Shown here: piece after piece, positions 1-64,000 of the stretch
How positions within the stretch are numbered: the stretch's first letter is position 1
Layout of the letters: each line of letters begins with the position of its first letter
Virus record (IMG/VR): IMGVR_UViG_2974786931_000001
Coordinates: 1 to 64,000 of that record
Reading direction: 5' to 3' (one strand)
Length of the DNA: 64,000 nucleotides
Origin: a virus
Taxonomy: Duplodnaviria > Caudoviricetes
Made by a program: the position numbers and the translations under genes
The notes under the pieces: model-generated
What the model saw: only the letters and a program-made list of their open reading frames with translations
What the model was told of the DNA's origin: nothing
Database searches by the model: none

Positions 1-142
1 AAAAACATCCAAGCCATAGAAAACGAACCAGTTAGAACAAGAAGATCTGCATTAGGTGGAATACCAAATAAAATCAAGGCCGTTGACATAGTAAGCCAAA
101 AGCAACACATAATGAAATTAACTGCATTTATAAATTGCTTCA

Positions 143-592
143 TCAGTATTTTTGTCCTGGGAAAAAGAAGACATCATTCAACATACGATTCATTTCATGT
201 AGATTTTGGAATTCTTCATTGTGAGAACGCGTGAAAATCATTTTCAATTGACCTTTACCAAAACCTGTAGTCAATGGTTTCATTTTCAATGCATCAATAA
301 AGTACACATTAAATGAGTATGGGCGACTCAAGATGAAACGCGATGTAGATGTATCTTTATTACGTAGTGTTGACAACGTAGAATCAAAACCTGAATTAGA
401 ACGTTGGCGTCCTACATAAAAGCGTGCTGAACATACAGGAAGCACTTGACCAGCTGGGACCATAAAATAGAAACCTGGACGTGTAGTAATCTCTTTAGAG
501 ACTACGGCATCCCACTCGCCATAAGACACAACACCAATGATTTCAGCACCAGCTTCTTCTAACATTTCGGCAGACAAAAATACTTTAGACAT
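143..592 (-). CDS. ndd: Nucleoid disruption protein Ndd
   Basis: PGFYF..SARFYVG.QRS..GF and KMKPLTTGFGKGQL..F.R.H..E.Q.L.EMNRML motifs match T4 Ndd; start placed at ATG 592 behind GAGGA. Confidence 0.9.
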   Translation of the reverse strand: MSKVFLSAEMLEEAGAEIIGVVSYGEWDAVVSKEITTRPGFYFMVPAGQVLPVCSARFYVGRQRSNSGFDSTLSTLRNKDTSTSRFILSRPYSFNVYFIDALKMKPLTTGFGKGQLKMIFTRSHNEEFQNLHEMNRMLNDVFFFPGQKY

Positions 593-685
593 ATTAATTT
601 CCTCAATTAGACCCAATTAATAGGGCAGATATGATTAGCACAAAAATAATTAATGCTGGCCAAAGCCAGCATATAGTAGATGGAC

Positions 686-943
686 TCACAGGAATACTAT
701 TTCAACAACTTCAAGAAAATCATGTTTAGCATCTGACATTACATCAGACCCTACAGTTATATCATGATAATACCATTGCAATTGATTTTCTACAACATCA
801 TCAATAGAGGGTTCTTCAGTAAAGAGCATTATATCAGGATCGCAATAACCTAAAAGACGAATTTTGTCACCAAATGGATTTTCACTATCCCAAAATGTAA
901 CATACTCACCAGTTTCTTTATTTTTATAAGCATACATTTCCAT
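686..943 (-). CDS. Hypothetical early protein
   Basis: 85-aa ORF with GGAG SD, directly downstream of an early promoter. Confidence 0.7.
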   Translation of the reverse strand: MEMYAYKNKETGEYVTFWDSENPFGDKIRLLGYCDPDIMLFTEEPSIDDVVENQLQWYYHDITVGSDVMSDAKHDFLEVVEIVFL

Positions 944-969
944 ATTAACTCCATTTCAATTGTTGTTTC

Positions 970-1008
970 GATAGGAGTATAGTAACATGGTCTTAAATGG
1001 ATGTAAAC
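970..1008 (-). promoter_or_regulatory. T4-type early promoter (GTTTAC -35, TACTAT -10)
   Basis: gtaaac at 1003-1008; 20-bp block 970-989 is identical to 45425-45444. Confidence 0.75.
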
Positions 1009-1601
1009 TGGTAATAATTAATATTTGTATCTGGGATTTTAGGCTGGATATACCATCCACTGAAATTGGACTTTCTAACTAATCCTGTCTTAGGATTAAA
1101 TGCATCTGAAGCAGCAAGTATCACAGGGACGAACCTGTAGACGCCTGAGCGTACTTCAGTACAATTTAATATAATCATACAATCTGCAATTTTATGATTC
1201 AAGAACGGTCCCAGGTTAAGGCCACTTCCATGCTGATAATCGCCAGAATAGCCTGTATGGCATGATATAGATTTAGCATTAGACTGATGTGTCTTAACTT
1301 CAATTCTTAAGCCCGAGTATTCACCAGAAGCAACTACATCAAAAGCATAAGACCAAGGATCGTTATGATCTTCATTACCGCCTGCAACTGTCCCATCGAC
1401 TTCTTTAGCTATATACTGTTCAGCTAAAATAGCTTTGATACATCGTGTTAACACTTCAGATGAATCTTGTGACTCATCTTGGGATAACGAATATTTATGA
1501 GTATCAACTACTTTAGCTCTATTTTCAGGAGTTAAATCCTTCACGGACATCAAAAAAGGCTTTATCGATGCTAGTTTCTTCCAACCGCTGCTGTTCTTCA
1601 T
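993..1601 (-). CDS. denB: Endonuclease IV (cytosine-DNA specific)
   Basis: YSL.Q..QD..EV..RC, GLRIEVKTHQ, GSGLNLGPFLNHKIADC, VRKSNFSGWY match T4 DenB; syntenic with rIIB. Confidence 0.9.
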   Translation of the reverse strand: MKNSSGWKKLASIKPFLMSVKDLTPENRAKVVDTHKYSLSQDESQDSSEVLTRCIKAILAEQYIAKEVDGTVAGGNEDHNDPWSYAFDVVASGEYSGLRIEVKTHQSNAKSISCHTGYSGDYQHGSGLNLGPFLNHKIADCMIILNCTEVRSGVYRFVPVILAASDAFNPKTGLVRKSNFSGWYIQPKIPDTNINYYQFTSI

Positions 1602-1830
1602 CTGTTAGTAACTCACTTAAATGTAGGACACCATAATACACTCTATCGTCTTCGTTCAAAGCATTAAGGTCTAATGAACTCACATCACAAATAGTTGCAT
1701 CTTTACAAGTCATTGAACCATATTTAGCATTAGCATGTAACTGGATATCTTTAGCATAGATATTAGTTGCTTTATGTTCGCCATGTAAATAACTATTGGC
1801 CACATCTGAAATACGCATTGGATGAATCAT
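1525..1830 (-). CDS. Hypothetical protein
   Basis: ORF with AAGGA SD before ATG 1830; ATGA overlap with upstream ORF. Confidence 0.6.
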   Translation of the reverse strand: MIHPMRISDVANSYLHGEHKATNIYAKDIQLHANAKYGSMTCKDATICDVSSLDLNALNEDDRVYYGVLHLSELLTDEEQQRLEETSIDKAFFDVREGFNS

Positions 1831-2084
1831 ACAATTTCCTTTAATGAATCTTCCCAAGAACAAGACTCGAGTGGAAAAGAAGCAACTAACAAAGGCTTAT
1901 CTCCACGTTGTGGTTTAAAATATCCGATTATAGAATCGTTAAAATGATCGATATCGATCCATTTAACAGGTTCTTCTTTATAAGCATAAGTACACCCACA
2001 CTTACAGGAACTTGTGGCAATCCACTTATAGCCTTTGGCTTTTAATATTTCATAATAAACACTAGTTAATCGATTTTTGTACAT
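1827..2084 (-). CDS. Hypothetical protein
   Basis: 85-aa ORF in tightly packed run. Confidence 0.6.
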   Translation of the reverse strand: MYKNRLTSVYYEILKAKGYKWIATSSCKCGCTYAYKEEPVKWIDIDHFNDSIIGYFKPQRGDKPLLVASFPLESCSWEDSLKEIV

Positions 2085-2277
2085 AATGCCTCTTTATACA
2101 TTCTGTTATGCTCCAACCTAGATAATAATCTTTGTATGAAGATACTTCTGAAGCCAAATCGCTTATTTGTGTATCAGACATAGTCAATAATACACTGTTC
2201 ATGTATTCAGCAAATTCTTTAGACTTAGCTAAAGGCTGAAATTCATCTAGAATTTTTCTCAACACTGGGAATTTCAT
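2062..2277 (-). CDS. Hypothetical protein
   Basis: 71-aa ORF with AGGAG SD. Confidence 0.65.
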   Translation of the reverse strand: MKFPVLRKILDEFQPLAKSKEFAEYMNSVLLTMSDTQISDLASEVSSYKDYYLGWSITECIKRHYVQKSIN

Positions 2278-2286
2278 ATATCTCCT

Positions 2287-2306
2287 AAAAGGGACCGAAG
2301 TCCCTT
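2287..2306 (-). terminator. Rho-independent terminator after rIIB
   Basis: GGGAC-TTCG-GTCCC-TTTT, a typical T4 UUCG hairpin. Confidence 0.85.
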
Positions 2307-2309
2307 ATA

Positions 2310-3533
2310 TTATTTTCCAATAGCTTCACTAAGTACTTCGTATTGACAAGTACGCATTTTAGCATTGTTATAGTCAACTGGAATTGAAACTACATCACGT
2401 GGATGAACTTTAACAATAACTATTTTATCTGAACCACCACGGTAAATTTTGATATATGATTCAGAACAAACATGTAGCCCAGAAGAACATGTGATTTGAT
2501 CATCATCTGTTACAAGCATACGTGGCATTTTAACAACTTGACCTGGCGAATTATCAAATGTACCTGTACGACAATCTTTAAATTCAGAATTAACTACTTT
2601 CCAGGCTAAGAAATGACCATCAGCGGTGATAGTAATATCGTTGGCTTCTAAGAAATCAAACAAACGTTCTACTGTTTTACGAGATGGATTCTCTAACAGA
2701 TTTTCTAAGAATGGCAATAAGAATTCAAAGTCTTCACCGTTTGAGCAACGTTCTAAAATACGATTCACTAGACCCGATTTAAGCTCAAGACCTTGATAGA
2801 ACAATTGGCCATCTTGAATTACAATATTGCCTTTAACAAATCGTTTAACAGCTTTTTCGACATTGATTAGTTCTAAAGCTAATTCAACATTATCATCAAC
2901 TAATGCTTGTAATGCAGCTTTAAAATTGGTGTGTTCTGAATCAGCATTCCAAGTTTTACGACCAGCAGTAATTGAAATGAATTTAGAGTTAGCATTCCAC
3001 ATATAGTTTTGTTGAGTTTTAACTACATCTTCGACTTCTTCAACTTTAGCCGGAACAACTTCTTTCTTAGGCAATAGTTTTTCATATTCACTATAGTCAG
3101 ACCAATTCAACTCGGCAGAAGTATATCTGTTTTGAGCATCAGTTAGAACTAAAACACCTACACGAAGAACGCCTTGTAGATATTCGTCGCCCTCATTAAA
3201 AGCATAGTTACCAGATGGTTCAAGCATATTAATATATGCATCACTAGCAATCAATACGCCATCTTCGATATTACCAGTAATTTTAATATTATGTGCGCAG
3301 ATATCGCCTTCGATTTCTGCTTTTGTTCCTAGAAGCATAACATAATCTATAGCATTAATTTCAGAGCCATATACTTTGCGTAAAACAGGAGTCAAAGGGC
3401 TTTCTTTAACAATTCGTGAAATAGTATCAGACGACACATTATATTCATTTGCCAAATTAGCTAAAGAACGTCCATAACGACGTTCACTAACGATTTCTAC
3501 TTTTGTTTCTGCATCTACAATTTTAACAGTCAT
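2310..3533 (-). CDS. rIIB: RIIB protein
   Basis: N-terminal HTH; C-terminal WNANSKFISI, FLENLLENPS, CSSGLHVC, VHPRDVVSIPVDYNNAKMRTCQY; adjacent to rIIA. Confidence 0.95.
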   Translation of the reverse strand: MTVKIVDAETKVEIVSERRYGRSLANLANEYNVSSDTISRIVKESPLTPVLRKVYGSEINAIDYVMLLGTKAEIEGDICAHNIKITGNIEDGVLIASDAYINMLEPSGNYAFNEGDEYLQGVLRVGVLVLTDAQNRYTSAELNWSDYSEYEKLLPKKEVVPAKVEEVEDVVKTQQNYMWNANSKFISITAGRKTWNADSEHTNFKAALQALVDDNVELALELINVEKAVKRFVKGNIVIQDGQLFYQGLELKSGLVNRILERCSNGEDFEFLLPFLENLLENPSRKTVERLFDFLEANDITITADGHFLAWKVVNSEFKDCRTGTFDNSPGQVVKMPRMLVTDDDQITCSSGLHVCSESYIKIYRGGSDKIVIVKVHPRDVVSIPVDYNNAKMRTCQYEVLSEAIGK

Positions 3534-3535
3534 AA

Positions 3536-5725
3536 TTATTCCTTATCAAGGGCATGCATAATTCTCGCAATATCACGAGCTTGTGTTGGGCTTAAATCAT
3601 ATCTTGAATTCATGTAATCATATATCACAGGATTTTTAGCAACAAATGATTCAACTAATGCTGAGGCCGATTCTTTGGCGCCTTCAATCAATTTTGAATA
3701 TTTAGAACGTTGTTCTTTAATAACTGTGCCATATGAACTTGTATCTAAAGCACGGAATTGCAAGAACAAAGTATAAACCGATTTATATTTTGTAAATGCT
3801 TCACTACTTTTACCAGATTGGCACAAATACTTAGCCATAAAGTTCAAGCATTTGTGGCCAGTAACATGACGCTGAAGTCTACTGTCACTGGTGGCCCATA
3901 CAACATCTTTTTGGTCAACTGTCTCGCCAAGTTCTTCGTAACGTTTTACAAGTTCAGTAATCAAACATTTAAAATTACCACTCTTTTCTGCACGATTATG
4001 CAGATTTGAATTAAGAATCATAAAGTTTGTAATGCCTAATTCTGCGGCAATTCTGGCAATAACACTATGGTCATATACAACTAATGAAGCGTCATCAATA
4101 GCATAATATGATTTAGCTTTTGAATACACAGCATAACCAGAGTATTCTTGAATATCTTTAGCTGCAATATATAAATCTTTAGCTCGGCCTTTAGTATAGT
4201 CAATAGCTGATGGACGTGGAACATATTCACTAGGACCATCTGCAGAGATAGAATTATATTTTGTTTTAACCGGACGATATTCTTTAGTCATTTCATCAAG
4301 TTCAGTAGTACGGAACATCAGAACTTTATCGCCTTCAAACAACTTAAGAAGATCTGGCAACAAATTAATTTGCGATGAATCTTCTGGGTCAATAAAGATA
4401 ATACGACTATTAATAAGTGGTAAATTTTCAAGTTGCTCGTCGGTTAGAAAAGCTTTTTCACGATGTTTGCATAACATATTATAAAGAGATTTAACTGAGC
4501 GAATACGGTTCTTTTTATCATCATCAATGACTACATATGATTTAGTATTTTCAATATTAAACAATGATACGATAGTTGTCGCAGCAGATGAAGACTTATC
4601 TTTAATACGAAGTAAACGTGGGAATTCAACTACTTCATAAACCACACCGATATTTACGAAGTCAGATGGCGGAATTGCATACGCCATATTCAATTCGCTA
4701 TAAGGTACTTTATCCACACCAAACACTGCATTATGTGCAGTCAATACATTTATTGCATTACTTCCGTATTGTTTTAGTTGACGATAAATTTCACGTTTAT
4801 TCGTTAATGAATCATATTTCTTAATATCTGCGTCCATCGCAGTCTTAGACAACACACCAAGACGTTCATTAATATTTTTTACTGTGATATCATCAAATGA
4901 CAATTCTTCACGAGAAGCTGCAATATCTAATGCACCTAATGGGAATTTAATATAAGCACCTTGATGACGAATGTTAAGCCAGTTTTTCTTAATACCTGGA
5001 GTTTCTTGCAATGGATAAACAATATTTCCGTATACAGCATAAAGGCCAGAATATTCATAGTCACTACCTCTAATAGGCAAATATTCATCGAATTCGTCAA
5101 AGTGATCGACTTCAAGACTAGAATTTTTAATCTTTACAGAATCAGCCGCAAATGGCCGAAGAACATATTTAATTTCATCTACCCAACGAGCAATATCATG
5201 CGGCTTAGCTGGAACCACAATTTCAATACCTGTTTGGTCTTCCGAAGTCATTTTTTCTGCAAAGACTGGAACAATAACCGGTTCGCCTTTATCAAGCATT
5301 GCAGTGTAACCACGAACTTCGCCATCAAAGGAACTTGTGATAGTAAATGTTTCAGTATAAGAGAATGGAGATTTAGAACCAAGACCTAATGCACCAATAA
5401 AATCATTACTATTACTTTTAGTTGAAGCAAAATAAGTGGTATAAAGATTCATTACATCTTCAGGCGATAATCCAGGACCAAAGTCACGAATAACAAAACG
5501 TGGGTCTAATTGAGTTGGAGGTTGAATTTCAAACGCGCCTGTGAAGCCATTTAGTTTGTGGGCATCAATACAGTTACATGACAGTTCACGAACAATAGCT
5601 CTGATTTTATTTTTATACAAACCAGAAGACAAGATTTTAAATGCTTTAGAAGATGTGGCGATACTAAATTTTTTAGATTCGCCTGTATTGCCCATGATAA
5701 CTTCATCAGTTGTTTCAATAATCAT
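3536..5725 (-). CDS. rIIA: RIIA protein (GHKL ATPase N-terminus)
   Basis: LY.NKIRAIVREL.CN..DAH, RDFGPGLS, IGALGLGSKSPFSY. Confidence 0.95.
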   Translation of the reverse strand: MIIETTDEVIMGNTGESKKFSIATSSKAFKILSSGLYKNKIRAIVRELSCNCIDAHKLNGFTGAFEIQPPTQLDPRFVIRDFGPGLSPEDVMNLYTTYFASTKSNSNDFIGALGLGSKSPFSYTETFTITSSFDGEVRGYTAMLDKGEPVIVPVFAEKMTSEDQTGIEIVVPAKPHDIARWVDEIKYVLRPFAADSVKIKNSSLEVDHFDEFDEYLPIRGSDYEYSGLYAVYGNIVYPLQETPGIKKNWLNIRHQGAYIKFPLGALDIAASREELSFDDITVKNINERLGVLSKTAMDADIKKYDSLTNKREIYRQLKQYGSNAINVLTAHNAVFGVDKVPYSELNMAYAIPPSDFVNIGVVYEVVEFPRLLRIKDKSSSAATTIVSLFNIENTKSYVVIDDDKKNRIRSVKSLYNMLCKHREKAFLTDEQLENLPLINSRIIFIDPEDSSQINLLPDLLKLFEGDKVLMFRTTELDEMTKEYRPVKTKYNSISADGPSEYVPRPSAIDYTKGRAKDLYIAAKDIQEYSGYAVYSKAKSYYAIDDASLVVYDHSVIARIAAELGITNFMILNSNLHNRAEKSGNFKCLITELVKRYEELGETVDQKDVVWATSDSRLQRHVTGHKCLNFMAKYLCQSGKSSEAFTKYKSVYTLFLQFRALDTSSYGTVIKEQRSKYSKLIEGAKESASALVESFVAKNPVIYDYMNSRYDLSPTQARDIARIMHALDKE

Positions 5726-5781
5726 TTTATTTTCCTCAGTTCAATTAAGATGCAGTAAATATAACATACAGATTATAAAGC

Positions 5782-5810
5782 AAAAAAGGGACTAGCAATA
5801 AGCTAGTCCC
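5782..5810 (-). terminator. Rho-independent terminator
   Basis: GGGACTAGC-TTATT-GCTAGTCCC-TTTTTT. Confidence 0.85.
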
Positions 5811-5816
5811 TGGAGA

Positions 5817-5969
5817 TTATTCTACACGAAGCACCCAACCAGTTTCTTTTGTTACACTACCATCAGGATGTTTAACTCTGATAGTTACGTAATCACCTGG
5901 GAGTGGCTTATTGTCCTGAAATAGATAACCGTAATATCCGTTGTCTAAATAAAGCCAGTACTTATTCAT
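5817..5969 (-). CDS. 50-aa small protein not in the ORF track, probably late-expressed
   Basis: MNKYWLYLDNGYYGYLFQDNKPLPGDYVTIRVKHPDGSVTKETGWVLRVE; AGGAG SD, upstream TATAAATA, downstream terminator. Confidence 0.75.
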   Translation of the reverse strand: MNKYWLYLDNGYYGYLFQDNKPLPGDYVTIRVKHPDGSVTKETGWVLRVE

Positions 5970-6005
5970 ATAGCGCTCCTAATAATGGACATAAGTATCC
6001 ATTAT

Positions 6006-6013
6006 TATTTATA
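6006..6013 (-). promoter_or_regulatory. Late (gp55) promoter TATAAATA
   Basis: Exact T4 late consensus, intergenic, about 37 nt upstream of ATG 5969. Confidence 0.75.
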
Positions 6014-6019
6014 CTGTCC

Positions 6020-7840
6020 TCAGGACATCCATTCTTTACGAAGGTCTGGATTCTTGCCTAAAAGCATTTCAAATAGGTCTTTCCAATTTTCTGGTAGAGA
6101 TACAACATCATACACTGGTTCTTGAATAACCTTTTCATATTCATCACGAGTTAAAGAGCCAAGTCCTTTAATATAACGAATACTATGTTTAGGCATTGTT
6201 TCTTTTGCTGCATCATATTCAGGCAAATCATAGAACCATTTTTGAGTCTTACCTACTTGAGCAATAATAACCGGAGTTTTAACAAATCGTATACGTCCTT
6301 GTTCAAACAGTTCCGGCCACTGAGTAAAGAATGCTAACAATGCAGGGTAAATGGAACCAGTCCCATCCACATCAGCATCAGTCATAATAGCAATATTACG
6401 ATAACCTAAATTCTCGGCTGGTTCGCCAATGGTTAAACCAGTGATTGCGCAGATTTCAAATGCTTCACGATTTTCAAGAATTTTAGAAGCAGTCATACCC
6501 CATGTATTCATGAACTTACCACGTAATGGATAACCACCATGCAATGCTCGGTCGCGGACTTCAATCAAATAACCAATTGCCGAGTCACCTTCTGTTAAGA
6601 ACAATGTAGTCTCGAGTTTATCGTTACCATATGAGTTGGCTTTGATGTGCTTGACAACAGTTGCTTTAGAAGCTTTTTTAGCAGCCTTAGTTTCGGCAGC
6701 TTTTTCGGCAGCTAGTTTACGGGCTAAAGCAGCTTCAACAATAGGCATAATTAGTTCTTCAGATTTCAGAATAGCAGCAGAAATCTTTTTAGAATCTATT
6801 TGAATATGATTACGAATTTCGCCAAAAGGAGATGTCAATCGTTCTTTGGTCTGAGAATCAAAACGCATATTACTCATGTCGCGAATAAACATTAGCATTG
6901 TTAAGCATTCTTTAATTCTAGCTTTAGTTACATCAATACCTTTATATTTCTTTTTAATAGCTGGAATTAAATGTTCACAAATATCATCCATTACGCATTC
7001 AACGTGATGGCCACCGTTTTTTGTGTGGATATTATTAACATACGTTAATTGTCTAAATCCATCCGGGCTTATAGCAAAAGCCATTGAAACAGTATCAGTT
7101 TCTTGGATAACTACTTCTTCGCCAAATTGCTTAGAATATTTTTTAAAATTGCCATCTATTTTTTTACCATTGAATTTAAATTCAATATCTGGATAAATTA
7201 CGGCAAGAGTTTGTAAGCGATCTAGAGTTATATCAAGATAAACTTGTGACAACTCGTCTGTTTCAAATGTCTTAAAATCAGGTGTAAACGTTACACGAGT
7301 ACCACGCCAATTAGACTTAGTTTCTTTCCATTCTTTAGTGTCCATGCCATTAGAACAATTGACACTTATGGCTGTTTTGCCATTACCAGTTTCACCAACA
7401 AAATTAACACTAAAAATATTAGTTAAAGAAGAACCTACTCCGTTCATTCCACCAGTTTTACGTTCTGCATCATCACCGAAATTACCGCCGGCTTTAGGAA
7501 TAGTCCATGCTGCAACTGGCCCAGGGATAGATTCACCTGTTTGGTCAATAACTAAATCTTGAGGAATACCTCGCCCATTATCTTCGACAATAACTGTATT
7601 ATCTTTAATTTTCACATCAATTTTATTAGCAAATTTAAAATTAGTGCGAATAGATTCATCGACAGAGTTGTCTATAATTTCATCAATAAGTTTAACTAAT
7701 CCAGGAACATAATTGACTTGAATAAATTGCCCAAACATAAACTGTTCATGCGCTTCATTAGAGCTAGACCCAATGTACATACCGCTACGTTTTTTAATAT
7801 GTTCGATATCCGAAAGAACTTTAATTTCATTTTTAATCAT
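6020..7840 (-). CDS. 39: DNA topoisomerase II large subunit (fused gp39+gp60)
   Basis: GHKL motifs EIIDNSVDE, DNGRGIP, GGMNGVGS; Toprim TEGDSA, MTDADVDG, YIKGLGS in one 606-aa frame. Confidence 0.95.
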   Translation of the reverse strand: MIKNEIKVLSDIEHIKKRSGMYIGSSSNEAHEQFMFGQFIQVNYVPGLVKLIDEIIDNSVDESIRTNFKFANKIDVKIKDNTVIVEDNGRGIPQDLVIDQTGESIPGPVAAWTIPKAGGNFGDDAERKTGGMNGVGSSLTNIFSVNFVGETGNGKTAISVNCSNGMDTKEWKETKSNWRGTRVTFTPDFKTFETDELSQVYLDITLDRLQTLAVIYPDIEFKFNGKKIDGNFKKYSKQFGEEVVIQETDTVSMAFAISPDGFRQLTYVNNIHTKNGGHHVECVMDDICEHLIPAIKKKYKGIDVTKARIKECLTMLMFIRDMSNMRFDSQTKERLTSPFGEIRNHIQIDSKKISAAILKSEELIMPIVEAALARKLAAEKAAETKAAKKASKATVVKHIKANSYGNDKLETTLFLTEGDSAIGYLIEVRDRALHGGYPLRGKFMNTWGMTASKILENREAFEICAITGLTIGEPAENLGYRNIAIMTDADVDGTGSIYPALLAFFTQWPELFEQGRIRFVKTPVIIAQVGKTQKWFYDLPEYDAAKETMPKHSIRYIKGLGSLTRDEYEKVIQEPVYDVVSLPENWKDLFEMLLGKNPDLRKEWMS

Positions 7841-7904
7841 TGTATTTCCTCAGTTAATGAGAGAATTATATCATGTCAATTTATACAGCATTAATATAAA
7901 CTTT

Positions 7905-7923
7905 AAAAGGGCCGAAGCCCTTT
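7905..7923 (-). terminator. UUCG terminator
   Basis: GGGC-TTCG-GCCC-TTTT. Confidence 0.8.
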
Positions 7924-8113
7924 ATAAATTACTACCACCAGATTTAATGTTGTCGTAAAATCCGCCATGCACATAGCCAGGCGCAGTTACAGCTTGTTTA
8001 GCTTCACTTGAGCATTCAGGGCAAATAGCCTTGGCACGATCGACAAGTTTTTTAATTCGTTCGAATTCTGCATTGCACTCTTCATTAGTGCATTTATAAT
8101 CATAAATTGGCAT
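7922..8113 (-). CDS. FmdB-like zinc-ribbon protein (T4 39.2-like)
   Basis: MPIYDYKC....C...FE ... CPEC ... GGFY. Confidence 0.8.
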   Translation of the reverse strand: MPIYDYKCTNEECNAEFERIKKLVDRAKAICPECSSEAKQAVTAPGYVHGGFYDNIKSGGSNL

Positions 8114-8487
8114 TATTCAAAAACCTTACGAACTGATTCAATAAAGTCTTTATATGTCTCTTGAGTTACTTTAACATCATTTAATGTAATAGATTTTTCT
8201 ACAGCAAATTCAAATGCGTTAGGTTTAGAAGCAGCTTTTTTAACTATTTCAAAATGGAGTCCAAATTCGTACAAAGAAATTATAGAGATTTCATCAGATG
8301 TATAGCCATAAATACCTGTTATACCATCACGTTTACAGACACTAGATATTTTAAATATATTAGTTTGTCGATCAATACTCCATTGCGCAAATTCAGCATT
8401 TGCACAATACTTATTAGCAAATTTATCTTTTTCTGAAGAATTTTTAAATTTAATAATATCGCCTACACCCACAGTAAGAATACTCAT
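8113..8487 (-). CDS. GoF/ComC-alpha-like paralog 1
   Basis: Shares VGD.IKF, GITG..GY, FEIVKKA, YKDFIESVR with neighbouring ORFs. Confidence 0.6.
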   Translation of the reverse strand: MSILTVGVGDIIKFKNSSEKDKFANKYCANAEFAQWSIDRQTNIFKISSVCKRDGITGIYGYTSDEISIISLYEFGLHFEIVKKAASKPNAFEFAVEKSITLNDVKVTQETYKDFIESVRKVFE

Positions 8488-8489
8488 AA

Positions 8490-8882
8490 TTAGTCCTCAA
8501 AAATAATTCGAACAGATTCAATAAAGTCTTTATAGTTTTCTTTAGTCACACAAGTATCACCAAATTTAACAACTTTACTGATATTAAAATCAAATTTAGA
8601 TTCTGGTTTAGCTTTTTTAACTATTTCAAAATATTTTTCAAATTCAGTCATTGTAACTATAGAAACAGACCATGGTCTTTCTGGCATATAACCTTTAACA
8701 CCTGTTATGCCATACATCTCAGCAATACTTTCTACAGTGAACACATGGGATGGCAAACGATTAACAAAGTTCATGAAATTAGTATTTTCAGCATAACCGA
8801 TACTATATAGTGCTTTATGGTCGTCGCTTCTAAATTTAATTTGGTCACCGACATTTACGATATCATTAACAGACTTATTCAT
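8490..8882 (-). CDS. GoF/ComC-alpha-like paralog 2
   Basis: Clear tandem duplicate of 8113-8487. Confidence 0.6.
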   Translation of the reverse strand: MNKSVNDIVNVGDQIKFRSDDHKALYSIGYAENTNFMNFVNRLPSHVFTVESIAEMYGITGVKGYMPERPWSVSIVTMTEFEKYFEIVKKAKPESKFDFNISKVVKFGDTCVTKENYKDFIESVRIIFED

Positions 8883-8884
8883 GA

Positions 8885-9337
8885 TTAATCCTTAAATGCT
8901 AATTCAATAAATGAAATAAATTCTTTATAATTTTCTTTGGTCAAATCAATATCTTTAACTCGAATTTTACGTTCTTTAACAATGCGTTCGACTGTTTCGA
9001 CTGTAGCATTAAATTTATCGTTAACTGATTGTTCAGTATGAGTAATCACTCGGCAATCAGTTACGATATTAAAATAGGTTTTTAACTCATGAAAAGAAAT
9101 TTTAGATATTGTTGAATTATTATTAAAGCCTTTAATACCGGTTACTTTACGATTAATTGTGTCATATTGTGATACTTCAATACAAACTTCACGCATTGAG
9201 AAACAAGCAATAGAATCATTAATCTCATATAGGTTAGCAAAACGATCGCGCATAATACGACTTTTAAATACTAATCGAGTACCTACTGTAATTTCAGTTT
9301 GATCAGTAATATCATAATGATTCATATTATAATCCAA
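8885..9337 (-). CDS. GoF/ComC-alpha-like paralog 3
   Basis: VG..L.FKS, VTGIKGF, E...YF, TKENYKEFI shared with neighbours. Confidence 0.55.
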   Translation of the reverse strand: MDYNMNHYDITDQTEITVGTRLVFKSRIMRDRFANLYEINDSIACFSMREVCIEVSQYDTINRKVTGIKGFNNNSTISKISFHELKTYFNIVTDCRVITHTEQSVNDKFNATVETVERIVKERKIRVKDIDLTKENYKEFISFIELAFKD

Positions 9338-9707
9338 ATTCAGATTTAAGAAGAGAAATTAATTTAGATGCTTCATTAGCATCAGTAATAGTTTTGTTGA
9401 TTTCTACTTTACGTGTCACTTTAACATATTCAGTAGAATCTTCTGCGCATTCATTTTCATCATGAATTTCTTCGTCTAATGTAATCAATTTGAAGAAAAG
9501 AATTAACTCATGGCCAGTAGCTATAGTAGTAGCACTTGAAAATTCTTCTGTGTGTTGAATACCATCTTGTGATGTCACTTCTTTGACAGTAATAATATTG
9601 CCGTGTTTTGCAATCATCTTCCGTAAGGTTTTATTATGGACAGAATGCTCTTCGAAACCTACAGGGTCAACAAGTTGATACTTTTGGCCAACTTTAACAA
9701 TAGACAT
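9327..9707 (-). CDS. goF: GoF (ComC-alpha) mRNA metabolism modulator, positional orthologue
   Basis: Immediately downstream of cef as in T4; acidic linker and C-terminal TITDANEASKLISLLK resemble GoF. Confidence 0.55.
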   Translation of the reverse strand: MSIVKVGQKYQLVDPVGFEEHSVHNKTLRKMIAKHGNIITVKEVTSQDGIQHTEEFSSATTIATGHELILFFKLITLDEEIHDENECAEDSTEYVKVTRKVEINKTITDANEASKLISLLKSEFGL

Positions 9708-9716
9708 AATAAACTC

Positions 9717-9938
9717 CTATCGTACTTTATAGTAATGTGCGCCGTCAACAGTGATTTCACGGTATACAGAATAAGAAACTTTTTTAGATTCAGGTGAATC
9801 ATACACATAAAGAGAAGTCAAATGAAAACCTGGTAAAGTATTTTCTTTTTGAACAATAGTCAAAGATGGATTATATAAAATATCTTCAAATTCATCTTGT
9901 GTCAAAACAACACTAACGATATCTTCACGATTAAACAT
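9717..9938 (-). CDS. cef: Cef, modifier of suppressor tRNAs
   Basis: T.DEFED.L..P.L..VQKE.T....HLTS.YVY....V.REIT.DG..Y matches T4 Cef. Confidence 0.85.
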   Translation of the reverse strand: MFNREDIVSVVLTQDEFEDILYNPSLTIVQKENTLPGFHLTSLYVYDSPESKKVSYSVYREITVDGAHYYKVR

Positions 9939-9954
9939 ATTAAACTCCTTTGTT

Positions 9955-9995
9955 TTGGTAGGAGCATAGTACTACACTCCTACCAATACGTAAAC
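9955..9995 (-). promoter_or_regulatory. Early promoter with stem-loop enclosing the -10 box (PeSL-like)
   Basis: 10-bp inverted repeat TTGGTAGGAG/CTCCTACCAA (9955-9964/9977-9986); GTTTAC at 9990-9995. Confidence 0.75.
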
Positions 9996-9998
9996 TGT

Positions 9999-10352
9999 TT
10001 ATTTAGAACTAAGTTCATCTTCGTTAAAGATACCGTAGTTTCCATCCACTACTAAGTATTGAGAACGTCCACCTGAGTGCCATTTCTGAACAACAACGCC
10101 TGTAGCACCATTCATAGGATGGGTAGATGTATTGACTACGACTTCGTCTTGTACAGCAAATGCAGGTTCAATACGTACGCGCTTTAAGTCAGTCAGTTTA
10201 ACGCTATATTGATAGTCATTAATAGAAACTATAGCATGTGTTTTATTAAACGGCTCTGGCAAAACACCGGGTAAGGAGATAATGACGCCTGTTTTACCAG
10301 AGTTAGGGTTATGCGGGCCGATTTCTACAGTATGTCCAATTCGAAATTTCAT
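9999..10352 (-). CDS. Tandem KOW/SH3-like domain protein
   Basis: Two F..G..V....H...G.TGV(I/V) repeats. Confidence 0.55.
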   Translation of the reverse strand: MKFRIGHTVEIGPHNPNSGKTGVIISLPGVLPEPFNKTHAIVSINDYQYSVKLTDLKRVRIEPAFAVQDEVVVNTSTHPMNGATGVVVQKWHSGGRSQYLVVDGNYGIFNEDELSSK

Positions 10353-10361
10353 AGTAATTCC

Positions 10362-10652
10362 TTATTTAGAAGATTTAGGTAATGGCATCCAAGCAATTGG
10401 CTTAGGGTCCCATTGAAGATACATTTTAGTGTAAGTCTGTACAGGATTTATAAATCCACTAGTTACATCATCAAAAAAGTCTTGAATGTGAACAGTTTCA
10501 ATAGAACCATTATCAAACTCTACAAGAACACCTTCGTCTTTACTTTTTGGTAAAACATCTGATGTGGTATGTTTTAAATCATACCATGTAGGAAATATAC
10601 CATCAATACGTTGGAACTCCACAGCCCCAACGTTGATATTCTTTGCATCCAT
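10362..10652 (-). CDS. Hypothetical protein (DUF551-like WMPLP C-terminus)
   Basis: LP.....VLV ... AWMPLPK. Confidence 0.55.
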   Translation of the reverse strand: MDAKNINVGAVEFQRIDGIFPTWYDLKHTTSDVLPKSKDEGVLVEFDNGSIETVHIQDFFDDVTSGFINPVQTYTKMYLQWDPKPIAWMPLPKSSK

Positions 10653-11149
10653 TACACTTTAGAAATATATCCATAAAGAGCCAAACGTAAGTCTTTAGCC
10701 ATGACCACAGCAAACTTACCTTGGAATACAATATTAGCCCACACAACACCGTCAATATCATACATCAACGTTAATAAAGTATGTTTAAATGGCTCAAGTA
10801 ATTGCCCTTTATCATCAAGATATTCTTCAGTGGCCACTTTAACAATATCACCAGCTTTAATTGTATTTTTAGAACCGTGAGTAATTAGAGTATAAGTGTG
10901 GACTTCAGGAGCGTCGATATTTTTGCCATTTACTACTACTGGAACAAATTCTTGACGAGTGAATTCTTCAGATTCAGGTTTAATTAGTTCTAAATGTTTA
11001 GCTTGAACATAACCTACTTTAGAAGTTGATTCACTAATCACTTTAACTTCTGAGCCTGAAATACGATCAATTGTAACAATTTGTCCTGCAACACAAGAAC
11101 GAGAAGCATCAGATACAAATACAGATTGGCCTACAGTAAATTTAGACAT
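10652..11149 (-). CDS. motB: MotB-like nucleoid/H-NS antagonist
   Basis: N-terminal KOW-like VG.SV.VSD.SRS..AG..V; C-terminal EPFK.....Y.IDGVVWANIVFQG; position between cef and dexA. Confidence 0.7.
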   Translation of the reverse strand: MSKFTVGQSVFVSDASRSCVAGQIVTIDRISGSEVKVISESTSKVGYVQAKHLELIKPESEEFTRQEFVPVVVNGKNIDAPEVHTYTLITHGSKNTIKAGDIVKVATEEYLDDKGQLLEPFKHTLLTLMYDIDGVVWANIVFQGKFAVVMAKDLRLALYGYISKV

Positions 11150-11165
11150 AATATTCTCTTTCAAT

Positions 11166-11441
11166 TTATTGGATAATACCATTAGGGTATGTTTGCTTTT
11201 CTAACACAGCTTCAGCATATGTCAGGTCGGAAATTTCGTGAACAACACCTTTTACTAGAACAACTAACGAATGTTGTACATGAATAAGATTATCATAGTT
11301 GATTTTCTGTGTCCATTTAACATCATCAAGTTTAACATAAAAAATATTGTCTTTAGGCGTTTTGCACATAATAGTGCCAAACATACCATGGAATTTAGAT
11401 TTTGGCGAATTAACTCGCACACGATTATTTTGCATATTCAA
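11166..11441 (-). CDS. KOW-like hypothetical protein
   Basis: RVRVNSPKSKFHGMFGTI; follows an early promoter. Confidence 0.55.
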   Translation of the reverse strand: MNMQNNRVRVNSPKSKFHGMFGTIMCKTPKDNIFYVKLDDVKWTQKINYDNLIHVQHSLVVLVKGVVHEISDLTYAEAVLEKQTYPNGIIQ

Positions 11442-11453
11442 GTCTCTTTAATT

Positions 11454-11483
11454 ATAATAACATAATAACATAATAACATAATA
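11454..11483. repeat. Tandem 8-bp repeat (ATAATAAC)x3.75 in early promoter -10 region
   Basis: Read directly; GTTTAC -35 on the minus strand at 11494-11499. Confidence 0.85.
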
Positions 11484-11498
11484 TAAATCTAATGTAAA

Positions 11499-12182
11499 CT
11501 ACCGTGGTTTGGCTAAACTCAACGGGTCTGCATCTTCGGCTTCTGGGCAATCTTCGATACCTAATGCATATCGCTGAGCGTACTTAAGCATCAAAATGTC
11601 TTTGGCACAATCATGGATACTATCATGAGCAATGAATCCAGTTAAGGTTCCATTAGGAAGTGGAGTAGTTGTTTGACCACGAACCATAGAGTAAGCTTCG
11701 ATAGCTGTACGGATATCGCGTTGATTCCAGAACTTAACTGGTTCTAAAGCAAATACATCAATATCTTTTTCAGCTACGCCTTTCTCGCGTTCGATTTCGC
11801 GTACTAAGTCAGTTAAGATAGGGAAGTCAAATGACATTCCACGACACCAACCTAATGATTTCCAAGAGTCAACACCATGATCTTTAAGATGTTGAAGGAA
11901 TTCTTTAATGCCAGTAACAACGTCTAAGTCTGCTTCAGTTGGCGATAAATTCAAACGAGCTTCGGCAGATTGAGATTTCCACCAATCAATTGTACCTGAA
12001 CTGAACAAACGCTTACCGCGTTGAGATGACAAACTAAATTTAACACGTTTACCACGAGCAATCAATTCTGAAAATGATTCTAGTTGAGTTGGGTCTGGAT
12101 TAAATGGGATACCAGATAAGTCAACTACAGCTGCATTGGATGTCGAGCCAAATGTTTCAAAGTCTAATAAAAAATCATTCAT
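11499..12182 (-). CDS. dexA: Exonuclease A (DEDDh)
   Basis: DFLLDFET, WCRGMSFDFPIL, FWNQRDIRT, HDSIHDCAKD. Confidence 0.95.
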   Translation of the reverse strand: MNDFLLDFETFGSTSNAAVVDLSGIPFNPDPTQLESFSELIARGKRVKFSLSSQRGKRLFSSGTIDWWKSQSAEARLNLSPTEADLDVVTGIKEFLQHLKDHGVDSWKSLGWCRGMSFDFPILTDLVREIEREKGVAEKDIDVFALEPVKFWNQRDIRTAIEAYSMVRGQTTTPLPNGTLTGFIAHDSIHDCAKDILMLKYAQRYALGIEDCPEAEDADPLSLAKPR

Positions 12183-12409
12183 CGTAATGCCCTGTTTATT
12201 AAATCAATTTGATCAGCGTCTAAAAAGATAGATGGATTTTCAATACCTAACTTTTTAGCCAATAATAAAGAATCTTCTAACATATCAATTACTACATCAG
12301 TTGCACTACTGCGTTCTTCAAATTCTTGATGTTCTTCGAAGTAGTTGAATTTGTTTTCAGCTACTGTATCAATAATCTTATGTGCATTATGTTTATCAAT
12401 TTTTAGCAT
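12179..12409 (-). CDS. Hypothetical (dexA.1-like position)
   Basis: Overlap-coupled ORF between dda and dexA. Confidence 0.6.
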   Translation of the reverse strand: MLKIDKHNAHKIIDTVAENKFNYFEEHQEFEERSSATDVVIDMLEDSLLLAKKLGIENPSIFLDADQIDLINRALR

Positions 12410-12633
12410 AATAAGTTCTTCAATTTAAGGATGTGTCGAGCTATATCTTCACAAATACAAATTTCAGAGTCTTCACCTGTAAAGAAAATGATCGCATTAT
12501 TATGAGCTTCAACAGTTTTCAGTTCATTGTATAATACTTTAGATGTAACGCAAATTTCTGGTATATCAGAATTAACATGCATTTCTACACCGCGAATCAA
12601 ACATTCAAATTGGTCTGGATTCAATTTATACAT
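12403..12633 (-). CDS. Hypothetical (dexA.2-like position)
   Basis: AAGGA SD; synteny. Confidence 0.6.
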   Translation of the reverse strand: MYKLNPDQFECLIRGVEMHVNSDIPEICVTSKVLYNELKTVEAHNNAIIFFTGEDSEICICEDIARHILKLKNLLC

Positions 12634-12641
12634 TTTATTCC

Positions 12642-13961
12642 TTAGATATAATATAAGTTAGTACGTGCACGAGTAGCACCTACATAAAGAAGTTGCTTAG
12701 CCAATTGAGCATCAGCCATATGAATACACGGAGTATACAAGAAAGTATTATTTACAGTACATCCTTGAGATTTATGAATTGTACTTACTGGCAAAGCTTT
12801 AACTTTCTTAAATTTATTTTTGACTGACCAAAAATCTTTCCAATATGCTTTAACACCAGAATTCTTGTAAGTGTCTGCTGTTTTAGCCAAAAACATTTGG
12901 AACTTAGTCATTTCAGTTGGGTCACAAATAACTTGGATCTGAGAAGTGGCATAATCATCATCAGAATCGGCTGTTTCTACTTCTAAGTTCCAATAACGAA
13001 TCATATATTCGCCAGGGACATTACGGGCAGAAATAAACGTTGATGTTTCTGAAGCATATAAAATTTTAACTAACTGTCCATTGTTGAAAACGATTTCATG
13101 AAACTTTTTGCCATCAAATTCCAATTCTTTCATCAATGGTTCTTGCATGACTAATACTTCGCCATTAATAAATGGCTTATCTGTTTCATATAATTTACGA
13201 CGAATGATGCCATTAAGTTTATCAACAGATTTATTAGTATATGCAAGCATACGAGATTCAATTAAATCATCTGCTGTTTTCACTACATCAAAATACCGAA
13301 TCATAAAATCTTTTAAAGCAGTATTTGAATTAAAGGCATGAACACCTTCGCCATCAACTATATTTTCAGATAACCAACCGCCATTTCTGATATCTGTAGC
13401 AACTTGAATAATAGGGCCATTACTTCGTTTGATTTCAGTAAGATGAACTTGCTTAAATTTAGCATGCGAAAAGAACGGCGATAGTTGTTGCTCACTTTCA
13501 CCAGGAGTTACTGGACGAAGTTGATCTTTATCTCCGAGAGCAATTACTGTACACCAGCTTGGAACAGTGGCTAAAATAATACCAAATAATTTACGGTCAT
13601 AAAAAGATGCTTCATCACAAATCAATACACGGCAAGCAGCTAAATCAGGAACTTCGCGTTGTTCGAAGATTTGATTTTCTTCATATGTAGTTGGGTTGAT
13701 TTTTAAAACACTATGGATAGTAGATGCATCCATACCTGAAAGCTTTGATAAAACTTTTTTAGCTTGGTGTGTTGGAGCACAAAGAATAATCCCAGCTTCG
13801 CCAGTTTTGATTAAGTGGTCAATAATAAACTTGGTTAGAGTTGTTTTACCTGTCCCAGCAGGACCATTAATAGTGATATGGCCTTTTTTATTCTTAATAG
13901 CTTCCATTGTATTATCAAATGCGGTTTTTTGACCATCTGTAAGGTCATCATAAGTAATCAT
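12642..13961 (-). CDS. dda: SF1B DNA helicase Dda
   Basis: GPAGTGKT, APTHQAKKVL, DEAS, GDKDQL, TIHKSQG, YVGATRAR. Confidence 0.97.
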   Translation of the reverse strand: MITYDDLTDGQKTAFDNTMEAIKNKKGHITINGPAGTGKTTLTKFIIDHLIKTGEAGIILCAPTHQAKKVLSKLSGMDASTIHSVLKINPTTYEENQIFEQREVPDLAACRVLICDEASFYDRKLFGIILATVPSWCTVIALGDKDQLRPVTPGESEQQLSPFFSHAKFKQVHLTEIKRSNGPIIQVATDIRNGGWLSENIVDGEGVHAFNSNTALKDFMIRYFDVVKTADDLIESRMLAYTNKSVDKLNGIIRRKLYETDKPFINGEVLVMQEPLMKELEFDGKKFHEIVFNNGQLVKILYASETSTFISARNVPGEYMIRYWNLEVETADSDDDYATSQIQVICDPTEMTKFQMFLAKTADTYKNSGVKAYWKDFWSVKNKFKKVKALPVSTIHKSQGCTVNNTFLYTPCIHMADAQLAKQLLYVGATRARTNLYYI

Positions 13962-14239
13962 AGTATCTTAACCTTTTTAACTTCTAAAGTATTAACAATT
14001 CTTCTATATAATACTCTTTTATAATCCGGAAGCAAATTATACGTTTGTACTACAGTTTTTTTGAACCAGGTCTTTTTAATATTAGGTTCTGGATTTAATT
14101 GTTTTTGTAAGTCACAAGAAATTTCTAACAACATATCTTGAGCTAATCGTCTAGTTTTGTAGACTTCAGCTATGCCTTCAGGTTCATACGGAACTAAGAA
14201 TCCATCTTTGTCTGTATAGTAAAGCATATATCTAATCAT
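13958..14239 (-). CDS. Dda.1-like protein
   Basis: Synteny srd-dda.1-dda; C-terminal L.VKKVK. Confidence 0.65.
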   Translation of the reverse strand: MIRYMLYYTDKDGFLVPYEPEGIAEVYKTRRLAQDMLLEISCDLQKQLNPEPNIKKTWFKKTVVQTYNLLPDYKRVLYRRIVNTLEVKKVKIL

Positions 14240-14251
14240 ATTATCCTCTAA

Positions 14252-14989
14252 TTAATTTAAAAATAGAAGCATTAAGAGATAAACCCTTTTTGAGTTTAAG
14301 TTTATCAAAGAAAGATTTTCTAAACGTTCTAATCCTCGTACTAATATATCATATGCGTGGACTTTTGATTCTAATGCTTTAATTTTTTCAGAATTCACAG
14401 GAACGATTGATATTGAATTTTTAATACAAGTAAGTTGTGTATCGGTTAATGCTATTTTATAAGATTCAATGTTTAATCTTATATTACATAAATCTTTTTT
14501 CTGTTGAGCTGATAATTTTTTATTAGGGGCAGACATTATTTTTTCAGCTTTAATACGTTTGGCTAATTGCTTTTCTATGTCTTTTTTAACTTTCAAGACA
14601 TTTTTAATTTTACGATACTTTACACAAAAAGATGTTTCTTTATTTTTTCTAACTTTACCTTTTTTAGTTAAAACTAAATCAAGTTGAGCTTCTTTTAAGG
14701 CATCTCTTAAACTATCTAAATTATGACTATCACGAATACGATTATATTTTGATTTAACACATATCACATTACCTTCGACATAACCTATATCATTATTAAA
14801 ACGTTCAAATGATGAATATTCTTGGCCTTTGCCGTATTCAAACTTTTCACCTGAATAAGCACAGTGAGTTTGTGCTATTAAATTTTCGATGTGCCCTAAA
14901 GAAAGTGTCATTTCTTTACCTCGACGAGCAGCTGACTCCGTAAGACGATCTAATTTGAACTGGGCCGTAATTGGGATATATTTGCTCAT
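14252..14989 (-). CDS. srd: Srd, host sigma-factor decoy/RpoS degradation factor; C-terminus apparently frameshifted
   Basis: RL..SA.RR.K...LS, CAYSGE.F, SFERFNN.IGY..GNVI.V match T4 Srd; conserved-looking tail runs in another frame to stop 14241. Confidence 0.85.
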   Translation of the reverse strand: MSKYIPITAQFKLDRLTESAARRGKEMTLSLGHIENLIAQTHCAYSGEKFEYGKGQEYSSFERFNNDIGYVEGNVICVKSKYNRIRDSHNLDSLRDALKEAQLDLVLTKKGKVRKNKETSFCVKYRKIKNVLKVKKDIEKQLAKRIKAEKIMSAPNKKLSAQQKKDLCNIRLNIESYKIALTDTQLTCIKNSISIVPVNSEKIKALESKVHAYDILVRGLERLENLSLINLNSKRVYLLMLLFLN

Positions 14990-15066
14990 TTTAGTCTCCA
15001 AATATGCTTTATAATTAAACGTGTTATAATGGGTCTAGGTTCTTTATTTCAGGTAATTGCTAAGGG

Positions 15067-15708
15067 CTAAGGATTAAAAGATATAGAAACTTCAATCATT
15101 AAATTACGGTTTAAAATATAAGCATCCTCAATAGTGTAACTCGCGTCTCGCGATATCATCCATTCAGCTTCACCATCTAACATCTCAATATTAGCTCTAC
15201 GACGCATTTCTAACGATTCAATTGAAATATTAATCCCAGTTTGGAAATCAGCAGATGGGCATGAGTGCAAAATATCCAGCATACGATCCGTATAGTTAAA
15301 TGCATAATCTAAATTAAGTACTTTAAGAATAACATTAGTACCATATTCAGCTTCTGAAGCAAAATCTAATGCAATATGATATTCAGCACTCACTGATGTG
15401 ACTCTTGGAAAAGAAAACTTATTAGGCCCTTCATTTTCTTCTAAATCAAACATAGCTTTATCGTCTTCAGACATAATAGAAGTATCTAAAGCAGCTAATA
15501 CAATTTTGGCCTGTGTTCTAGATAATCCACGATACATTAAACCACTAACAAAACTACTATACTGAGCAATAATTTCTTCTAAATCGTACTGTAAATCTTC
15601 TGCTTTAGCAGACATGCAACGATACAACACTGATTTTTCCCAATCAGATAAAAAATTTACTCTTTGTGCAGCTTCATATTTTTGGATGTCAGATATTACT
15701 TGTTGCAT
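15067..15708 (-). CDS. mod: NAD-protein ADP-ribosyltransferase (Mod family)
   Basis: EKSVLYRCM..K, YRGL, TS.S, E.EW (R-S-E triad); ATG 15708 behind GGAG and an early promoter. Confidence 0.85.
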   Translation of the reverse strand: MQQVISDIQKYEAAQRVNFLSDWEKSVLYRCMSAKAEDLQYDLEEIIAQYSSFVSGLMYRGLSRTQAKIVLAALDTSIMSEDDKAMFDLEENEGPNKFSFPRVTSVSAEYHIALDFASEAEYGTNVILKVLNLDYAFNYTDRMLDILHSCPSADFQTGINISIESLEMRRRANIEMLDGEAEWMISRDASYTIEDAYILNRNLMIEVSISFNP

Positions 15709-15770
15709 CGTGAATTCTCCAGTATTTGATAAGAGATATATTATCACGATGCAATATTGATGTACACCTT

Positions 15771-15986
15771 TTATTTTGTCCAAGGCGACCAAGGAGGAGG
15801 ATCGTTCCATAAGGAACTTAATTCTTGCAGAAGAGCGTCAGGAGCATTTAATCCGTGACGCTCAATGATTATATCAAACTCGGGTTTAAAATCAACCTTA
15901 GTCGTCAGAGGGGCTTCTTCTTGTTTTTGAGACATTTTTGTCTCAAAAATTGCTTCCATTTCAAACAAATTCATACAAAAGGCCAC
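15771..15986 (-). CDS. srh: Srh-like transcription modulator
   Basis: C-terminal DPPPWSPW; position upstream of mod. Confidence 0.6.
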   Translation of the reverse strand: MAFCMNLFEMEAIFETKMSQKQEEAPLTTKVDFKPEFDIIIERHGLNAPDALLQELSSLWNDPPPWSPWTK

Positions 15987-16444
15987 TGTGAGTGCTCATT
16001 GAACCGAGCCTCATGACTCATACCGTGAAGTCGCATTTGGAATTCAGGGACAAGTTCAGCTGTTATGCCAGGATTATCTAAATAATCCCAAATACGCTTG
16101 CGAAGAACCAATACATGCGAATCATGTGTAAAGATATAAGAACCACCTAGTTCATTACCGCTGCTATTTCTAGGGAATAAAGGCTCATCTTCTCTAAGAT
16201 AGGAATATCCTAACTTTTTAAGAGATTCTAATGGTGTAAACGGACTATTCTCATCTTTAACAAAGTTAACAAAATGTGTACAATAGTATAAATGACCCAC
16301 TGGTAGCTTTAAATCTTTAAGTGCAGTTTCAATACTTTTATTAGCTTCTTTAGTGCCCATGATAGCAATTCGAAGTGTATTACTTTCAGTCCGATCATTA
16401 CTTCCAACTGGTTTAAGACTAAATTTAATTTTATACATAATCAT
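15971..16444 (-). CDS. Hypothetical protein
   Basis: 157-aa ORF in packed operon. Confidence 0.65.
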   Translation of the reverse strand: MIMYKIKFSLKPVGSNDRTESNTLRIAIMGTKEANKSIETALKDLKLPVGHLYYCTHFVNFVKDENSPFTPLESLKKLGYSYLREDEPLFPRNSSGNELGGSYIFTHDSHVLVLRKRIWDYLDNPGITAELVPEFQMRLHGMSHEARFNEHSQWPFV

Positions 16445-16446
16445 AA

Positions 16447-16791
16447 TTATTTTCCTTTTGGTACAGGAATACTAGAATCAAATTGTGTTTTAAGACGACC
16501 GCATAAAGCGCCCTCAGCATAATCTGATGGAGGCATTGAATCTAAACATTTAGCAAACTTAAGAAGCAATTCTTGGACTTCTTCAATTCTTTCCTTAGCT
16601 GTTTGAACTTTAGCTTCTAGTTCAGAAATATCTACTGCGCACATATTCTTGTCTCCACAAAATATCATCAATAGCAATTTTAGAAATAAATTTATGAATA
16701 GATTTGATTTCTTTATCTGATAAATCTGTACATAATTCGACACTGTCCCAAGATTTAAAAATCTCAATACATGTGCCAACAGGCTTATCAT
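16447..16791 (-). CDS. Hypothetical protein (true start probably internal, MCAVDISEL)
   Basis: GGAG SD precedes the internal ATG; 5' part overlaps next ORF. Confidence 0.5.
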   Translation of the reverse strand: MISLLAHVLRFLNLGTVSNYVQIYQIKKSNLFINLFLKLLLMIFCGDKNMCAVDISELEAKVQTAKERIEEVQELLLKFAKCLDSMPPSDYAEGALCGRLKTQFDSSIPVPKGK

Positions 16792-16975
16792 AAGAATATC
16801 TTGCTACTACTTCAACTCGTTTAGGTAATTTAAACCATTTAAAACGATAAAATATTACTGAAGTTGAATATGAAACTAGTTGTCGATTTACCCGACAATT
16901 TGTGCTCATGCTTCCTTTATACATATTATTCTCCTCATTAGATATCGATATAGTATCACTATATCTAGAAAGCAA
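16622..16975 (-). CDS. Hypothetical protein (start probably MYKGSM)
   Basis: GAGGAG SD before internal ATG. Confidence 0.55.
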   Translation of the reverse strand: MLSRYSDTISISNEENNMYKGSMSTNCRVNRQLVSYSTSVIFYRFKWFKLPKRVEVVARYSYDKPVGTCIEIFKSWDSVELCTDLSDKEIKSIHKFISKIAIDDILWRQEYVRSRYF

Positions 16976-16998
16976 AAAAGGACTCCAAAGGAGTCCTT
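16974..16998 (-). terminator. Terminator after gp56
   Basis: AAGGACTCC-TTT-GGAGTCCTT-TTTT. Confidence 0.8.
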
Positions 16999-17002
16999 AA
17001 AA

Positions 17003-17521
17003 TTAATAACCTTGGTCTTGACGAGCAAAGTTTTCAGCATTCTTCAAGAAGTACAATGCAAAGATTTCTTCTGCATCCATACCAAGTGCCATAAACTTAT
17101 TCATAAAGAAATGGAATTGGTCAATCAACTCAAATTTAATTTCAAGTTGGTCTTCAGCAGAAAGGTCTCTAATATTTTTAGAAAACATTTCTTCATGTTG
17201 GGCCTTCCAAGGCTTCCACACAGCACTAGCAGCTTTTTCACCATTAGACATACCGCCAAGAGCGGTGTATAATTCACGAGTTTCATCAGCAATATAATCG
17301 TCTTGATTACGAAGCCATGTTAATACTTCACCAGCAGTTTCTAAATCATCAGGATGCATATTAGTTCCTGGCTTGTCTTTAGCCAAACGAACTTGCAATG
17401 ATTTCTGCATATCTAACATAGTTTGGAGCGGATCTTCATTAGCACGTAGAAGACCAAAATAACGGTTAACTGCATTTTCTTGGTCTTTGATCAGGTGACT
17501 ACACTGGTTAAAATGTGACAT
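17003..17521 (-). CDS. 56: dCTP pyrophosphatase (dCTPase/dUTPase)
   Basis: MSHFNQCSHLI, DPLQTMLDMQKSLQVRL, DETRELYT.LGGMS, WKPWK, FELIDQFHF, KNAENFARQ. Confidence 0.95.
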   Translation of the reverse strand: MSHFNQCSHLIKDQENAVNRYFGLLRANEDPLQTMLDMQKSLQVRLAKDKPGTNMHPDDLETAGEVLTWLRNQDDYIADETRELYTALGGMSNGEKAASAVWKPWKAQHEEMFSKNIRDLSAEDQLEIKFELIDQFHFFMNKFMALGMDAEEIFALYFLKNAENFARQDQGY

Positions 17522-17522
17522 A

Positions 17523-17849
17523 TTAATCCTTATTAAGTGAACGGAATTCAACTTCTTTATTTTCTGATTTCATTTGAGCGATACCGTATTCCATACCTTT
17601 AGAAATACCCATATCAGTATATACTACTGTTTTTTCTGCTACTGCACGCCAGGCTAAACCGGCATCAATTCCGTGTTGTCGTTCTTCAGGAATATCGTCA
17701 TTTAATATACCATCTTGTGTATAAAGCAAATGAGATGCTATAGGATATTCACCACGCAACAAAGAATCACGAACAGCAGCTCGTGCATATTTTATATTTG
17801 CTTCAACGTCACCAGCAAAAGGCGATTCAAGAATAACTAATCTTTTCAT
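17523..17849 (-). CDS. Hypothetical protein, nucleoside-deoxyribosyltransferase/DUF4406-like fold
   Basis: LVILESPFAGD...N..YA, P.ASHL.Y, GI..G, GIS.GM pattern. Confidence 0.5.
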   Translation of the reverse strand: MKRLVILESPFAGDVEANIKYARAAVRDSLLRGEYPIASHLLYTQDGILNDDIPEERQHGIDAGLAWRAVAEKTVVYTDMGISKGMEYGIAQMKSENKEVEFRSLNKD

Positions 17850-17850
17850 A

Positions 17851-18105
17851 TTATCTCATGGAACGGTGCCAGCAATTTCTTACACCACGGGTAAAAATAC
17901 TGTCGTGTGAATTCTGGCAACCAATACAATATTTTACACCAGCGACAGCTATTCGTCTTTGTTCTGGAATAGTATCGCCACAATCTAAACAATTCTTTTC
18001 TGATACACCTTTAAAAATCTGTGCTCGAGCATGAATAATTCCAGCATCAACCACAGCTTGTACTTCAAGTTGTTCAGCACCATCTTTAGCAAATCCAACG
18101 GCCAT
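17851..18105 (-). CDS. DksA/TraR family C4 zinc-finger protein (YbiI-like)
   Basis: MA.G.A.D ... CLDCGDTIPEQRR.A..GV.YC..CQ. Confidence 0.85.
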   Translation of the reverse strand: MAVGFAKDGAEQLEVQAVVDAGIIHARAQIFKGVSEKNCLDCGDTIPEQRRIAVAGVKYCIGCQNSHDSIFTRGVRNCWHRSMR

Positions 18106-18162
18106 AATATTTTCCTCATGTAATAGTAATTATTTTATCACTTTTAGTTAGGAGCATAAAAC

Positions 18163-18187
18163 AAAAAAGCAGCTCATTGAGCTGCTT
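18163..18187 (-). terminator. Terminator after the gp38-like gene
   Basis: AAGCAGCTC-AAT-GAGCTGCTT-TTTT. Confidence 0.8.
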
Positions 18188-18190
18188 AAG

Positions 18191-19060
18191 TTATAGACTA
18201 GGTCCTCGGATATCACCTCGGAATATCCAATTAACTGAGCCATTGTTGCCATCAAACCAGGCGGGAACAACTGCCCAACCTGATGCACCACCGCGAGATG
18301 ACATATTAACAACAAAGGAGTTATTAGGGTTAGTAGGTCCGGCACCATTACCACCTAAACCACCACCTGCACCAGAATAGGCCCATAAACCACCAAAAGC
18401 TCCTGCGCCGCCGCCACCGCCGGTATCAGATGCATTGCCACCATTCTGTCCACCATTCTGTCCAGCTCCACCTGCGCCAAAAGGAGCACCGCCACCACCA
18501 CCAGCACCTTGAACCGGTGTAAATCCTATAGCTACACATGCGCCGCCACCGCCGCCACCTGCAATAACACCACGATTATCTATATTAATTCTCAAACGAT
18601 CTTGTATATGAATACCGTGAGAACCACCACCACCGTTTGGCTGTTGTTGATCATGTGATAATGCTGTGTTAGCTGTGGCGCCATTACCACCGCGCCCAAA
18701 TATCCATCCATGATTAATTACTGTAATGCTTCTAGCTGTGCCAAAATAGCTTGCATAAAAGTTAAACACAAATGTGCCTGCCGCGCCAATTAATTGAACT
18801 CCTGGGTTAATTGTTACAAATAAATCAGCACCACCAGGACCGGCATTACCAGTTGCAGCTTGAATCATATTAACTAAGACGTTAGGATTCATATTGTGAT
18901 TTGACGCTGTAAATACTATTCGTACTTCTGTTGCTTTACCTATCATTGCTGACATATTGAATGGTGTTGTCATTCTAAGTGCAGTACCTGCTGCTGCCAT
19001 CCAAGCTTGGCCTGTTTCGGCCTTAGCCGACGAACCTACCCATGGGCCTACAATAGCCAT
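18191..19060 (-). CDS. T2-type long-tail-fibre adhesin gp38 homologue, at an ectopic position
   Basis: N-terminal MAIVGPWVGSSA..ETGQ.WM..A...LR...PF.MS.M.G attachment domain; GRGGNG, IAGGGGGG, GGGGGAPFG.GG polyglycine motifs; C-terminal W...GDIRG. Confidence 0.85.
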   Translation of the reverse strand: MAIVGPWVGSSAKAETGQAWMAAAGTALRMTTPFNMSAMIGKATEVRIVFTASNHNMNPNVLVNMIQAATGNAGPGGADLFVTINPGVQLIGAAGTFVFNFYASYFGTARSITVINHGWIFGRGGNGATANTALSHDQQQPNGGGGSHGIHIQDRLRINIDNRGVIAGGGGGGACVAIGFTPVQGAGGGGGAPFGAGGAGQNGGQNGGNASDTGGGGGAGAFGGLWAYSGAGGGLGGNGAGPTNPNNSFVVNMSSRGGASGWAVVPAWFDGNNGSVNWIFRGDIRGPSL

Positions 19061-19067
19061 ATGAACC

Positions 19068-20090
19068 TCATATTTTTGAATATTTTTGCAATCTTAATTT
19101 AGCCATAAGGCCTTGTGCATAATTATTACTCAAGTATTCCATAATTTCTTCTTGAGTTGCACCGTCGTCTTTAATCATATCGTTTATATCTTTTGAAGGC
19201 CATGGAGCATTATCCCAAAACACAACCTTTTCACCAGCATTAATTAACCGTGTCATTCGAGCAATAGTATCTTCATGCCTTGGTTCATTATCCATTACCC
19301 AAATTCTTTTATCTGGGAACGGCACAGCATCTAAAGCAAGACTGCCACCTGTAATAGCGATAGCATTATTAACAAATAACGAATCTATTGGTCCTTCCAT
19401 GACAAATACATCTTTTGTGCCTTCCACTGTATCGAGGCCGTAGATTTTTGTTGCTTCTTGGTGGGCTTTGATTGTGATGTATTTTTGAGGAGCATTTGAT
19501 CTGAGAGCTCTTCCTTGGAATGATTCGATTTGTTTAGACTTATTGAAAATTGGGATAACCAGTCTTGGTTCTTGGCGCTCATTCTTATATGTTCCTGGAT
19601 TAATAGAATTGACTAACTTAGGCCATTCTGTTGTGAACCATAATCTAGACCAAGCTGATTTAGGAATACAACGATTAGAAACATATTTTATAATTGGATG
19701 ATTTTCTGACAAACTATCTAGTCTATCACAGAAATTAAGTTTTTCTATGATAGGCATAACGGCTTTTAATTTAGGTGATATTTCAACTGGTTTAGGACTA
19801 TCATGTGCTGAAGCCTTTCGTTTTTCTAAAATGAATTCACGATACATATCTTCGTCATATTCTTTTAAAAATTTAGAAAACCATTGATCGAGGTCACAGT
19901 TAAAACAATGAACGCGCATAGAATCATGGCATGGATAAGCCCAGAAACGAGCTTTCATTTGGTCCTTTTGAGAGTCACCACATACGGGACACCTCGCGTT
20001 TAATTTAAACTCGGAACCAGTAACTCGTCTATATCGTGGTAACGTACAGAAAACTTTTTCTGCATATTCTCTATCAACCCATGTGCTCAT
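19068..20090 (-). CDS. 61: DNA primase
   Basis: RCPVCGDS...K.RFW, HCFNC, FQGRAL, EGPIDSLF, DNEPR, KDINDM. Confidence 0.97.
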   Translation of the reverse strand: MSTWVDREYAEKVFCTLPRYRRVTGSEFKLNARCPVCGDSQKDQMKARFWAYPCHDSMRVHCFNCDLDQWFSKFLKEYDEDMYREFILEKRKASAHDSPKPVEISPKLKAVMPIIEKLNFCDRLDSLSENHPIIKYVSNRCIPKSAWSRLWFTTEWPKLVNSINPGTYKNERQEPRLVIPIFNKSKQIESFQGRALRSNAPQKYITIKAHQEATKIYGLDTVEGTKDVFVMEGPIDSLFVNNAIAITGGSLALDAVPFPDKRIWVMDNEPRHEDTIARMTRLINAGEKVVFWDNAPWPSKDINDMIKDDGATQEEIMEYLSNNYAQGLMAKLRLQKYSKI

Positions 20091-20119
20091 ATATACCTCA
20101 TAATGTTTAAGCTATATTA

Positions 20120-20602
20120 TCACAATTTAGATAGATTAACCTTTAGACGCTTTCTTTTACCTAATCCACTTGGTCCTTTATTTACTACAGCTCCGGTTGT
20201 CGTGCCAGAAGCAATATTTTCAGCATTCTGTTCAGGAGAAGTTCCTGCCGCTGAAGCATTGCCTGCAACCATACTTTCTAACACTGGAAGTTCTTTAAAG
20301 ATGTGATGAGTTTCAGCTTCATTAATATTAAATCGTGAAGCCATTGCTGACCATGCACTCATTAAAGAAGCTACGCCTGTCATACCAGGAACAGTTGACA
20401 TCATTCTTTTCATACTACGGACTGCAGCATGGAATGAAGTATAAGCATCCTTCTCAGCTTCAGTTTGAGGGCGTTTTAGAACTGAACCACGTTCATCAAT
20501 AATCCCATATTTAAATGCACCCCAATCTTTAAAATCTTTTTGCATCAATCGCACAAATTTATATGCATATGCAGCATCGATGCCTTGCTTAATTTTAGAC
20601 AT
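20120..20602 (-). CDS. gp61.1-like conserved protein
   Basis: YAYKF.RL..K.F..W.A...GIIDE.G..LKRP; position upstream of 61; late promoter upstream. Confidence 0.75.
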   Translation of the reverse strand: MSKIKQGIDAAYAYKFVRLMQKDFKDWGAFKYGIIDERGSVLKRPQTEAEKDAYTSFHAAVRSMKRMMSTVPGMTGVASLMSAWSAMASRFNINEAETHHIFKELPVLESMVAGNASAAGTSPEQNAENIASGTTTGAVVNKGPSGLGKRKRLKVNLSKL

Positions 20603-20603
20603 G

Positions 20604-20798
20604 TTATTCCCCTAATTGTGCTAATTCTTTATTTATAATTTCTATAGTGGCTTCAATTAGCTTTATTTTAAGAAAGAATCTATGAGCTGCCCAAGATGTA
20701 GATAATCGTGCTAGTTCAAGTTCCTTTCTTTCTAAGATAAATTCAAGGTCCTTTTTCCGTCTAGCTTTATCTACTGAGTTTATTATAGCCCAATCCAT
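20604..20798 (-). CDS. Hypothetical protein
   Basis: 64-aa ORF in packed run. Confidence 0.55.
   Translation of the reverse strand: MDWAIINSVDKARRKKDLEFILERKELELARLSTSWAAHRFFLKIKLIEATIEIINKELAQLGE
20630..20637 (-). promoter_or_regulatory. Late promoter TATAAATA upstream of 61.1
   Basis: Exact consensus about 28 nt upstream of ATG 20602. Confidence 0.7.
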
Positions 20799-21073
20799 TG
20801 TAGAACCTCTTGAACCGATTGTTTTTCACAATACAAATTAGTTCCAGCCACGACCATATCTTTTTCAGATAAATCATCTAAAAGCATTTTCTGATTAGTT
20901 GTAGCGCCTTTAGCTAAATCTTTAATCAATTTTTCATCTGCACCAGGAGTACCTTCAATAAAGCGAATGCACTCAATAGAAGTATATCCACTGTCAGGAG
21001 CAGAGTAAGAAGCAAAAGCTGGTGCACTACAAGAAGTCATTGCAAAAATTAAAGCTAAGATAGAAGTTTTCAT
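20783..21073 (-). CDS. sp: Spackle periplasmic lysozyme inhibitor
   Basis: Signal peptide MK..I.A.IFA..SC.A..A.A, two Cys (C...LYC), size and position of T4 61.3. Confidence 0.7.
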   Translation of the reverse strand: MKTSILALIFAMTSCSAPAFASYSAPDSGYTSIECIRFIEGTPGADEKLIKDLAKGATTNQKMLLDDLSEKDMVVAGTNLYCEKQSVQEVLQWIGL

Positions 21074-21390
21074 TTTATTTCCTCACAAAATGCCCAATCA
21101 GCATGATAAACCGTTGCGCCTTTAACATCACTTAAACAAACCACATCTACAGGTGCAATAACACTATACAAACGTGGTTCTCCTCCGTATGAACGAGCAG
21201 CTCGCCCAGCATATATTTTAGCTAAGCCAATATCTTCAGTAAAGAACACACGACCTAGATTTTTCTTACGTCCAACTTCAGAAATAATACCTGTTGTATC
21301 AGGTGGACAAAGCATAAAATCAATATTAGCATTACTTGATGAACCATGATAAAACACTTTATGCTCAACTTTACAATCGATAGTTTTCAT
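21070..21390 (-). CDS. Small ADP-ribosyltransferase-fold protein (H-Y type)
   Basis: FYHGSS ... VFFT.D...A..YA..A. Confidence 0.5.
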   Translation of the reverse strand: MKTIDCKVEHKVFYHGSSSNANIDFMLCPPDTTGIISEVGRKKNLGRVFFTEDIGLAKIYAGRAARSYGGEPRLYSVIAPVDVVCLSDVKGATVYHADWAFCEEIK

Positions 21391-21444
21391 ATTATCTCCA
21401 GTTGGTATAAAAATATAATATCATGTTTCTAGGAGATGTAAACC

Positions 21445-21465
21445 AAAAAGAGCCCGAAGGCTCTT
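21445..21465 (-). terminator. Terminator after gp41, followed by early promoter (GTTTAC 21438-21443)
   Basis: AAGAGCC-TTCG-GGCTCTT-TTT. Confidence 0.85.
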
Positions 21466-21467
21466 AT

Positions 21468-22892
21468 TTAGAATTTAAATTCATCTGCTAATTTATCTAG
21501 TTCTGAACGTTCAACAGCACGTTGTCCTGCTTCACGTTTCATTTCGCCAAGAACTTCTCTTACCGGAGTAGGTTCTGATTTAGATTGGTCATCGAGTTCA
21601 TACCAACGTTGATTTCCTTTCTTAACACCTAATGTAAACTTGCCATATTTGATATGTTTTTTATCGCCATATCTAGACTTAATCTGTTTGATTAATTGTT
21701 GTCCCATTTGAGCAAGTTCGTCTGTTTCAATTATAGCCAACATAAAGTCTGCTGTAGCTGGTAAACCTGCTGATTCAGCAACATCAGCCATATCAATATC
21801 AGAAGCGTCCCATGCACCACGTCCAACCTGAGCACCAGTCCACCAAGCAGTATTTGTTTCAACAGCTAGTCCACGAATTTCTTCAGCAACCGATTTAACA
21901 ATAGCATAACTATTTTCACTAAAGTTTTTAATACGAGAAGAACCAGTGATAGCCAAATAGTCAAGCATAATAACATCTGGAACGAAATTATCTTTTAATT
22001 CAAGTTCTTTAAGCATTGCACGGAATGTGTTAGCATTAGCACCACCAGTAGGATATTGCTTAACTTTTAAGCGTCCTAATCCTGATGTCTTACGCCATTT
22101 TTCCATCTTAGCTTTATATTCAGGCCAAGAGATATGCCCATCATCGATATCATCCAATGACACATCAAGCAAGTTAGCATCAATACGCTTAGCACATACC
22201 TCTTCAGACATTTCCATACTTATATAAAGTACGTTATATCCTGATTGCATATAATCAGCTGCAAGGCTACACAAGCCAAGTGACTTACCAACGTTAACAC
22301 CTGCCATTAAAATATTCAGTGTACCACGTTCGACGCCACCTTTAGTAGCTTTATTCAAAATGCCAATTCTAAAAGGAATCTTAGCTGCTTTAGAAATATA
22401 TGATTGGAAACGAGCTTCATAATCACCAAGCCAGTCATGACCTAATTCAGCATCAAAACAAATAGATAATGCATCACGCATGATATCAGGAATTGCACCT
22501 ATATCAGGCATCCTTTTATCTTGTTTACCGACAGGCAATTCGGCATTAGTTTGAATCTCAATGATACGAGATGTAGCATTATACATTGCTTGTTGTTGAA
22601 TATATTTTTCAGATTCTTTAATAAGCCAATTTTGGTCTTCTGGGGTGCTTTTCAATTCAGCCAATAATTTAGAAGCGCCTTGTAATTCGATGTCACTTAT
22701 TTTACTATTAGCTAATGCTACTTCTAAAGCTGTTTTAGTAGGAACTTTGTTATATGAATCTACGTGAGTCTTAATAGTTTTGAAAAGTGTTTTTGCCGGC
22801 CCATTAGCAAAATAAGAAGCATCCATATAGGGCCAGACTTTTGAAAAATACGGTTGGTTATCAAGTAACTGAGATAAAATAATTTCTACCAC
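21468..22892 (-). CDS. 41: Replicative DNA helicase
   Basis: GTG start; AGVNVGKSLGLC, YISMEM, KQYPTGGA, AESAGLPATADF, KSRYGD. Confidence 0.97.
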   Translation of the reverse strand: MVEIILSQLLDNQPYFSKVWPYMDASYFANGPAKTLFKTIKTHVDSYNKVPTKTALEVALANSKISDIELQGASKLLAELKSTPEDQNWLIKESEKYIQQQAMYNATSRIIEIQTNAELPVGKQDKRMPDIGAIPDIMRDALSICFDAELGHDWLGDYEARFQSYISKAAKIPFRIGILNKATKGGVERGTLNILMAGVNVGKSLGLCSLAADYMQSGYNVLYISMEMSEEVCAKRIDANLLDVSLDDIDDGHISWPEYKAKMEKWRKTSGLGRLKVKQYPTGGANANTFRAMLKELELKDNFVPDVIMLDYLAITGSSRIKNFSENSYAIVKSVAEEIRGLAVETNTAWWTGAQVGRGAWDASDIDMADVAESAGLPATADFMLAIIETDELAQMGQQLIKQIKSRYGDKKHIKYGKFTLGVKKGNQRWYELDDQSKSEPTPVREVLGEMKREAGQRAVERSELDKLADEFKF

Positions 22893-22907
22893 TGGAGCCT
22901 CTTTTAA

Positions 22908-23255
22908 TTAAAAGAACAAGAACCTTCGTTTTGGTGCTTGCTTAACAGATTCAATTTGTAATTTAATACAATTTTCTACATGTTCGTATAATTCGTCCTT
23001 TCTATCAGTTGATGGAGTACTGAATTTTACTTCAACTTTACCTTTTGGAGTAATGTCGATAGAATGAATATAACACATGTGTTTTGATGCGTCTGGAAGA
23101 GATATTAGAATCTCTTGCATAACATCTTCCATAGCTTTTTTAACGAAGCTAAGACTTTTATTATAAATCTTTTCTTCATCAGAAATGGTAGAAGCTCCTT
23201 TCGGAGCCTCATTTAAACCAAGTTCATCTTCAAGTTCTAATAAATCTTCGTTCAT
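22908..23255 (-). CDS. 40: Head vertex assembly chaperone
   Basis: V.QEI.I.LPD...H..YI ... F.TPS; between uvsX and 41. Confidence 0.85.
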   Translation of the reverse strand: MNEDLLELEDELGLNEAPKGASTISDEEKIYNKSLSFVKKAMEDVMQEILISLPDASKHMCYIHSIDITPKGKVEVKFSTPSTDRKDELYEHVENCIKLQIESVKQAPKRRFLFF

Positions 23256-23256
23256 A

Positions 23257-24435
23257 TTATTCTTCTTCAGAATCTAAATCCAATTCATCGAGGTCGCTTT
23301 CAATCTTACCTGCTGAACTTCCAGTGAATATACCTTTTGGAAGACCCATAGTAGATTTGCAATTAATCATATCATCGACTTCAGCATCGATTTCTGGGTT
23401 ACTTGTAATTGCACCTAATTTGTAGCGAGTTTCTATAGCTTCACGGAATGGTCGATGTTTGAACAATGGAGCCCAGAAATCAACGGAGTCAGTAGCTTTA
23501 ATACGCCATGACTTTTCTTCCATAACCATTTCACCGGTTTCATCATCTAAGTAAGCACGATTATACCAGCCGTTTTTAGGTTTCATAACATAACCAAGTT
23601 CACAAGCTAATTCAATCAAACCACTGAACGGGTCAATACCGCCGTCAAAATTAACTGTAATAGGGAACGTAGATTTTTCTTTAACCGTACGTGATTTTTC
23701 AGCTTTCAATGTAAAATCATAACCAGTTAATTCAGTTCCATCTTTAACTTGACGTTTAGAAATAAAGAACACTGTGTTTGCACTGTACAAAATACCAGTA
23801 CCGCCACCCATGATTTCTTTAGGATACATACCACCGATTTCCATTGCTGTATGGTTAATAGCCACGCACGGAATATCTTTAATTGTTAAGAATGGAGTTA
23901 CAATACGGAATAATGATTTCAAGCTCTTAGCACGAGTCATGTCACCAACAACTTTTTCATTCAAAGCATCTTCAGTTTCTTTCTTAGAAGCTGTGTTACC
24001 AATTGAGTCAATAAAGATAACAACTTTTTCACCACGATTGATAGCTTCTAATTGGTTAGTCATATCAACTTTAAGTTGTTCGACCGATTGGATTGGAGTA
24101 TGAACTACGCGGTCTAAATCTACACCCATTGATCGGAAATAAGCTTCAGAAGCACCAAACTCGGAATCATAGAATAAACAAATTGCATCTTTATATTTTT
24201 TCATATAAGCTGCAACCATTGTCAAACCAAACAATGTTTTGAAGTGTTTAGATGGAGCAGCAAAAATTGTTAAACCACTTTGCAAACCAGTATTCAAACC
24301 ACCACCAAACGCAATATTCAACATAGGAATACGTGTTGGCACTTCATCACGATTATTAAACAGTTTCGACTTAGTCAAATCTGCAGTCATTTTAGAAGTA
24401 GAAGCTTTAATTAGGCGGGACTTTAATTCTGACAT
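23257..24435 (-). CDS. uvsX: RecA-like recombinase UvsX
   Basis: APSKHFKT, FYDSEFG, IDSIGN, MGGGTG. Confidence 0.97.
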   Translation of the reverse strand: MSELKSRLIKASTSKMTADLTKSKLFNNRDEVPTRIPMLNIAFGGGLNTGLQSGLTIFAAPSKHFKTLFGLTMVAAYMKKYKDAICLFYDSEFGASEAYFRSMGVDLDRVVHTPIQSVEQLKVDMTNQLEAINRGEKVVIFIDSIGNTASKKETEDALNEKVVGDMTRAKSLKSLFRIVTPFLTIKDIPCVAINHTAMEIGGMYPKEIMGGGTGILYSANTVFFISKRQVKDGTELTGYDFTLKAEKSRTVKEKSTFPITVNFDGGIDPFSGLIELACELGYVMKPKNGWYNRAYLDDETGEMVMEEKSWRIKATDSVDFWAPLFKHRPFREAIETRYKLGAITSNPEIDAEVDDMINCKSTMGLPKGIFTGSSAGKIESDLDELDLDSEEE

Positions 24436-24513
24436 TCATTATTTCCATAGGCACCATAATATTTTTCTCATGTTGTTTAAGATAGTTTATAATAACACGT
24501 TTATACTAAAGCA

Positions 24514-24708
24514 TCATTTTACAAGTTCAACTTCTGTTGTCTCACATACTTCGTAAGCTTTTTTACATTGTTGACAAAAACCATTCCACCAACAACTAAA
24601 ATAATCGCAGCCTTCCGACCCTTCATGTACGAATGTATCATTACCGCATTCACATCTAAATTTAATAGCTCGATAAACTTTAAGTTTCATAATTATTTTC
24701 TCATACAA
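24514..24708 (-). CDS. Small Cys-rich (zinc-ribbon) protein
   Basis: CECG ... CQQC. Confidence 0.55.
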   Translation of the reverse strand: MYEKIIMKLKVYRAIKFRCECGNDTFVHEGSEGCDYFSCWWNGFCQQCKKAYEVCETTEVELVK

Positions 24709-25154
24709 TTATTAAATTTAACCATAGCACTTTTACGAACTTCGACTAATTTACTACGAGCTTTAGTTGATACTTCGGGTAGTGGTGAAGCATAAGCTAA
24801 CTCGAGCTCATCAGTTGCATTAGCAAGTTCCATAGCGCCAATAAGTTCGCATTTTTGCTGACGATTCAGACGAGAACGTTCAGCATTATTATCTGCTGTC
24901 ATCTGTGCATGCCATTCATCAAGACGTTGGTCTTCGGCTTCTTTTTCAGCTGCAACTTGCGCATCAATGATAGCATATTTTCCATTAATAGGCTGCTTAG
25001 TATAATACACAATTCGCCCATTAGTTCCTGCAGCTAAGCCAGAAAGATACATAGGCTTTAAAGCATAATTCTTGCTAGGCTCAGGCAAATCAATAGATGC
25101 ACAACCAGTAAGAGCTAAGCATAAGGTAAGGATTGGAATTTTTAAATAGTTCAT
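24693..25154 (-). CDS. Putative lipoprotein
   Basis: Signal peptide with lipobox LTG-C; AGGAG SD. Confidence 0.65.
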   Translation of the reverse strand: MNYLKIPILTLCLALTGCASIDLPEPSKNYALKPMYLSGLAAGTNGRIVYYTKQPINGKYAIIDAQVAAEKEAEDQRLDEWHAQMTADNNAERSRLNRQQKCELIGAMELANATDELELAYASPLPEVSTKARSKLVEVRKSAMVKFNNCMRK

Positions 25155-25170
25155 TTTATTCTCCTAAGTA

Positions 25171-25198
25171 AGTAGGGTCATAGTATCATAACCCTACT
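25171..25198 (-). promoter_or_regulatory. Promoter stem-loop enclosing TACTAT -10
   Basis: AGTAGGGT/ACCCTACT inverted repeat around atagta. Confidence 0.55.
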
Positions 25199-25212
25199 AT
25201 TTTTCTAGTGCT

Positions 25213-25773
25213 TTAAGCTCTATGAGCCCACTTTATGATTCTAGAGATGATTCGTTGTTGAGAATTAGCATCAACAGACTTAATCTTATTAGCGCCGTTA
25301 TGATTAAGAACTTGGACTTGTTCAATATCATGTTCATTTGCAAATGTTTTAAATAACGAAATAATATAATTAAAATCTTCTTTAGATAAAGAAATTAAAT
25401 CATCTTTAAATGAACTATCAATATTATTTCGCATCAAAATCAAAGTCAGAACTTTATGGTTATCAACTAGACGCAAGTAATCAGTTTCATACTGCTCAAA
25501 TTCTTCTAAATCAACAGATTTATTACGCCATAATCCATATACCCAATTACTAATATATCCGCGGTCTAAGATATAAATTTTAGTTGGATCAAGATGTTCG
25601 AGCATTGTTTCAAAACAAGCTACTTCATTTCGTGATTTAATATCAAAACGTCCTGAATCAGTTCGTTTAGGAAAATCAATCAATTCATATTTGTCACTAA
25701 TTTGTAGAATATTACGGACCATTGTAGTTTTACCTGCATTATCAGGTCCGTCGATAAGAATTAGTCGTGCCAT
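25213..25773 (-). CDS. Thymidylate-kinase-like dNMP kinase (modified dCMP kinase candidate)
   Basis: P-loop IDGPDNAGKTT, ILDRGYISNWVY. Confidence 0.8.
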   Translation of the reverse strand: MARLILIDGPDNAGKTTMVRNILQISDKYELIDFPKRTDSGRFDIKSRNEVACFETMLEHLDPTKIYILDRGYISNWVYGLWRNKSVDLEEFEQYETDYLRLVDNHKVLTLILMRNNIDSSFKDDLISLSKEDFNYIISLFKTFANEHDIEQVQVLNHNGANKIKSVDANSQQRIISRIIKWAHRA

Positions 25774-26675
25774 ACAGCCTCTTTAATAACAACATCATCA
25801 TATGTAGGTATATTATACGGCGAATTAATTGAAGCATTAAAGTAAATGAATTCTGCCAAACCTGGATGGAATACTTCTTCTGGGTCTTCTAAGTAAACAA
25901 TTTCTGGCCTACCTTTTAAGACTTGATAATATTCACGTTTAGATAAACTAATTTCTGATATATTGCCAAGAATAGAATACTTTCTTCTATCAAAGGAATT
26001 ATTAGGGTTGGTGATATAAAGCGTATTATTTGTGTCAATACAGTGTTTAAGTACATCTTCAAATTTGTAACACGGATCACTAATTCTAAATGGATGGAAG
26101 ACACCATCCAAAACTATAGGCTCAAGGCCAGCAGCATAGCGCTCGATGACGCTAGGGCGTATTACCTTAGTGGTCACTATGATATTATCTGGTTCAGCAC
26201 CGTAACGTACTAGAGTGTCTTTCTGATTATTATTAAGCACTGTAGTGTATCGACTGAAGTTCACAGATTCAACATCGATTTCGATAAATTCATCGATATA
26301 ACTACGGACGTTATTTGGGTTCATAGTGATATTAAAATTAAAGATTACTGAGTGTTCACCTCTGTACCCTGTTATATCAGTAATGAGTTCATCACAATCA
26401 TAATACTCAACTAATGAATCTACAACATATTGATTTTCTAACCAGAAATGTTTACGAGTTTCATAAGCGTTTTCTTTATACTGCAATGGAACGAAATGGA
26501 ATTCTGGGAATAGTTCAATGCATTCATCAATATCGCTTGCATTCTTAGGAACAGTAATGATATCGCCAGATACTGCACGATTAAGATGTAATTGAAGATT
26601 GCCGTCCTTTAAGACGGCATATTTGTTATCAGCGTATGAACGCATACTGTAAATAGGGACAATGAATTTACTCAT
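25761..26675 (-). CDS. Putative glycosyl (arabinosyl) transferase
   Basis: Occupies the beta-gt position next to the 42-like gene; FHPFRISD..YK and LSK.EYY..L..R...HP...E segments resemble GT-B C-terminal motifs; inference from context. Confidence 0.55.
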   Translation of the reverse strand: MSKFIVPIYSMRSYADNKYAVLKDGNLQLHLNRAVSGDIITVPKNASDIDECIELFPEFHFVPLQYKENAYETRKHFWLENQYVVDSLVEYYDCDELITDITGYRGEHSVIFNFNITMNPNNVRSYIDEFIEIDVESVNFSRYTTVLNNNQKDTLVRYGAEPDNIIVTTKVIRPSVIERYAAGLEPIVLDGVFHPFRISDPCYKFEDVLKHCIDTNNTLYITNPNNSFDRRKYSILGNISEISLSKREYYQVLKGRPEIVYLEDPEEVFHPGLAEFIYFNASINSPYNIPTYDDVVIKEAVWHD

Positions 26676-27376
26676 TCGGCAAAACCTTTAGCATAATCAA
26701 AATCGCGTTCAAACACATGGGCAGAAACCATGGTATGAGTATAATCGCCTAATTCAACACCGCATTCGTTAGCGATATATTCCATCAACTTACCTTGTAG
26801 ATAGAAATCCAGTTGCATAACAATAGCACAGTTTTGCGAACGCATATGGCAATGAGCATACAACTTGCCATCACGAATATAATAAGTCACTGAATCTGTA
26901 CAAGGATATTCTAAACTTTCGTCTGAATCAAGCAAAGCTTGATCTTGTTCTTGGAGAATTTGGAACACAACTCTTCGTGAGTTAGGCTTTTCTTTAAGTT
27001 CTTTAAGTAAGGCTGGCAACTGGGCAACAATTCGAGGTCCATAGAAAGTGTTGAAGTTTGCAGGCAATATGTCACTTTTCGGTTTATTAATGAACTTAGC
27101 AACATTAGGATATTCCTTAAATGCTTCAGCGGCATCTGTGCCACCAGAAATCATAAACTTCCAAAAAGCTTCAGCATAATCATAATCAATACGATTAATG
27201 CGTGGGTCTTCGAATTTATATGAAGACGGTTCAGATACACGAATAATCATTGAGCCAATTTCATTACAACGTCCAATGCGAGAATTAATTACGAAATCTG
27301 GTTTTTCAATAATATTCCAGATAGCTGCTTTAAATGCTTCTTCAAAAGTTTGTTCATTAATATCATAATTTGTCAT
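26672..27376 (-). CDS. 42: Thymidylate-synthase-fold dCMP-modifying enzyme (gp42 position; putative dCMP hydroxylase)
   Basis: YGPR, NSRRVV, YPCT (catalytic Cys), HMRSQN, LD (Asp for cytosine specificity), SAHVFERDF. Confidence 0.85.
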   Translation of the reverse strand: MTNYDINEQTFEEAFKAAIWNIIEKPDFVINSRIGRCNEIGSMIIRVSEPSSYKFEDPRINRIDYDYAEAFWKFMISGGTDAAEAFKEYPNVAKFINKPKSDILPANFNTFYGPRIVAQLPALLKELKEKPNSRRVVFQILQEQDQALLDSDESLEYPCTDSVTYYIRDGKLYAHCHMRSQNCAIVMQLDFYLQGKLMEYIANECGVELGDYTHTMVSAHVFERDFDYAKGFAE

Positions 27377-27656
27377 TACTAATCCTTTGTTGTCTTTTAC
27401 TTTCTTCAAAAATTAATCCAAAGATACATTGTAACTCAATTGGAACTAAAGCTAACTTAGCTTTTTCTAGTTCAAGATTTTCTATCTGAAGGCCATTTTC
27501 TTTTTTAAGATAACCTATGCGATTAGTTATTTTGAATCTTGAATCTAATAATTCTTTTATTTCGTTATCTATATTACTAATGTCAGAACGAAGATTTTCT
27601 AATTGGAGATATGTGCCTTTACCTAGAGTCTTCATTTGTCTAGTCAGATAATTCAT
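27363..27656 (-). CDS. AroQ-type chorismate mutase-like protein
   Basis: LENLRSDISNIDNEIKELLDSRFKITNRIGYLKKENGL.IEN.E.E...IF..IFEES...Q matches the CM_2 pattern. Confidence 0.75.
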   Translation of the reverse strand: MNYLTRQMKTLGKGTYLQLENLRSDISNIDNEIKELLDSRFKITNRIGYLKKENGLQIENLELEKAKLALVPIELQCIFGLIFEESKRQQRISNDKL

Positions 27657-27876
27657 CGGAAGCCTCATATCGTTTTGCTACATTGATATGACGATTCATT
27701 TCTGCCGCAATTATTCCTTTTGCACTATGGACAAAGGCATCAGAATAATAACCTTTCATAGCTGGATTAATGTTAGCTTTAGAGAACAAGCGCGTAAGCG
27801 CCTGCTCTAGTTGTTGTTCTGGTGTTGAAATAGACATGCGGACAAGTTCCTCATTTAATTTATGATTGATTTTCAT
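27640..27876 (-). CDS. Hypothetical protein in modification cluster
   Basis: 78 aa, ATGA-coupled to the U32 gene. Confidence 0.6.
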   Translation of the reverse strand: MKINHKLNEELVRMSISTPEQQLEQALTRLFSKANINPAMKGYYSDAFVHSAKGIIAAEMNRHINVAKRYEASDELSD

Positions 27877-29039
27877 TCTGGGTACCGTAATTCGTCATCT
27901 GATAAAGTGATATCTACAATTTTAATTGAATTTAAAGACATATCATTTTTAGATAATTGTCTCTTATAATATCGCTCACAATATGTACATGACGTACCAC
28001 AGATTTCATTAGCACAATCAAAGTCTGGATGTTTAAACCATCTCTTTTCTAAGAACCCGTCTAATACGGAAGTTTCAATATTAACAGTATGCTTGTAGTT
28101 AGCATCTGATTCAGAGCTATAGATTGTTTCTAATGGTTTCCAGAGTTCTAATAGATTGCCTTTGAAGTATTCAGAAGAATATGCTTCAAGAACTTTCATA
28201 ATGTATTCTGTTGAACCTGTCCGGCCTGAAACTTTAAATTGAGTTATACCAATATCACGGTATAATTTAAGGTCTTGTGGACGAACAAATCTAGTTCTGA
28301 GCCAGTTAAATGGGTCTGTATCACGAGCTTTAATACAATGCTGCATTGGATAACCATTTAATTTCAATGCATCTTCTGATGTTATATCAGTACTATGAAA
28401 GATATAACACGAATCACGATAACTACAATGTGTTGTATAACCTTGGCCAGCATTAGAACAAAATTCATTAACAAGGATTTCAAATACAATTCCATTATCA
28501 TTACAGAATTTTGCTGCTTGCTTCAAGAATGCCACACTTCTGTTTTTGTGAATACCACAACAAACCTTTTTAATATTATATTGGTCATGAAGATATTTGA
28601 TTTGAGTCACTGCATCTACGTGCAATATTGTTGAGACTTCAAATTCTATTTCAGTATTAACTTCACGAACAATTTGCATAATAATTGGGTTAGCTACAGT
28701 AATTCGATATATACCAATAGACCAAAGGTATTGAACATATTTTTGAATAGCTTCTTTCTTCCAATCGTCTAATTCACGTTTAGAACCTGGATTAATGCTG
28801 TTAAACGTATAGTTAAAGCAAATGCCAAGTTCATTACAACGTCTGACATAATTTTCTAATTCTTCGTCCTTAACATCCGGGAGCCTGAAGTCCGGACGAG
28901 CAGCCACAAAGGCCATTGAACGAGTGGAACCGTATACTTCATTGATTAATGAGCCTGGATTTTTATTGTTCAATTCGACAATTTTATCTAGAAGCGCCAA
29001 ATCAAAATTCGTTCCTACCTTAAAAGTAGATTTATGCAT
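27873..29039 (-). CDS. Peptidase U32 family Fe-S protein (putative O2-independent hydroxylase)
   Basis: TIM-barrel pattern FNYTFN, VSTILHV, LVNEFC...C....C...C cysteine set, FKVSGR (KIEGR-like), C-terminal C...C...C..C. Confidence 0.85.
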   Translation of the reverse strand: MHKSTFKVGTNFDLALLDKIVELNNKNPGSLINEVYGSTRSMAFVAARPDFRLPDVKDEELENYVRRCNELGICFNYTFNSINPGSKRELDDWKKEAIQKYVQYLWSIGIYRITVANPIIMQIVREVNTEIEFEVSTILHVDAVTQIKYLHDQYNIKKVCCGIHKNRSVAFLKQAAKFCNDNGIVFEILVNEFCSNAGQGYTTHCSYRDSCYIFHSTDITSEDALKLNGYPMQHCIKARDTDPFNWLRTRFVRPQDLKLYRDIGITQFKVSGRTGSTEYIMKVLEAYSSEYFKGNLLELWKPLETIYSSESDANYKHTVNIETSVLDGFLEKRWFKHPDFDCANEICGTSCTYCERYYKRQLSKNDMSLNSIKIVDITLSDDELRYPE

Positions 29040-29040
29040 T

Positions 29041-29679
29041 TTATAACCTTACGTAATTGGGCCATTTTGGCGAATTAAGTCGAGTATAAAAAGCACTTCG
29101 ACTTAATCCTATAGCCTCATAAGCTAATTTCATCGTGGAATATTCCACACCATTTACTTCAACAGGTGATTTTCTCGAAGCTTTTTCGCCAGTACAAGTC
29201 TTTCGACTTTCAGACATTTTATTTCGCGATGTGTCTGACCATACCTTTCCGATATTTGGTCCTGGCTTTCCTGTAATGGCTTTAGATAATTTAGCTCTTG
29301 TTTCAGGAGACAAACTTACACCGTATCGAGGATTATCTTTTCCGGTGAATCGTCCTTTACGGGACTTTGACATTTTATCACGGGATTCTTTGCTATACGC
29401 AAATGCTGTATTTCCACCTAATTTCAAGTTCAATACATCAGGCCTTTTTAACCAGTCTTCATTAACCAATTCTGCTTCATAATCGTAAGCGTCTTGTTCT
29501 ATGTCAAATGTGGCCAAAATCTCTTTTATGATTTTAGGGTTCTTAGACTTAATATAATCTTTAAGTTTTACTCCAGAACCCATATAATCATCTTCTATAT
29601 TAGAAGTACTATGCTTACCAATATAGAATCTAACATCTTCTTCAGACGTGCACGTTATTTTGTACACGCAATGAATCAT
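29041..29679 (-). mobile_element. Free-standing GIY-YIG (Seg-like) homing endonuclease with NUMOD3 repeats
   Basis: CVYKIT...FYIGKHST..DDYMGSG, E...N catalytic motifs; repeated S.E(S/T)R.K(M/L)S...KG and G..NP.YG modules; C-terminal HTH. Confidence 0.9.
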
Positions 29680-30041
29680 AGATTTGGTTTATATGGAGCG
29701 TGATGTTCGAAAACACCTTTTTGCATTAATGATTTGAACGTATCAGGACGCATAGCTTTGTCATCAATAATCCAATCATATGCAGGTTTGTGAGTCATAA
29801 GTTCATGATATTTAAGTCCGATCTTTTCCAGATTCTTGACTAATCCAGGAACTATTTCAACTGAGATACGACCAGGACCACATGATGTCATACCACGAGC
29901 AGTGTAGAGGACAATTATATGACCTTCATCGTAAAGCTTATTAATCATGGACACCATAACGGTGTCCGGTACGAAGTTTTCATAATCACGATTGCTATTC
30001 CAACGAGTAATCGTGTCATCGATATCAAAACAAAGTTTCAT
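29676..30041 (-). CDS. HAD-superfamily sugar-phosphate phosphatase (capsule-biosynthesis/GmhB-like)
   Basis: CFDIDDTI, YTARG, KP.YD.IIDDKA; TAATG-coupled to upstream gene. Confidence 0.85.
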   Translation of the reverse strand: MKLCFDIDDTITRWNSNRDYENFVPDTVMVSMINKLYDEGHIIVLYTARGMTSCGPGRISVEIVPGLVKNLEKIGLKYHELMTHKPAYDWIIDDKAMRPDTFKSLMQKGVFEHHAPYKPNL

Positions 30042-31714
30042 TAAATTCGTTCCCACTGATGAGTGATGTCACCACCTATAGGTCTATATTGTACACCTGT
30101 TTCTTTGTCAAGCAGAATCCATTTACCTGGATTTTTAGTAATCAGTGTCGCTTGGACGACAGGCCCATCTTTAGAAATCGAACCATCTTCTAACAATCGT
30201 CCCATCTTGTTTAATTGCTTAGAAAGTAAGTACATGCCGTAATAATATGCAGAAACAGCTTTCAATGGGTTATTTTTAAAGTAACCACCTAATGCAATCC
30301 AGATAATTGCTACCCATAGGTGATGATAGTCATCAAACATTTCTAGTTCAGTATAATCTTGGACTAATGAATCGTTTGATACATAAGCACGTTGTCCATT
30401 AATAACTAAACCACCCCAATCTGGCTGAGAATTGAAACTATCATAGCCAGAAATAGCATACAATACTTTTGCTTCATCGTATGTTCTAGGACCATAGATT
30501 TTAGTATTGCCGAAATAACCGCGTGGGTCAATGAATTTAACATCGCCACCGACAGTCATCATTGTATTACTAAAATTAGGGTCGCCATGAATAACTGTGT
30601 ATTCGTCAACAGCAAATTCATGATAATGAGACAAATGATTATAAGCCTGTGTTAAAAGAGTTTTCAAACGTCCTATTTTAACATCGTTAACATATTCAAC
30701 TTTTCCAAATGAATCAATCAATGGCTGAATAGATTTACAACGGTCTAATACTTTAGTAATAATTTCTTTCTTAAAGTCTTCTTTGTACAAATCTTGAGAA
30801 CGAATAGTTTCTTCAGAGAAATTTAAAGAAGCTAAAATATTTTTGATGTATTTGATTTGTGTATCACGCGGAACGTTTTTAAGCCATTCATAAGCAGTGA
30901 CGCCTACAATTCGGTCCATTTCAAAACTATTTGTGTCAACAGCTACGATTTTAGGAACCGAATCTGATTCTACTTTAGCATACCAATCTAATTCATCATG
31001 TTGCAAGGCTTGACCTTGAGCATTCACGGCATGTTTTATAACCGTATCATCTAATATTTCAATAGAATTAAAACTACGGTTCACTTCACCTTTGCCATGA
31101 GCAGCAATCAACTTTGGCTTATCACCTAAATCAATTAAATTCACTAATTCAGAATACTTAAATGATTGACCACGTAAGAATTCTATGAAATCTTTTTCTT
31201 TAGTCCAACGATGGATTTCTTCTTTAGTTGTGCCGAAATCAAATTCCCAATCAGCAACTTGATAGATGCCTACGACATTTCCACCAGTTGAACCTACATT
31301 AGAAATAACTTCGCCGTCAAAATGATATCGACATTCATCGCCTTTAACATAAATGGTATTAGTGTGCCATTTAAAAGCGCCGAAATCAGGAATAATGTCG
31401 CACCAATTCAAAAGAACATTATGACTATGCAAATCTTCAGATAATAAAGCTAATGCATAAGCTGAACCATAGGCTTCATCAACAGTTCTAATAGTGATAT
31501 TTAAATTTTCTTGTTTTGCATAAGCTTCAACAGTAGCAGCAAATTTACTATGAATCACAACAATGATTTCATCTGCACCTAAATCGGTATAGATATCATG
31601 AAGATTTTTAAGAATAGTGTGTTGCTTATAGTTGACTAAAACTTTAGGTAGATGATGGGTCATTGGATACAAACGAGTTGCTAAACCAGCACCTAGAATA
31701 ACAGCCTTTTTCAT
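30041..31714 (-). CDS. Bifunctional sugar nucleotidyltransferase + APH/choline-kinase-like kinase
   Basis: N-terminal ILGAGLATRLYP.T..LPK.L, WCD; C-terminal IHGDPNFSN, FIDPRG, YD.AK. Confidence 0.88.
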   Translation of the reverse strand: MKKAVILGAGLATRLYPMTHHLPKVLVNYKQHTILKNLHDIYTDLGADEIIVVIHSKFAATVEAYAKQENLNITIRTVDEAYGSAYALALLSEDLHSHNVLLNWCDIIPDFGAFKWHTNTIYVKGDECRYHFDGEVISNVGSTGGNVVGIYQVADWEFDFGTTKEEIHRWTKEKDFIEFLRGQSFKYSELVNLIDLGDKPKLIAAHGKGEVNRSFNSIEILDDTVIKHAVNAQGQALQHDELDWYAKVESDSVPKIVAVDTNSFEMDRIVGVTAYEWLKNVPRDTQIKYIKNILASLNFSEETIRSQDLYKEDFKKEIITKVLDRCKSIQPLIDSFGKVEYVNDVKIGRLKTLLTQAYNHLSHYHEFAVDEYTVIHGDPNFSNTMMTVGGDVKFIDPRGYFGNTKIYGPRTYDEAKVLYAISGYDSFNSQPDWGGLVINGQRAYVSNDSLVQDYTELEMFDDYHHLWVAIIWIALGGYFKNNPLKAVSAYYYGMYLLSKQLNKMGRLLEDGSISKDGPVVQATLITKNPGKWILLDKETGVQYRPIGGDITHQWERI

Positions 31715-31743
31715 AATATATTCCTCGTTAAATGGTACATCCA

Positions 31744-31770
31744 TTGTACCATTATTCAATTGAAGCAATT
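31744..31770 (-). promoter_or_regulatory. MotA-dependent middle promoter for the modification cluster
   Basis: ATTGCTTCA (MotA box-like), 12-nt spacer, TACAAT. Confidence 0.65.
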
Positions 31771-31899
31771 AAATTTAGCTTGTAGCCAGAGTATGACCCA
31801 AGCTACAATTAAAGTAGGAATCATTACTGGAAAGATTATAGACCAGTAAATAGTCATAGCAAAGAATACAAACAACAAAATACCTGTTAGATGTTTCAT
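31756..31899 (-). CDS. 47-aa membrane protein not in the ORF track
   Basis: MKHLTGILLFVFFAMTIYWSIIFPVMIPTLIVAWVILWLQAKFNCFN; ATGA-coupled to the isomerase stop. Confidence 0.65.
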   Translation of the reverse strand: MKHLTGILLFVFFAMTIYWSIIFPVMIPTLIVAWVILWLQAKFNCFN

Positions 31900-32525
31900 T
31901 TAGCATCTCTAAGCTGTTGACCAAGTGCACCACCGGGATGGAAGGTCAAAAAGTCATTAGGTGTAAAGCCACGTTCATGAGACAAATTAATAGCAAATGT
32001 GTCAATCAATGCTAAAAGCAAAGTTGTAGACATAGTTGGTGCTAAATTATGCTCATCGATTTCTTTAGCCAAACCTGTGCAGAACGTATAGTCAAACATA
32101 CATTCTATACCTGAATTTAAGCTAGGATTACAGTGTAACAAAATCTGCTTAACATTAGGACGAATTTGTCTGAGATGTTTAGCCACTGCCAACATTTCTT
32201 CTGTCTTACCTGAACGACTAATATTGACCACTACATCATCTGGAGCAATGAAACCAGCATCACCGTGAAGATAATGACCTGTGTTCAGATAAAGGCTTGG
32301 AATACCAAGAGAAGCAAATGTTTCTGAAGCCTTAGCAGCGATATTAGCGTTTTTACCAACACCGGTTATGATTACTCTATTCTTGTAATCAGAGAGTCCA
32401 GGGACTCTCATACACTCTAGGATTTGCTCGTACTTATCTTTATGAACAAACAGATTAGTACTTAATGCATGTAATGCGTGAGCTTGGAGAACTAGGGCAT
32501 CTCGTGCCCTGTCTATTGAATTCAT
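31896..32525 (-). CDS. D-arabinose-5-phosphate isomerase (KdsD/GutQ SIS domain)
   Basis: IITGVGKN..IA.K...TFASLG.PS, HGD.G, ISRSGKT.E, LAPT.ST, HPGGALG; starts 1 nt after gp43 stop. Confidence 0.9.
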   Translation of the reverse strand: MNSIDRARDALVLQAHALHALSTNLFVHKDKYEQILECMRVPGLSDYKNRVIITGVGKNANIAAKASETFASLGIPSLYLNTGHYLHGDAGFIAPDDVVVNISRSGKTEEMLAVAKHLRQIRPNVKQILLHCNPSLNSGIECMFDYTFCTGLAKEIDEHNLAPTMSTTLLLALIDTFAINLSHERGFTPNDFLTFHPGGALGQQLRDAK

Positions 32526-32526
32526 A

Positions 32527-35232
32527 TTACCATCCAAAAATATCATCAAGGGATGCACGTTTTTCATAGTGCAATTCAGCTGCAGTTGTAAAGGATTCAA
32601 GAGGCTTTACAAATGTCTTGTTAAACAAAGATGTGTAGTCAAGATATTTTAATACATCATGTTCTATAGCACTAGGCAGATTAATACCTGATGGCCATGA
32701 GATAACTTTATCGCCAAATGGGTTTTGGTCCATCAATGGTAGAACCATTACCTTTTCACCTTCAACAATAGCTTCAGCACCATCGACATTTTTAGATGCA
32801 CGGTTATAAGTTAACACACCACGAATATGAGATGGGCATTTAAAGGCTGGGAATCCGTTATCATCATATTTTGCAATGTTATTAGCAGAACTAACAGAAG
32901 CAATAGTTGTATAGTCCTGTTGCCTGAATTCAGATTCGAATTCTTTGTAATATTCTTGAAGAGATTGTTCACCTTCTTGAAGCATACGACGAATACATTC
33001 TTTAAGAGCTTTTTGACATGCTTTAGGCGTACTTGATTTTTGTGTTTCAAGACCCATGATTTTCATCTTAGGTTCTGCATAACGTGTTCCTTCCATATCA
33101 TACACATTTAAAGCATAACGTTTCTTAGCAGTCCAGAATCCACCAATACCATCGGAACCAAGAGGTGGACAAGAAATAGCTTCACGGTCCATGAACATTA
33201 AGTGTTCCTTATTGTTCATGTAAGCACCCATTTCACGGAAACCTGCATCAATGGCTGGTTCCATTTTTTCACGAGCAAACTTATCTAAGAAATCGACTAA
33301 GTGGTTCGTATCACGGAATTTATCTTCACCAACTTTTTCAATCAATTTATCAACACAAACGTAAACCGAGTCAGTATCACCTGCGATAACATAATTGAAA
33401 TTATCTGTGCCAATAGTCTTATTCAGATATTCATTAATCTTACGTTCAATCCATTGAATAGCCATTTGGCCGAACAAAGTGATAGCTGATGCGTTACGTA
33501 AATCATAATAACGGAAGTAGATATTGCCAAGTGCACCATACAATGAGTTGATGAGCAACTTACGGTTAATCTGGGCTGTGTTAGAAGCAATTGCTGCACG
33601 GTCTGCTTTATCCAACAGCATACTCAAATCAGCTTCGGTTAGTTCTTTCAATAGTTCTTTAACTTCATCGTCAAAGTCAGCTCGATGGTTGATATCAGTT
33701 TTAAGAGATTTGTCACCAAATGATTTATGGTTCAAAATATCTTTAATAAGTTCCATATTACGCTGTGCTGCAAGCATATAACCTTTGTGTTCTTTACGTT
33801 GATTAAACACTTTAGTAATTTCTACTGGGATGATGCCATCAATATTTTTATCGAACATCCAACCGTTAGGAGAACAACTAAATTCTTCTGAAGGTTTAGG
33901 TGCAGTCATATTAATATATTCTGCAATAGGATGCAGTTTAAATTGTCCTGCAATTGTTTCTGGACTAATACCGACTTGACGAATAATTGATGGATACAAT
34001 GACGTTAAGTCAAAGCTCATAATATATTTGTAAGCAGACGGTTTAGGCTCTTTAACATATGCACCTGGATAGCCTTGTTGCACATGACGTTGTGATTGTG
34101 GAATAACTTTATCTTGAGCTTTCAGTGAGTTAAAGATAATAGCGTCCCAAGTCTTGATAGGACTAAACACTGATTGGATTTGCATTTTAGCATAATAACC
34201 CAATGACATACTCAAGTTCAAGAATTGACGTTTCTGGTCAATTTGTTGTACACGTGCTACGTCGATAATGTTGTATGAAATATAACGTTGATGGTCTAGT
34301 TCACGAAGTTTGTTAATAGGACCATCATACTTCATCTTACCAACACCAAGTTCAGCTTCAGCTACATAATCCAACTTATATGATGCTTGGTTAGTAAAAC
34401 TAAACTTCTTGTACAAATCAAGATAATCTAGTACACTAATACCTAATGGTGTAATAACTTCTTTATCGCCATACATATTTTGAATAATCTTAGAATTCAC
34501 CTTACGATTAGGACTTAAACGTTTAGCAGTGTTTTCGCCGAACACATTCTTCAAACGATTGTACATATACGGGTTATCAAAACCTTCAACGTTCCAACCA
34601 GTTAGAATAACAGGAGTTTGACGTTCCCATAGATTCAAATATTCGAGCAACAATTCTTCTTCTGTATCAAAAGCCATATACTCAATACGGTCTAAGATAT
34701 CTTGCGGAATTTCATCGCCACCTTCAGATTCTGGAAGACCAGCTTTAATTGGACACCATTTAGTGACAGAGCCATAAGGGGAGTTTAATAAATCGAATAC
34801 ATAAAACTTATTAGCTACTGAATCATAGTGTGTTAGGGCGTCAACAGGATATAATGCTTGTGATGCATTAGGAAACTCTGGAGCTGTTACTTCGATGTCA
34901 TAGTTAACAGTTCTGATTTTTGATGCATCGTATTGAATTTCATCAGGATACTTATCAGACAAGTAGGCTAATTTAAAATCATCCATACCCATTGCATCTT
35001 GTCCAATATCTTCCATACGTTTCATCCATTGCTTAGCTTCCCACAATGAATCAAATTTCTTTTTCTGGCAATTAGCGCCGTAGATATCTTTATACTTACT
35101 TTCATTTTGAGTGTGATGGAATAACGTAGGACTATATTTAATTTCTCGACGTTGTTCTTGTCCATTCTTATCAATAAAACGTTCGTGTAAGGTATCACCG
35201 ATTTGTTCAATAGTTAGATAAAATTCTTGCAT
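32527..35232 (-). CDS. 43: Family B DNA polymerase
   Basis: Exo DIE, FDLTSLYPSII, KLLINSLYG, GDTDS, KKRYAL; uninterrupted 901 aa. Confidence 0.98.
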   Translation of the reverse strand: MQEFYLTIEQIGDTLHERFIDKNGQEQRREIKYSPTLFHHTQNESKYKDIYGANCQKKKFDSLWEAKQWMKRMEDIGQDAMGMDDFKLAYLSDKYPDEIQYDASKIRTVNYDIEVTAPEFPNASQALYPVDALTHYDSVANKFYVFDLLNSPYGSVTKWCPIKAGLPESEGGDEIPQDILDRIEYMAFDTEEELLLEYLNLWERQTPVILTGWNVEGFDNPYMYNRLKNVFGENTAKRLSPNRKVNSKIIQNMYGDKEVITPLGISVLDYLDLYKKFSFTNQASYKLDYVAEAELGVGKMKYDGPINKLRELDHQRYISYNIIDVARVQQIDQKRQFLNLSMSLGYYAKMQIQSVFSPIKTWDAIIFNSLKAQDKVIPQSQRHVQQGYPGAYVKEPKPSAYKYIMSFDLTSLYPSIIRQVGISPETIAGQFKLHPIAEYINMTAPKPSEEFSCSPNGWMFDKNIDGIIPVEITKVFNQRKEHKGYMLAAQRNMELIKDILNHKSFGDKSLKTDINHRADFDDEVKELLKELTEADLSMLLDKADRAAIASNTAQINRKLLINSLYGALGNIYFRYYDLRNASAITLFGQMAIQWIERKINEYLNKTIGTDNFNYVIAGDTDSVYVCVDKLIEKVGEDKFRDTNHLVDFLDKFAREKMEPAIDAGFREMGAYMNNKEHLMFMDREAISCPPLGSDGIGGFWTAKKRYALNVYDMEGTRYAEPKMKIMGLETQKSSTPKACQKALKECIRRMLQEGEQSLQEYYKEFESEFRQQDYTTIASVSSANNIAKYDDNGFPAFKCPSHIRGVLTYNRASKNVDGAEAIVEGEKVMVLPLMDQNPFGDKVISWPSGINLPSAIEHDVLKYLDYTSLFNKTFVKPLESFTTAAELHYEKRASLDDIFGW

Positions 35233-35246
35233 TGTATTTCCTTTTT

Positions 35247-35262
35247 AGACGAGTAATTGTCT
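35247..35262 (-). promoter_or_regulatory. gp43 autogenous translational operator hairpin
   Basis: AGAC-AATTACTC-GTCT just upstream of the SD; loop is one base off the T4 AAUAACUC operator loop. Confidence 0.75.
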
Positions 35263-35313
35263 TTAGTGTGTAAGAGTATTATACCCCGAAAGGAGCCTTT
35301 CGGCTCCTATTGC

Positions 35314-35688
35314 TTAATTACCAATCGTATATTTAGATTTCAGAGTCCATTCTTCTTTTTGTTTGAATGAAATAACTCTGAAGTTATTTTCCATTTCATA
35401 CATAGTTTCATCGGCTGATTTAATATCTAAAAGTCCCCAGTTTTCTAGCAACTGAGCAATTGAATCTCGACGAACTTCATCTTCAGAATCAATTAGAACT
35501 TGTCGGCCATCCATTTTAAGCATTTCTTTAAAATGAACAATATAATAAAGACCTTGTTTTTGGAGAATATGGCAGCTTTGATATAGGATTTTTTGAGTAT
35601 TATTTGCAATACCCATACGTGTCAAGGTTTCTTTAACTTTTAAAAAATCTTCAGGTTGTTTCAATGTGATTTCAATCATTTTTACCAT
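35314..35688 (-). CDS. regA: Translational repressor RegA
   Basis: PEDFLKVKETLTRMGIAN..LYQSCHILQKQG.YYIVHFKE. Confidence 0.97.
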   Translation of the reverse strand: MVKMIEITLKQPEDFLKVKETLTRMGIANNTQKILYQSCHILQKQGLYYIVHFKEMLKMDGRQVLIDSEDEVRRDSIAQLLENWGLLDIKSADETMYEMENNFRVISFKQKEEWTLKSKYTIGN

Positions 35689-36251
35689 TCCAATGCTTGC
35701 TTTTTCAAGTCTTTTTGTTCTTTGACATTTTTAGTCACTGTTTTTAAGAAATCATCAGTAACCAGCGATTTTAATTTTTTTAAAGTTGGAACCAATGTAT
35801 TTTTAAGTGTCATAGTCTCTTTGTACATAATTGCATCATCTGCATTAATGCCATAATAAGACATCAGTAACTTAATAATAAACACGGTATCAGTCTGTTC
35901 TACAAACTTAGTTGATTTAGAAAATCTTTTACCGTGCGGAATACTATTTAAATAATAATTATAATGTTGTTGATCTGTTAAACTTGAACCAACAAGATTC
36001 ATCACATTGACTGACATAATACAGTCAACATGTTGGCTTAACATATTATCAATCATGAATTTACTATAATTACTAGATACTGAAACATCACGAGCACGTT
36101 TACTTGTGTTGATATCATTAAGAATAGCGAAGAATTCATTTTCTGGTTTTTCGCTGAACTGTTCACACAACTTAGATAGCATGTCCCAATCTTGGGTCAT
36201 CCATGCTATATCAAAGTCTGACTGTTTTTCGTCGTCATCAAACAAACTCAT
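35682..36251 (-). CDS. 62: Clamp loader small subunit
   Basis: MSLF, ENEFF, YSKFMI.N.LSQ; synteny. Confidence 0.9.
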   Translation of the reverse strand: MSLFDDDEKQSDFDIAWMTQDWDMLSKLCEQFSEKPENEFFAILNDINTSKRARDVSVSSNYSKFMIDNMLSQHVDCIMSVNVMNLVGSSLTDQQHYNYYLNSIPHGKRFSKSTKFVEQTDTVFIIKLLMSYYGINADDAIMYKETMTLKNTLVPTLKKLKSLVTDDFLKTVTKNVKEQKDLKKQALEW

Positions 36252-37213
36252 TGCCATTGCATTTCCACCGCTAAACGAATCAAAAGATATGCGATATGAA
36301 TTTCAATATTAGCAGCTAGGCCATAATATTGATTGCTTTCACCGATTAGTTCATATAAACGAATCTTACTGGACTTATTGATAACTTCGTACAATTCATT
36401 AGACAATTTTTCTACAAAGTTAGCATAATCAGCGGCATATCGTGGAGCTAGTGAACGAAGGTCTTTAATATTCTTATCTTTCAAAGCTTCGATTACTTCA
36501 TTAATAGTACCACGTTCTACAACAACAGCACTCAAAATGCCCGAGTCAATAACACCTTTATAAGAATAACGGTCTAAGTCATTAACTGTTTTACGAAGGC
36601 TTGGGAAATTCTTTTTAACTAATGCTGCAATAACTTTCATATCTTGGATTTCGATATTTTCGTTTTTACAGATATCAACACAACGATAAATCATTTCTTT
36701 CATCATTGCATTTTTGTCGACATCAGTTGCTAAACCAAATTTAATAACTTGAGCTCGGTCTTGAAGAGGTTTAATAATACCTTCAAGGTTGTTTGCTGTA
36801 ATAATAATTGTACAGTTATGAGAATATGTTTCCATGAAAGCACGTAAGTGTTTTTGGGATTCAGCAACATGAGAACCACGGTCGAATTCATCAATAACAA
36901 TAACTTTTTTACGCCCATCAATAGAACCAGAAGATGCAAAACGTGTCAATTCAGTACGAACAAAGTTGATCAAACAATCAGCGCCATTAACAAACATCAT
37001 ATCAGCATTAGTGTCATTACATAATGCTTTAGCTACTGTTGTTTTGCCTGTACCTGGTGAATTACTTTGTAAGATTAAATGAGGAAGTGTGCCTTTTTTA
37101 ACTAAGGCTTTAAACATGGCTTTATCTTCAGCTGGAAGAATACAGTCATCAATTGTTTGTGGACGATATTTTTGTTCGAAGATATGTTCGTCGTTATTTG
37201 TTGCAATTTGCAT
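36248..37213 (-). CDS. 44: Clamp loader large subunit
   Basis: EQKYRP, SPGTGKTT, DEFD. Confidence 0.95.
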   Translation of the reverse strand: MQIATNNDEHIFEQKYRPQTIDDCILPAEDKAMFKALVKKGTLPHLILQSNSPGTGKTTVAKALCNDTNADMMFVNGADCLINFVRTELTRFASSGSIDGRKKVIVIDEFDRGSHVAESQKHLRAFMETYSHNCTIIITANNLEGIIKPLQDRAQVIKFGLATDVDKNAMMKEMIYRCVDICKNENIEIQDMKVIAALVKKNFPSLRKTVNDLDRYSYKGVIDSGILSAVVVERGTINEVIEALKDKNIKDLRSLAPRYAADYANFVEKLSNELYEVINKSSKIRLYELIGESNQYYGLAANIEIHIAYLLIRLAVEMQWQ

Positions 37214-37230
37214 ATTATGTTCCTCAAATT

Positions 37231-37246
37231 AGGGACCGAAGTCCCT
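37231..37246 (-). terminator. UUCG hairpin between 45 and 44 (weak U-tract)
   Basis: AGGGAC-TTCG-GTCCCT. Confidence 0.6.
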
Positions 37247-37253
37247 TTAAAAA

Positions 37254-37958
37254 TTAAACGAAATCGTAAGTCGAATCTGATTCTACAGCAATAACATAAT
37301 TAACTTGTGTACCTTCAAAACGCAATGCAGCTTGCTTTTCAGTACCTTTGATTTTTCCCCAAATCATTACTTTATAATCGCCATCAACAATTTTCAAGTT
37401 GCTCATATTGATAAGAATATTAAATTGATGTTCACCGTCGTATTCGCCTGCTTCAAGAGAATACAGAATTTTAGAACAAGACGAATCAGCTACTTTGTTA
37501 TAGCCATTAATAACAATTTTACCTTCATTATTAGTAATGCCTAATGTGTCGATACCCATACCACGTGATACACGAAGCAATTGTTTCAGTTCTTCACCTG
37601 GAAGTTCAAAGATGACATGAGCCAATGGGAACTTAACAGCACTTGGCGGAAACTTAATTGAACTTGGGTCTGCAGAAGCCCAGTTAATAGTTGAACGACC
37701 ATTTCGAATTTCGATATTAGCCATTTTAGAATCATGAGTGATTTCAGCATTTTCGCCAACCAGACTCAATACACTCAAGAATGCTGGCAAATCGTAAATC
37801 GCTACATCAAAATCAATTTCGTCTGCAATAGTTGCATCAGCATAACTTGTGCCATTCACAGCACGAGTCATTACAAAGTTACCTTTCTTTAGCATCAAGC
37901 CAGAGTTAATGGATGAGAAGTTTTTAAGGATGCTAATAGTTTCTTTGGACAATTTCAT
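37254..37958 (-). CDS. 45: Sliding clamp
   Basis: MKLSKETI.ILKNFS.INSG, TRAVNGT.YA.A. Confidence 0.95.
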   Translation of the reverse strand: MKLSKETISILKNFSSINSGLMLKKGNFVMTRAVNGTSYADATIADEIDFDVAIYDLPAFLSVLSLVGENAEITHDSKMANIEIRNGRSTINWASADPSSIKFPPSAVKFPLAHVIFELPGEELKQLLRVSRGMGIDTLGITNNEGKIVINGYNKVADSSCSKILYSLEAGEYDGEHQFNILINMSNLKIVDGDYKVMIWGKIKGTEKQAALRFEGTQVNYVIAVESDSTYDFV

Positions 37959-38006
37959 TTTATTTCCTTTCAAATCAGTGTGAGATTATTATATCAAATC
38001 TTTATA

Positions 38007-38420
38007 TTAAGCGTTAACAACGCCATTCATTTCATTACGAACTGAAAGAGGCAATTCAGTAAAGAAGCCTGGCAATGCATCGATTGTACGCAATGCGGCT
38101 GTAATAAGATGTTCATCCGAATCCATACAGAATTTATCTTCTAGACGATTGTCACCAATTTTATCTACAATCATTGATGCACCGTTTTTAATAGAATCTT
38201 CTTTATGGGAATTCATAACACGAATCCATTCTTCGCCAACCATGGAATCAATTGCAGAATAAATCATGAAACGAGTTTCTTGGTTAATTCGACGAAGTTG
38301 TGTGCCAAGTTCAGTTGGCAATTGCATGACCCATGATTTACGAACACGGTTGTCGATATTAGGGTTCATAGAAGAACGAACGTTTACTGGTTGCAGGTCT
38401 TTAGTTGTGATAGCGATCAT
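38007..38420 (-). CDS. rpbA: RNA polymerase binding protein RpbA
   Basis: D.QP..VR...NPN..N.VR..WV; synteny. Confidence 0.85.
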   Translation of the reverse strand: MIAITTKDLQPVNVRSSMNPNIDNRVRKSWVMQLPTELGTQLRRINQETRFMIYSAIDSMVGEEWIRVMNSHKEDSIKNGASMIVDKIGDNRLEDKFCMDSDEHLITAALRTIDALPGFFTELPLSVRNEMNGVVNA

Positions 38421-38431
38421 AATATTTTCTC

Positions 38432-38632
38432 TTATTTGTTAAAATAATCTTCAAGGAACCAGGCTGAACTTCGTCCAGCCAATATTTTTTCTAATTCTTT
38501 AGGGTTATCAGCAAATGCATCTTCAAGCATTTTATCAGTAACCATATGGTGTTGGCTACTGAATGTATTGTGTAGAATATAACGTTTTATTTCTAATGCA
38601 CATAACAAGTGCTGATTTGAATCGATTTTCAT
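38432..38632 (-). CDS. gp45.2-like protein
   Basis: EIKRYILHN.FS; synteny. Confidence 0.75.
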   Translation of the reverse strand: MKIDSNQHLLCALEIKRYILHNTFSSQHHMVTDKMLEDAFADNPKELEKILAGRSSAWFLEDYFNK

Positions 38633-38634
38633 AA

Positions 38635-40317
38635 TTATTCCATTACGGTAAACCGTCCAACTTTCTTCATTTGGATATGCTGCCCATAATCTTGTGGGTC
38701 ATGGTCTTTATGGCTAATAATAAAGATATTGGCGTCTTTCATACCGTTAATAATATTAGCTACGCATTTAACTGCATCTGAGTCAAAGCTTCCATCAAAA
38801 ACCTCATCCAAGAACAATGAAGAAATATTCATACCTGACACTTTAGATGCAATATCACGCCACGTAAACATCAAACTGATGTCGATACGTGATTTTTCAC
38901 CTTCACTAAATGATGCATACATAAATTCTTCACGACCACGGGATTTAATTGTTTCATTAAACTCTTCGTCAAGATTGAAACTATAATCGGCTTCAAGTAT
39001 TTTCAAATAATGATTAATTTGTTTGTTGAACAAAGGAATATATTTCTTAATAATAGCACCTTTAATGCCAGAATCTTTAAGCATTTCAGTGATAATACCA
39101 CGATGATATTTTTCCATTACCAATTCAGTTTTTGTTGCAATGATTTTATCATGTTCAGTTTGAAGCATAATAACATCATGACTGTTATCGATAAATTCTT
39201 GTGCAGCTTGTTCAATCAATGTTTTAACTTTCTTGGCTTTAGTCACAGCTTCAATTGCTTGAGCTTTGTGATTAGCAATATTTGTTTTAGTAGTCTGTGC
39301 TGCGCGTGATTGTTCAACAAATTTATTTTGAATTTCTTTTAATTCATCACGTTGTGTCTTAATTATATTAAGATTTTCATTAAGCACGCTATGTTTAGAT
39401 TGAATAGTTGAAACAACATTACCATGTGCTTCAAGATTCTGAAGACATGTAGGGCAATCACCGCCATCTTTATACAATCCAAGAACTCTAGTGAAGTTAC
39501 TCATCTCAGATTGAATACCATACATCTTCTGATCTAATTGACGACAGGATTCACTAGGGTCATCCGAGATAACTAAGTTGAGTAATTCATCAGTTAATAT
39601 TTCTATTTTAGCCTTGTGACCCTGGGCTTCACTTACGAAGTCATCATACATACTTTGGAAACGAGCTACGTTTTCTTCACCCATTTTCTTTTGGCGTTCA
39701 GCATTATCTTGGTAGATTTTAATCTGCTGCAATATGCCATCTTTCTTTGTATCAATGATTTGAACTGATTGATTAATCTCACGAATATTAGATTTATTCA
39801 ATTTATCCATTTCGGCTAATACAGAAACTTCTAAAAGGTCTTCAACAAGTTTGCGACGAGCTGGCGTGGTAAGTGCCATAAACGGTGTATATCCTGCTGT
39901 TCCAAGGACAACGATTTGTTTAAAGGCGTTGTAGGTGATTCCAATAAGTGATTCGAAGTAACTTTGGAAATCTTTTGAACTGGCCGATTCGTTAAGCTTT
40001 TCGCCGTCTCGTTCAATTTCGAATACTGTAGGTTTCTGACCACGTTTGATATAATAAGAATGGCCATCATATTCCATCCATAATTCAGTTAGTAATGCTT
40101 TCTTATTAGTCGTGTTAACTAATAAGCCCTTTTTAATATCACGGAATGGCTTGCCGAACAATGCAAATGTAATGGCTTCAAGCATTGTTGATTTGCCACC
40201 ACCATTCTTACCAGTGATTAATGACTTATGGGTTTTGTCTAGTTGAAGGTCAATTGCTTGGCCACCAACAGACATGATATTTTGATACTTGATTCGATTA
40301 AGTTTAAAGTTCTTCAT
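38635..40317 (-). CDS. 46: Recombination endonuclease subunit (Rad50/SbcC-like)
   Basis: GKNGGGKST, CPTC hook, FSEGEK, LDEVFDGS. Confidence 0.97.
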   Translation of the reverse strand: MKNFKLNRIKYQNIMSVGGQAIDLQLDKTHKSLITGKNGGGKSTMLEAITFALFGKPFRDIKKGLLVNTTNKKALLTELWMEYDGHSYYIKRGQKPTVFEIERDGEKLNESASSKDFQSYFESLIGITYNAFKQIVVLGTAGYTPFMALTTPARRKLVEDLLEVSVLAEMDKLNKSNIREINQSVQIIDTKKDGILQQIKIYQDNAERQKKMGEENVARFQSMYDDFVSEAQGHKAKIEILTDELLNLVISDDPSESCRQLDQKMYGIQSEMSNFTRVLGLYKDGGDCPTCLQNLEAHGNVVSTIQSKHSVLNENLNIIKTQRDELKEIQNKFVEQSRAAQTTKTNIANHKAQAIEAVTKAKKVKTLIEQAAQEFIDNSHDVIMLQTEHDKIIATKTELVMEKYHRGIITEMLKDSGIKGAIIKKYIPLFNKQINHYLKILEADYSFNLDEEFNETIKSRGREEFMYASFSEGEKSRIDISLMFTWRDIASKVSGMNISSLFLDEVFDGSFDSDAVKCVANIINGMKDANIFIISHKDHDPQDYGQHIQMKKVGRFTVME

Positions 40318-40526
40318 AGGTTTTCTTCTTCAATTCGCGCAGTAGTCCATTCTATCATATCGGCTTCAGAGCTAAATTCTTTGTTGAAATGTTCAGACCA
40401 TATATGATTAATAGAACATTCAGACATAACGTACATCAATCCAGTGTATAGACCATCTGTTTCTGTCCATTCAACACTTCCATACCAGCCATCGCCTAAA
40501 TAAAAATCATGCATTTTGAGCCTCAA
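40314..40526 (-). CDS. gp46.1-like protein
   Basis: LGDGW.G..EW; between 46 and 47. Confidence 0.7.
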   Translation of the reverse strand: MRLKMHDFYLGDGWYGSVEWTETDGLYTGLMYVMSECSINHIWSEHFNKEFSSEADMIEWTTARIEEENL

Positions 40527-41532
40527 TGAAAAGTTTTTTAGCTAAGATTTTAAGTGATTTGATGTCATCTGGAGTAACATCATTGATAGCATCAATATAA
40601 TCTTCCATTATCTCAAGCAAACTTTTAACTTCAATTTCTTCATCAGAATCTGCAAGGTCAACACCATTATCTACTTTAGAAATAACTTTAAGTGTATAGA
40701 CGACTTTTTCTAATTCAGCTTCAAACTTAGTTAAGCCATCATCAACTTTTTCTGCAATAACACGAACAGCCAAGTTTTTAAAATCTTCTACTTTAAATGA
40801 TGCATCAGCAGGATAAAAAATCTTACGATGCCAGCATGTTGGGTTTTCTACAAATACCATGCTTTTATCTTCAGTATCAAATACCCAAAAACCACGTGGA
40901 TCATTTTCATCGCCAGCAGTTAATGTCCATGGAGTACCAATATACTTAACGTTAGCAGCTTCGCTGATTGTGTGGAAATGCCCAGACCAAACTTGTTTAT
41001 ATTTCTTCAAAAAATCTGGTTCTAATCCATGAGATTTCATGCCACGATAAAAATAAAAACCATTTAGTTCCCAGTGCCCAATACAATAATCAGCTGAAGA
41101 TGTTTTAACGTGATTCATAATCTCAGTCGTGTTTTCGTTACACATCCAAGGAATCAAATCAATTAAGCACCCGTCGAAATCTACTGTAGTTGGATTTTCA
41201 TAGACAATGATATTTTCATATTTACCTAACACTTCAGTTACTGCGTTAGGTGTTAATGTATCTTTATAGTGCATATCGTGATTTCCAACAATGACATGCA
41301 TCACAATACCAGCTTCTTCGAGCATCGTAGCGATTTCACGTGCAAATTCTAAGCACTTATGCGTAATAGCTTTGCGAACATCAAATATATCGCCATACTG
41401 GATAATTACTTTAATATTATTTTCTTTAGCATATTTGATATGTTGGCGGATACCTTCACGCTGAATATTTTGTACCCAAGGGTCATCATTTTTAACGCCA
41501 AGATGCCAATCGCCTGATTGAATTATTTTCAT
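40507..41532 (-). CDS. 47: Recombination nuclease subunit (Mre11/SbcD-like)
   Basis: GDWHLG, GDIFD, GNHD, GHWE, GHFH. Confidence 0.97.
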   Translation of the reverse strand: MKIIQSGDWHLGVKNDDPWVQNIQREGIRQHIKYAKENNIKVIIQYGDIFDVRKAITHKCLEFAREIATMLEEAGIVMHVIVGNHDMHYKDTLTPNAVTEVLGKYENIIVYENPTTVDFDGCLIDLIPWMCNENTTEIMNHVKTSSADYCIGHWELNGFYFYRGMKSHGLEPDFLKKYKQVWSGHFHTISEAANVKYIGTPWTLTAGDENDPRGFWVFDTEDKSMVFVENPTCWHRKIFYPADASFKVEDFKNLAVRVIAEKVDDGLTKFEAELEKVVYTLKVISKVDNGVDLADSDEEIEVKSLLEIMEDYIDAINDVTPDDIKSLKILAKKLFIEAQNA

Positions 41533-41581
41533 TCTGTTTTCCTCTAATAAGTTAATTCATTATATCATATGTTTAGAAAGC

Positions 41582-41608
41582 AAAAATGGAACCACTAGGG
41601 TTCCATTT
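41582..41608 (-). terminator. Terminator
   Basis: AAATGGAACC-CTAGT-GGTTCCATTT-TT. Confidence 0.7.
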
Positions 41609-41855
41609 GTTTTGTTAGCACATAGCCATTAGCTTCAACAATTGCTTTAGCTTTTATAAATTCATTTATCATTTGCTGTTTCTGAGCGCGTATTTTAGCA
41701 AATTGGATATTTTCTGACTTAGAGCAAGGATAACAATAATAAGACCGTTTAGGGCCAGAATATTGAACACTACACTCATGACATATACAAAAATACGACT
41801 GGTCATCAGGCCAGTCGTGTAATGACGCGCGTATAGTAAATTCTTTAATATACAC
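41595..41855 (-). CDS. Cys-rich zinc-binding hypothetical protein
   Basis: CICHECS ... CYPC. Confidence 0.6.
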   Translation of the reverse strand: MYIKEFTIRASLHDWPDDQSYFCICHECSVQYSGPKRSYYCYPCSKSENIQFAKIRAQKQQMINEFIKAKAIVEANGYVLTKQMEP

Positions 41856-41870
41856 CCCAATCTTCTTCGT

Positions 41871-42071
41871 TTACCATAGTCGTTTCCACCAAGGTTTAAG
41901 CATATATGAATCAGCCCATACAATTTGTTTTTTAATTGTAGGTATAAATCCAGGTTTCGAAAGATCGTAATAATTCTTTTCATCACGTTTAACGCAAATT
42001 GCACCCAGTGGAGAAGCTAAAGTGAAGCCTGCATTAACTTTCAGATTCTTAAATTTTGTTTGTATTAACAT
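41871..42071 (-). CDS. a-gt.3-like protein
   Basis: FK.L.VNAGFTL; synteny. Confidence 0.6.
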   Translation of the reverse strand: MLIQTKFKNLKVNAGFTLASPLGAICVKRDEKNYYDLSKPGFIPTIKKQIVWADSYMLKPWWKRLW

Positions 42072-42378
42072 TAATTAAGTCCCATACAGATTTACGAGTA
42101 GTAGCCCATTGAGTAGCTATCAATTCGTCGTTATAAGGCTGCTTATAGAAATCACGAAGTTTCTTAAGCGAATATGAATAAGCCGCAAAATTATTATCTA
42201 AAACTGAATCATATGCTACTTGTTGTAGACGTGCAATTTCGCGTTTATTCTTTTTAAGGAATTTATTAGCCTTTGCTTTAGCTTGAATCTCAACTTCAGT
42301 TTGGGCTTGATCGATAATTTCTTGAATTCGTTCTTCATTAATAACTGTATCAGGCTCGTTCATTTTAGGTTGAATCAT
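42049..42378 (-). CDS. a-gt.4-like protein
   Basis: KA.KFLKKNKREI.RL, Y.Y...KLR..Y.QP. Confidence 0.75.
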   Translation of the reverse strand: MIQPKMNEPDTVINEERIQEIIDQAQTEVEIQAKAKANKFLKKNKREIARLQQVAYDSVLDNNFAAYSYSLKKLRDFYKQPYNDELIATQWATTRKSVWDLINVNTNKI

Positions 42379-42611
42379 AATTCCTCGAAAGGCTTAAAGT
42401 CAATAGAAACGCTGAATTCGGTATCAGTTACATTATATTGGTATTCAACTATACCGAAGTCAGAAGTAATGGTTTCATCTCCAGGATTTAAAGGATCTAT
42501 TTTAATAGGAATCTTAATAACATCCAAGAGATATAATTTTAAAAGATAAGGGATACTTGATACATCATCTATTTCATCTAGAAAGCCAGCTAGGTTAATC
42601 TTCAGGCTCAT
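42375..42611 (-). CDS. a-gt.5-like protein
   Basis: L..FL.EI.D...IPYLLK.YL..V..I.I.IDP.NP. Confidence 0.7.
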
Positions 42612-43137
42612 ATAAAAATTCCAAATTAGCACCATCAGTTTCTGTTTCGCTCTTTTTAGGCCCTGGCGTCTTGAAAGCTGAGGTTTCGTACTGCGTCATT
42701 TTATCATAGATGTCTTGAATAAAGGTTTCATCTGCTAACGCTACTATATCGTCATCCATAGAGTCATAAACGTTATGGACAAAATAACTATATTTCTTTG
42801 CAATTTCTTTACGTTCTTTTTTGATACGTTGTACAAATGCGTGGAAACAAGCTGTGGTTATATATGCATGTGGATTGGTATATTTGGTTTCGTCATAGTT
42901 ATGGAGTCCTTTAATAGAAGCTTCAATACCATCAGAAATCATTTCTTCTTTCCATGAACGGGAGTATCCAGAGAAATTGAAACGCTTACATAAGCCTTCG
43001 GCAATCAGCATAATAGCCAAACCGATCGTATCATTCTGGCGAATAATTTTATTTGGATTTGTATTAGCTCTAAGGCGGGTTTTCCATTCTACAATGGCTG
43101 CTTGGAGCTCCTTATTGTTTACATAATTATTAGCCAT
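42595..43137 (-). CDS. 55: Late-transcription sigma factor
   Basis: [35 protein letters not shown]. Confidence 0.97.
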
Positions 43138-43206
43138 GATGCCTCTGTTGTTATATATGTATTTAATACTTATTATATCACTTATTCTTTATTAAAGTAG
43201 TTTGCT

Positions 43207-43581
43207 TTAAAATGTTTCAAGTTCTTTAAGCAATTCACGAATTTCGTCTAGAACCATTTCTTTAGTTCTAGGTGGTTTAATAGGCTCGAACTTGTTGTCG
43301 GTAACTTCATTAAAATATTTGCTTTCATCTTCAAAGAAAAGAGCCAAGTAACTATGGTCTTCAGCATTTATTTCTTTAGTGGCAGACCGAGCTTCTAAAG
43401 CATCACCATCTTGAGTAGTGCTTAATACTAAAAATGGTTCTAAATGTGCATAATCTTCAAATAATTGTTCGCAAATAGTTTTATTAATACTATCATTATA
43501 AACGAAAGTTTGATAATCATGGAAAGAAGCAAACTTGTAATAATGCCCAGGTTTAAAGAAATTAACTTTTGTCATTTTCAA
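43207..43581 (-). CDS. GoF-like family protein
   Basis: G.YYKF.S...F....N..I...EPF.V ... E..YF.EV. Confidence 0.5.
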   Translation of the reverse strand: MKMTKVNFFKPGHYYKFASFHDYQTFVYNDSINKTICEQLFEDYAHLEPFLVLSTTQDGDALEARSATKEINAEDHSYLALFFEDESKYFNEVTDNKFEPIKPPRTKEMVLDEIRELLKELETF

Positions 43582-43978
43582 CCTCTTTCAATTCAGCTTC
43601 TAATTTAGAAATACGCTTTTTATGTGATACAATTTTTAATTTAAGGTCAGCAATTTTATACGATTTAGATAATTCAGGATCGCATAATTGGAAATATTCT
43701 TGCTGTTCAGGTTCAATCATATAAAACTCAAATGATTCTAGTAAAGATTCATCATTTATTTCTTTAGCGTATTGATGACAAGGATGCACTGAAATATTAG
43801 TTACTGTACCATTAATGACAGATTCTACTTTAAAAGGGCGAAGCCCTACACAATTAATAAATTTATTAACTTCCATCATATAGTCATATACATCATATCG
43901 CAATTTAGTTGGCAAATCTCTAAGATAATTTTTAATTTCTTCATTATCTCTAAATTGGTACCATTGACCTTTAATCAT
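43562..43978 (-). CDS. GoF-like family protein
   Basis: G.WYQFRD ... N..G..PFKV; C-terminal coiled coil. Confidence 0.55.
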   Translation of the reverse strand: MIKGQWYQFRDNEEIKNYLRDLPTKLRYDVYDYMMEVNKFINCVGLRPFKVESVINGTVTNISVHPCHQYAKEINDESLLESFEFYMIEPEQQEYFQLCDPELSKSYKIADLKLKIVSHKKRISKLEAELKEVENDKS

Positions 43979-44202
43979 GATAAATCCTTAGCAGCTTGTA
44001 ATGCATCATCTAGAAGACTAAACGTATCAACTGTAAAGTAAATTTCTCGTGTAGAATCAAATTGGTATAGCCACCACACGCCAAAATCTTCTTCAATGGC
44101 CCACTGTGTTCTATTAGAATGGCTTTCAATAAGTAATCTATCGTCAGAAGTAGATTTTACTGTGTATCCAATTAGCACAAGGTCTCGAGCAAGATTTTTC
44201 AT
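43975..44202 (-). CDS. gp55.1-like protein
   Basis: L..DL.L.GY.V, F..WWLY, VD.F..LD.AL.AAK. Confidence 0.7.
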   Translation of the reverse strand: MKNLARDLVLIGYTVKSTSDDRLLIESHSNRTQWAIEEDFGVWWLYQFDSTREIYFTVDTFSLLDDALQAAKDLS

Positions 44203-44409
44203 TTATTTTATTTCCTGGATGTAATGAATTTCAGGCACATACAAAGCTCTATCTAAAATTTCTTTAGCATCCATAGCTTCTTGACGTGTATCAAATCTAT
44301 AGGCTTCTTCAATATGGTTAAAATAGCTAGGAGCACCCCATTTTGTGTCAACAAAATATAAACGTTCGATACCAGGCCGGTTGGATTTAGTATAAAGAAT
44401 ATATTTCAT
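44203..44409 (-). CDS. Hypothetical protein
   Basis: 68-aa ORF, coupled. Confidence 0.55.
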   Translation of the reverse strand: MKYILYTKSNRPGIERLYFVDTKWGAPSYFNHIEEAYRFDTRQEAMDAKEILDRALYVPEIHYIQEIK

Positions 44410-44738
44410 AGTGCAGCCTTAACTGATTTAACATCGCGAAAACCTTTCTTGCGTTGATTCTTCATTTTACGAATAGCTGAATCAGAAATAGTGCTTAAAC
44501 CTTTTACTTTGCTTTCAATACCAAAAGCTTTGATATCAAATTCACGAAGAATATATTCTACTAACAGTTCACGAATACGTGCTTTACCGATCTTTTGGTC
44601 GTTTTCTTTCATATTGCCGTGGAGTTGGATTTCCCACTCATCAAGTAAAGAAGGTGTCACAAAAGTACCTTGTTCCATCATAGCTTCAATTTTATTAAAA
44701 GCGAAAGAATTCAAAACGTTTTTGATTGCTTGTGACAT
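44406..44738 (-). CDS. gp55.2-like protein (T4 homologue inhibits host topoisomerase I)
   Basis: LD.WE..LHG.MKEN.QKIGKARIREL, IRKMKNQRKKGF. Confidence 0.8.
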   Translation of the reverse strand: MSQAIKNVLNSFAFNKIEAMMEQGTFVTPSLLDEWEIQLHGNMKENDQKIGKARIRELLVEYILREFDIKAFGIESKVKGLSTISDSAIRKMKNQRKKGFRDVKSVKAAL

Positions 44739-44796
44739 GTTATTTTCCTCATTGATATTCGATGTAGCCATCTTATATTAAAATGGCTAAAGCAAA

Positions 44797-45021
44797 TTAT
44801 TTAATTTTAGAGGCAATAACCGAGGCATCAGCCATACTGATACAAGGGTTCAAGGATATAATAGCCTGAGCTACTTTGTCACTTGAACCTCTGACATATG
44901 TCATAAGACCGTTAGTTCTTATAGTAATGAATGAATCTTCTACTTCAATCTTAACTGTAATACGGTCATAAGCATTTAAAAGAATCGCGAAGTCATAGTT
45001 TGCTTTAGAAGATACAATCAT
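44797..45021 (-). CDS. Hypothetical protein
   Basis: 74-aa ORF. Confidence 0.55.
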   Translation of the reverse strand: MIVSSKANYDFAILLNAYDRITVKIEVEDSFITIRTNGLMTYVRGSSDKVAQAIISLNPCISMADASVIASKIK

Positions 45022-45022
45022 A

Positions 45023-45406
45023 TTAGTGCCCTAATTTAAGTTTAACTAAATTCAAAGCCATTTCACTGATACGTAATAGCGCGCCAACATCAAGATTAGA
45101 TAAATCTGGTTCTATTGGTTTGATATATTCGTATAATTCAAAATATTCTTCCAATTCTTCTGAACTCAAAACGCATGACGTAGGCAAATCAGCATCTGTC
45201 AGTAAAGCACCAGTATGGTTTTTAATTGCATGCACATTACCAGTACCAATACACTTTTTAGCATCGACGATACCATATATTACTTCAAACACTGCATCTG
45301 TTACTTGATCTAGCCCTGATGTGATAAAAGATGCAATTTGCCCATTAACGCCGTGGCATGCAGAAAATTGTTTATATGAGTAAAAACTTTTGAATTTATA
45401 TTTCAT
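45023..45406 (-). CDS. GoF-like family protein
   Basis: YKFKS....QF.....N..IA ... EE.EEYFELY. Confidence 0.45.
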   Translation of the reverse strand: MKYKFKSFYSYKQFSACHGVNGQIASFITSGLDQVTDAVFEVIYGIVDAKKCIGTGNVHAIKNHTGALLTDADLPTSCVLSSEELEEYFELYEYIKPIEPDLSNLDVGALLRISEMALNLVKLKLGH

Positions 45407-45463
45407 ACTATACTCCTCTTTTTAGATAGGAGTATAGTAACATGAGTATAGAAGAATGTAAAC
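45406..45463 (-). promoter_or_regulatory. Early promoter overlapping a 12-bp anti-SD inverted repeat
   Basis: TACTATACTCCT (45406-45417) / AGGAGTATAGTA (45428-45439); GTTTAC at 45458-45463. Confidence 0.75.
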
Positions 45464-45762
45464 TATTCTTCTATCAAATCAGAATCATGACCTAGAGAAA
45501 TCAGCAGTGAACGTAGGGCCGCCAGGTCGTTTAAAGGAGAATTTTTGAATGTTACTATAGGGTAGGATAAAGCTAGTGTCTTGGAGCCTATAAGCGATGC
45601 TAACTTTTTAATTAGTTCTCGGTCAAAAATAATGTCATTACCATGCTTGTTTATTACAGGAATAAACTCATAAGAAGCTCCTACATCATCTAGAAGCTTC
45701 TTAACAGTTCTACAAGCATGACATCTATGAATTTCTTCAGGGATGCCATATACTTTAATCAT
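45463..45762 (-). CDS. nrdH: Glutaredoxin
   Basis: VYGIPE..HRCHAC; synteny. Confidence 0.85.
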   Translation of the reverse strand: MIKVYGIPEEIHRCHACRTVKKLLDDVGASYEFIPVINKHGNDIIFDRELIKKLASLIGSKTLALSYPIVTFKNSPLNDLAALRSLLISLGHDSDLIEE

Positions 45763-46028
45763 TGCTTTTGAATCTGCAATTTAATTTTAGGCTTATACGT
45801 CCACAGAGCATCGCCAACATTAATTTCAATAACAAAATCGCAATCGCCTGTAAAGAATGTTACGTCGATTTCATAACCTGAAGTTTCTTTAGCATCTAAG
45901 ATTGCATCATAATCAGATTCAGCGCCGATAAAAAAGTCTGTATTTAATACACAATCGTATAAGCAAATACCATCACCAATATCGTCCCATGCTGCCCACT
46001 TCTTAACTACGAATTCAGATAGACGCAT
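45759..46028 (-). CDS. Hypothetical protein
   Basis: 89-aa acidic ORF, coupled. Confidence 0.6.
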   Translation of the reverse strand: MRLSEFVVKKWAAWDDIGDGICLYDCVLNTDFFIGAESDYDAILDAKETSGYEIDVTFFTGDCDFVIEINVGDALWTYKPKIKLQIQKQ

Positions 46029-46257
46029 TTTTAGTGGCCTTCTTGGCTTTAATGATGTCAGATTGTTTTTTAATCTCGTCTTTAAGACCAGTGAAAACTA
46101 TTGTGATATCGTCGGTTTTAGAATCTGAAGAAAATACTGATAACAAAGCAATAACTACAATAACAGGAATAGCAGCCAAACAAATATAAATGAAAAGAAT
46201 CAAGCTGATAAGTGTAGTAGCAATTTTTACAAATTGCGCAAAAAATTTATTAATCAC
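46015..46257 (-). CDS. Small membrane protein (55.8-like position)
   Basis: Long hydrophobic stretch. Confidence 0.6.
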   Translation of the reverse strand: MINKFFAQFVKIATTLISLILFIYICLAAIPVIVVIALLSVFSSDSKTDDITIVFTGLKDEIKKQSDIIKAKKATKNASI

Positions 46258-46515
46258 AGGAATTCACCTTTTTCGTAGTAAGAGAAACTTTCTTCTTCGT
46301 TCATAAAACTTTCCAACCCAGTCGGAAGAGCACCGTCAATAGTAGAGATAAGTGCTTTAGCTTTTTGAAGTTGAGACATTAAATAATTATTTTCTTCAAT
46401 CAATTTTTCAATTTGCATCACGCCACCATTACAAAGATATATAAAGAAGGGAATTCTTCGCCAAAAGCACAGATATAATTATAAAATACATCTGCAATAA
46501 AAGGGATTATTTGAT

Positions 46516-46986
46516 TCATTTAAGTGATTTCCTTAATTGTTTTTTGAATGATGCTTGAAGTTTTGTTTTGGTTTCATCTCCGTAAACAAAACCGTATTTT
46601 TTCATTTCAAGTATCATATCATCTTTTCCTAATCTACCAAATTCTTTTGCTTTATCCGTGATATAATTAGGGTGAATATTTGCATTGCTATAATCTATTT
46701 CAAGATAGGACAACATATTTTTAAGCCATTCTAGGTAGTCGACATCACGACTTTTTAAACCCGACCGATTAAATTTATGTCTAATTTGTCCTTCAGCAGT
46801 ATTGCACCATGGGCATAGTAAACCACGAATCTTACCAGCTTTTGGCCCGATCAATTCGTGGTCGTGGTCAAGGTGATTACTTTGAACATCTTTGTCCAGC
46901 TCTAGTTTACATGTTGGGCAAATACCATTCTGTGCATTATAATATTTTTCTTTTTCTTCTTTATACGTTCTAGCTGTTAATAACAC
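46516..46986 (-). CDS. 49: Recombination endonuclease VII
   Basis: CPTC, NHLDHDH, RGLLC..CN; GTG start. Confidence 0.95.
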   Translation of the reverse strand: MLLTARTYKEEKEKYYNAQNGICPTCKLELDKDVQSNHLDHDHELIGPKAGKIRGLLCPWCNTAEGQIRHKFNRSGLKSRDVDYLEWLKNMLSYLEIDYSNANIHPNYITDKAKEFGRLGKDDMILEMKKYGFVYGDETKTKLQASFKKQLRKSLK

Positions 46987-46987
46987 A

Positions 46988-47025
46988 GTTCACCTCAAAG
47001 CAATAATAAGATGAACGTATTTATT
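46988..47025 (-). promoter_or_regulatory. gene 49 RBS-sequestering hairpin plus near-consensus late promoter (AATAAATA)
   Basis: GTTCATCTTA pairs with TGAGGTGAAC (contains the SD); same architecture as T4 gene 49. Confidence 0.7.
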
Positions 47026-47028
47026 AGT

Positions 47029-47472
47029 TTAGAAGCTTGGACAATCTAGTTCTTTTTCTAGCCAGCGAATATAAGCTGCAGCTTTAACTATCAGATCGTA
47101 TTCTTCAGTATCGCAGTTTTCTTGTGACGCCATTTTATCTAAAGCTAATACAATTGGACGCCCTGCATACATATTGAAATCATTAATCACTTCAATAGGG
47201 TCACTAGAAATCTCTTCGATTTGTTCTATAAGATGAGCCATGTCATTGTCAGTATAAAAGGCCCAGAACAGAGAATTAGGAAATTCTGTAATATCGATCA
47301 ATGGACCAGCACGAAATTGAACAGCTGTGATGCCAGTAGCCCATCTTTTCTCTTCAATTTTTACAACTTTGAATTCAGCACCTTTCTTGAATTCTGGATG
47401 ATAAACAACAGTACCACTGCCAGAATCAAAATCTTCACCGATTATTTTATAGCATTGACCGATATTAAGCAT
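47029..47472 (-). CDS. pin: PinA, inhibitor of host Lon protease
   Basis: PE...G..FKV, AL.K.A.QEN.D..E..L...AA.YI.WLE. Confidence 0.85.
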   Translation of the reverse strand: MLNIGQCYKIIGEDFDSGSGTVVYHPEFKKGAEFKVVKIEEKRWATGITAVQFRAGPLIDITEFPNSLFWAFYTDNDMAHLIEQIEEISSDPIEVINDFNMYAGRPIVLALDKMASQENCDTEEYDLIVKAAAYIRWLEKELDCPSF

Positions 47473-47481
47473 AATATTTCC

Positions 47482-47790
47482 TTAGCAATTAACCCAATTG
47501 ATAACAGTTTTAGTTACAACTTCTTCTACTTTGCGAACAACTGAAACATCAGGGTCTTCATAATGCCAATCTGTATGATAAGAACCTGAACGTGCTTCAT
47601 TTACTGCAATAAAGACACAATGCTTAGTAGACCAATAGATAACTTGACGATACTGATGCTTATGGTTTTGAGTCCACTCGTCGGCTTCGACTTCTTCCAA
47701 ATATTCACTGTCATCAAAGTCTGGTGTATCAGACCAACGGCTATTAGAATGTTCTTTAATAATTTCTTTAATAATTTCTTGATTAGTCAT
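47482..47790 (-). CDS. gp49.2-like protein
   Basis: WTQNHK.QY.QV, V.E.RSGSYHTDW.Y. Confidence 0.7.
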   Translation of the reverse strand: MTNQEIIKEIIKEHSNSRWSDTPDFDDSEYLEEVEADEWTQNHKHQYRQVIYWSTKHCVFIAVNEARSGSYHTDWHYEDPDVSVVRKVEEVVTKTVINWVNC

Positions 47791-48131
47791 TTTTTATATT
47801 TCTCTTCTAATGAACTTGAAATACATTTATATGCTTCATGACCTGCATTAATCAAAGGAAGACGTTCATCGTATGAAATCAACTTATCATGAACTTCAGG
47901 CTTATCTCGCTTAAGAGCATCATATTTGCTTCTAGTCATAGTTAAATGCCAAATTCGCATAATTTCAAATTGAGCATGAATAGACGAAATAACATGGATT
48001 GGATCAATATCTTCTTCTATGCATTTTTGCATGATGTGTAAAGCAAATATATCAGTTTCTTCACTAATATAACTATCAATAAATTTAGTTAATTCGGGTG
48101 TTGCATTTCCAAAGTCATCGCGGCCTTCCAT
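47787..48131 (-). CDS. Hypothetical protein
   Basis: 114-aa ORF with AAGGA SD. Confidence 0.6.
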   Translation of the reverse strand: MEGRDDFGNATPELTKFIDSYISEETDIFALHIMQKCIEEDIDPIHVISSIHAQFEIMRIWHLTMTRSKYDALKRDKPEVHDKLISYDERLPLINAGHEAYKCISSSLEEKYKK

Positions 48132-48140
48132 AACAAATCC

Positions 48141-48413
48141 TTATTTAAGATATTCACGTAGTTCAGTAAAGCCACCGATATAATCTTCACCTTCAAAGAT
48201 TTGTGGCATAGTCAGCCCAACTTTAGTATCACGATTGAGTTTATCAAGTAAAGTCAGAATAACACCATCATCAAACACAGGACCATTTTCATCTTTATTA
48301 ATAACAACAGAGATAAATTTAAATTCTTTTTTCTTAGTAGCAAGTAAACGTTTAGCATTGATGCAAGGGACACACTTATGAATGTGTTCGTCATAGCCAT
48401 AAATCGTAAACAT
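48141..48413 (-). CDS. nrdC: Thioredoxin/glutaredoxin NrdC
   Basis: YGYD..IHKCVPC.NAKRLL, GLTMPQIF, IGGF..LRE. Confidence 0.93.
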   Translation of the reverse strand: MFTIYGYDEHIHKCVPCINAKRLLATKKKEFKFISVVINKDENGPVFDDGVILTLLDKLNRDTKVGLTMPQIFEGEDYIGGFTELREYLK

Positions 48414-48415
48414 CT

Positions 48416-48643
48416 TTAATCCTTATATTCTATATAAATGTCTGGACGTCCTATTTTACACAAGATAAAATCAAGCAAATGACCTGGATTATAATTGGTA
48501 GAATCACAACAAGAAGCAAATGGCATCAAATCATCATAGACAATGCCATCAATTTCTACTTTATAGCCTGTAGCGCTATTCCAACAACCTAGCTCACAGT
48601 CACCGCTTTCAGTGTATATTTCATCGACTTTAATTTCCATCAA
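48416..48643 (-). CDS. Hypothetical Cys-containing protein
   Basis: DCELGC ... ASCC. Confidence 0.55.
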   Translation of the reverse strand: MMEIKVDEIYTESGDCELGCWNSATGYKVEIDGIVYDDLMPFASCCDSTNYNPGHLLDFILCKIGRPDIYIEYKD

Positions 48644-48854
48644 TAACTACCTCAAATTTATGTCTGCACCGACGGCATTTAAATTGAACTGGAGATTTAA
48701 ACCAACCAATAAGTTGTACCTGTTCGCTATTACAACTTGGGCATATTGGTGCTTTTTTGCTGGCTTGCTCACGCCGTTCTACAATTTCAATCATTCTAGC
48801 ATAGAAAATATCTTCATTTAATTGATTTTTCATATTAATCTCGATTAAAAACAA
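48630..48854 (-). CDS. Zinc-ribbon hypothetical protein
   Basis: CPSC ... CRRC. Confidence 0.6.
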   Translation of the reverse strand: MFLIEINMKNQLNEDIFYARMIEIVERREQASKKAPICPSCNSEQVQLIGWFKSPVQFKCRRCRHKFEVVIDGN

Positions 48855-48917
48855 AGATCATGGCTAAACTTACACAGAATACTACAGCAATACAAGCACC
48901 TACAATTATTTCAATAA

Positions 48918-49160
48918 TCATAAAATTACCCAGCCTTTAACTGAATCGAACCAGACTTTACGGTCTAATTCTATAGAGCATTTAGAACCTGAGATATTTG
49001 TATGCGTTACTATGATGCCATGCCCTTCAGTTTCAAATGCCGCAAATTTAATGTCGTGTTCTACTCTAGAACTAAAAATATATGGTAGACCATTAAGTAC
49101 AACAATCTGTCCAGTTATCAATTTACTAGGTAGAACATAAGTAATATCAAGTGGATTCAT
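48918..49160 (-). CDS. Hypothetical protein
   Basis: 80-aa ORF. Confidence 0.5.
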   Translation of the reverse strand: MNPLDITYVLPSKLITGQIVVLNGLPYIFSSRVEHDIKFAAFETEGHGIIVTHTNISGSKCSIELDRKVWFDSVKGWVIL

Positions 49161-49173
49161 TCTATCATAATCC

Positions 49174-49461
49174 TTAAGTAAAGTAAACTGATGGTTTTCG
49201 TTTTGGTTCTAGATCTTTCAAATCAGTCTTATACACTTGCAAAGCTGTTGCTTTGAGATTTTTAAAAACATTCACGGCAGCTATTTGTCGACGGTCCATT
49301 GCAATAAGGCCTACAGTTTTACAGACAATATCAGACTCTAAATTGTTAGAAAATACTGGATATCTTAGTGAATAAGCCATATCGATTTCAAATGATTTAC
49401 GAGCCATTTGCAGATTTGTCTCGTAGCGTTTCAATGCTTCTAATTTAAGTTTTATACTCAT
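49174..49461 (-). CDS. Hypothetical protein
   Basis: 95-aa ORF, coupled. Confidence 0.55.
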   Translation of the reverse strand: MSIKLKLEALKRYETNLQMARKSFEIDMAYSLRYPVFSNNLESDIVCKTVGLIAMDRRQIAAVNVFKNLKATALQVYKTDLKDLEPKRKPSVYFT

Positions 49462-50336
49462 TTTAGAGTTCTCAATGATTCTTGAAGTTTTGCTGCAGTT
49501 TTATCCAATACTATTACTTGGGCCAATAACTTATTTTTCTCTGCGAGAACTTCGTTTAATGATTCTTGAAGTTTTGCTGTACATTCAATTATTGCACTAG
49601 GAATAGATTCTTTAACTGGCTCGGCTATAAAATAATCTGAACTGTTTGATTCCGTTTTAAAATACAGCGAGTTAAGTTGAACACAAAGTGTTGTACCGTT
49701 ATCATGTACTTTATCAACAATAGACATTGCATTAAGCATTTTAAGAACATGCAATTTATTTCTGGCGAAATGATACGGTTTGGCTAAGTCGATAGTAATA
49801 CTATCTTTACATGTTTTGCTTATTGATGCAATAAAATGCTTAGTTCTAACCTTAACAACTACGCGGTCATTACCTGAGCACAATCTTGCACCTTGTGCAA
49901 TTAATCTATTAGATTCCATATTCAAGTATGAGACGAGCCATAAAGCACTATTGTCTGTAGTAAATGCATTATCGCCATTTACTACAAAACGTCCTGTATT
50001 ACGATAAACGCCTAATTTGCTTAATTTCTGCTCCGCAGAATACTTACTGAAAACATTCTTGCGTTTAAACAATTTCACGAATTCAGTGAATAACGAATTC
50101 GGTGACATAAACTTAGAAGATTCTAAGGTTTCATCTCTGGTATTTACATTACGTGGGTCCCAACCAGGCGCATCACAAATAGGATGAAAACCTGATAGTT
50201 CACTTACTTTATCATACAAATTTTCTAAAAATGAATCATCGATTCGAACAGATGAGTTAGAAAATACAGTACGATCGGAATACTTATCATCGATTTCAGT
50301 TGTAATTAAATCTTTTAACTCAGTGAATAAACTCAT
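49458..50336 (-). CDS. nrdC.x-family hypothetical protein with C-terminal coiled coil
   Basis: 292 aa; repeated AKLQESL; architecture like 56381-57322. Confidence 0.6.
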   Translation of the reverse strand: MSLFTELKDLITTEIDDKYSDRTVFSNSSVRIDDSFLENLYDKVSELSGFHPICDAPGWDPRNVNTRDETLESSKFMSPNSLFTEFVKLFKRKNVFSKYSAEQKLSKLGVYRNTGRFVVNGDNAFTTDNSALWLVSYLNMESNRLIAQGARLCSGNDRVVVKVRTKHFIASISKTCKDSITIDLAKPYHFARNKLHVLKMLNAMSIVDKVHDNGTTLCVQLNSLYFKTESNSSDYFIAEPVKESIPSAIIECTAKLQESLNEVLAEKNKLLAQVIVLDKTAAKLQESLRTLK

Positions 50337-50460
50337 ATCAATTACCTAAATGGATAGACCTAAAGTCATTATACCGTTATTTTTGTAAAGCATTATTTGT
50401 TCCACCATTGGATTATCAATAATGCTACCATAATAATAATCATTACCGTTACGCCATCCA

Positions 50461-51132
50461 TTACCAGCCAAACTCGGTTGATGGCAAGAACACTTGCTGT
50501 TGACGACGGAAAATTTGATTTAAATCTGTTTGTGGTTCAAAATAATCTGTTTCAGTAACACGAATCAAATAACGCCAACCTGACTGACGAGCTGCTTGAG
50601 CAGTATGCAATTCCCACCAATCCCACTCATAGATGAAGCCTGGTTCAATTTCATACGTATCATATAGGTTTATATCAGCTTTGACCTTCTGTGTCAAGGA
50701 CTTATACAGGGACGTCAGGTTCGTATCTAAGAGTTCTACTTCAACATTACGATTCTTAATAAAAATAGTAGGACAATCAATACCTAATACCATTAAATGA
50801 TATTTAGGAGCACGAGTATTTTCTTGCATATTAATATCAGGCGAACCTTTAGCAGGAGACATACTTCCACCGCGTGGAACACCATCAGTATGCCAGCCTG
50901 GTATCGCAGGAAACATGCCAGGCTGTAGCAGGTGGGTTTTAACATCAACAATAATATGTTTATACTCATAAGTCAGGTTCATTGAACTGAGAGCTTCCTG
51001 AGTGATTTTACCACCAAAGTTTATTGCTATTTCTAGTGGAGCATTCCATAACCCAGGAGCATCTTTAATATCCGCTTGAGTAAATGAATGGACACTATTT
51101 CCAACTTTAACTTCATTGCGATTAAATAACAT
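50461..51132 (-). CDS. Putative Fe(II)/2-oxoglutarate (DSBH) dioxygenase-like protein
   Basis: GWHTDG (HxD), distal ELH, then WR.LIR. Confidence 0.55.
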   Translation of the reverse strand: MLFNRNEVKVGNSVHSFTQADIKDAPGLWNAPLEIAINFGGKITQEALSSMNLTYEYKHIIVDVKTHLLQPGMFPAIPGWHTDGVPRGGSMSPAKGSPDINMQENTRAPKYHLMVLGIDCPTIFIKNRNVEVELLDTNLTSLYKSLTQKVKADINLYDTYEIEPGFIYEWDWWELHTAQAARQSGWRYLIRVTETDYFEPQTDLNQIFRRQQQVFLPSTEFGW

Positions 51133-51142
51133 TTTTATTTCC

Positions 51143-51409
51143 TCACAGGTCGCCAGATTTATATTTTTCGATTGTAACATCTAAATCATAACCTTTAGAT
51201 GCTTCATTTTCACGAACAATTTGAGTATCATAACCAAATGAATGAGTATATTTGTAATAATTTTCAATTTGGCCTTTAATTAAAGGATCTGTACTAAAAG
51301 TGATAATAGTAATAACACCTTCAAGCATACGAAATAATACGGTTTGGACTTGAATTCCATCCCAAGTGTTTGTTACAATACGGTCACCAGGTCTAAGATC
51401 GTGTCTCAT
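51143..51409 (-). CDS. Hypothetical protein
   Basis: GAGGA SD; 88 aa. Confidence 0.6.
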   Translation of the reverse strand: MRHDLRPGDRIVTNTWDGIQVQTVLFRMLEGVITIITFSTDPLIKGQIENYYKYTHSFGYDTQIVRENEASKGYDLDVTIEKYKSGDL

Positions 51410-51604
51410 TTTTTTATTTCCTCACAAAATCAATTGAATTTAATTCTAAAATCTTTTTAGCAAATTCTAAAGCTTGGCATTAGATAATGTAATAGAACCT
51501 GCCCCAGTAATATCATCTGCATGTTCAGAGATTATATCAATGCAGTTTTCAGAAATATCAACATCAAAAGATTCATCCTTACCTTTAAGAGTAAACAACA
51601 TTTT

Positions 51605-51844
51605 TTATTTCCTCAAGTTATCGATTAATGCAAAAATTGCATTTAAGATATAATTTATCACTAAACATCCTATCAAAATAACCAATACTCCTAGTGCCAG
51701 CGGCCATAACACTACAATAATAATTCCTAATATAGATGATAACTCTGAATCATCTGGTTCTAAAGCATGAGTGGTCAATTTACAAAAAACTGCTGTAATC
51801 AGTCCACAAAAGAACCATATCATACAAAAAATAAAAGCATCCAT
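51605..51844 (-). CDS. Small two-TM membrane protein
   Basis: Two hydrophobic segments, LWPL motif. Confidence 0.65.
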   Translation of the reverse strand: MDAFIFCMIWFFCGLITAVFCKLTTHALEPDDSELSSILGIIIVVLWPLALGVLVILIGCLVINYILNAIFALIDNLRK

Positions 51845-52635
51845 TAGATAACCTTAATCTGAGAAGGGCGTTTAAAGAAAGCGTGGGTTTTATCATTTTC
51901 GGCTACTTCGAATGTAGCCGCGAATTCGATTTCACCACGATAATCAATTGACACTGATTTAGGCAAAGAACCGTAAACAGTAGAACCATTTTCAAGAACA
52001 ACAGTCATCTTAATAGAAGGACCGTAGAAACTTTCAACTACTTTAGTTGAGCGAAGTGTTCCTTTAACATGAGTTTTACCTGAAGGCGCATCACCTTTTA
52101 ATAATTTAAGTTGTTCGTATAAGTTTGTAAAGAATGCATCAGAAAATGTCTTGATTGTGTCAAGGAAAATTGGGTTAGTTTTTATTTCACACATAAAGAC
52201 ATTAATGCCTTCATTTACCCAAGTTTTATAAGGAGGGAGAATGTCAATTGATTCTTTCATCATGCAAAGAGAATTGTACATTTCTTCTGTAATACGAAGT
52301 TTCCAAAACCCATATGCAGATTCACTAATAGGTCTTGATATATAATCAGCTTCGTCAGCATATGGCAAATATTGCCCACCGCCATAAGCTTCTATTTCTT
52401 GTGTAATCGGGTCTTCCCACAGATAGCCATCAAATGGGGCATGAGGACGTCCATCAACACCCCAAGTAGGGTCAACACATTTATCAAATGATTTACGACC
52501 TGATAGTGTAGCAGACCATCCCGAATTAAGTTCAATTGCGCGATTTGTAACACGTACACGATGAGCTTTATACTTGGCACGTTGCGCGTCACGAAGTTCT
52601 GTTAAAATTTCTAAAATATCTTTTGATGTAGACAT
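51844..52635 (-). CDS. Conserved hypothetical protein (possible C-terminal OB-like domain)
   Basis: 263 aa; AGGAG SD; early promoter (GTTTAC 52687-52692). Confidence 0.7.
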   Translation of the reverse strand: MSTSKDILEILTELRDAQRAKYKAHRVRVTNRAIELNSGWSATLSGRKSFDKCVDPTWGVDGRPHAPFDGYLWEDPITQEIEAYGGGQYLPYADEADYISRPISESAYGFWKLRITEEMYNSLCMMKESIDILPPYKTWVNEGINVFMCEIKTNPIFLDTIKTFSDAFFTNLYEQLKLLKGDAPSGKTHVKGTLRSTKVVESFYGPSIKMTVVLENGSTVYGSLPKSVSIDYRGEIEFAATFEVAENDKTHAFFKRPSQIKVI

Positions 52636-52691
52636 AATAATCTCCTTTGATTTGATAGGAGTACTATACCATGTCTACATCAACATGTAAA

Positions 52692-52883
52692 CTATATTTT
52701 TCCACGACTGAGCAAATAAAATATCCATAATGGATAAAGCAGAGCAATGATACTACATTTAATGGTTGTCCACACCTTTCCGCCTTTAGGAGCAAATGTA
52801 TGCGTAGCTATAGCTACGACTGAACCTGTGATGATCCAGCAGAATAAAGCAAACAGACTTAATATGATAAGTGCAATAGACAT
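52692..52883 (-). CDS. Small two-TM membrane protein
   Basis: MSIALIIL...LLYPLW. Confidence 0.55.
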   Translation of the reverse strand: MSIALIILSLFALFCWIITGSVVAIATHTFAPKGGKVWTTIKCSIIALLYPLWIFYLLSRGKI

Positions 52884-52999
52884 AAGACCTACATTTTCAA
52901 AGTGTATTGATAACCTGCAATCCACAAAACACTCAAGATCGCTGCGATAGTTCCAAAGACATCGATATTAGCTACGATATAATCAATCATAGTATTTCC

Positions 53000-53215
53000 T
53001 TATTCAGTAAGATATTCATACCATAAACGTTCTACAAACATTCCAGCATAAACGAATATAAGAATAAACCCAACTAATGGCCAAAGGCATGTAACCCATG
53101 CAGCATAAACAGAATCAAATTCAACATCAAAGAATTTATTGATACGTTTTACTAATAGTGCAATTGCCACACCCAATATAATGTACAAAGCAAAATAACA
53201 AATTGCAAGAATCAT
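53000..53215 (-). CDS. Small two-TM membrane protein
   Basis: Y.ILG..IAL, FDS, LWPL. Confidence 0.65.
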   Translation of the reverse strand: MILAICYFALYIILGVAIALLVKRINKFFDVEFDSVYAAWVTCLWPLVGFILIFVYAGMFVERLWYEYLTE

Positions 53216-53466
53216 GATTTAACCTTATTCAAACGGATGTCCCATAAATGCTTAACGAGAAATGTGATGAAAATAAAAGGCATAATAAGCACTAAAAGTG
53301 GCCAAAGAGCCGTGGCCATTAAAGCAGAACTTGAATCAAAAGTGCTAGTTGTATAAGGATTTCTATTAGCCCATTCACATATCAATGCAACTAATGTGCC
53401 AATACCAATGTACACCACAAGTCCACATAAAAAATAAATTATAATTGTAATCATAAGTCCTTCCAT
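53212..53466 (-). CDS. Small two-TM membrane protein
   Basis: YIGIG.LVAL, FDS, LWPL; paralog of 53000-53215. Confidence 0.65.
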   Translation of the reverse strand: MEGLMITIIIYFLCGLVVYIGIGTLVALICEWANRNPYTTSTFDSSSALMATALWPLLVLIMPFIFITFLVKHLWDIRLNKVKS

Positions 53467-53939
53467 TCTAAGGCTAATGTATCATGAGCAGCTATAACGT
53501 TCTGGAACAAATTTGTATCTGGATAACAGTCATACAAATAGCTTTTAATTTCTTGGTTCTTTAAGGCCCATGGCTTGTACCATTCAGCTAAATCAGGATG
53601 TTGCTTACAAAGCTTTTGAATTTCACGATTAGTAACCAAAGCCCAGAACAAAAATGTTCCTTGAACTTTATCGATATATTCCAGTTTAACATCATAATTA
53701 GCATTCATTATAGAAGCAACTACTACATCACGCCAGGCCGAACGTAATTCACCTAATACATTAGGCTTATTACCATGATTGAATTTATAAAGCTCTTCAC
53801 AGATTCTAACAGCATTTTTTTCTTGTTTACCTTGAGGTTTACCTGCATAGATATGTGCAGGTGGATATAATGATGTATTCTCGACCCAGTTATTCATGAG
53901 AATCATATGGACGCTCCATAATAAAATCGTAGTTATCAT
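53451..53939 (-). CDS. Conserved T4-like hypothetical protein (start probably MILMNNW)
   Basis: YPPAHIYAGKPQ.K.EK.A..ICEELYKFN. Confidence 0.6.
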   Translation of the reverse strand: MITTILLWSVHMILMNNWVENTSLYPPAHIYAGKPQGKQEKNAVRICEELYKFNHGNKPNVLGELRSAWRDVVVASIMNANYDVKLEYIDKVQGTFLFWALVTNREIQKLCKQHPDLAEWYKPWALKNQEIKSYLYDCYPDTNLFQNVIAAHDTLALEWKDL

Positions 53940-54327
53940 TTACATCCATCTTCAGCCAAAAGACACCTAGTTGGATATTATTTGGCTCATTACCTTTAGA
54001 CCCAGTAGATCGTCCGAAGTCACGTTTAGAATATCGATGATGACCATGCTCGTCATAAAGTGTCTCATATGAAGTGCCTGGATTAGAGAGACCTTGCATA
54101 GTAACCACTGAACCGCCGAGAGTAGTATATTCGTAACCTTTAGCAAATGTATTTGGATTACCATTAGTTGAAGCAACCATCACAATTTCATATTCTTCAT
54201 TTTCTTCAGAATATGACCCTAAATGACATACAGCTTGGTATTCATTAGGAGCTTCAATTTTAGATGTATGGAAAATTCCATCCCATTTACCTTCTACTAA
54301 ACGACGATATTTAATTTTATATAACAT
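53890..54327 (-). CDS. Hypothetical protein
   Basis: GAGG SD; 145 aa. Confidence 0.6.
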   Translation of the reverse strand: MLYKIKYRRLVEGKWDGIFHTSKIEAPNEYQAVCHLGSYSEENEEYEIVMVASTNGNPNTFAKGYEYTTLGGSVVTMQGLSNPGTSYETLYDEHGHHRYSKRDFGRSTGSKGNEPNNIQLGVFWLKMDVNDNYDFIMERPYDSHE

Positions 54328-54487
54328 AACTACCTCAGAAATTTAGGTTTAACTACGGTATAAGTCACATGACGCCAAGTAGCCTTATATTTCTTAATCA
54401 ATATATCTACTTCTTCAAGAGATTCAGTTTTAGTGAGATACCATTTATCCCCACCTATTTCCATTGAACCATATATCACATAAACTG

Positions 54488-54721
54488 TCATGATTTAAGT
54501 TCTAAAGATTCACCTAGGTTATTCATTGTGTTAGCTACATAAGCAAATACAACTACACCTATAGCAGTGAAAGCTAATTCAATAGGACCAATCGAAGAGA
54601 AGAAAGCAGACAAATTAGGGTTATTGATTTTAGCTTGAATAGTAGCCATAAACAATTCACCATCATGATCTAGACCAAGTTTGTTCAGAATTACTTGATA
54701 TACATAAGAGATATAAGACAT
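54488..54721 (-). CDS. Hypothetical membrane-associated protein
   Basis: GAGGA SD; one TM segment. Confidence 0.55.
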   Translation of the reverse strand: MSYISYVYQVILNKLGLDHDGELFMATIQAKINNPNLSAFFSSIGPIELAFTAIGVVVFAYVANTMNNLGESLELKS

Positions 54722-54735
54722 ATTATTTTCCTCAA

Positions 54736-55032
54736 TTAAATTGTCACTGAATCATCGTATTTTGTTTCACGAGGTGTGTAATCTGTTGTAGCCGATAATC
54801 CACAGGATTTACAAACCATTTTTGGGATAACATTTTGGTGGAAAAAAGAATCATCGTAACCACTAGATTTTTCTTCGAATTCACAATGTTCGCATTGGTA
54901 AATAGCCTGAAAATCTCGGCGATGTTGAGATATCATCTTTTTAATATGCATATTATTTTCCTCAATTTTACAAAATAAATGGTTCAATATCTGATAAGTC
55001 AACAGTCCAACCACGAGTAGATATGTTATCAC
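54736..55032 (-). CDS. Zinc-ribbon hypothetical protein (start probably MHIKK)
   Basis: RRDF.A.Y.CEHC, GYDD..FH, CKSC. Confidence 0.6.
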   Translation of the reverse strand: MITYLLVVGLLTYQILNHLFCKIEENNMHIKKMISQHRRDFQAIYQCEHCEFEEKSSGYDDSFFHQNVIPKMVCKSCGLSATTDYTPRETKYDDSVTI

Positions 55033-55234
55033 GACTAATACGAGCTGTTTTGTCGGTATGAGAATCTAACATAACACTATTAGGACCATACATTACTATA
55101 TCACCAGGTTTTAACGAGCGAAGCCAATTAAGACGTTCAACATCTTTAACTAAATTAGCTTTGATCAAAGCATCTAGAACTTCATTTTGATCCATTTCGC
55201 GAACTACATGACGAACTATATCATAAACACTCAT
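54968..55234 (-). CDS. Hypothetical protein
   Basis: AAGGA SD, behind a stem-loop early promoter. Confidence 0.6.
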   Translation of the reverse strand: MSVYDIVRHVVREMDQNEVLDALIKANLVKDVERLNWLRSLKPGDIVMYGPNSVMLDSHTDKTARISRDNISTRGWTVDLSDIEPFIL

Positions 55235-55254
55235 ATCGAATCCTTGATTAATTT

Positions 55255-55293
55255 GATAGGTCCACTATAACATGAACCTATCTTAATGTAAAC
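55255..55293 (-). promoter_or_regulatory. Early promoter with stem-loop (PeSL-like)
   Basis: GATAGGT/ACCTATC inverted repeat around the -10; GTTTAC at 55288-55293. Confidence 0.7.
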
Positions 55294-56270
55294 TATTTCA
55301 ACATTGTCACTTCAGCAATTTCTTTCCAGTTGTGACGATCAGTAGAGATGAAGTCTGCTACATACAGAGCTGTACGTAGTGAAACATTACGTAAACGATT
55401 AACATTAAGTTGCATCCACTGAAGAGCTTCAATAGTTTCACTATTTGATAATCCACGTTTTTGTAACATGTCTGTAGTCATCACTACATCTTCAACACGA
55501 GACATAATTTCTTCGTTTGTGTGAACACCTAAATCTAAGTAAACTGAACGAGATATTAAAGCATTTAAGTGTGGAGATAATTTACTTCCACGTTCTAGTT
55601 CACGGTCGATATTAACGTTTGTAATGAAGACTATAGTAGCTTCGAAATCGAACTCAGTAGGGATACCAGCATCAGCAAGATATGAAGAGGCAGTGCTCCA
55701 GCATACTTTACGCTTCTCACCTGAGTCGAGTGCAGCTTTAAGAATATTCAATATATCCATATCACTAAACACATCAACATCATCAATCAAAAGAACTTGA
55801 TTTTTCTCACGTGAATTCCAAAGACGTTCATAAAGACCGATACCTGAAACCTTACCATTAATAGATGTATATTCGATATCACCACGTTCATCAGCTCGAG
55901 TTAATGCTTTATCAAGTGAAAAAGTTTTACCAATACCTGCTGCACCTGAAATAATCAGAGAACGGATATTACCTCCAATAATACCATTAGTCATTAAGTT
56001 CATTACATTAAAACGTTTTTTGATACGTTGTTTCATTTCATCATAAGATTCAACTTCGATGACCTGAGATTCTGGCATGTTATCCATAACAACATCTTTC
56101 TTGAATACCCATACACCACGTTCTTTACCGCCAATAGTAACAAATACTTTTCCATCTCCAAGATGTTCTTCATGCGAAGGCACTACTTCTGGAAACCATA
56201 CTCGTGAAGCAATAAACTTACCAGAGACTTCATTACCACGATAAGTACCTGTGTTGATTTGAACTTGCAT
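55293..56270 (-). CDS. AAA+ ATPase (T4 nrdC.10-like)
   Basis: SGAAGIGKT, LLIDDVD, FITN, SRS; early promoter at 56331-56336. Confidence 0.85.
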   Translation of the reverse strand: MQVQINTGTYRGNEVSGKFIASRVWFPEVVPSHEEHLGDGKVFVTIGGKERGVWVFKKDVVMDNMPESQVIEVESYDEMKQRIKKRFNVMNLMTNGIIGGNIRSLIISGAAGIGKTFSLDKALTRADERGDIEYTSINGKVSGIGLYERLWNSREKNQVLLIDDVDVFSDMDILNILKAALDSGEKRKVCWSTASSYLADAGIPTEFDFEATIVFITNVNIDRELERGSKLSPHLNALISRSVYLDLGVHTNEEIMSRVEDVVMTTDMLQKRGLSNSETIEALQWMQLNVNRLRNVSLRTALYVADFISTDRHNWKEIAEVTMLK

Positions 56271-56347
56271 TTTTAACTCCATTTACTTGTTTTGTTTCGA
56301 TGTTGGTATAATAACACAGTAGGCGTAAGTGTAAACTATTAAATGCC

Positions 56348-56371
56348 AAAAAACCCACAGAAGTGGGTTTT
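56348..56371 (-). terminator. Terminator
   Basis: AAAACCCAC-TTCT-GTGGGTTTT-TT. Confidence 0.75.
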
Positions 56372-56380
56372 ATTTTTAAA

Positions 56381-57322
56381 TTAAATTGCATCAAGTGCAG
56401 TTAATGCTCTGATGAATGCTTCTTTAGCTTTTTCTGCTTTAGAAATCTCATCATTAAGATTTTTGATTTTTGATTTCAAAATTTCTTTAACTGTTGATAC
56501 AGCATCTTCATCTAAATTTGAATTTGAGTCTTTTTTCACTGAAATTTCCTGATATGCATAATTAGGGGATAATGTAAATTGAATGCAACCTTTAGATACA
56601 TGTATAATGCTACCTTCAACCCATTTATTTCTGAACACAAATATTTTAAGCATCTCAATGCAGAAATCAATATCTTTTGTCGGTGCATCGATGTCTTGTT
56701 TAAACAATTTAACAGTCACAGTTCGCGTAGTTTCGCCAGTATAATCTATAGCTGAATAAATTCCGCTGGTTGTTGGCAAAGAAAATCTATTTTTATGTTG
56801 TGACAAATACGATGAATCTGAAATAATACGTTTAAGGTCATCTCGGAGTAAATCAACAAACTCTTCATTACGGTTCTGGAAACCTTTTACGAGGCGATGG
56901 GCACCATATACATCTACAATACGGCCGTTAACAATAGTTCCGAACTCATTTAATTTTTTATATTTCTTTACTCGTGCTACACAACCAGTACCGACTAAAC
57001 GTACCCAAATATCATAGATACTTAAATTTCCATAATTATCATAATTAGCTATTTTAATCAGTTGAGTCGATGTTAAATATTTTACACCGCCAAGCTCAGA
57101 ATTACTATTCATGTATATAGTCATAGCTTTAACAATGCTATTAGATAAAATTCTATGACTAATTGAGTTGTAGTTATTAATCAAATCTTTTATGCACAAA
57201 TGTGGATGCACAGGATTTGCAAGTTCAACTGGTTTAATAGTGAATTTAAGACCTAATTCAGACAGAAAAATAGATTTAAATTTATCGAATTCAGCTTTAT
57301 TTGATAACGATTTAATACTCAT
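56381..57322 (-). CDS. nrdC.x-family hypothetical protein with C-terminal coiled coil
   Basis: 313 aa. Confidence 0.6.
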   Translation of the reverse strand: MSIKSLSNKAEFDKFKSIFLSELGLKFTIKPVELANPVHPHLCIKDLINNYNSISHRILSNSIVKAMTIYMNSNSELGGVKYLTSTQLIKIANYDNYGNLSIYDIWVRLVGTGCVARVKKYKKLNEFGTIVNGRIVDVYGAHRLVKGFQNRNEEFVDLLRDDLKRIISDSSYLSQHKNRFSLPTTSGIYSAIDYTGETTRTVTVKLFKQDIDAPTKDIDFCIEMLKIFVFRNKWVEGSIIHVSKGCIQFTLSPNYAYQEISVKKDSNSNLDEDAVSTVKEILKSKIKNLNDEISKAEKAKEAFIRALTALDAI

Positions 57323-57510
57323 GGTTGCTCCATTTTAATTTCTTCACGTAATAAGAATTTCTTAACTCTACGAGCATGTCGATGTTCTTTCTTTATATCT
57401 CTGGCTCGAGCTCTGATAGAACGATTACTTCTATAAGTATCATTAGGATAATCGTCATGACCTGGGCAACAATACCCAGGATTATACACATCAGCTATTT
57501 CTCGTTTCAT
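57319..57510 (-). CDS. Small basic hypothetical protein
   Basis: CCPGHD..P...Y.S.RS..AR. Confidence 0.6.
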   Translation of the reverse strand: MKREIADVYNPGYCCPGHDDYPNDTYRSNRSIRARARDIKKEHRHARRVKKFLLREEIKMEQP

Positions 57511-57513
57511 AAA

Positions 57514-57921
57514 TCACCAGTTAAAAGCTAACATCATACGCTTATTTTCGCGATGATGTTTATCTTTAAGATAATATTCTTCATCTTCAGGGTCTTCGAA
57601 CACACCAAGAACGCATTGTTCGCCAAAAGATAAAGCTTCGTCTTTAGTATTAAATGCTCTGTTCAAGTTATAAACAGGTTTTCCATCTGTTATGCCAAAA
57701 TCATTTAAAAACATTTTATCTATATAGCTTTGTTCTTCATCCGTACAACTAATGTAATCAATACAAATATTGATATACAGATGCCCACTTTGTGAAAGTA
57801 ATGGCTTTGATAGAATTACAACTTTAGAAACAGCTTTTTCTATATCCGCAACACAATTAGTGCCGTGAACACGAAAGATAGTAGAACCTACTTCTAGTTC
57901 AGATGCCGATTTAATAGCCAT
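57514..57921 (-). CDS. Hypothetical protein
   Basis: GAGGA SD; early promoter at 57974-57979. Confidence 0.65.
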   Translation of the reverse strand: MAIKSASELEVGSTIFRVHGTNCVADIEKAVSKVVILSKPLLSQSGHLYINICIDYISCTDEEQSYIDKMFLNDFGITDGKPVYNLNRAFNTKDEALSFGEQCVLGVFEDPEDEEYYLKDKHHRENKRMMLAFNW

Positions 57922-57981
57922 GATAATATCCTCTTGATTGTGTAGAACAATACTATCATGGCTTTGAACGATTGTAAACTG

Positions 57982-58377
57982 TTAGATATCAAATTGCGTA
58001 AAAGAAAAAGCATCTGTGATATCTACTAGGTCTTCAATGAAGTAGACTTTAAGACCATAAGCTATAGGACAATAAACTTGTCCTTTAATACTTTCAGGTA
58101 AATCAAATATTCCAAGCAAATCATGAATCAATTCTTCAGGGTACTCATGGTCTAAAGAAGGCAAACTATCACTTAGATTTTGGCTGATATTATGCTTATG
58201 TTCTAATAACCGTATAAGATGTACAAATTTAGCATTAGAAATAATTTTATCGCCTAATCTATCTTCATAAAAGTTTTTTATTAGCTCTATTACAAATGCA
58301 GCATCATTATATTCTTCAAACACTAGATGTGCCAATTCATTACCTAAATAAAATGTAATATTATAACCTTCTTTCAT
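57982..58377 (-). CDS. Hypothetical protein
   Basis: AAGGA SD; 131 aa. Confidence 0.6.
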   Translation of the reverse strand: MKEGYNITFYLGNELAHLVFEEYNDAAFVIELIKNFYEDRLGDKIISNAKFVHLIRLLEHKHNISQNLSDSLPSLDHEYPEELIHDLLGIFDLPESIKGQVYCPIAYGLKVYFIEDLVDITDAFSFTQFDI

Positions 58378-58550
58378 AATAAGTCCTTAATCAAAGCTGA
58401 TATCAGAAATTCCTACATCGCCGTCATCAGTCCGAAGAACTAAACTGATATGAGTTGTAATAGCTTGACTGTAGAAGTCTTCTCTACGCTGGTTAACATC
58501 TAAGTATAGATTTTCTTTTAAGAATTCGATTAGTTCTTCTTTGTTTATAC

Positions 58551-59561
58551 TCATTTGTACCAACTATTCAATTCATCAAGATAAACTTCTTCTAGGAACT
58601 TATCCCAGAAGGTCATATCAACATGTTCAGGCATACCGTTTTTAGCAGCAATCGCCGAAGCTTTTTCTACTGCATCAACTACATGCTCTAGATTATGCTG
58701 TACATGTTTAAAATCGCATTCCCCAGCTTTAACTGATTTAAGCTGAGAAGCCATTGACAAAGGATATTTCAAATCGCCGGTTTCATAAATTTCAAGCAAT
58801 TGATAACCACCACGTAATGCATGGCTCAAAGCTTTCCAATCAATACCTTCATTAGCTTCTGCTTTACGAGCACGTTCGCCATATTCATTAAACAATTTAG
58901 TCAACGAATATTTGAATTCTTCAATGCTTAAGGTATCTTGGAATTTGCAACCAAGTACTACATAAAACAATTGTTCGCCAAGCTTATGGTCTACAAATGG
59001 TAGCCACTCAATGAATTCACCTGTTGGCAAATTAGCTGCGATATCTTTAATTTTCCAACGAACATTTTCTCGTTTGTTTTGAGGCTTATCAGGATGTTTC
59101 CATCCTGGAATATTTTGGATAAATTCTAAAACAGAGCGTAAATTAGCAAGTCGAGAACCTTTAACACCATACTTGCCAGCTTGTTTCCGCACATAGCCTA
59201 AATATGATTCCATGCTTGTCGTATAAAAACGACTACGATTCTTTTGAATGAAATTCCATACTTCTGGCAAGTCTGATTTAACGACCAAATCTGCTGGAGT
59301 ATGTAACATATCTAAAGCTACTGTTTCGCCATTTGATGCTAATTTAAGAAAATATTTTAGACTAAACAATTCATGGTCGATATCGTCTTGAGAATTTTTA
59401 GTAGCAGTGTTATTAGTGTTTAAATTAAATTGATTTTGCATAGTTCCTAAAAGAATTTCTTTAGCACTAGGAACAAAGATTTCTTTAAAATCAATATCGC
59501 TTTCTGGAGTAGAGGTCCCATAAAGATGGGAGCCGAAATATGCTTTGACAATAGTTTTCAT
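58551..59561 (-). CDS. Pol-beta-superfamily nucleotidyltransferase (T4 nrdC.11-like)
   Basis: FGSHLYGTSTPESD.DFK.IF, DWKALSHA.R. Confidence 0.85.
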   Translation of the reverse strand: MKTIVKAYFGSHLYGTSTPESDIDFKEIFVPSAKEILLGTMQNQFNLNTNNTATKNSQDDIDHELFSLKYFLKLASNGETVALDMLHTPADLVVKSDLPEVWNFIQKNRSRFYTTSMESYLGYVRKQAGKYGVKGSRLANLRSVLEFIQNIPGWKHPDKPQNKRENVRWKIKDIAANLPTGEFIEWLPFVDHKLGEQLFYVVLGCKFQDTLSIEEFKYSLTKLFNEYGERARKAEANEGIDWKALSHALRGGYQLLEIYETGDLKYPLSMASQLKSVKAGECDFKHVQHNLEHVVDAVEKASAIAAKNGMPEHVDMTFWDKFLEEVYLDELNSWYK

Positions 59562-59968
59562 AGATAAATATGAGTCCTTTTAGCAATGTTGATTATATTT
59601 TTTAATGCCATAAAATATTCTGAGGCTTTTTCTTCGGTTTCAAATTTTGAGATCAAAGATTGACCTCTCATTTTCTGCACGATTTGCCAAATAGGCTTAA
59701 TCTTATAGCCACGAGTATCATCGCTATATTGTTCAGTTGATTCATACACTGCTGGAATGCAAATAGGTATAATATGATAGTCGGTTTCACCTTTAATTAT
59801 GATAACTGTTTCAATATATTTTCCGTATTTTACATTATTTACATATCCTAATACGCACTCACTTGGAAATCTATTGGCGTGGAAAATAGTTTTATTTGAG
59901 GCTAAAGTCATCTGTTTAATATGACTTTGTGTCAATTTAGTTTTAGATTTAATCAGCTCAATTTCCAT
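59558..59968 (-). CDS. Hypothetical protein
   Basis: 136 aa, coupled. Confidence 0.6.
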   Translation of the reverse strand: MEIELIKSKTKLTQSHIKQMTLASNKTIFHANRFPSECVLGYVNNVKYGKYIETVIIIKGETDYHIIPICIPAVYESTEQYSDDTRGYKIKPIWQIVQKMRGQSLISKFETEEKASEYFMALKNIINIAKRTHIYL

Positions 59969-60396
59969 TATTCAATCTCAATAAGTGGACAATATTTAGA
60001 TTTCTTAGCTTTAATGAATTCACCAACTAATGTAGGCTCACGATCTTTAGTTTTAGTTTTAACAAAATCTTTTGATGCTTCATAACCTTTAAAAACTAAG
60101 AATGAACCGCCTAAACAAATGCTAAGAATAATAACTATTGCAATAAGACCTGAAATAATAGATAGCGGAACAAAAACAACCGAAGATAAAGAGATCGAAA
60201 GAGCCGTCAGAATTGCTTTAAGTATAGGGAAACCCATTATGGCCCCAGCGCCTAATGCTACTGAAATTTTAAACAATACAAATGCACAATATCCTACAGT
60301 TTTCCAGAAATATCCACACAATGTTTTTGGGATATAATATTTGTTAGAATAAAACATGTGCAAACGGTAATGCCAAGATTTTTTAGAAATTTTCAT
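59968..60396 (-). CDS. Membrane protein
   Basis: MKI.K.SWHYRL..LC.YFW, TM segments, K.K.CP.IE. Confidence 0.7.
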   Translation of the reverse strand: MKISKKSWHYRLHMFYSNKYYIPKTLCGYFWKTVGYCAFVLFKISVALGAGAIMGFPILKAILTALSISLSSVVFVPLSIISGLIAIVIILSICLGGSFLVFKGYEASKDFVKTKTKDREPTLVGEFIKAKKSKYCPLIEIE

Positions 60397-60620
60397 TATT
60401 GACCCTTATCCATAGTTGGGATTACAGCAGAAAGATAGCTAAGTAATGCAGATGCTTCGGCTTTAGTAAAAGCTACATAGTCGTCATCTTGACGTAAATG
60501 AATCAAGTCTCGTACAGTATCTGGACTTGTTATTTCTACAGATAAAATTGTTGGAGAACAACTACTGATATCTGAAACAATAGTAGCATTTCGATGTTTG
60601 GCCCAGGTTAGTAAACTCAT
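60396..60620 (-). CDS. Hypothetical protein
   Basis: GAGGA SD; early promoter GTGTAC at 60675-60680. Confidence 0.65.
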   Translation of the reverse strand: MSLLTWAKHRNATIVSDISSCSPTILSVEITSPDTVRDLIHLRQDDDYVAFTKAEASALLSYLSAVIPTMDKGQ

Positions 60621-60691
60621 TTTTATTTCCTCATTGATGTTAGTAAAAATATTATATCATACAATTTTATTGATGTACACTGCTTAAATGA

Positions 60692-60699
60692 TATAAATA
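60692..60699 (+). promoter_or_regulatory. Late promoter TATAAATA
   Basis: Exact consensus upstream of AGGAGG (60715-60720) and ATG 60725. Confidence 0.85.
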
Positions 60700-60724
60700 G
60701 TAATATTCCACCACAGGAGGATGT

Positions 60725-61543
60725 ATGCTAATATCGGCTACGAACGTAACAGAACTGAACGAGAAAGTTCAAGAGAAATTAGATGCTGGATTGTATCTAT
60801 TTGGAGGTCCTACCATCCTTCCAAGTACGATATATGATTCTAGCGAAAGATTTTTCCAACAAGTTTCAGAAACAGTGGATTTGACACCTGGGCCTCCAGG
60901 TCCTGCTGGACAAAGTATTGTTGGTCCTCCCGGGCCTCAAGGAGTTGAAGGTCCAACTGGTCCTCAAGGAGCTACTGGTGGCGAAGGAGATCAAGGTCCA
61001 GTTGGTCCAGTAGGTCCTGGAGGTAAATCTGCTTATCAGTTATGGCTTGATGAAGGACACACTGGAACTATTGATGATTTTTTGAATAATATAGCTGGTA
61101 TCAGAAAGAAATCAGAATTATATTGGACAGGTTTAACTCTTGCTTTAGCAACCGGAGTATCAAATAATCTAATTAGTATTCTTAAAGCAATTCCGCCTAC
61201 AACAGGAACTTTACTTCCATTCTTTGATATCACCGATAATAAAATGAAAGTATTTAACCAAAGCGAATCTGTTAGTTTTAAACTAAACTTGATTGGTGTT
61301 TTTACAGGTGCTTCTCAAGCAAGAAGTATAACTGTTGATTTCGTAGGAACTAATGGGAATACTTTAGTTGAATCTAGACCTCAGAATGCTTCAGACATTT
61401 TATCGTTTACTACATTCTTTAGTGTAGATAAAGATGGTGCTATGGCTACTAATGGAACTGCCATAAACGTGACAGCAAATGCCGGAGTTTTTACAATAAA
61501 TTCTGTTTTACTTGTTGCTGAACAAATGGTTAGAAATATATAA
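60725..61543 (+). CDS. Collagen-like fibre protein with C-terminal Sf6-type tail-needle knob domain
   Basis: Gly-X-Y repeats, GKSAYQLWL..G..GT..DFL linker, then RKKSE...GTL.PFFD...NKM.VFN...FKL...G...RS...TFFSVDKDG..ATNG...AEQ; only convincing plus-strand gene in the window. Confidence 0.85.
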   Translation: MLISATNVTELNEKVQEKLDAGLYLFGGPTILPSTIYDSSERFFQQVSETVDLTPGPPGPAGQSIVGPPGPQGVEGPTGPQGATGGEGDQGPVGPVGPGGKSAYQLWLDEGHTGTIDDFLNNIAGIRKKSELYWTGLTLALATGVSNNLISILKAIPPTTGTLLPFFDITDNKMKVFNQSESVSFKLNLIGVFTGASQARSITVDFVGTNGNTLVESRPQNASDILSFTTFFSVDKDGAMATNGTAINVTANAGVFTINSVLLVAEQMVRNI

Positions 61544-61545
61544 GC

Positions 61546-61574
61546 AAAAAGGGAGACTCATTGAGTCTCCCTTT
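61546..61574. terminator. Bidirectional terminator between the fibre gene and rI
   Basis: AAAAAGGGAGACTC-ATT-GAGTCTCCCTTT. Confidence 0.85.
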
Positions 61575-61594
61575 AATATTTTAAAACTGAACAT

Positions 61595-61882
61595 TTATTT
61601 GTTTTCGTCGTCTAATTTTACTTTACGCTGCATAGCGTATTCGTTAGCTGCATCTCTTCCATCTACCGAACAAGAGGCTTGACATCTGGCTTGTTGCCAT
61701 TTTGATTTAATAAATGAGTAAAACTGTTCTGATTGTTCCCTGGATGGTTCTTTAAATTTGGAATATATTGTCATCGCGCCTTCAAAATACTGATGCTTAT
61801 TATGTTCATCAGCCATTGATGCAGTTGGCGAGACAAAAAACGCTATCATCATAGCGCAAACAGCTAGTTTAGTTAAGCTCAT
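61595..61882 (-). CDS. rI: Antiholin RI (lysis inhibition)
   Basis: N-terminal signal/SAR; FE.A...YS.FK.PS..ESE.F..F.K.KW....C...C...G..A..EY. Confidence 0.85.
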   Translation of the reverse strand: MSLTKLAVCAMMIAFFVSPTASMADEHNKHQYFEGAMTIYSKFKEPSREQSEQFYSFIKSKWQQARCQASCSVDGRDAANEYAMQRKVKLDDENK

Positions 61883-61890
61883 ACGAGCTC

Positions 61891-62103
61891 CTATTTAGGC
61901 CCTGTATTAATTTTATGCTGTAAAACAGCCTTAACCAAAATGAGGTATTTTTCTATTGTACGTTTACGTGTATAATCTGCTTTAGCGCCATGAATTTGAA
62001 TTTCGTGAGTAAGACGGCCTAATGAATGGCCTAATTCCAGTCGAATTTCATCTAATTGAGGGATAGAGAGATTACTAAGTTGCTTCTTCGTCAAATGTAT
62101 CAT
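61891..62103 (-). CDS. rI.1-like protein
   Basis: LT.KQL.NL...QLDEIR.ELG, KADYTRKR..EKYL..VKAV. Confidence 0.8.
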   Translation of the reverse strand: MIHLTKKQLSNLSIPQLDEIRLELGHSLGRLTHEIQIHGAKADYTRKRTIEKYLILVKAVLQHKINTGPK

Positions 62104-62129
62104 ATTTACCTCTAAGGGTTAGATAATAG

Positions 62130-62137
62130 TATTTATA
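62130..62137 (-). promoter_or_regulatory. Late promoter TATAAATA for rI.1-rI
   Basis: Exact consensus, intergenic. Confidence 0.8.
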
Positions 62138-62164
62138 ACATTAAAATTGTACAAAATAGACCCA

Positions 62165-62746
62165 TTAATATAATTCTAGCATTTCGCACCAATGCTTTCT
62201 GCACAAAGATACATATTTGTCTTCACCACCTAACTCTACTTGAGCGCCATCTTTAACGGCATTTCCATTACTATCAATACGAGCTACCATTGTAGCTTTC
62301 TTACCACAATGACATACACCTTTTAGTTCAACTAATTTATCAGCACATTGTAATAATGCTTTAGAACCAGGGAATAATTCTCCTCTGAAATCTGTTCTTA
62401 AACCATATGCCATAACAGGAACATTATAGATATCTACAATTTTACACAAGTCTTGTACCTGAGCTGGTTCTAAAAATTGTGCTTCATCGATTAATACACA
62501 ATGGATATCTCGTTGTGTCTGAGCCCATTTGAAAAATTCTACAATATTCATTCCTGGGTGAATAACGTTTGCTTCAAGTTTGATACCAATTCTAGATACG
62601 ATTTCAGATGAAGAATCGCGTGTATCTACGGCTGGTTTCATTACCAATGTACCCATGCCACGTTCTTTGTAATTGTGAGCAACCGATAGTAAAGATGTTG
62701 ACTTACCTGAATTCATTGCTGCGTAATTGTAATAAAGCTGTGCCAT
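62165..62746 (-). CDS. tk: Thymidine kinase
   Basis: AMNSGKST, DEAQF, YGLRTDF, C.CG, Y.SLCR.HW. Confidence 0.97.
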   Translation of the reverse strand: MAQLYYNYAAMNSGKSTSLLSVAHNYKERGMGTLVMKPAVDTRDSSSEIVSRIGIKLEANVIHPGMNIVEFFKWAQTQRDIHCVLIDEAQFLEPAQVQDLCKIVDIYNVPVMAYGLRTDFRGELFPGSKALLQCADKLVELKGVCHCGKKATMVARIDSNGNAVKDGAQVELGGEDKYVSLCRKHWCEMLELY

Positions 62747-62755
62747 TTTAAATCC

Positions 62756-62965
62756 TTATACCCATTTAACAAGTAAACAATATTCTTCTACATAAATCTT
62801 TCGTTTCTTTTTATCAATATAAGTATACTCTACAAATGTGCCAGCATATTCTTTCTCTTCAACATCTGATTTAATAGGACATTTAGTGAATCGGGTTTCA
62901 GACCATATCCGATGAATAATAGCTTTCCATTTAGGATCAAAAGGATGCGGATAATGAACTTTCAT
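62756..62965 (-). CDS. tk.x-like hypothetical protein
   Basis: YPHPFDP..K..I.R.W...R.TKCPI. Confidence 0.6.
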   Translation of the reverse strand: MKVHYPHPFDPKWKAIIHRIWSETRFTKCPIKSDVEEKEYAGTFVEYTYIDKKKRKIYVEEYCLLVKWV

Positions 62966-63420
62966 TATTGAGCCTTATAATTAACTACAATTATATCAAG
63001 ATTAGGAGTAACAGCATCAATAAGTTTAGAGATAATATTCCAATCGCCTTTAGCTATACCTGCTCCGATCTTAGGAATATATATTTCTGGGATAGTATAA
63101 GTTGTAGCATACATTCCATTCAATTTAGAGAAAGCATTTACGATAGCGCCGTAATCTACATTAGGTCCAGGTTCATATTGAGTATAAAGATTAAAACAAT
63201 ATCCTGCATCTGCCTGATAATATGAACTATAATTGCCTAATTTATCACGTTCGCCTTTGGCCCAATGTAATTTATCAACTTTTAAAATACTTGGAAATGC
63301 TTTAGCTAATTGGCCAGCAACGCCAGCGCCCATTTTGTGGAAGCAATTACATCCATGAGCAATTTTATTACCTTCACGGAACAATTGAACAATATCGCCA
63401 TCAATTTCTTTAATAATCAT
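62965..63420 (-). CDS. Macro-domain ADP-ribose hydrolase (T4 tk.4-like)
   Basis: GDI, AHGCNCFH.MGAGVA, NLYTQ, PKIGAGIA.GDW. Confidence 0.9.
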   Translation of the reverse strand: MIIKEIDGDIVQLFREGNKIAHGCNCFHKMGAGVAGQLAKAFPSILKVDKLHWAKGERDKLGNYSSYYQADAGYCFNLYTQYEPGPNVDYGAIVNAFSKLNGMYATTYTIPEIYIPKIGAGIAKGDWNIISKLIDAVTPNLDIIVVNYKAQ

Positions 63421-63586
63421 TTATCTTCTATCCCGCTTATTATATCACAAATTTCGTCATAAGCCATAGCTATATCAGCATCGATTTCTCTCATAGCTAC
63501 GTGAGAAGAATCCCAACGGTTAGCTTCTCTTCCGCGATCTTCAAATAGCTTAGCATATTCTTCTATTTTAGAAATAAGATGTTCTC

Positions 63587-63994
63587 TCATGAAATATCCT
63601 TAAATGTCAAACTTTCTTTATTATCAAAACGATATGCTGCATATGTGCCAGTCATTTTATTATAAATTCTGATGAATACTGGTTGTTCACAGTTTTTAAG
63701 GATTTGTGTAAATTTAGTTTGATTAGGCGGAGTCATGAATACAGAGCTTTCTAAGATAAGTCCTTCAGCTCGTTCTTGGCATGCAGACATTGTGAATTCA
63801 GCTTCTGTAATAAATGCTTGGTCTGCTTTATTTTTGTTGTAAAATGTTACTGCAAACTGTTTTAATTTAGGAGCATAAGCGAGTTCAACATGCTGTTTAA
63901 ATGCTCCTGATGTTTCAATTTGGTTTCCAGTAAGAGAATATAATTTTTCTGGGTAGCCTGAAACAGGAGACCAAGCTACCGCAGAAGTTGACAC
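63587..63994 (-). CDS. Probable secreted protein, 5' end beyond window edge
   Basis: Frame open to the window end with a signal-peptide-like end (STSAVA-W). Confidence 0.5.
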   Translation of the reverse strand: MSTSAVAWSPVSGYPEKLYSLTGNQIETSGAFKQHVELAYAPKLKQFAVTFYNKNKADQAFITEAEFTMSACQERAEGLILESSVFMTPPNQTKFTQILKNCEQPVFIRIYNKMTGTYAAYRFDNKESLTFKDIS

Positions 63995-64000
63995 ACATAA

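Follow-up and report, generated by a model that had tools for sequence, protein, structure and literature searches.

The O2-dependent TrhO and the U32 protein TrhP are paired hydroxylases that form one product. The same logic is found with UbiI/H/F and UbiU/V, where flavin- and O2-dependent enzymes are matched by prephenate-using U32 proteins that work without O2; prephenate was shown to be the oxygen donor for UbiU/UbiV, U32 proteins were proposed to be prephenate-dependent hydroxylases, and the characterised U32 enzymes of nucleic acids work on polymers (PMC10990095). For one of the latter, RlhA (E. coli YdcP, the 23S rRNA 5-hydroxycytidine-2501 synthase), hydroxylation of cytosine C5 was linked to prephenate (PMC10990095), the same chemistry as is proposed below. 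Cytosine in phage DNA is also modified at C5 by the CmoX carboxymethylcytosine pathway, and prephenate is mentioned eight times in the paper that describes it (PMC12783734). Unlike a U32 protein, CmoX is a carboxymethyltransferase, and its product is different; we take the case as a sign that metabolites of the shikimate pathway are already drawn into DNA chemistry by phages. Acinetobacter phage DLP3 was reported to make arabinosyl-5-hydroxycytosine (arabinosyl-5hoC; Lee et al. NAR 2026, PMC13326640).

Organisation of the locus

The window, i.e. the whole 64,000-nucleotide stretch of DNA analysed, comes from a T4-like phage and contains a cluster of the arabinosyl-5hoC type with about 92% identity to Yersinia phage phiR1-RT. 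The gene set and order are those of RB69 gp45-gp55 and DLP3 gp76-83; compared with RB69, a chorismate mutase gene and a homing endonuclease gene are extra. The genes are as follows.

25213..25773, minus strand: thymidylate-kinase-like nucleotide kinase, RB69 gp45 homolog (P-loop matches)
25761..26675, minus strand: glycosyltransferase, RB69 gp46:47 / DLP3 gp79 homolog (tblastn)
26672..27376, minus strand: thymidylate synthase (TS) homolog, predicted 5-hydroxy-dCMP synthase, RB69 gp48 homolog (PF00303)
27363..27656 (alternative start 27668), minus strand: predicted AroQ-type chorismate mutase, short form (CM_2)
27640..27876, minus strand: 78-aa helical protein, RB69 gp49 homolog (conservation)
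27873..29039, minus strand: U32-family Fe-S protein, 388 aa, RB69 gp50 homolog (Pfam PF01136)
29041..29679, minus strand: GIY-YIG/NUMOD3 homing endonuclease, Seg-like (NUMOD3, 56.4 bits)
29676..30056, minus strand: HAD phosphatase, RB69 gp51 / AfhF-like, UDP-arabinose synthesis (RB69 identity)
30041..31768, minus strand: bifunctional nucleotidyltransferase and kinase, RB69 gp52:53 / AfhE-like (NTP_transferase, 37.2 bits)
31896..32600, minus strand: SIS-domain arabinose-5-phosphate isomerase, RB69 gp55 homolog (SIS, 46.8 bits)

A preliminary description of this DNA had reported four translationally coupled genes in the place of the T4 dCMP hydroxymethylase, and both observations were confirmed. 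The genes of the U32 protein, the 78-aa ORF, the chorismate mutase and the TS homolog all lie on the minus strand, each overlapping its neighbour: the stop of the U32 gene and the start of the small ORF share an ATGA; the end of the small ORF contains the chorismate mutase start (27656), with GAGG 6 nt upstream of the ATG; the ATG of the TS homolog (27376) is 14 nt inside the chorismate mutase gene and is preceded by AAGGA; and another ATGA joins the TS homolog to the next gene. UvsX is encoded at 23257-24435 and DNA polymerase is annotated on the far side of the cluster in related phage records, a position that we take, from the T4 gene order, to be the gene 42 site.

The phosphatase, the nucleotidyltransferase-kinase and the isomerase are 69%, 61% and 71% identical to RB69 gp51, gp52:53 and gp55, respectively, and roles for the AfhF-like phosphatase, in UDP-arabinose synthesis, and for the AfhE-like nucleotidyltransferase-kinase were given in PMC13326640. 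The glycosyltransferase is 64% identical to RB69 gp46:47 DNA (tblastn); RB69 gp46:47 and DLP3 gp79 were proposed to be the first arabinosyltransferase, and in PMC13326640 the first arabinosylation could not be assigned to either the mononucleotide or DNA. The nucleotide kinase gave P-loop matches to dTMP and CMP kinases. The homing endonuclease gene sits between the phosphatase and U32 genes, and in a TG1-like locus (L006) that has no endonuclease at the same site the HAD gene adjoins the U32 gene; the endonuclease is an insertion and stands outside the pathway.

The U32 protein

The U32 protein matched Pfam Peptidase_U32 with 43.7 bits (cut-off 22.4), and its AF2 model (pLDDT 89.9) retrieved the U32 protein 5d88 as the best Foldseek match in the PDB (E 9.5e-7), in line with the family assigned to it beforehand. 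The matches below 5d88 were TIM-barrel reductases and aldolases with a TM of about 0.35, i.e. generic TIM barrels. Ten cysteines are invariant in 35 homologs, including C342-x4-C347-x3-C351-x2-C354. Compared with the four U32 hydroxylases of E. coli, the phage protein is nearest to RlhA (hhalign Prob 87%, E 3.9e-6, 205 columns), the probabilities for TrhP, UbiU and UbiV being 9.6%, 4% and 0.7%. C205 and C211 fall on the CX6C of RlhA, and C-x5/6-C and the SCYIxHA motif, common to both proteins, align; of the four cysteines of the canonical Fe-S site, only two are alignable with RlhA. The two proteins differ in other respects: RlhA, an rRNA-modifying enzyme of 653 aa, has a long C-terminal half, whereas the phage protein is 388 aa long, lacks the CX15CX3C part of RlhA, carries an invariant C-terminal CX4CX3CX2C of its own, and lies in a genomic context that suggests a deoxynucleotide as substrate. 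With a profile built from the phage subfamily, only 1,670 of 1.84 billion cluster representatives were retrieved at E<=1e-3, and hence the subfamily forms a distinct, distant branch. We found no UbiT-like or UbiV-like second subunit that could be recognised here.

The protein is 83% identical to its RB69 counterpart. Between the window and Shewanella phage Thanatos-2 the identity amounts to 77% for the U32 protein, 72% for the TS homolog, 50% for the glycosyltransferase and 39% for the kinase. Judged by sequence, no other protein of the cluster is as well conserved between genera, and the U32 protein is a genuine, highly conserved Fe-S-type member of its family. In Table 1 of Lee et al. (PMC13326640) RB69 gp50 is labelled 'sugar or heterocycle reductase'; the words 'U32', 'chorismate' and 'prephenate' do not occur in the main text of that paper, and no hydroxylase role is given to gp50 in its available text. 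The GenBank record of phage ChristianSchoenbein carries the note 'enzyme involved in UDP-arabinose biosynthesis' on the U32 gene.

Chorismate mutase and the small ORF

The product of 27363-27656 scored 38.8 bits against Pfam CM_2 (cut-off 27) and aligned over its full length to the solved chorismate mutase 1ybz (E 3.9e-6). TIGR01791 spanned 1-82/83 with 40.8 bits, under its equivalog cut-off; the T4-like phage chorismate mutases as a group also fall short of the NCBIfam equivalog cut-offs. R27, D34, R44, K55, S90 and Q94 are invariant in an alignment of 13 phage chorismate mutases, the catalytic residues being constant despite an overall identity of 20-48%. We take R27, R44, K55, S90 and Q94 to be E. 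coli R11, R28, K39, S84 and Q88; the Arg/Arg/Lys/Ser/Gln set is common to the phage protein and AroQ enzymes such as the E. coli PheA chorismate mutase domain and P. furiosus 1ybz. The stretch of D48/R51 is altered in the phage enzymes and partly deleted in the T4-like group, the members of which are about 13 residues shorter and have no R51 segment. The residues read by eye in the preliminary description thus hold in both the 1ybz and the 13-sequence alignments, and the gene is, on sequence grounds, that of an AroQ chorismate mutase with retained catalytic residues. Its proposed role differs from that of other AroQ enzymes: it would be a local supplier of prephenate as an oxygen donor, not of aromatic amino acids.

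The small ORF is a real conserved gene, since its product is 45-46% identical to RB69 gp49 (E 7e-20); the conserved motif is YYxDAFxHS..G.I..E..RHIN..KR. No family scored above cut-off in Pfam and NCBIfam. The protein is possibly an accessory of the U32 enzyme. Likeness to chorismate mutase was ruled out (hhalign Prob 0.5%).

The O2-dependent route

The TS homolog matched Pfam Thymidylat_synt (PF00303) with 53.9 bits (cut-off 24.3) and is 81% identical to RB69 gp48. It carries LEYPC (L143E, C146), RSQN (D169N) and QLDF (N177D), substitutions defined as a signature by Lee et al. (PMC13326640). In that work RB69 gp48 or DLP3 gp80, with a dNMP kinase and no other phage protein, yielded 5hodC in E. 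coli; an enzyme of this type binds FMN, its product was labelled by 18O2, and He et al. (Nat Chem Biol 2026, as cited in PMC13326640) are credited with the O2-dependent reaction in vitro. By analogy with these relatives the TS homolog of the window would be flavin- and O2-dependent. Two earlier proposals do not survive these data as they stood: since such a TS homolog alone makes 5-hydroxy-dCMP from O2, the U32 protein is not the only enzyme that hydroxylates in this pathway, and the TS-fold protein does more than activate C5. Oxygen derived from O2 had been regarded as speaking against a prephenate-driven pathway, and for the TS route the 18O2 labelling in PMC13326640 does speak against it. 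The published TS-only route suffices aerobically; in the experiments of PMC13326640 the U32 protein was not included and production was not truly anoxic, as far as the available text goes.

U32 genes in other phages

The U32 gene was found in 224 phage records; those listed and the ten most frequent names were phages of Enterobacterales and Shewanella, and four of the matches listed were weak, with less than 60% identity (e.g. cyanophage P-RSM1). The TS homolog is also present in records of phages of Acinetobacter (57) and of Rhizobium/Agrobacterium (25). E. coli phage JS98 and Acinetobacter phage Konradin have the full arabinosyl-5hoC cluster and no U32 or chorismate mutase gene, and neither gene was found in the whole records of Konradin and RL38J1; DLP3-like Acinetobacter phages also have no U32 gene. 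The U32 protein is therefore dispensable for the modification itself, as JS98 illustrates. Strict anaerobes predominate among the bacterial assemblies with U32 relatives, and the correlation of U32 with phage hosts is confounded by phage phylogeny.

Outside the T4-like phages, the U32 subfamily of the window was surveyed in 31 viral records with 32 loci, many of them near-duplicates and therefore representing perhaps 6-8 independent lineages; 12 records were at least 90% complete. A TS-family gene (PF00303) occurred in 2/31 records and in 1/12 of the more complete ones, where it was of the canonical ThyA type; TS-less denotes here a genome with no PF00303 match, in which another, unrecognised hydroxylase may exist. 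As a control, the same search recovered both TS genes of the window's own genome. Beside U32 were found a GT304-family glycosyltransferase (23 of the 32 loci), a nucleotide kinase (24, in some loci fused to the glycosyltransferase), a nucleotidyltransferase-kinase (16) and an isomerase (9). No glycosyltransferase was seen in 9/32 loci, some of which are truncated (L023 is not); in L021 the U32 gene lies among recombination genes with no glycosyltransferase in view. Complete phages of about 49 kb have the order NTP pyrophosphatase - kinase - glycosyltransferase - U32 - glycosyltransferase - DNA polymerase, which parallels the T4 scheme with U32 at the TS position. The NTP pyrophosphatase accompanies U32 in 5 loci of small phages, and in the small complete phages both the isomerase and the nucleotidyltransferase-kinase are absent. 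In a second bacterial cassette a guanylate-kinase fusion adjoins U32.

CM_2 matches (41-89 bits) were present in 11/31 of these records, in 10 of the 11 at most 1 kb from U32 and in three arrangements; some are fusions of DAHP_synth_1 and CM_2 (85 and 86 bits). In Thanatos-2 the two genes are adjacent with a 4-nt overlap and have been relocated together away from the TS gene. The co-occurrence anticipated in the preliminary description is thus real in Thanatos-2 and in unrelated phages, but the Mosigvirus-like loci studied (RB69, L002 and L016) keep U32 and the small ORF and have no chorismate mutase; such loci would depend on host prephenate. The linkage outlasts rearrangement and recurs in unrelated phages with varied gene orders, and a pairing of this kind is what one would expect of a U32 hydroxylase that uses prephenate.

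Proposed function of the U32 module

From these results, a hypothesis with two routes to hydroxylated cytosine may be put forward. In the first, known from relatives, the TS homolog would hydroxylate C5 of dCMP with flavin and O2. In the second, which would need no O2, the U32 protein would hydroxylate this same C5, most likely that of dCMP, the oxygen coming from prephenate as with UbiU/UbiV and as thought for RlhA and TrhP; the adjacent chorismate mutase would make the unstable prephenate on the spot from host chorismate, and the 78-aa protein may assist. Such phages are expected to destroy dCTP, and therefore replication in anoxic hosts would fail with an O2-requiring hydroxylase alone. Under such conditions the U32 module would step in, as UbiUV does for UbiIHF and TrhP for TrhO, except that here a single phage operon would carry the genes of both enzymes next to each other, the O2-dependent partner would be a TS-fold flavoenzyme, and the chorismate mutase would be phage-borne. 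The TS-less modules argue for this second, O2-independent route; in those phages, some of them from assemblies of strict anaerobes, which have the same glycosyltransferase and kinase and often chorismate mutase or DAHP-synthase-chorismate mutase, U32 is probably the sole hydroxylase. Points against the hypothesis are that the TS-only route is sufficient in air, that JS98 has the cluster and no U32, that chorismate mutase is missing from RB69 and its like and the R51 segment from the T4-like mutases, that the Fe-S cysteines align only in part with RlhA, that some loci show no glycosyltransferase, and that gp50 has been labelled a reductase. On balance we lean, by a little, towards the U32 protein being an O2-independent, prephenate-dependent dCMP C5-hydroxylase, a backup to the TS homolog here and the sole hydroxylase in TS-less phages.

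It is also conceivable, though unlikely, that U32 hydroxylates cytosines in the DNA polymer after replication, with chorismate mutase still supplying prephenate, as a means of completing partial modification or, in TS-less phages, as the principal route. The polymer substrates of the characterised enzymes (PMC10990095), the proximity to RlhA and the undistinguished stage of arabinosylation in PMC13326640 would agree with this; however, the dedicated kinases beside U32 (24/32 loci, and the guanylate-kinase fusion of the bacterial cassette) point to a monophosphate product, the NTP pyrophosphatase occurs in five loci, and the long C-terminal half of RlhA is missing from the phage protein.

We regard it as improbable that U32 acts in the arabinose branch as a redox enzyme for sugars or heterocycles. 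In small complete phages U32 occurs without the isomerase and the nucleotidyltransferase-kinase, while JS98 and Acinetobacter phages, a U32-less group related to the arabinosyl-5hoC maker DLP3 (PMC13326640), carry arabinose-activation genes without U32. Such a role would accord with the labels in Table 1 of PMC13326640 and in the ChristianSchoenbein record, with the 16/32 loci where U32 and sugar-activation genes occur together, and with the reductases and aldolases among the later Foldseek matches, but these are generic TIM barrels, and the recurrent adjacency of chorismate mutase or its DAHP-synthase fusion would be left unexplained.

Still less probable is that U32 and chorismate mutase serve a host target under low oxygen, apart from DNA modification (tRNA ho5U34, rRNA ho5C2501 or anaerobic ubiquinone): although targets of this kind are those of the four U32 enzymes characterised so far, and L021 places U32 among recombination genes, the gene otherwise lies in a DNA-modification operon with overlapping genes, is co-localised with a glycosyltransferase and a kinase in unrelated phage lineages, and would duplicate RlhA, TrhP and UbiUV, which the host already encodes. 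The original proposal in its strict form, with U32 hydroxylating and the TS-fold protein only activating C5 via a Cys-C6 adduct, agrees with the adjacency and translational coupling of the two genes but is hardly tenable, as the TS homolog and a kinase suffice for 5hodC with oxygen from O2 (PMC13326640), TS-less modules imply that U32 needs no TS partner, and the same cluster of TS-homolog and arabinosylation genes occurs in phages that have no U32.

Results

Organisation of the gene cluster

According to the ORF reading of the window and family searches, all genes from UvsX (23257-24435) to position 32600 lie on the minus strand. The ten that concern us here, in transcription order, are:

31896-32600, minus strand, SIS-domain isomerase (first of ten)
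30041-31768, minus strand, nucleotidyltransferase-kinase (second)
29676-30056, minus strand, HAD phosphatase (third)
29041-29679, minus strand, Seg-like GIY-YIG/NUMOD3 homing endonuclease (fourth, between the HAD phosphatase and the U32 protein)
27873-29039, minus strand, Peptidase_U32 protein, hereafter U32 (fifth)
27640-27876, minus strand, 78-aa ORF (sixth)
27363-27656, minus strand, chorismate mutase, CM (seventh)
26672-27376, minus strand, thymidylate synthase (TS) homologue (eighth)
25761-26675, minus strand, 304-aa glycosyltransferase, GT (ninth)
25213-25773, minus strand, thymidylate-kinase-like protein (last)

The four successive genes for U32, the small ORF, CM and the TS homologue had been picked out in the preliminary description as translationally coupled, and their minus-strand order with overlapping junctions was borne out: ATGA is found at the U32/small ORF junction, as it is at TS/GT, and CM and TS overlap by 14 nt. 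Shine-Dalgarno-like GAGG precedes the CM start at 27656 and AAGGA that of TS at 27376. The cluster region shares 92% DNA identity with Yersinia phages phiR1-RT and TG1. The insertion of the homing endonuclease (29041-29679) is polymorphic among close relatives, since the gene is missing from the same site in a TG1-like locus (L006).

The TS homologue and the O2-dependent route

Passages of Lee et al. (NAR 2026, PMC13326640) report that cytosine is replaced by arabinosylated 5-hydroxycytosine in RB69 and Acinetobacter phage DLP3, that RB69 gp48 or DLP3 gp80 together with a dNMP kinase suffices for the appearance of 5-hydroxydeoxycytidine (5hodC) in E. coli DNA, and that the TS homologue carries FMN and its product is labelled by 18O2. 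A flavin-bound crystal structure and an in vitro O2-dependent reaction are cited there from He et al. (Nat Chem Biol 2026); L143E, D169N and N177D are the signature that Lee et al. give for 5hodC-type TS enzymes. The TS homologue of the window (PF00303, 53.9 bits in Pfam) shares 81% identity with RB69 gp48; aligned with a canonical ThyA-type sequence, it carries all three substitutions, as LEYPC, RSQN and QLDF. Because of this identity, the published signature and the published reconstitution with the RB69 and DLP3 proteins, the homologue is assigned as a 5hodCMP synthase that takes its oxygen from O2, and is more than an activator of C5.

The U32 protein

U32 scores 43.7 bits against PF01136 (Peptidase_U32; Pfam cut-off 22.4), chiefly over residues 96-160, and its RB69 and Thanatos homologues likewise exceed the gathering score, so that the family membership read from the sequence in the preliminary description is confirmed. 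An AlphaFold2 model built with 35 homologues (pLDDT 89.9, pTM 0.89) gave as its best Foldseek match in the PDB the U32 protein Mk0906 (5d88, E 9.5e-7, TMt 0.66), followed by generic TIM barrels; a PDB search with the sequence itself returned nothing at E<=1. The modelled protein thus has the U32 TIM-barrel fold. Out of 1.84 billion cluster representatives, a profile of the subfamily matched 460 at E<=1e-30 and 1,670 at E<=1e-3, and because of these numbers the phage proteins are taken as a small, distinct branch. The protein is not UbiU, as the NCBIfam UbiU equivalog gives 16.5 bits against a cut-off of 440. A role as protease or collagenase was also rejected: the family name is historical only, catalytic evidence is absent and the gene context is that of nucleotide metabolism.

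Four E. coli U32 hydroxylases were taken from the K-12 record for comparison. RlhA, the 23S rRNA cytidine-C5 hydroxylase, is the only one that aligns well with the phage protein (hhalign Prob 87%, E 3.9e-6, 205 columns), whereas the single-sequence comparisons with UbiU, TrhP and UbiV gave signals too weak for use. C205 and C211 of U32 fall on C-x6-C, the first two cysteines of RlhA, and an SCYIxHA motif is common to both proteins; CX15CX3C of RlhA has no aligned cysteine in the phage protein, where C194 or C235 may substitute. Ten cysteines are invariant in the 35 homologues, at identities down to 46%, which we infer to be enough for one canonical cluster and a second metal site. Outside the region aligned with RlhA, an invariant C-terminal C-x4-C-x3-C-x2-C (residues 342-354; window 27873-28016) may be a second Fe-S or a zinc site.

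The chorismate mutase and the 78-aa ORF

The identification of 27363-27656 as an AroQ-type CM also held. The protein scores 38.8 bits against Pfam CM_2 (cut-off 27) over profile positions 1-48 of 80, matches positions 1-82 of 83 of TIGR01791 with 40.8 bits, under the NCBIfam equivalog cut-off of 66.95, and aligns through its residues 22-96 end to end with a solved chorismate mutase, 1ybz. Residues R27, D34, R44, K55, S90 and Q94 are invariant in an alignment of 13 phage CMs of 20-48% identity. We take the AroQ active site to be R11', R28, K39, D48, R51, E52, S84 and Q88 in E. coli numbering, with R27, R44, K55, S90 and Q94 as the presumed equivalents of R11, R28, K39, S84 and Q88. The alignment with 1ybz shows that the E52 equivalent is kept; D48 is replaced by N and R51 by L. 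The earlier reading by eye, in which D48 and R51 appeared changed among the residues compared, was correct. T4-like CMs are shortened by about 13 residues and the R51 segment is gone, and the CMs of non-T4 phages retain QP[ED]R.

The 78-aa ORF is a homologue of RB69 gp49 with a conserved motif of its own. It is not a degenerate CM (hhalign Prob 0.5%); no family in Pfam or NCBIfam exceeded its cut-off, and an Atlas search gave only sub-threshold hits of 0.77. A Winklervirus-type CM of 114 aa in Erwinia phage Virsaitis27 (L001:4736-5080) starts with INHTMNELV, and because this resembles INHKLNEELV at the beginning of the small ORF in the window, a fusion of the small-ORF start to CM by deletion is suggested.

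Proposed function

Passages of the PNAS paper PMC10990095 describe prephenate, an unstable compound, as the molecule from which the U32 pair UbiU/V takes its oxygen, tie the U32 proteins RlhA and TrhP to O2-independent RNA hydroxylation, and state in the discussion that the family still lacks an in vitro assay. The reading that we favour by a narrow measure is that the phage U32 would be a prephenate-using dCMP C5-hydroxylase. It would hydroxylate C5 of dCMP with prephenate as the oxygen donor, CM would supply prephenate locally, and the module would be the counterpart, under anoxia, of this phage's TS enzyme and the only hydroxylase in phages without such an enzyme. Evidence that the activity would depend on prephenate and not on O2 is indirect: a CM gene adjoins U32 in the T4-like phages and in ten of the 11 non-T4 records that have a CM, and relatives are found in assemblies of strict anaerobes.

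Among the alternatives, action of U32 on DNA instead of dCMP comes first, and we consider it unlikely. Still less probable is a sugar or heterocycle redox enzyme. This role corresponds to the label 'sugar or heterocycle reductase' of RB69 gp50, the U32 homologue, in Table 1 of Lee et al. (PMC13326640), the only place in the accessible parts of that paper where the protein was found: a word search of the main text for U32, chorismate, prephenate, gp49 and gp50 gave no occurrences, and the discussion raises two RNA pyrimidine-hydroxylation pathways and is silent on the membership of gp50 in one of those families. That U32 and CM serve a host RNA or quinone target, as the E. coli family members might suggest, appears improbable. 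The strict version of the preliminary description can practically be dismissed, as a TS-fold protein that does no more than activate C5 for U32 is contradicted, for the aerobic route, by the finding that gp48 or gp80 with a kinase makes 5hodC and that O2 supplies the oxygen.

The dCMP hydroxylase reading, to which we incline a little more than to its negation, would extend the prephenate-dependent U32 hydroxylases to a new class of substrate and to viruses. If true, this would be their first deoxynucleotide or DNA substrate, soluble dCMP could provide the in vitro assay, and the continued replacement of all cytosine by enteric phages under anoxia would be explained. The searchable literature, which leaves two subscription papers outside its reach, contained no paper linking a phage U32 or CM to 5-hydroxycytosine; the Thanatos paper has no mention of U32, chorismate, peptidase or anaerobic, and in GenBank the annotations 'peptidase' and 'putative chorismate mutase' are already attached to some of the genes.

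Distribution among isolated phages

By tblastn, U32 was detected in 224 of 50,697 phage records (220 at at least 60% identity), the top groups named among the matches being Enterobacterales phages; the protein of Shewanella phage Thanatos is 77% identical. CM was detectable in 46 records, and the TS homologue in 372, of which 57 are from Acinetobacter and 25 from Rhizobium/Agrobacterium phages. Acinetobacter phage Konradin, Rhizobium phage RL38J1 and E. coli phage JS98 have neither U32 nor CM by whole-record Pfam searches; modification as such therefore does not require U32. In the sampled records U32 is limited to phages of facultative anaerobes, a pattern that also tracks phage phylogeny and to which JS98 is an exception within the E. 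coli phages. If the proposed function is true, relatives lacking U32, JS98 among them, would fail under strict anoxia or lose their modification there, and deletion of U32 would cause a conditional defect.

The co-occurrence of U32 and CM among T4-like phages is partial: the pair is present in the window, TG1 and Thanatos-2, whereas RB69 has U32 with no CM_2 match in its whole record. The Thanatos-2 cluster is rearranged, and U32 and CM still adjoin there with a 4-nt overlap. Among the T4-like genera examined, the small ORF accompanies CM in the window, in TG1 and at two further loci, stands without CM in RB69-like phages and is missing beside the CM of Winklervirus-type phages. In a distant T4-like fragment (L021:81-3263), U32 directly follows the gp32 and UvsX-like genes and precedes a UvsW-like helicase; no part of the 8.9 kb available encodes a glycosyltransferase.

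U32 modules in other viruses

An alignment-based scan of IMG/VR yielded 46 loci, 14 of them T4-like and 32 from other viruses, in which U32 is 40-54% identical to that of the window; many of the 32 are closely related, so that the independent lineages number perhaps six to eight. Whole-record Pfam searches found Thymidylat_synt in two of 31 non-T4 records and, among those at least 90% complete, in one of 12, where it is of the canonical ThyA type with L143, D169 and N177 kept; as a control, the same search recovered both td and the 5hoC-type TS in the genome of the window. Dependence of U32 on the TS protein was consequently rejected, since U32 modules without TS exist. By profile scans, 23 of the 32 loci have a member of the GT family, 24 one of the kinase family (fused to GT in four), 16 a nucleotidyltransferase-kinase, nine an isomerase, five a dUTPase_2-type NTP pyrophosphatase and one a TS. 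Several of the nine loci without GT are cut near U32, and one of full length (L023) has an unrelated context.

The T4 scheme consists of a dCTPase, a dCMP-modifying enzyme, a kinase and a glycosyltransferase. In a complete 48.9-kb phage, the pyrophosphatase gene is followed by those for kinase, GT, U32, a second GT, DNA polymerase III alpha and ThyX, which by analogy is the T4 logic with U32 at the place of the TS homologue. CM_2 was found in 11 of the 31 records (41-89 bits in Pfam), in ten of them within 1 kb of U32. Some of these CMs are small genes just downstream; others form the C-terminal part of a fusion with DAHP synthase, encoded immediately to one side or the other of U32.

The fusion joins, in a single phage protein, the enzyme of the first committed shikimate step to the one that forms prephenate. 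In L032:6335-7390 it adjoins U32 (DAHP synthase PF00793, 84.8 bits; C-terminal CM, 86.1 bits); it also lies upstream of U32 in L030, L033 and L034, and downstream in L038:9067-10185. GT and nucleotide kinase are fused into proteins of 550-605 aa in L043:3357-5009, L028, L035 and L049, from viral genomes of 128-191 kb with U32 and without TS. In a complete 230-kb genome (L024:3482-5381, identical to L052) a canonical ThyA-type TS (243 bits; L143, D169 and N177 kept) immediately precedes a GT of the 304-aa family, followed by kinase, nucleotidyltransferase-kinase and U32.

More broadly, a widespread viral O2-independent U32 route to 5-hydroxypyrimidine deoxynucleotides can be envisaged. Prephenate would be its oxygen donor; phage CMs or DAHP synthase-CM fusions would divert the host shikimate pathway to feed U32; U32 would wholly replace the TS-type hydroxylase in phages of anaerobes, giving a handle for glycosylation; a second cassette, of bacteria or prophages, in which kinase and methyltransferase are fused, may use the U32 product as a handle for O-methylation; and U32 would let fully cytosine-substituted enteric T4-like genomes replicate in the anoxic gut. 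With all five features taken jointly, we hold this wider account tentatively, as somewhat short of an even chance. If true, viruses carry shikimate-pathway genes for an oxygen donor and not for amino acids, and phages of anaerobes possess a family of TS-independent DNA hypermodification modules, which would bear on how phages evade restriction and CRISPR and on which phages to choose for therapy at anoxic sites.

Relatives in bacterial assemblies

Bacterial genomes yielded no relatives when scanned with the U32 protein alone, and an alignment-based scan of one genome per species found 12 loci. Most of the loci belong to assemblies of strict anaerobes: Erysipelotrichales, Oscillospiraceae, Gastranaerophilaceae, two Romboutsia, Tannerella, Phocaeicola faecalis and Angelakisella. 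The GT context is repeated in five of the 12 loci, three of them with CM. A second cassette, found in six loci, consists of a GP88-family protein (PF17338), a guanylate kinase-SAM-methyltransferase fusion and a 270-aa protein, followed by U32:

L061, L065, L066, L067, L068, L069 and, in part, L062: second cassette, about 3 kb upstream of U32 at 8001

A nucleotide kinase again adjoins U32, and the cassette might make an O-methylated hydroxypyrimidine nucleotide. In L067, a PD-(D/E)XK nuclease lies upstream.
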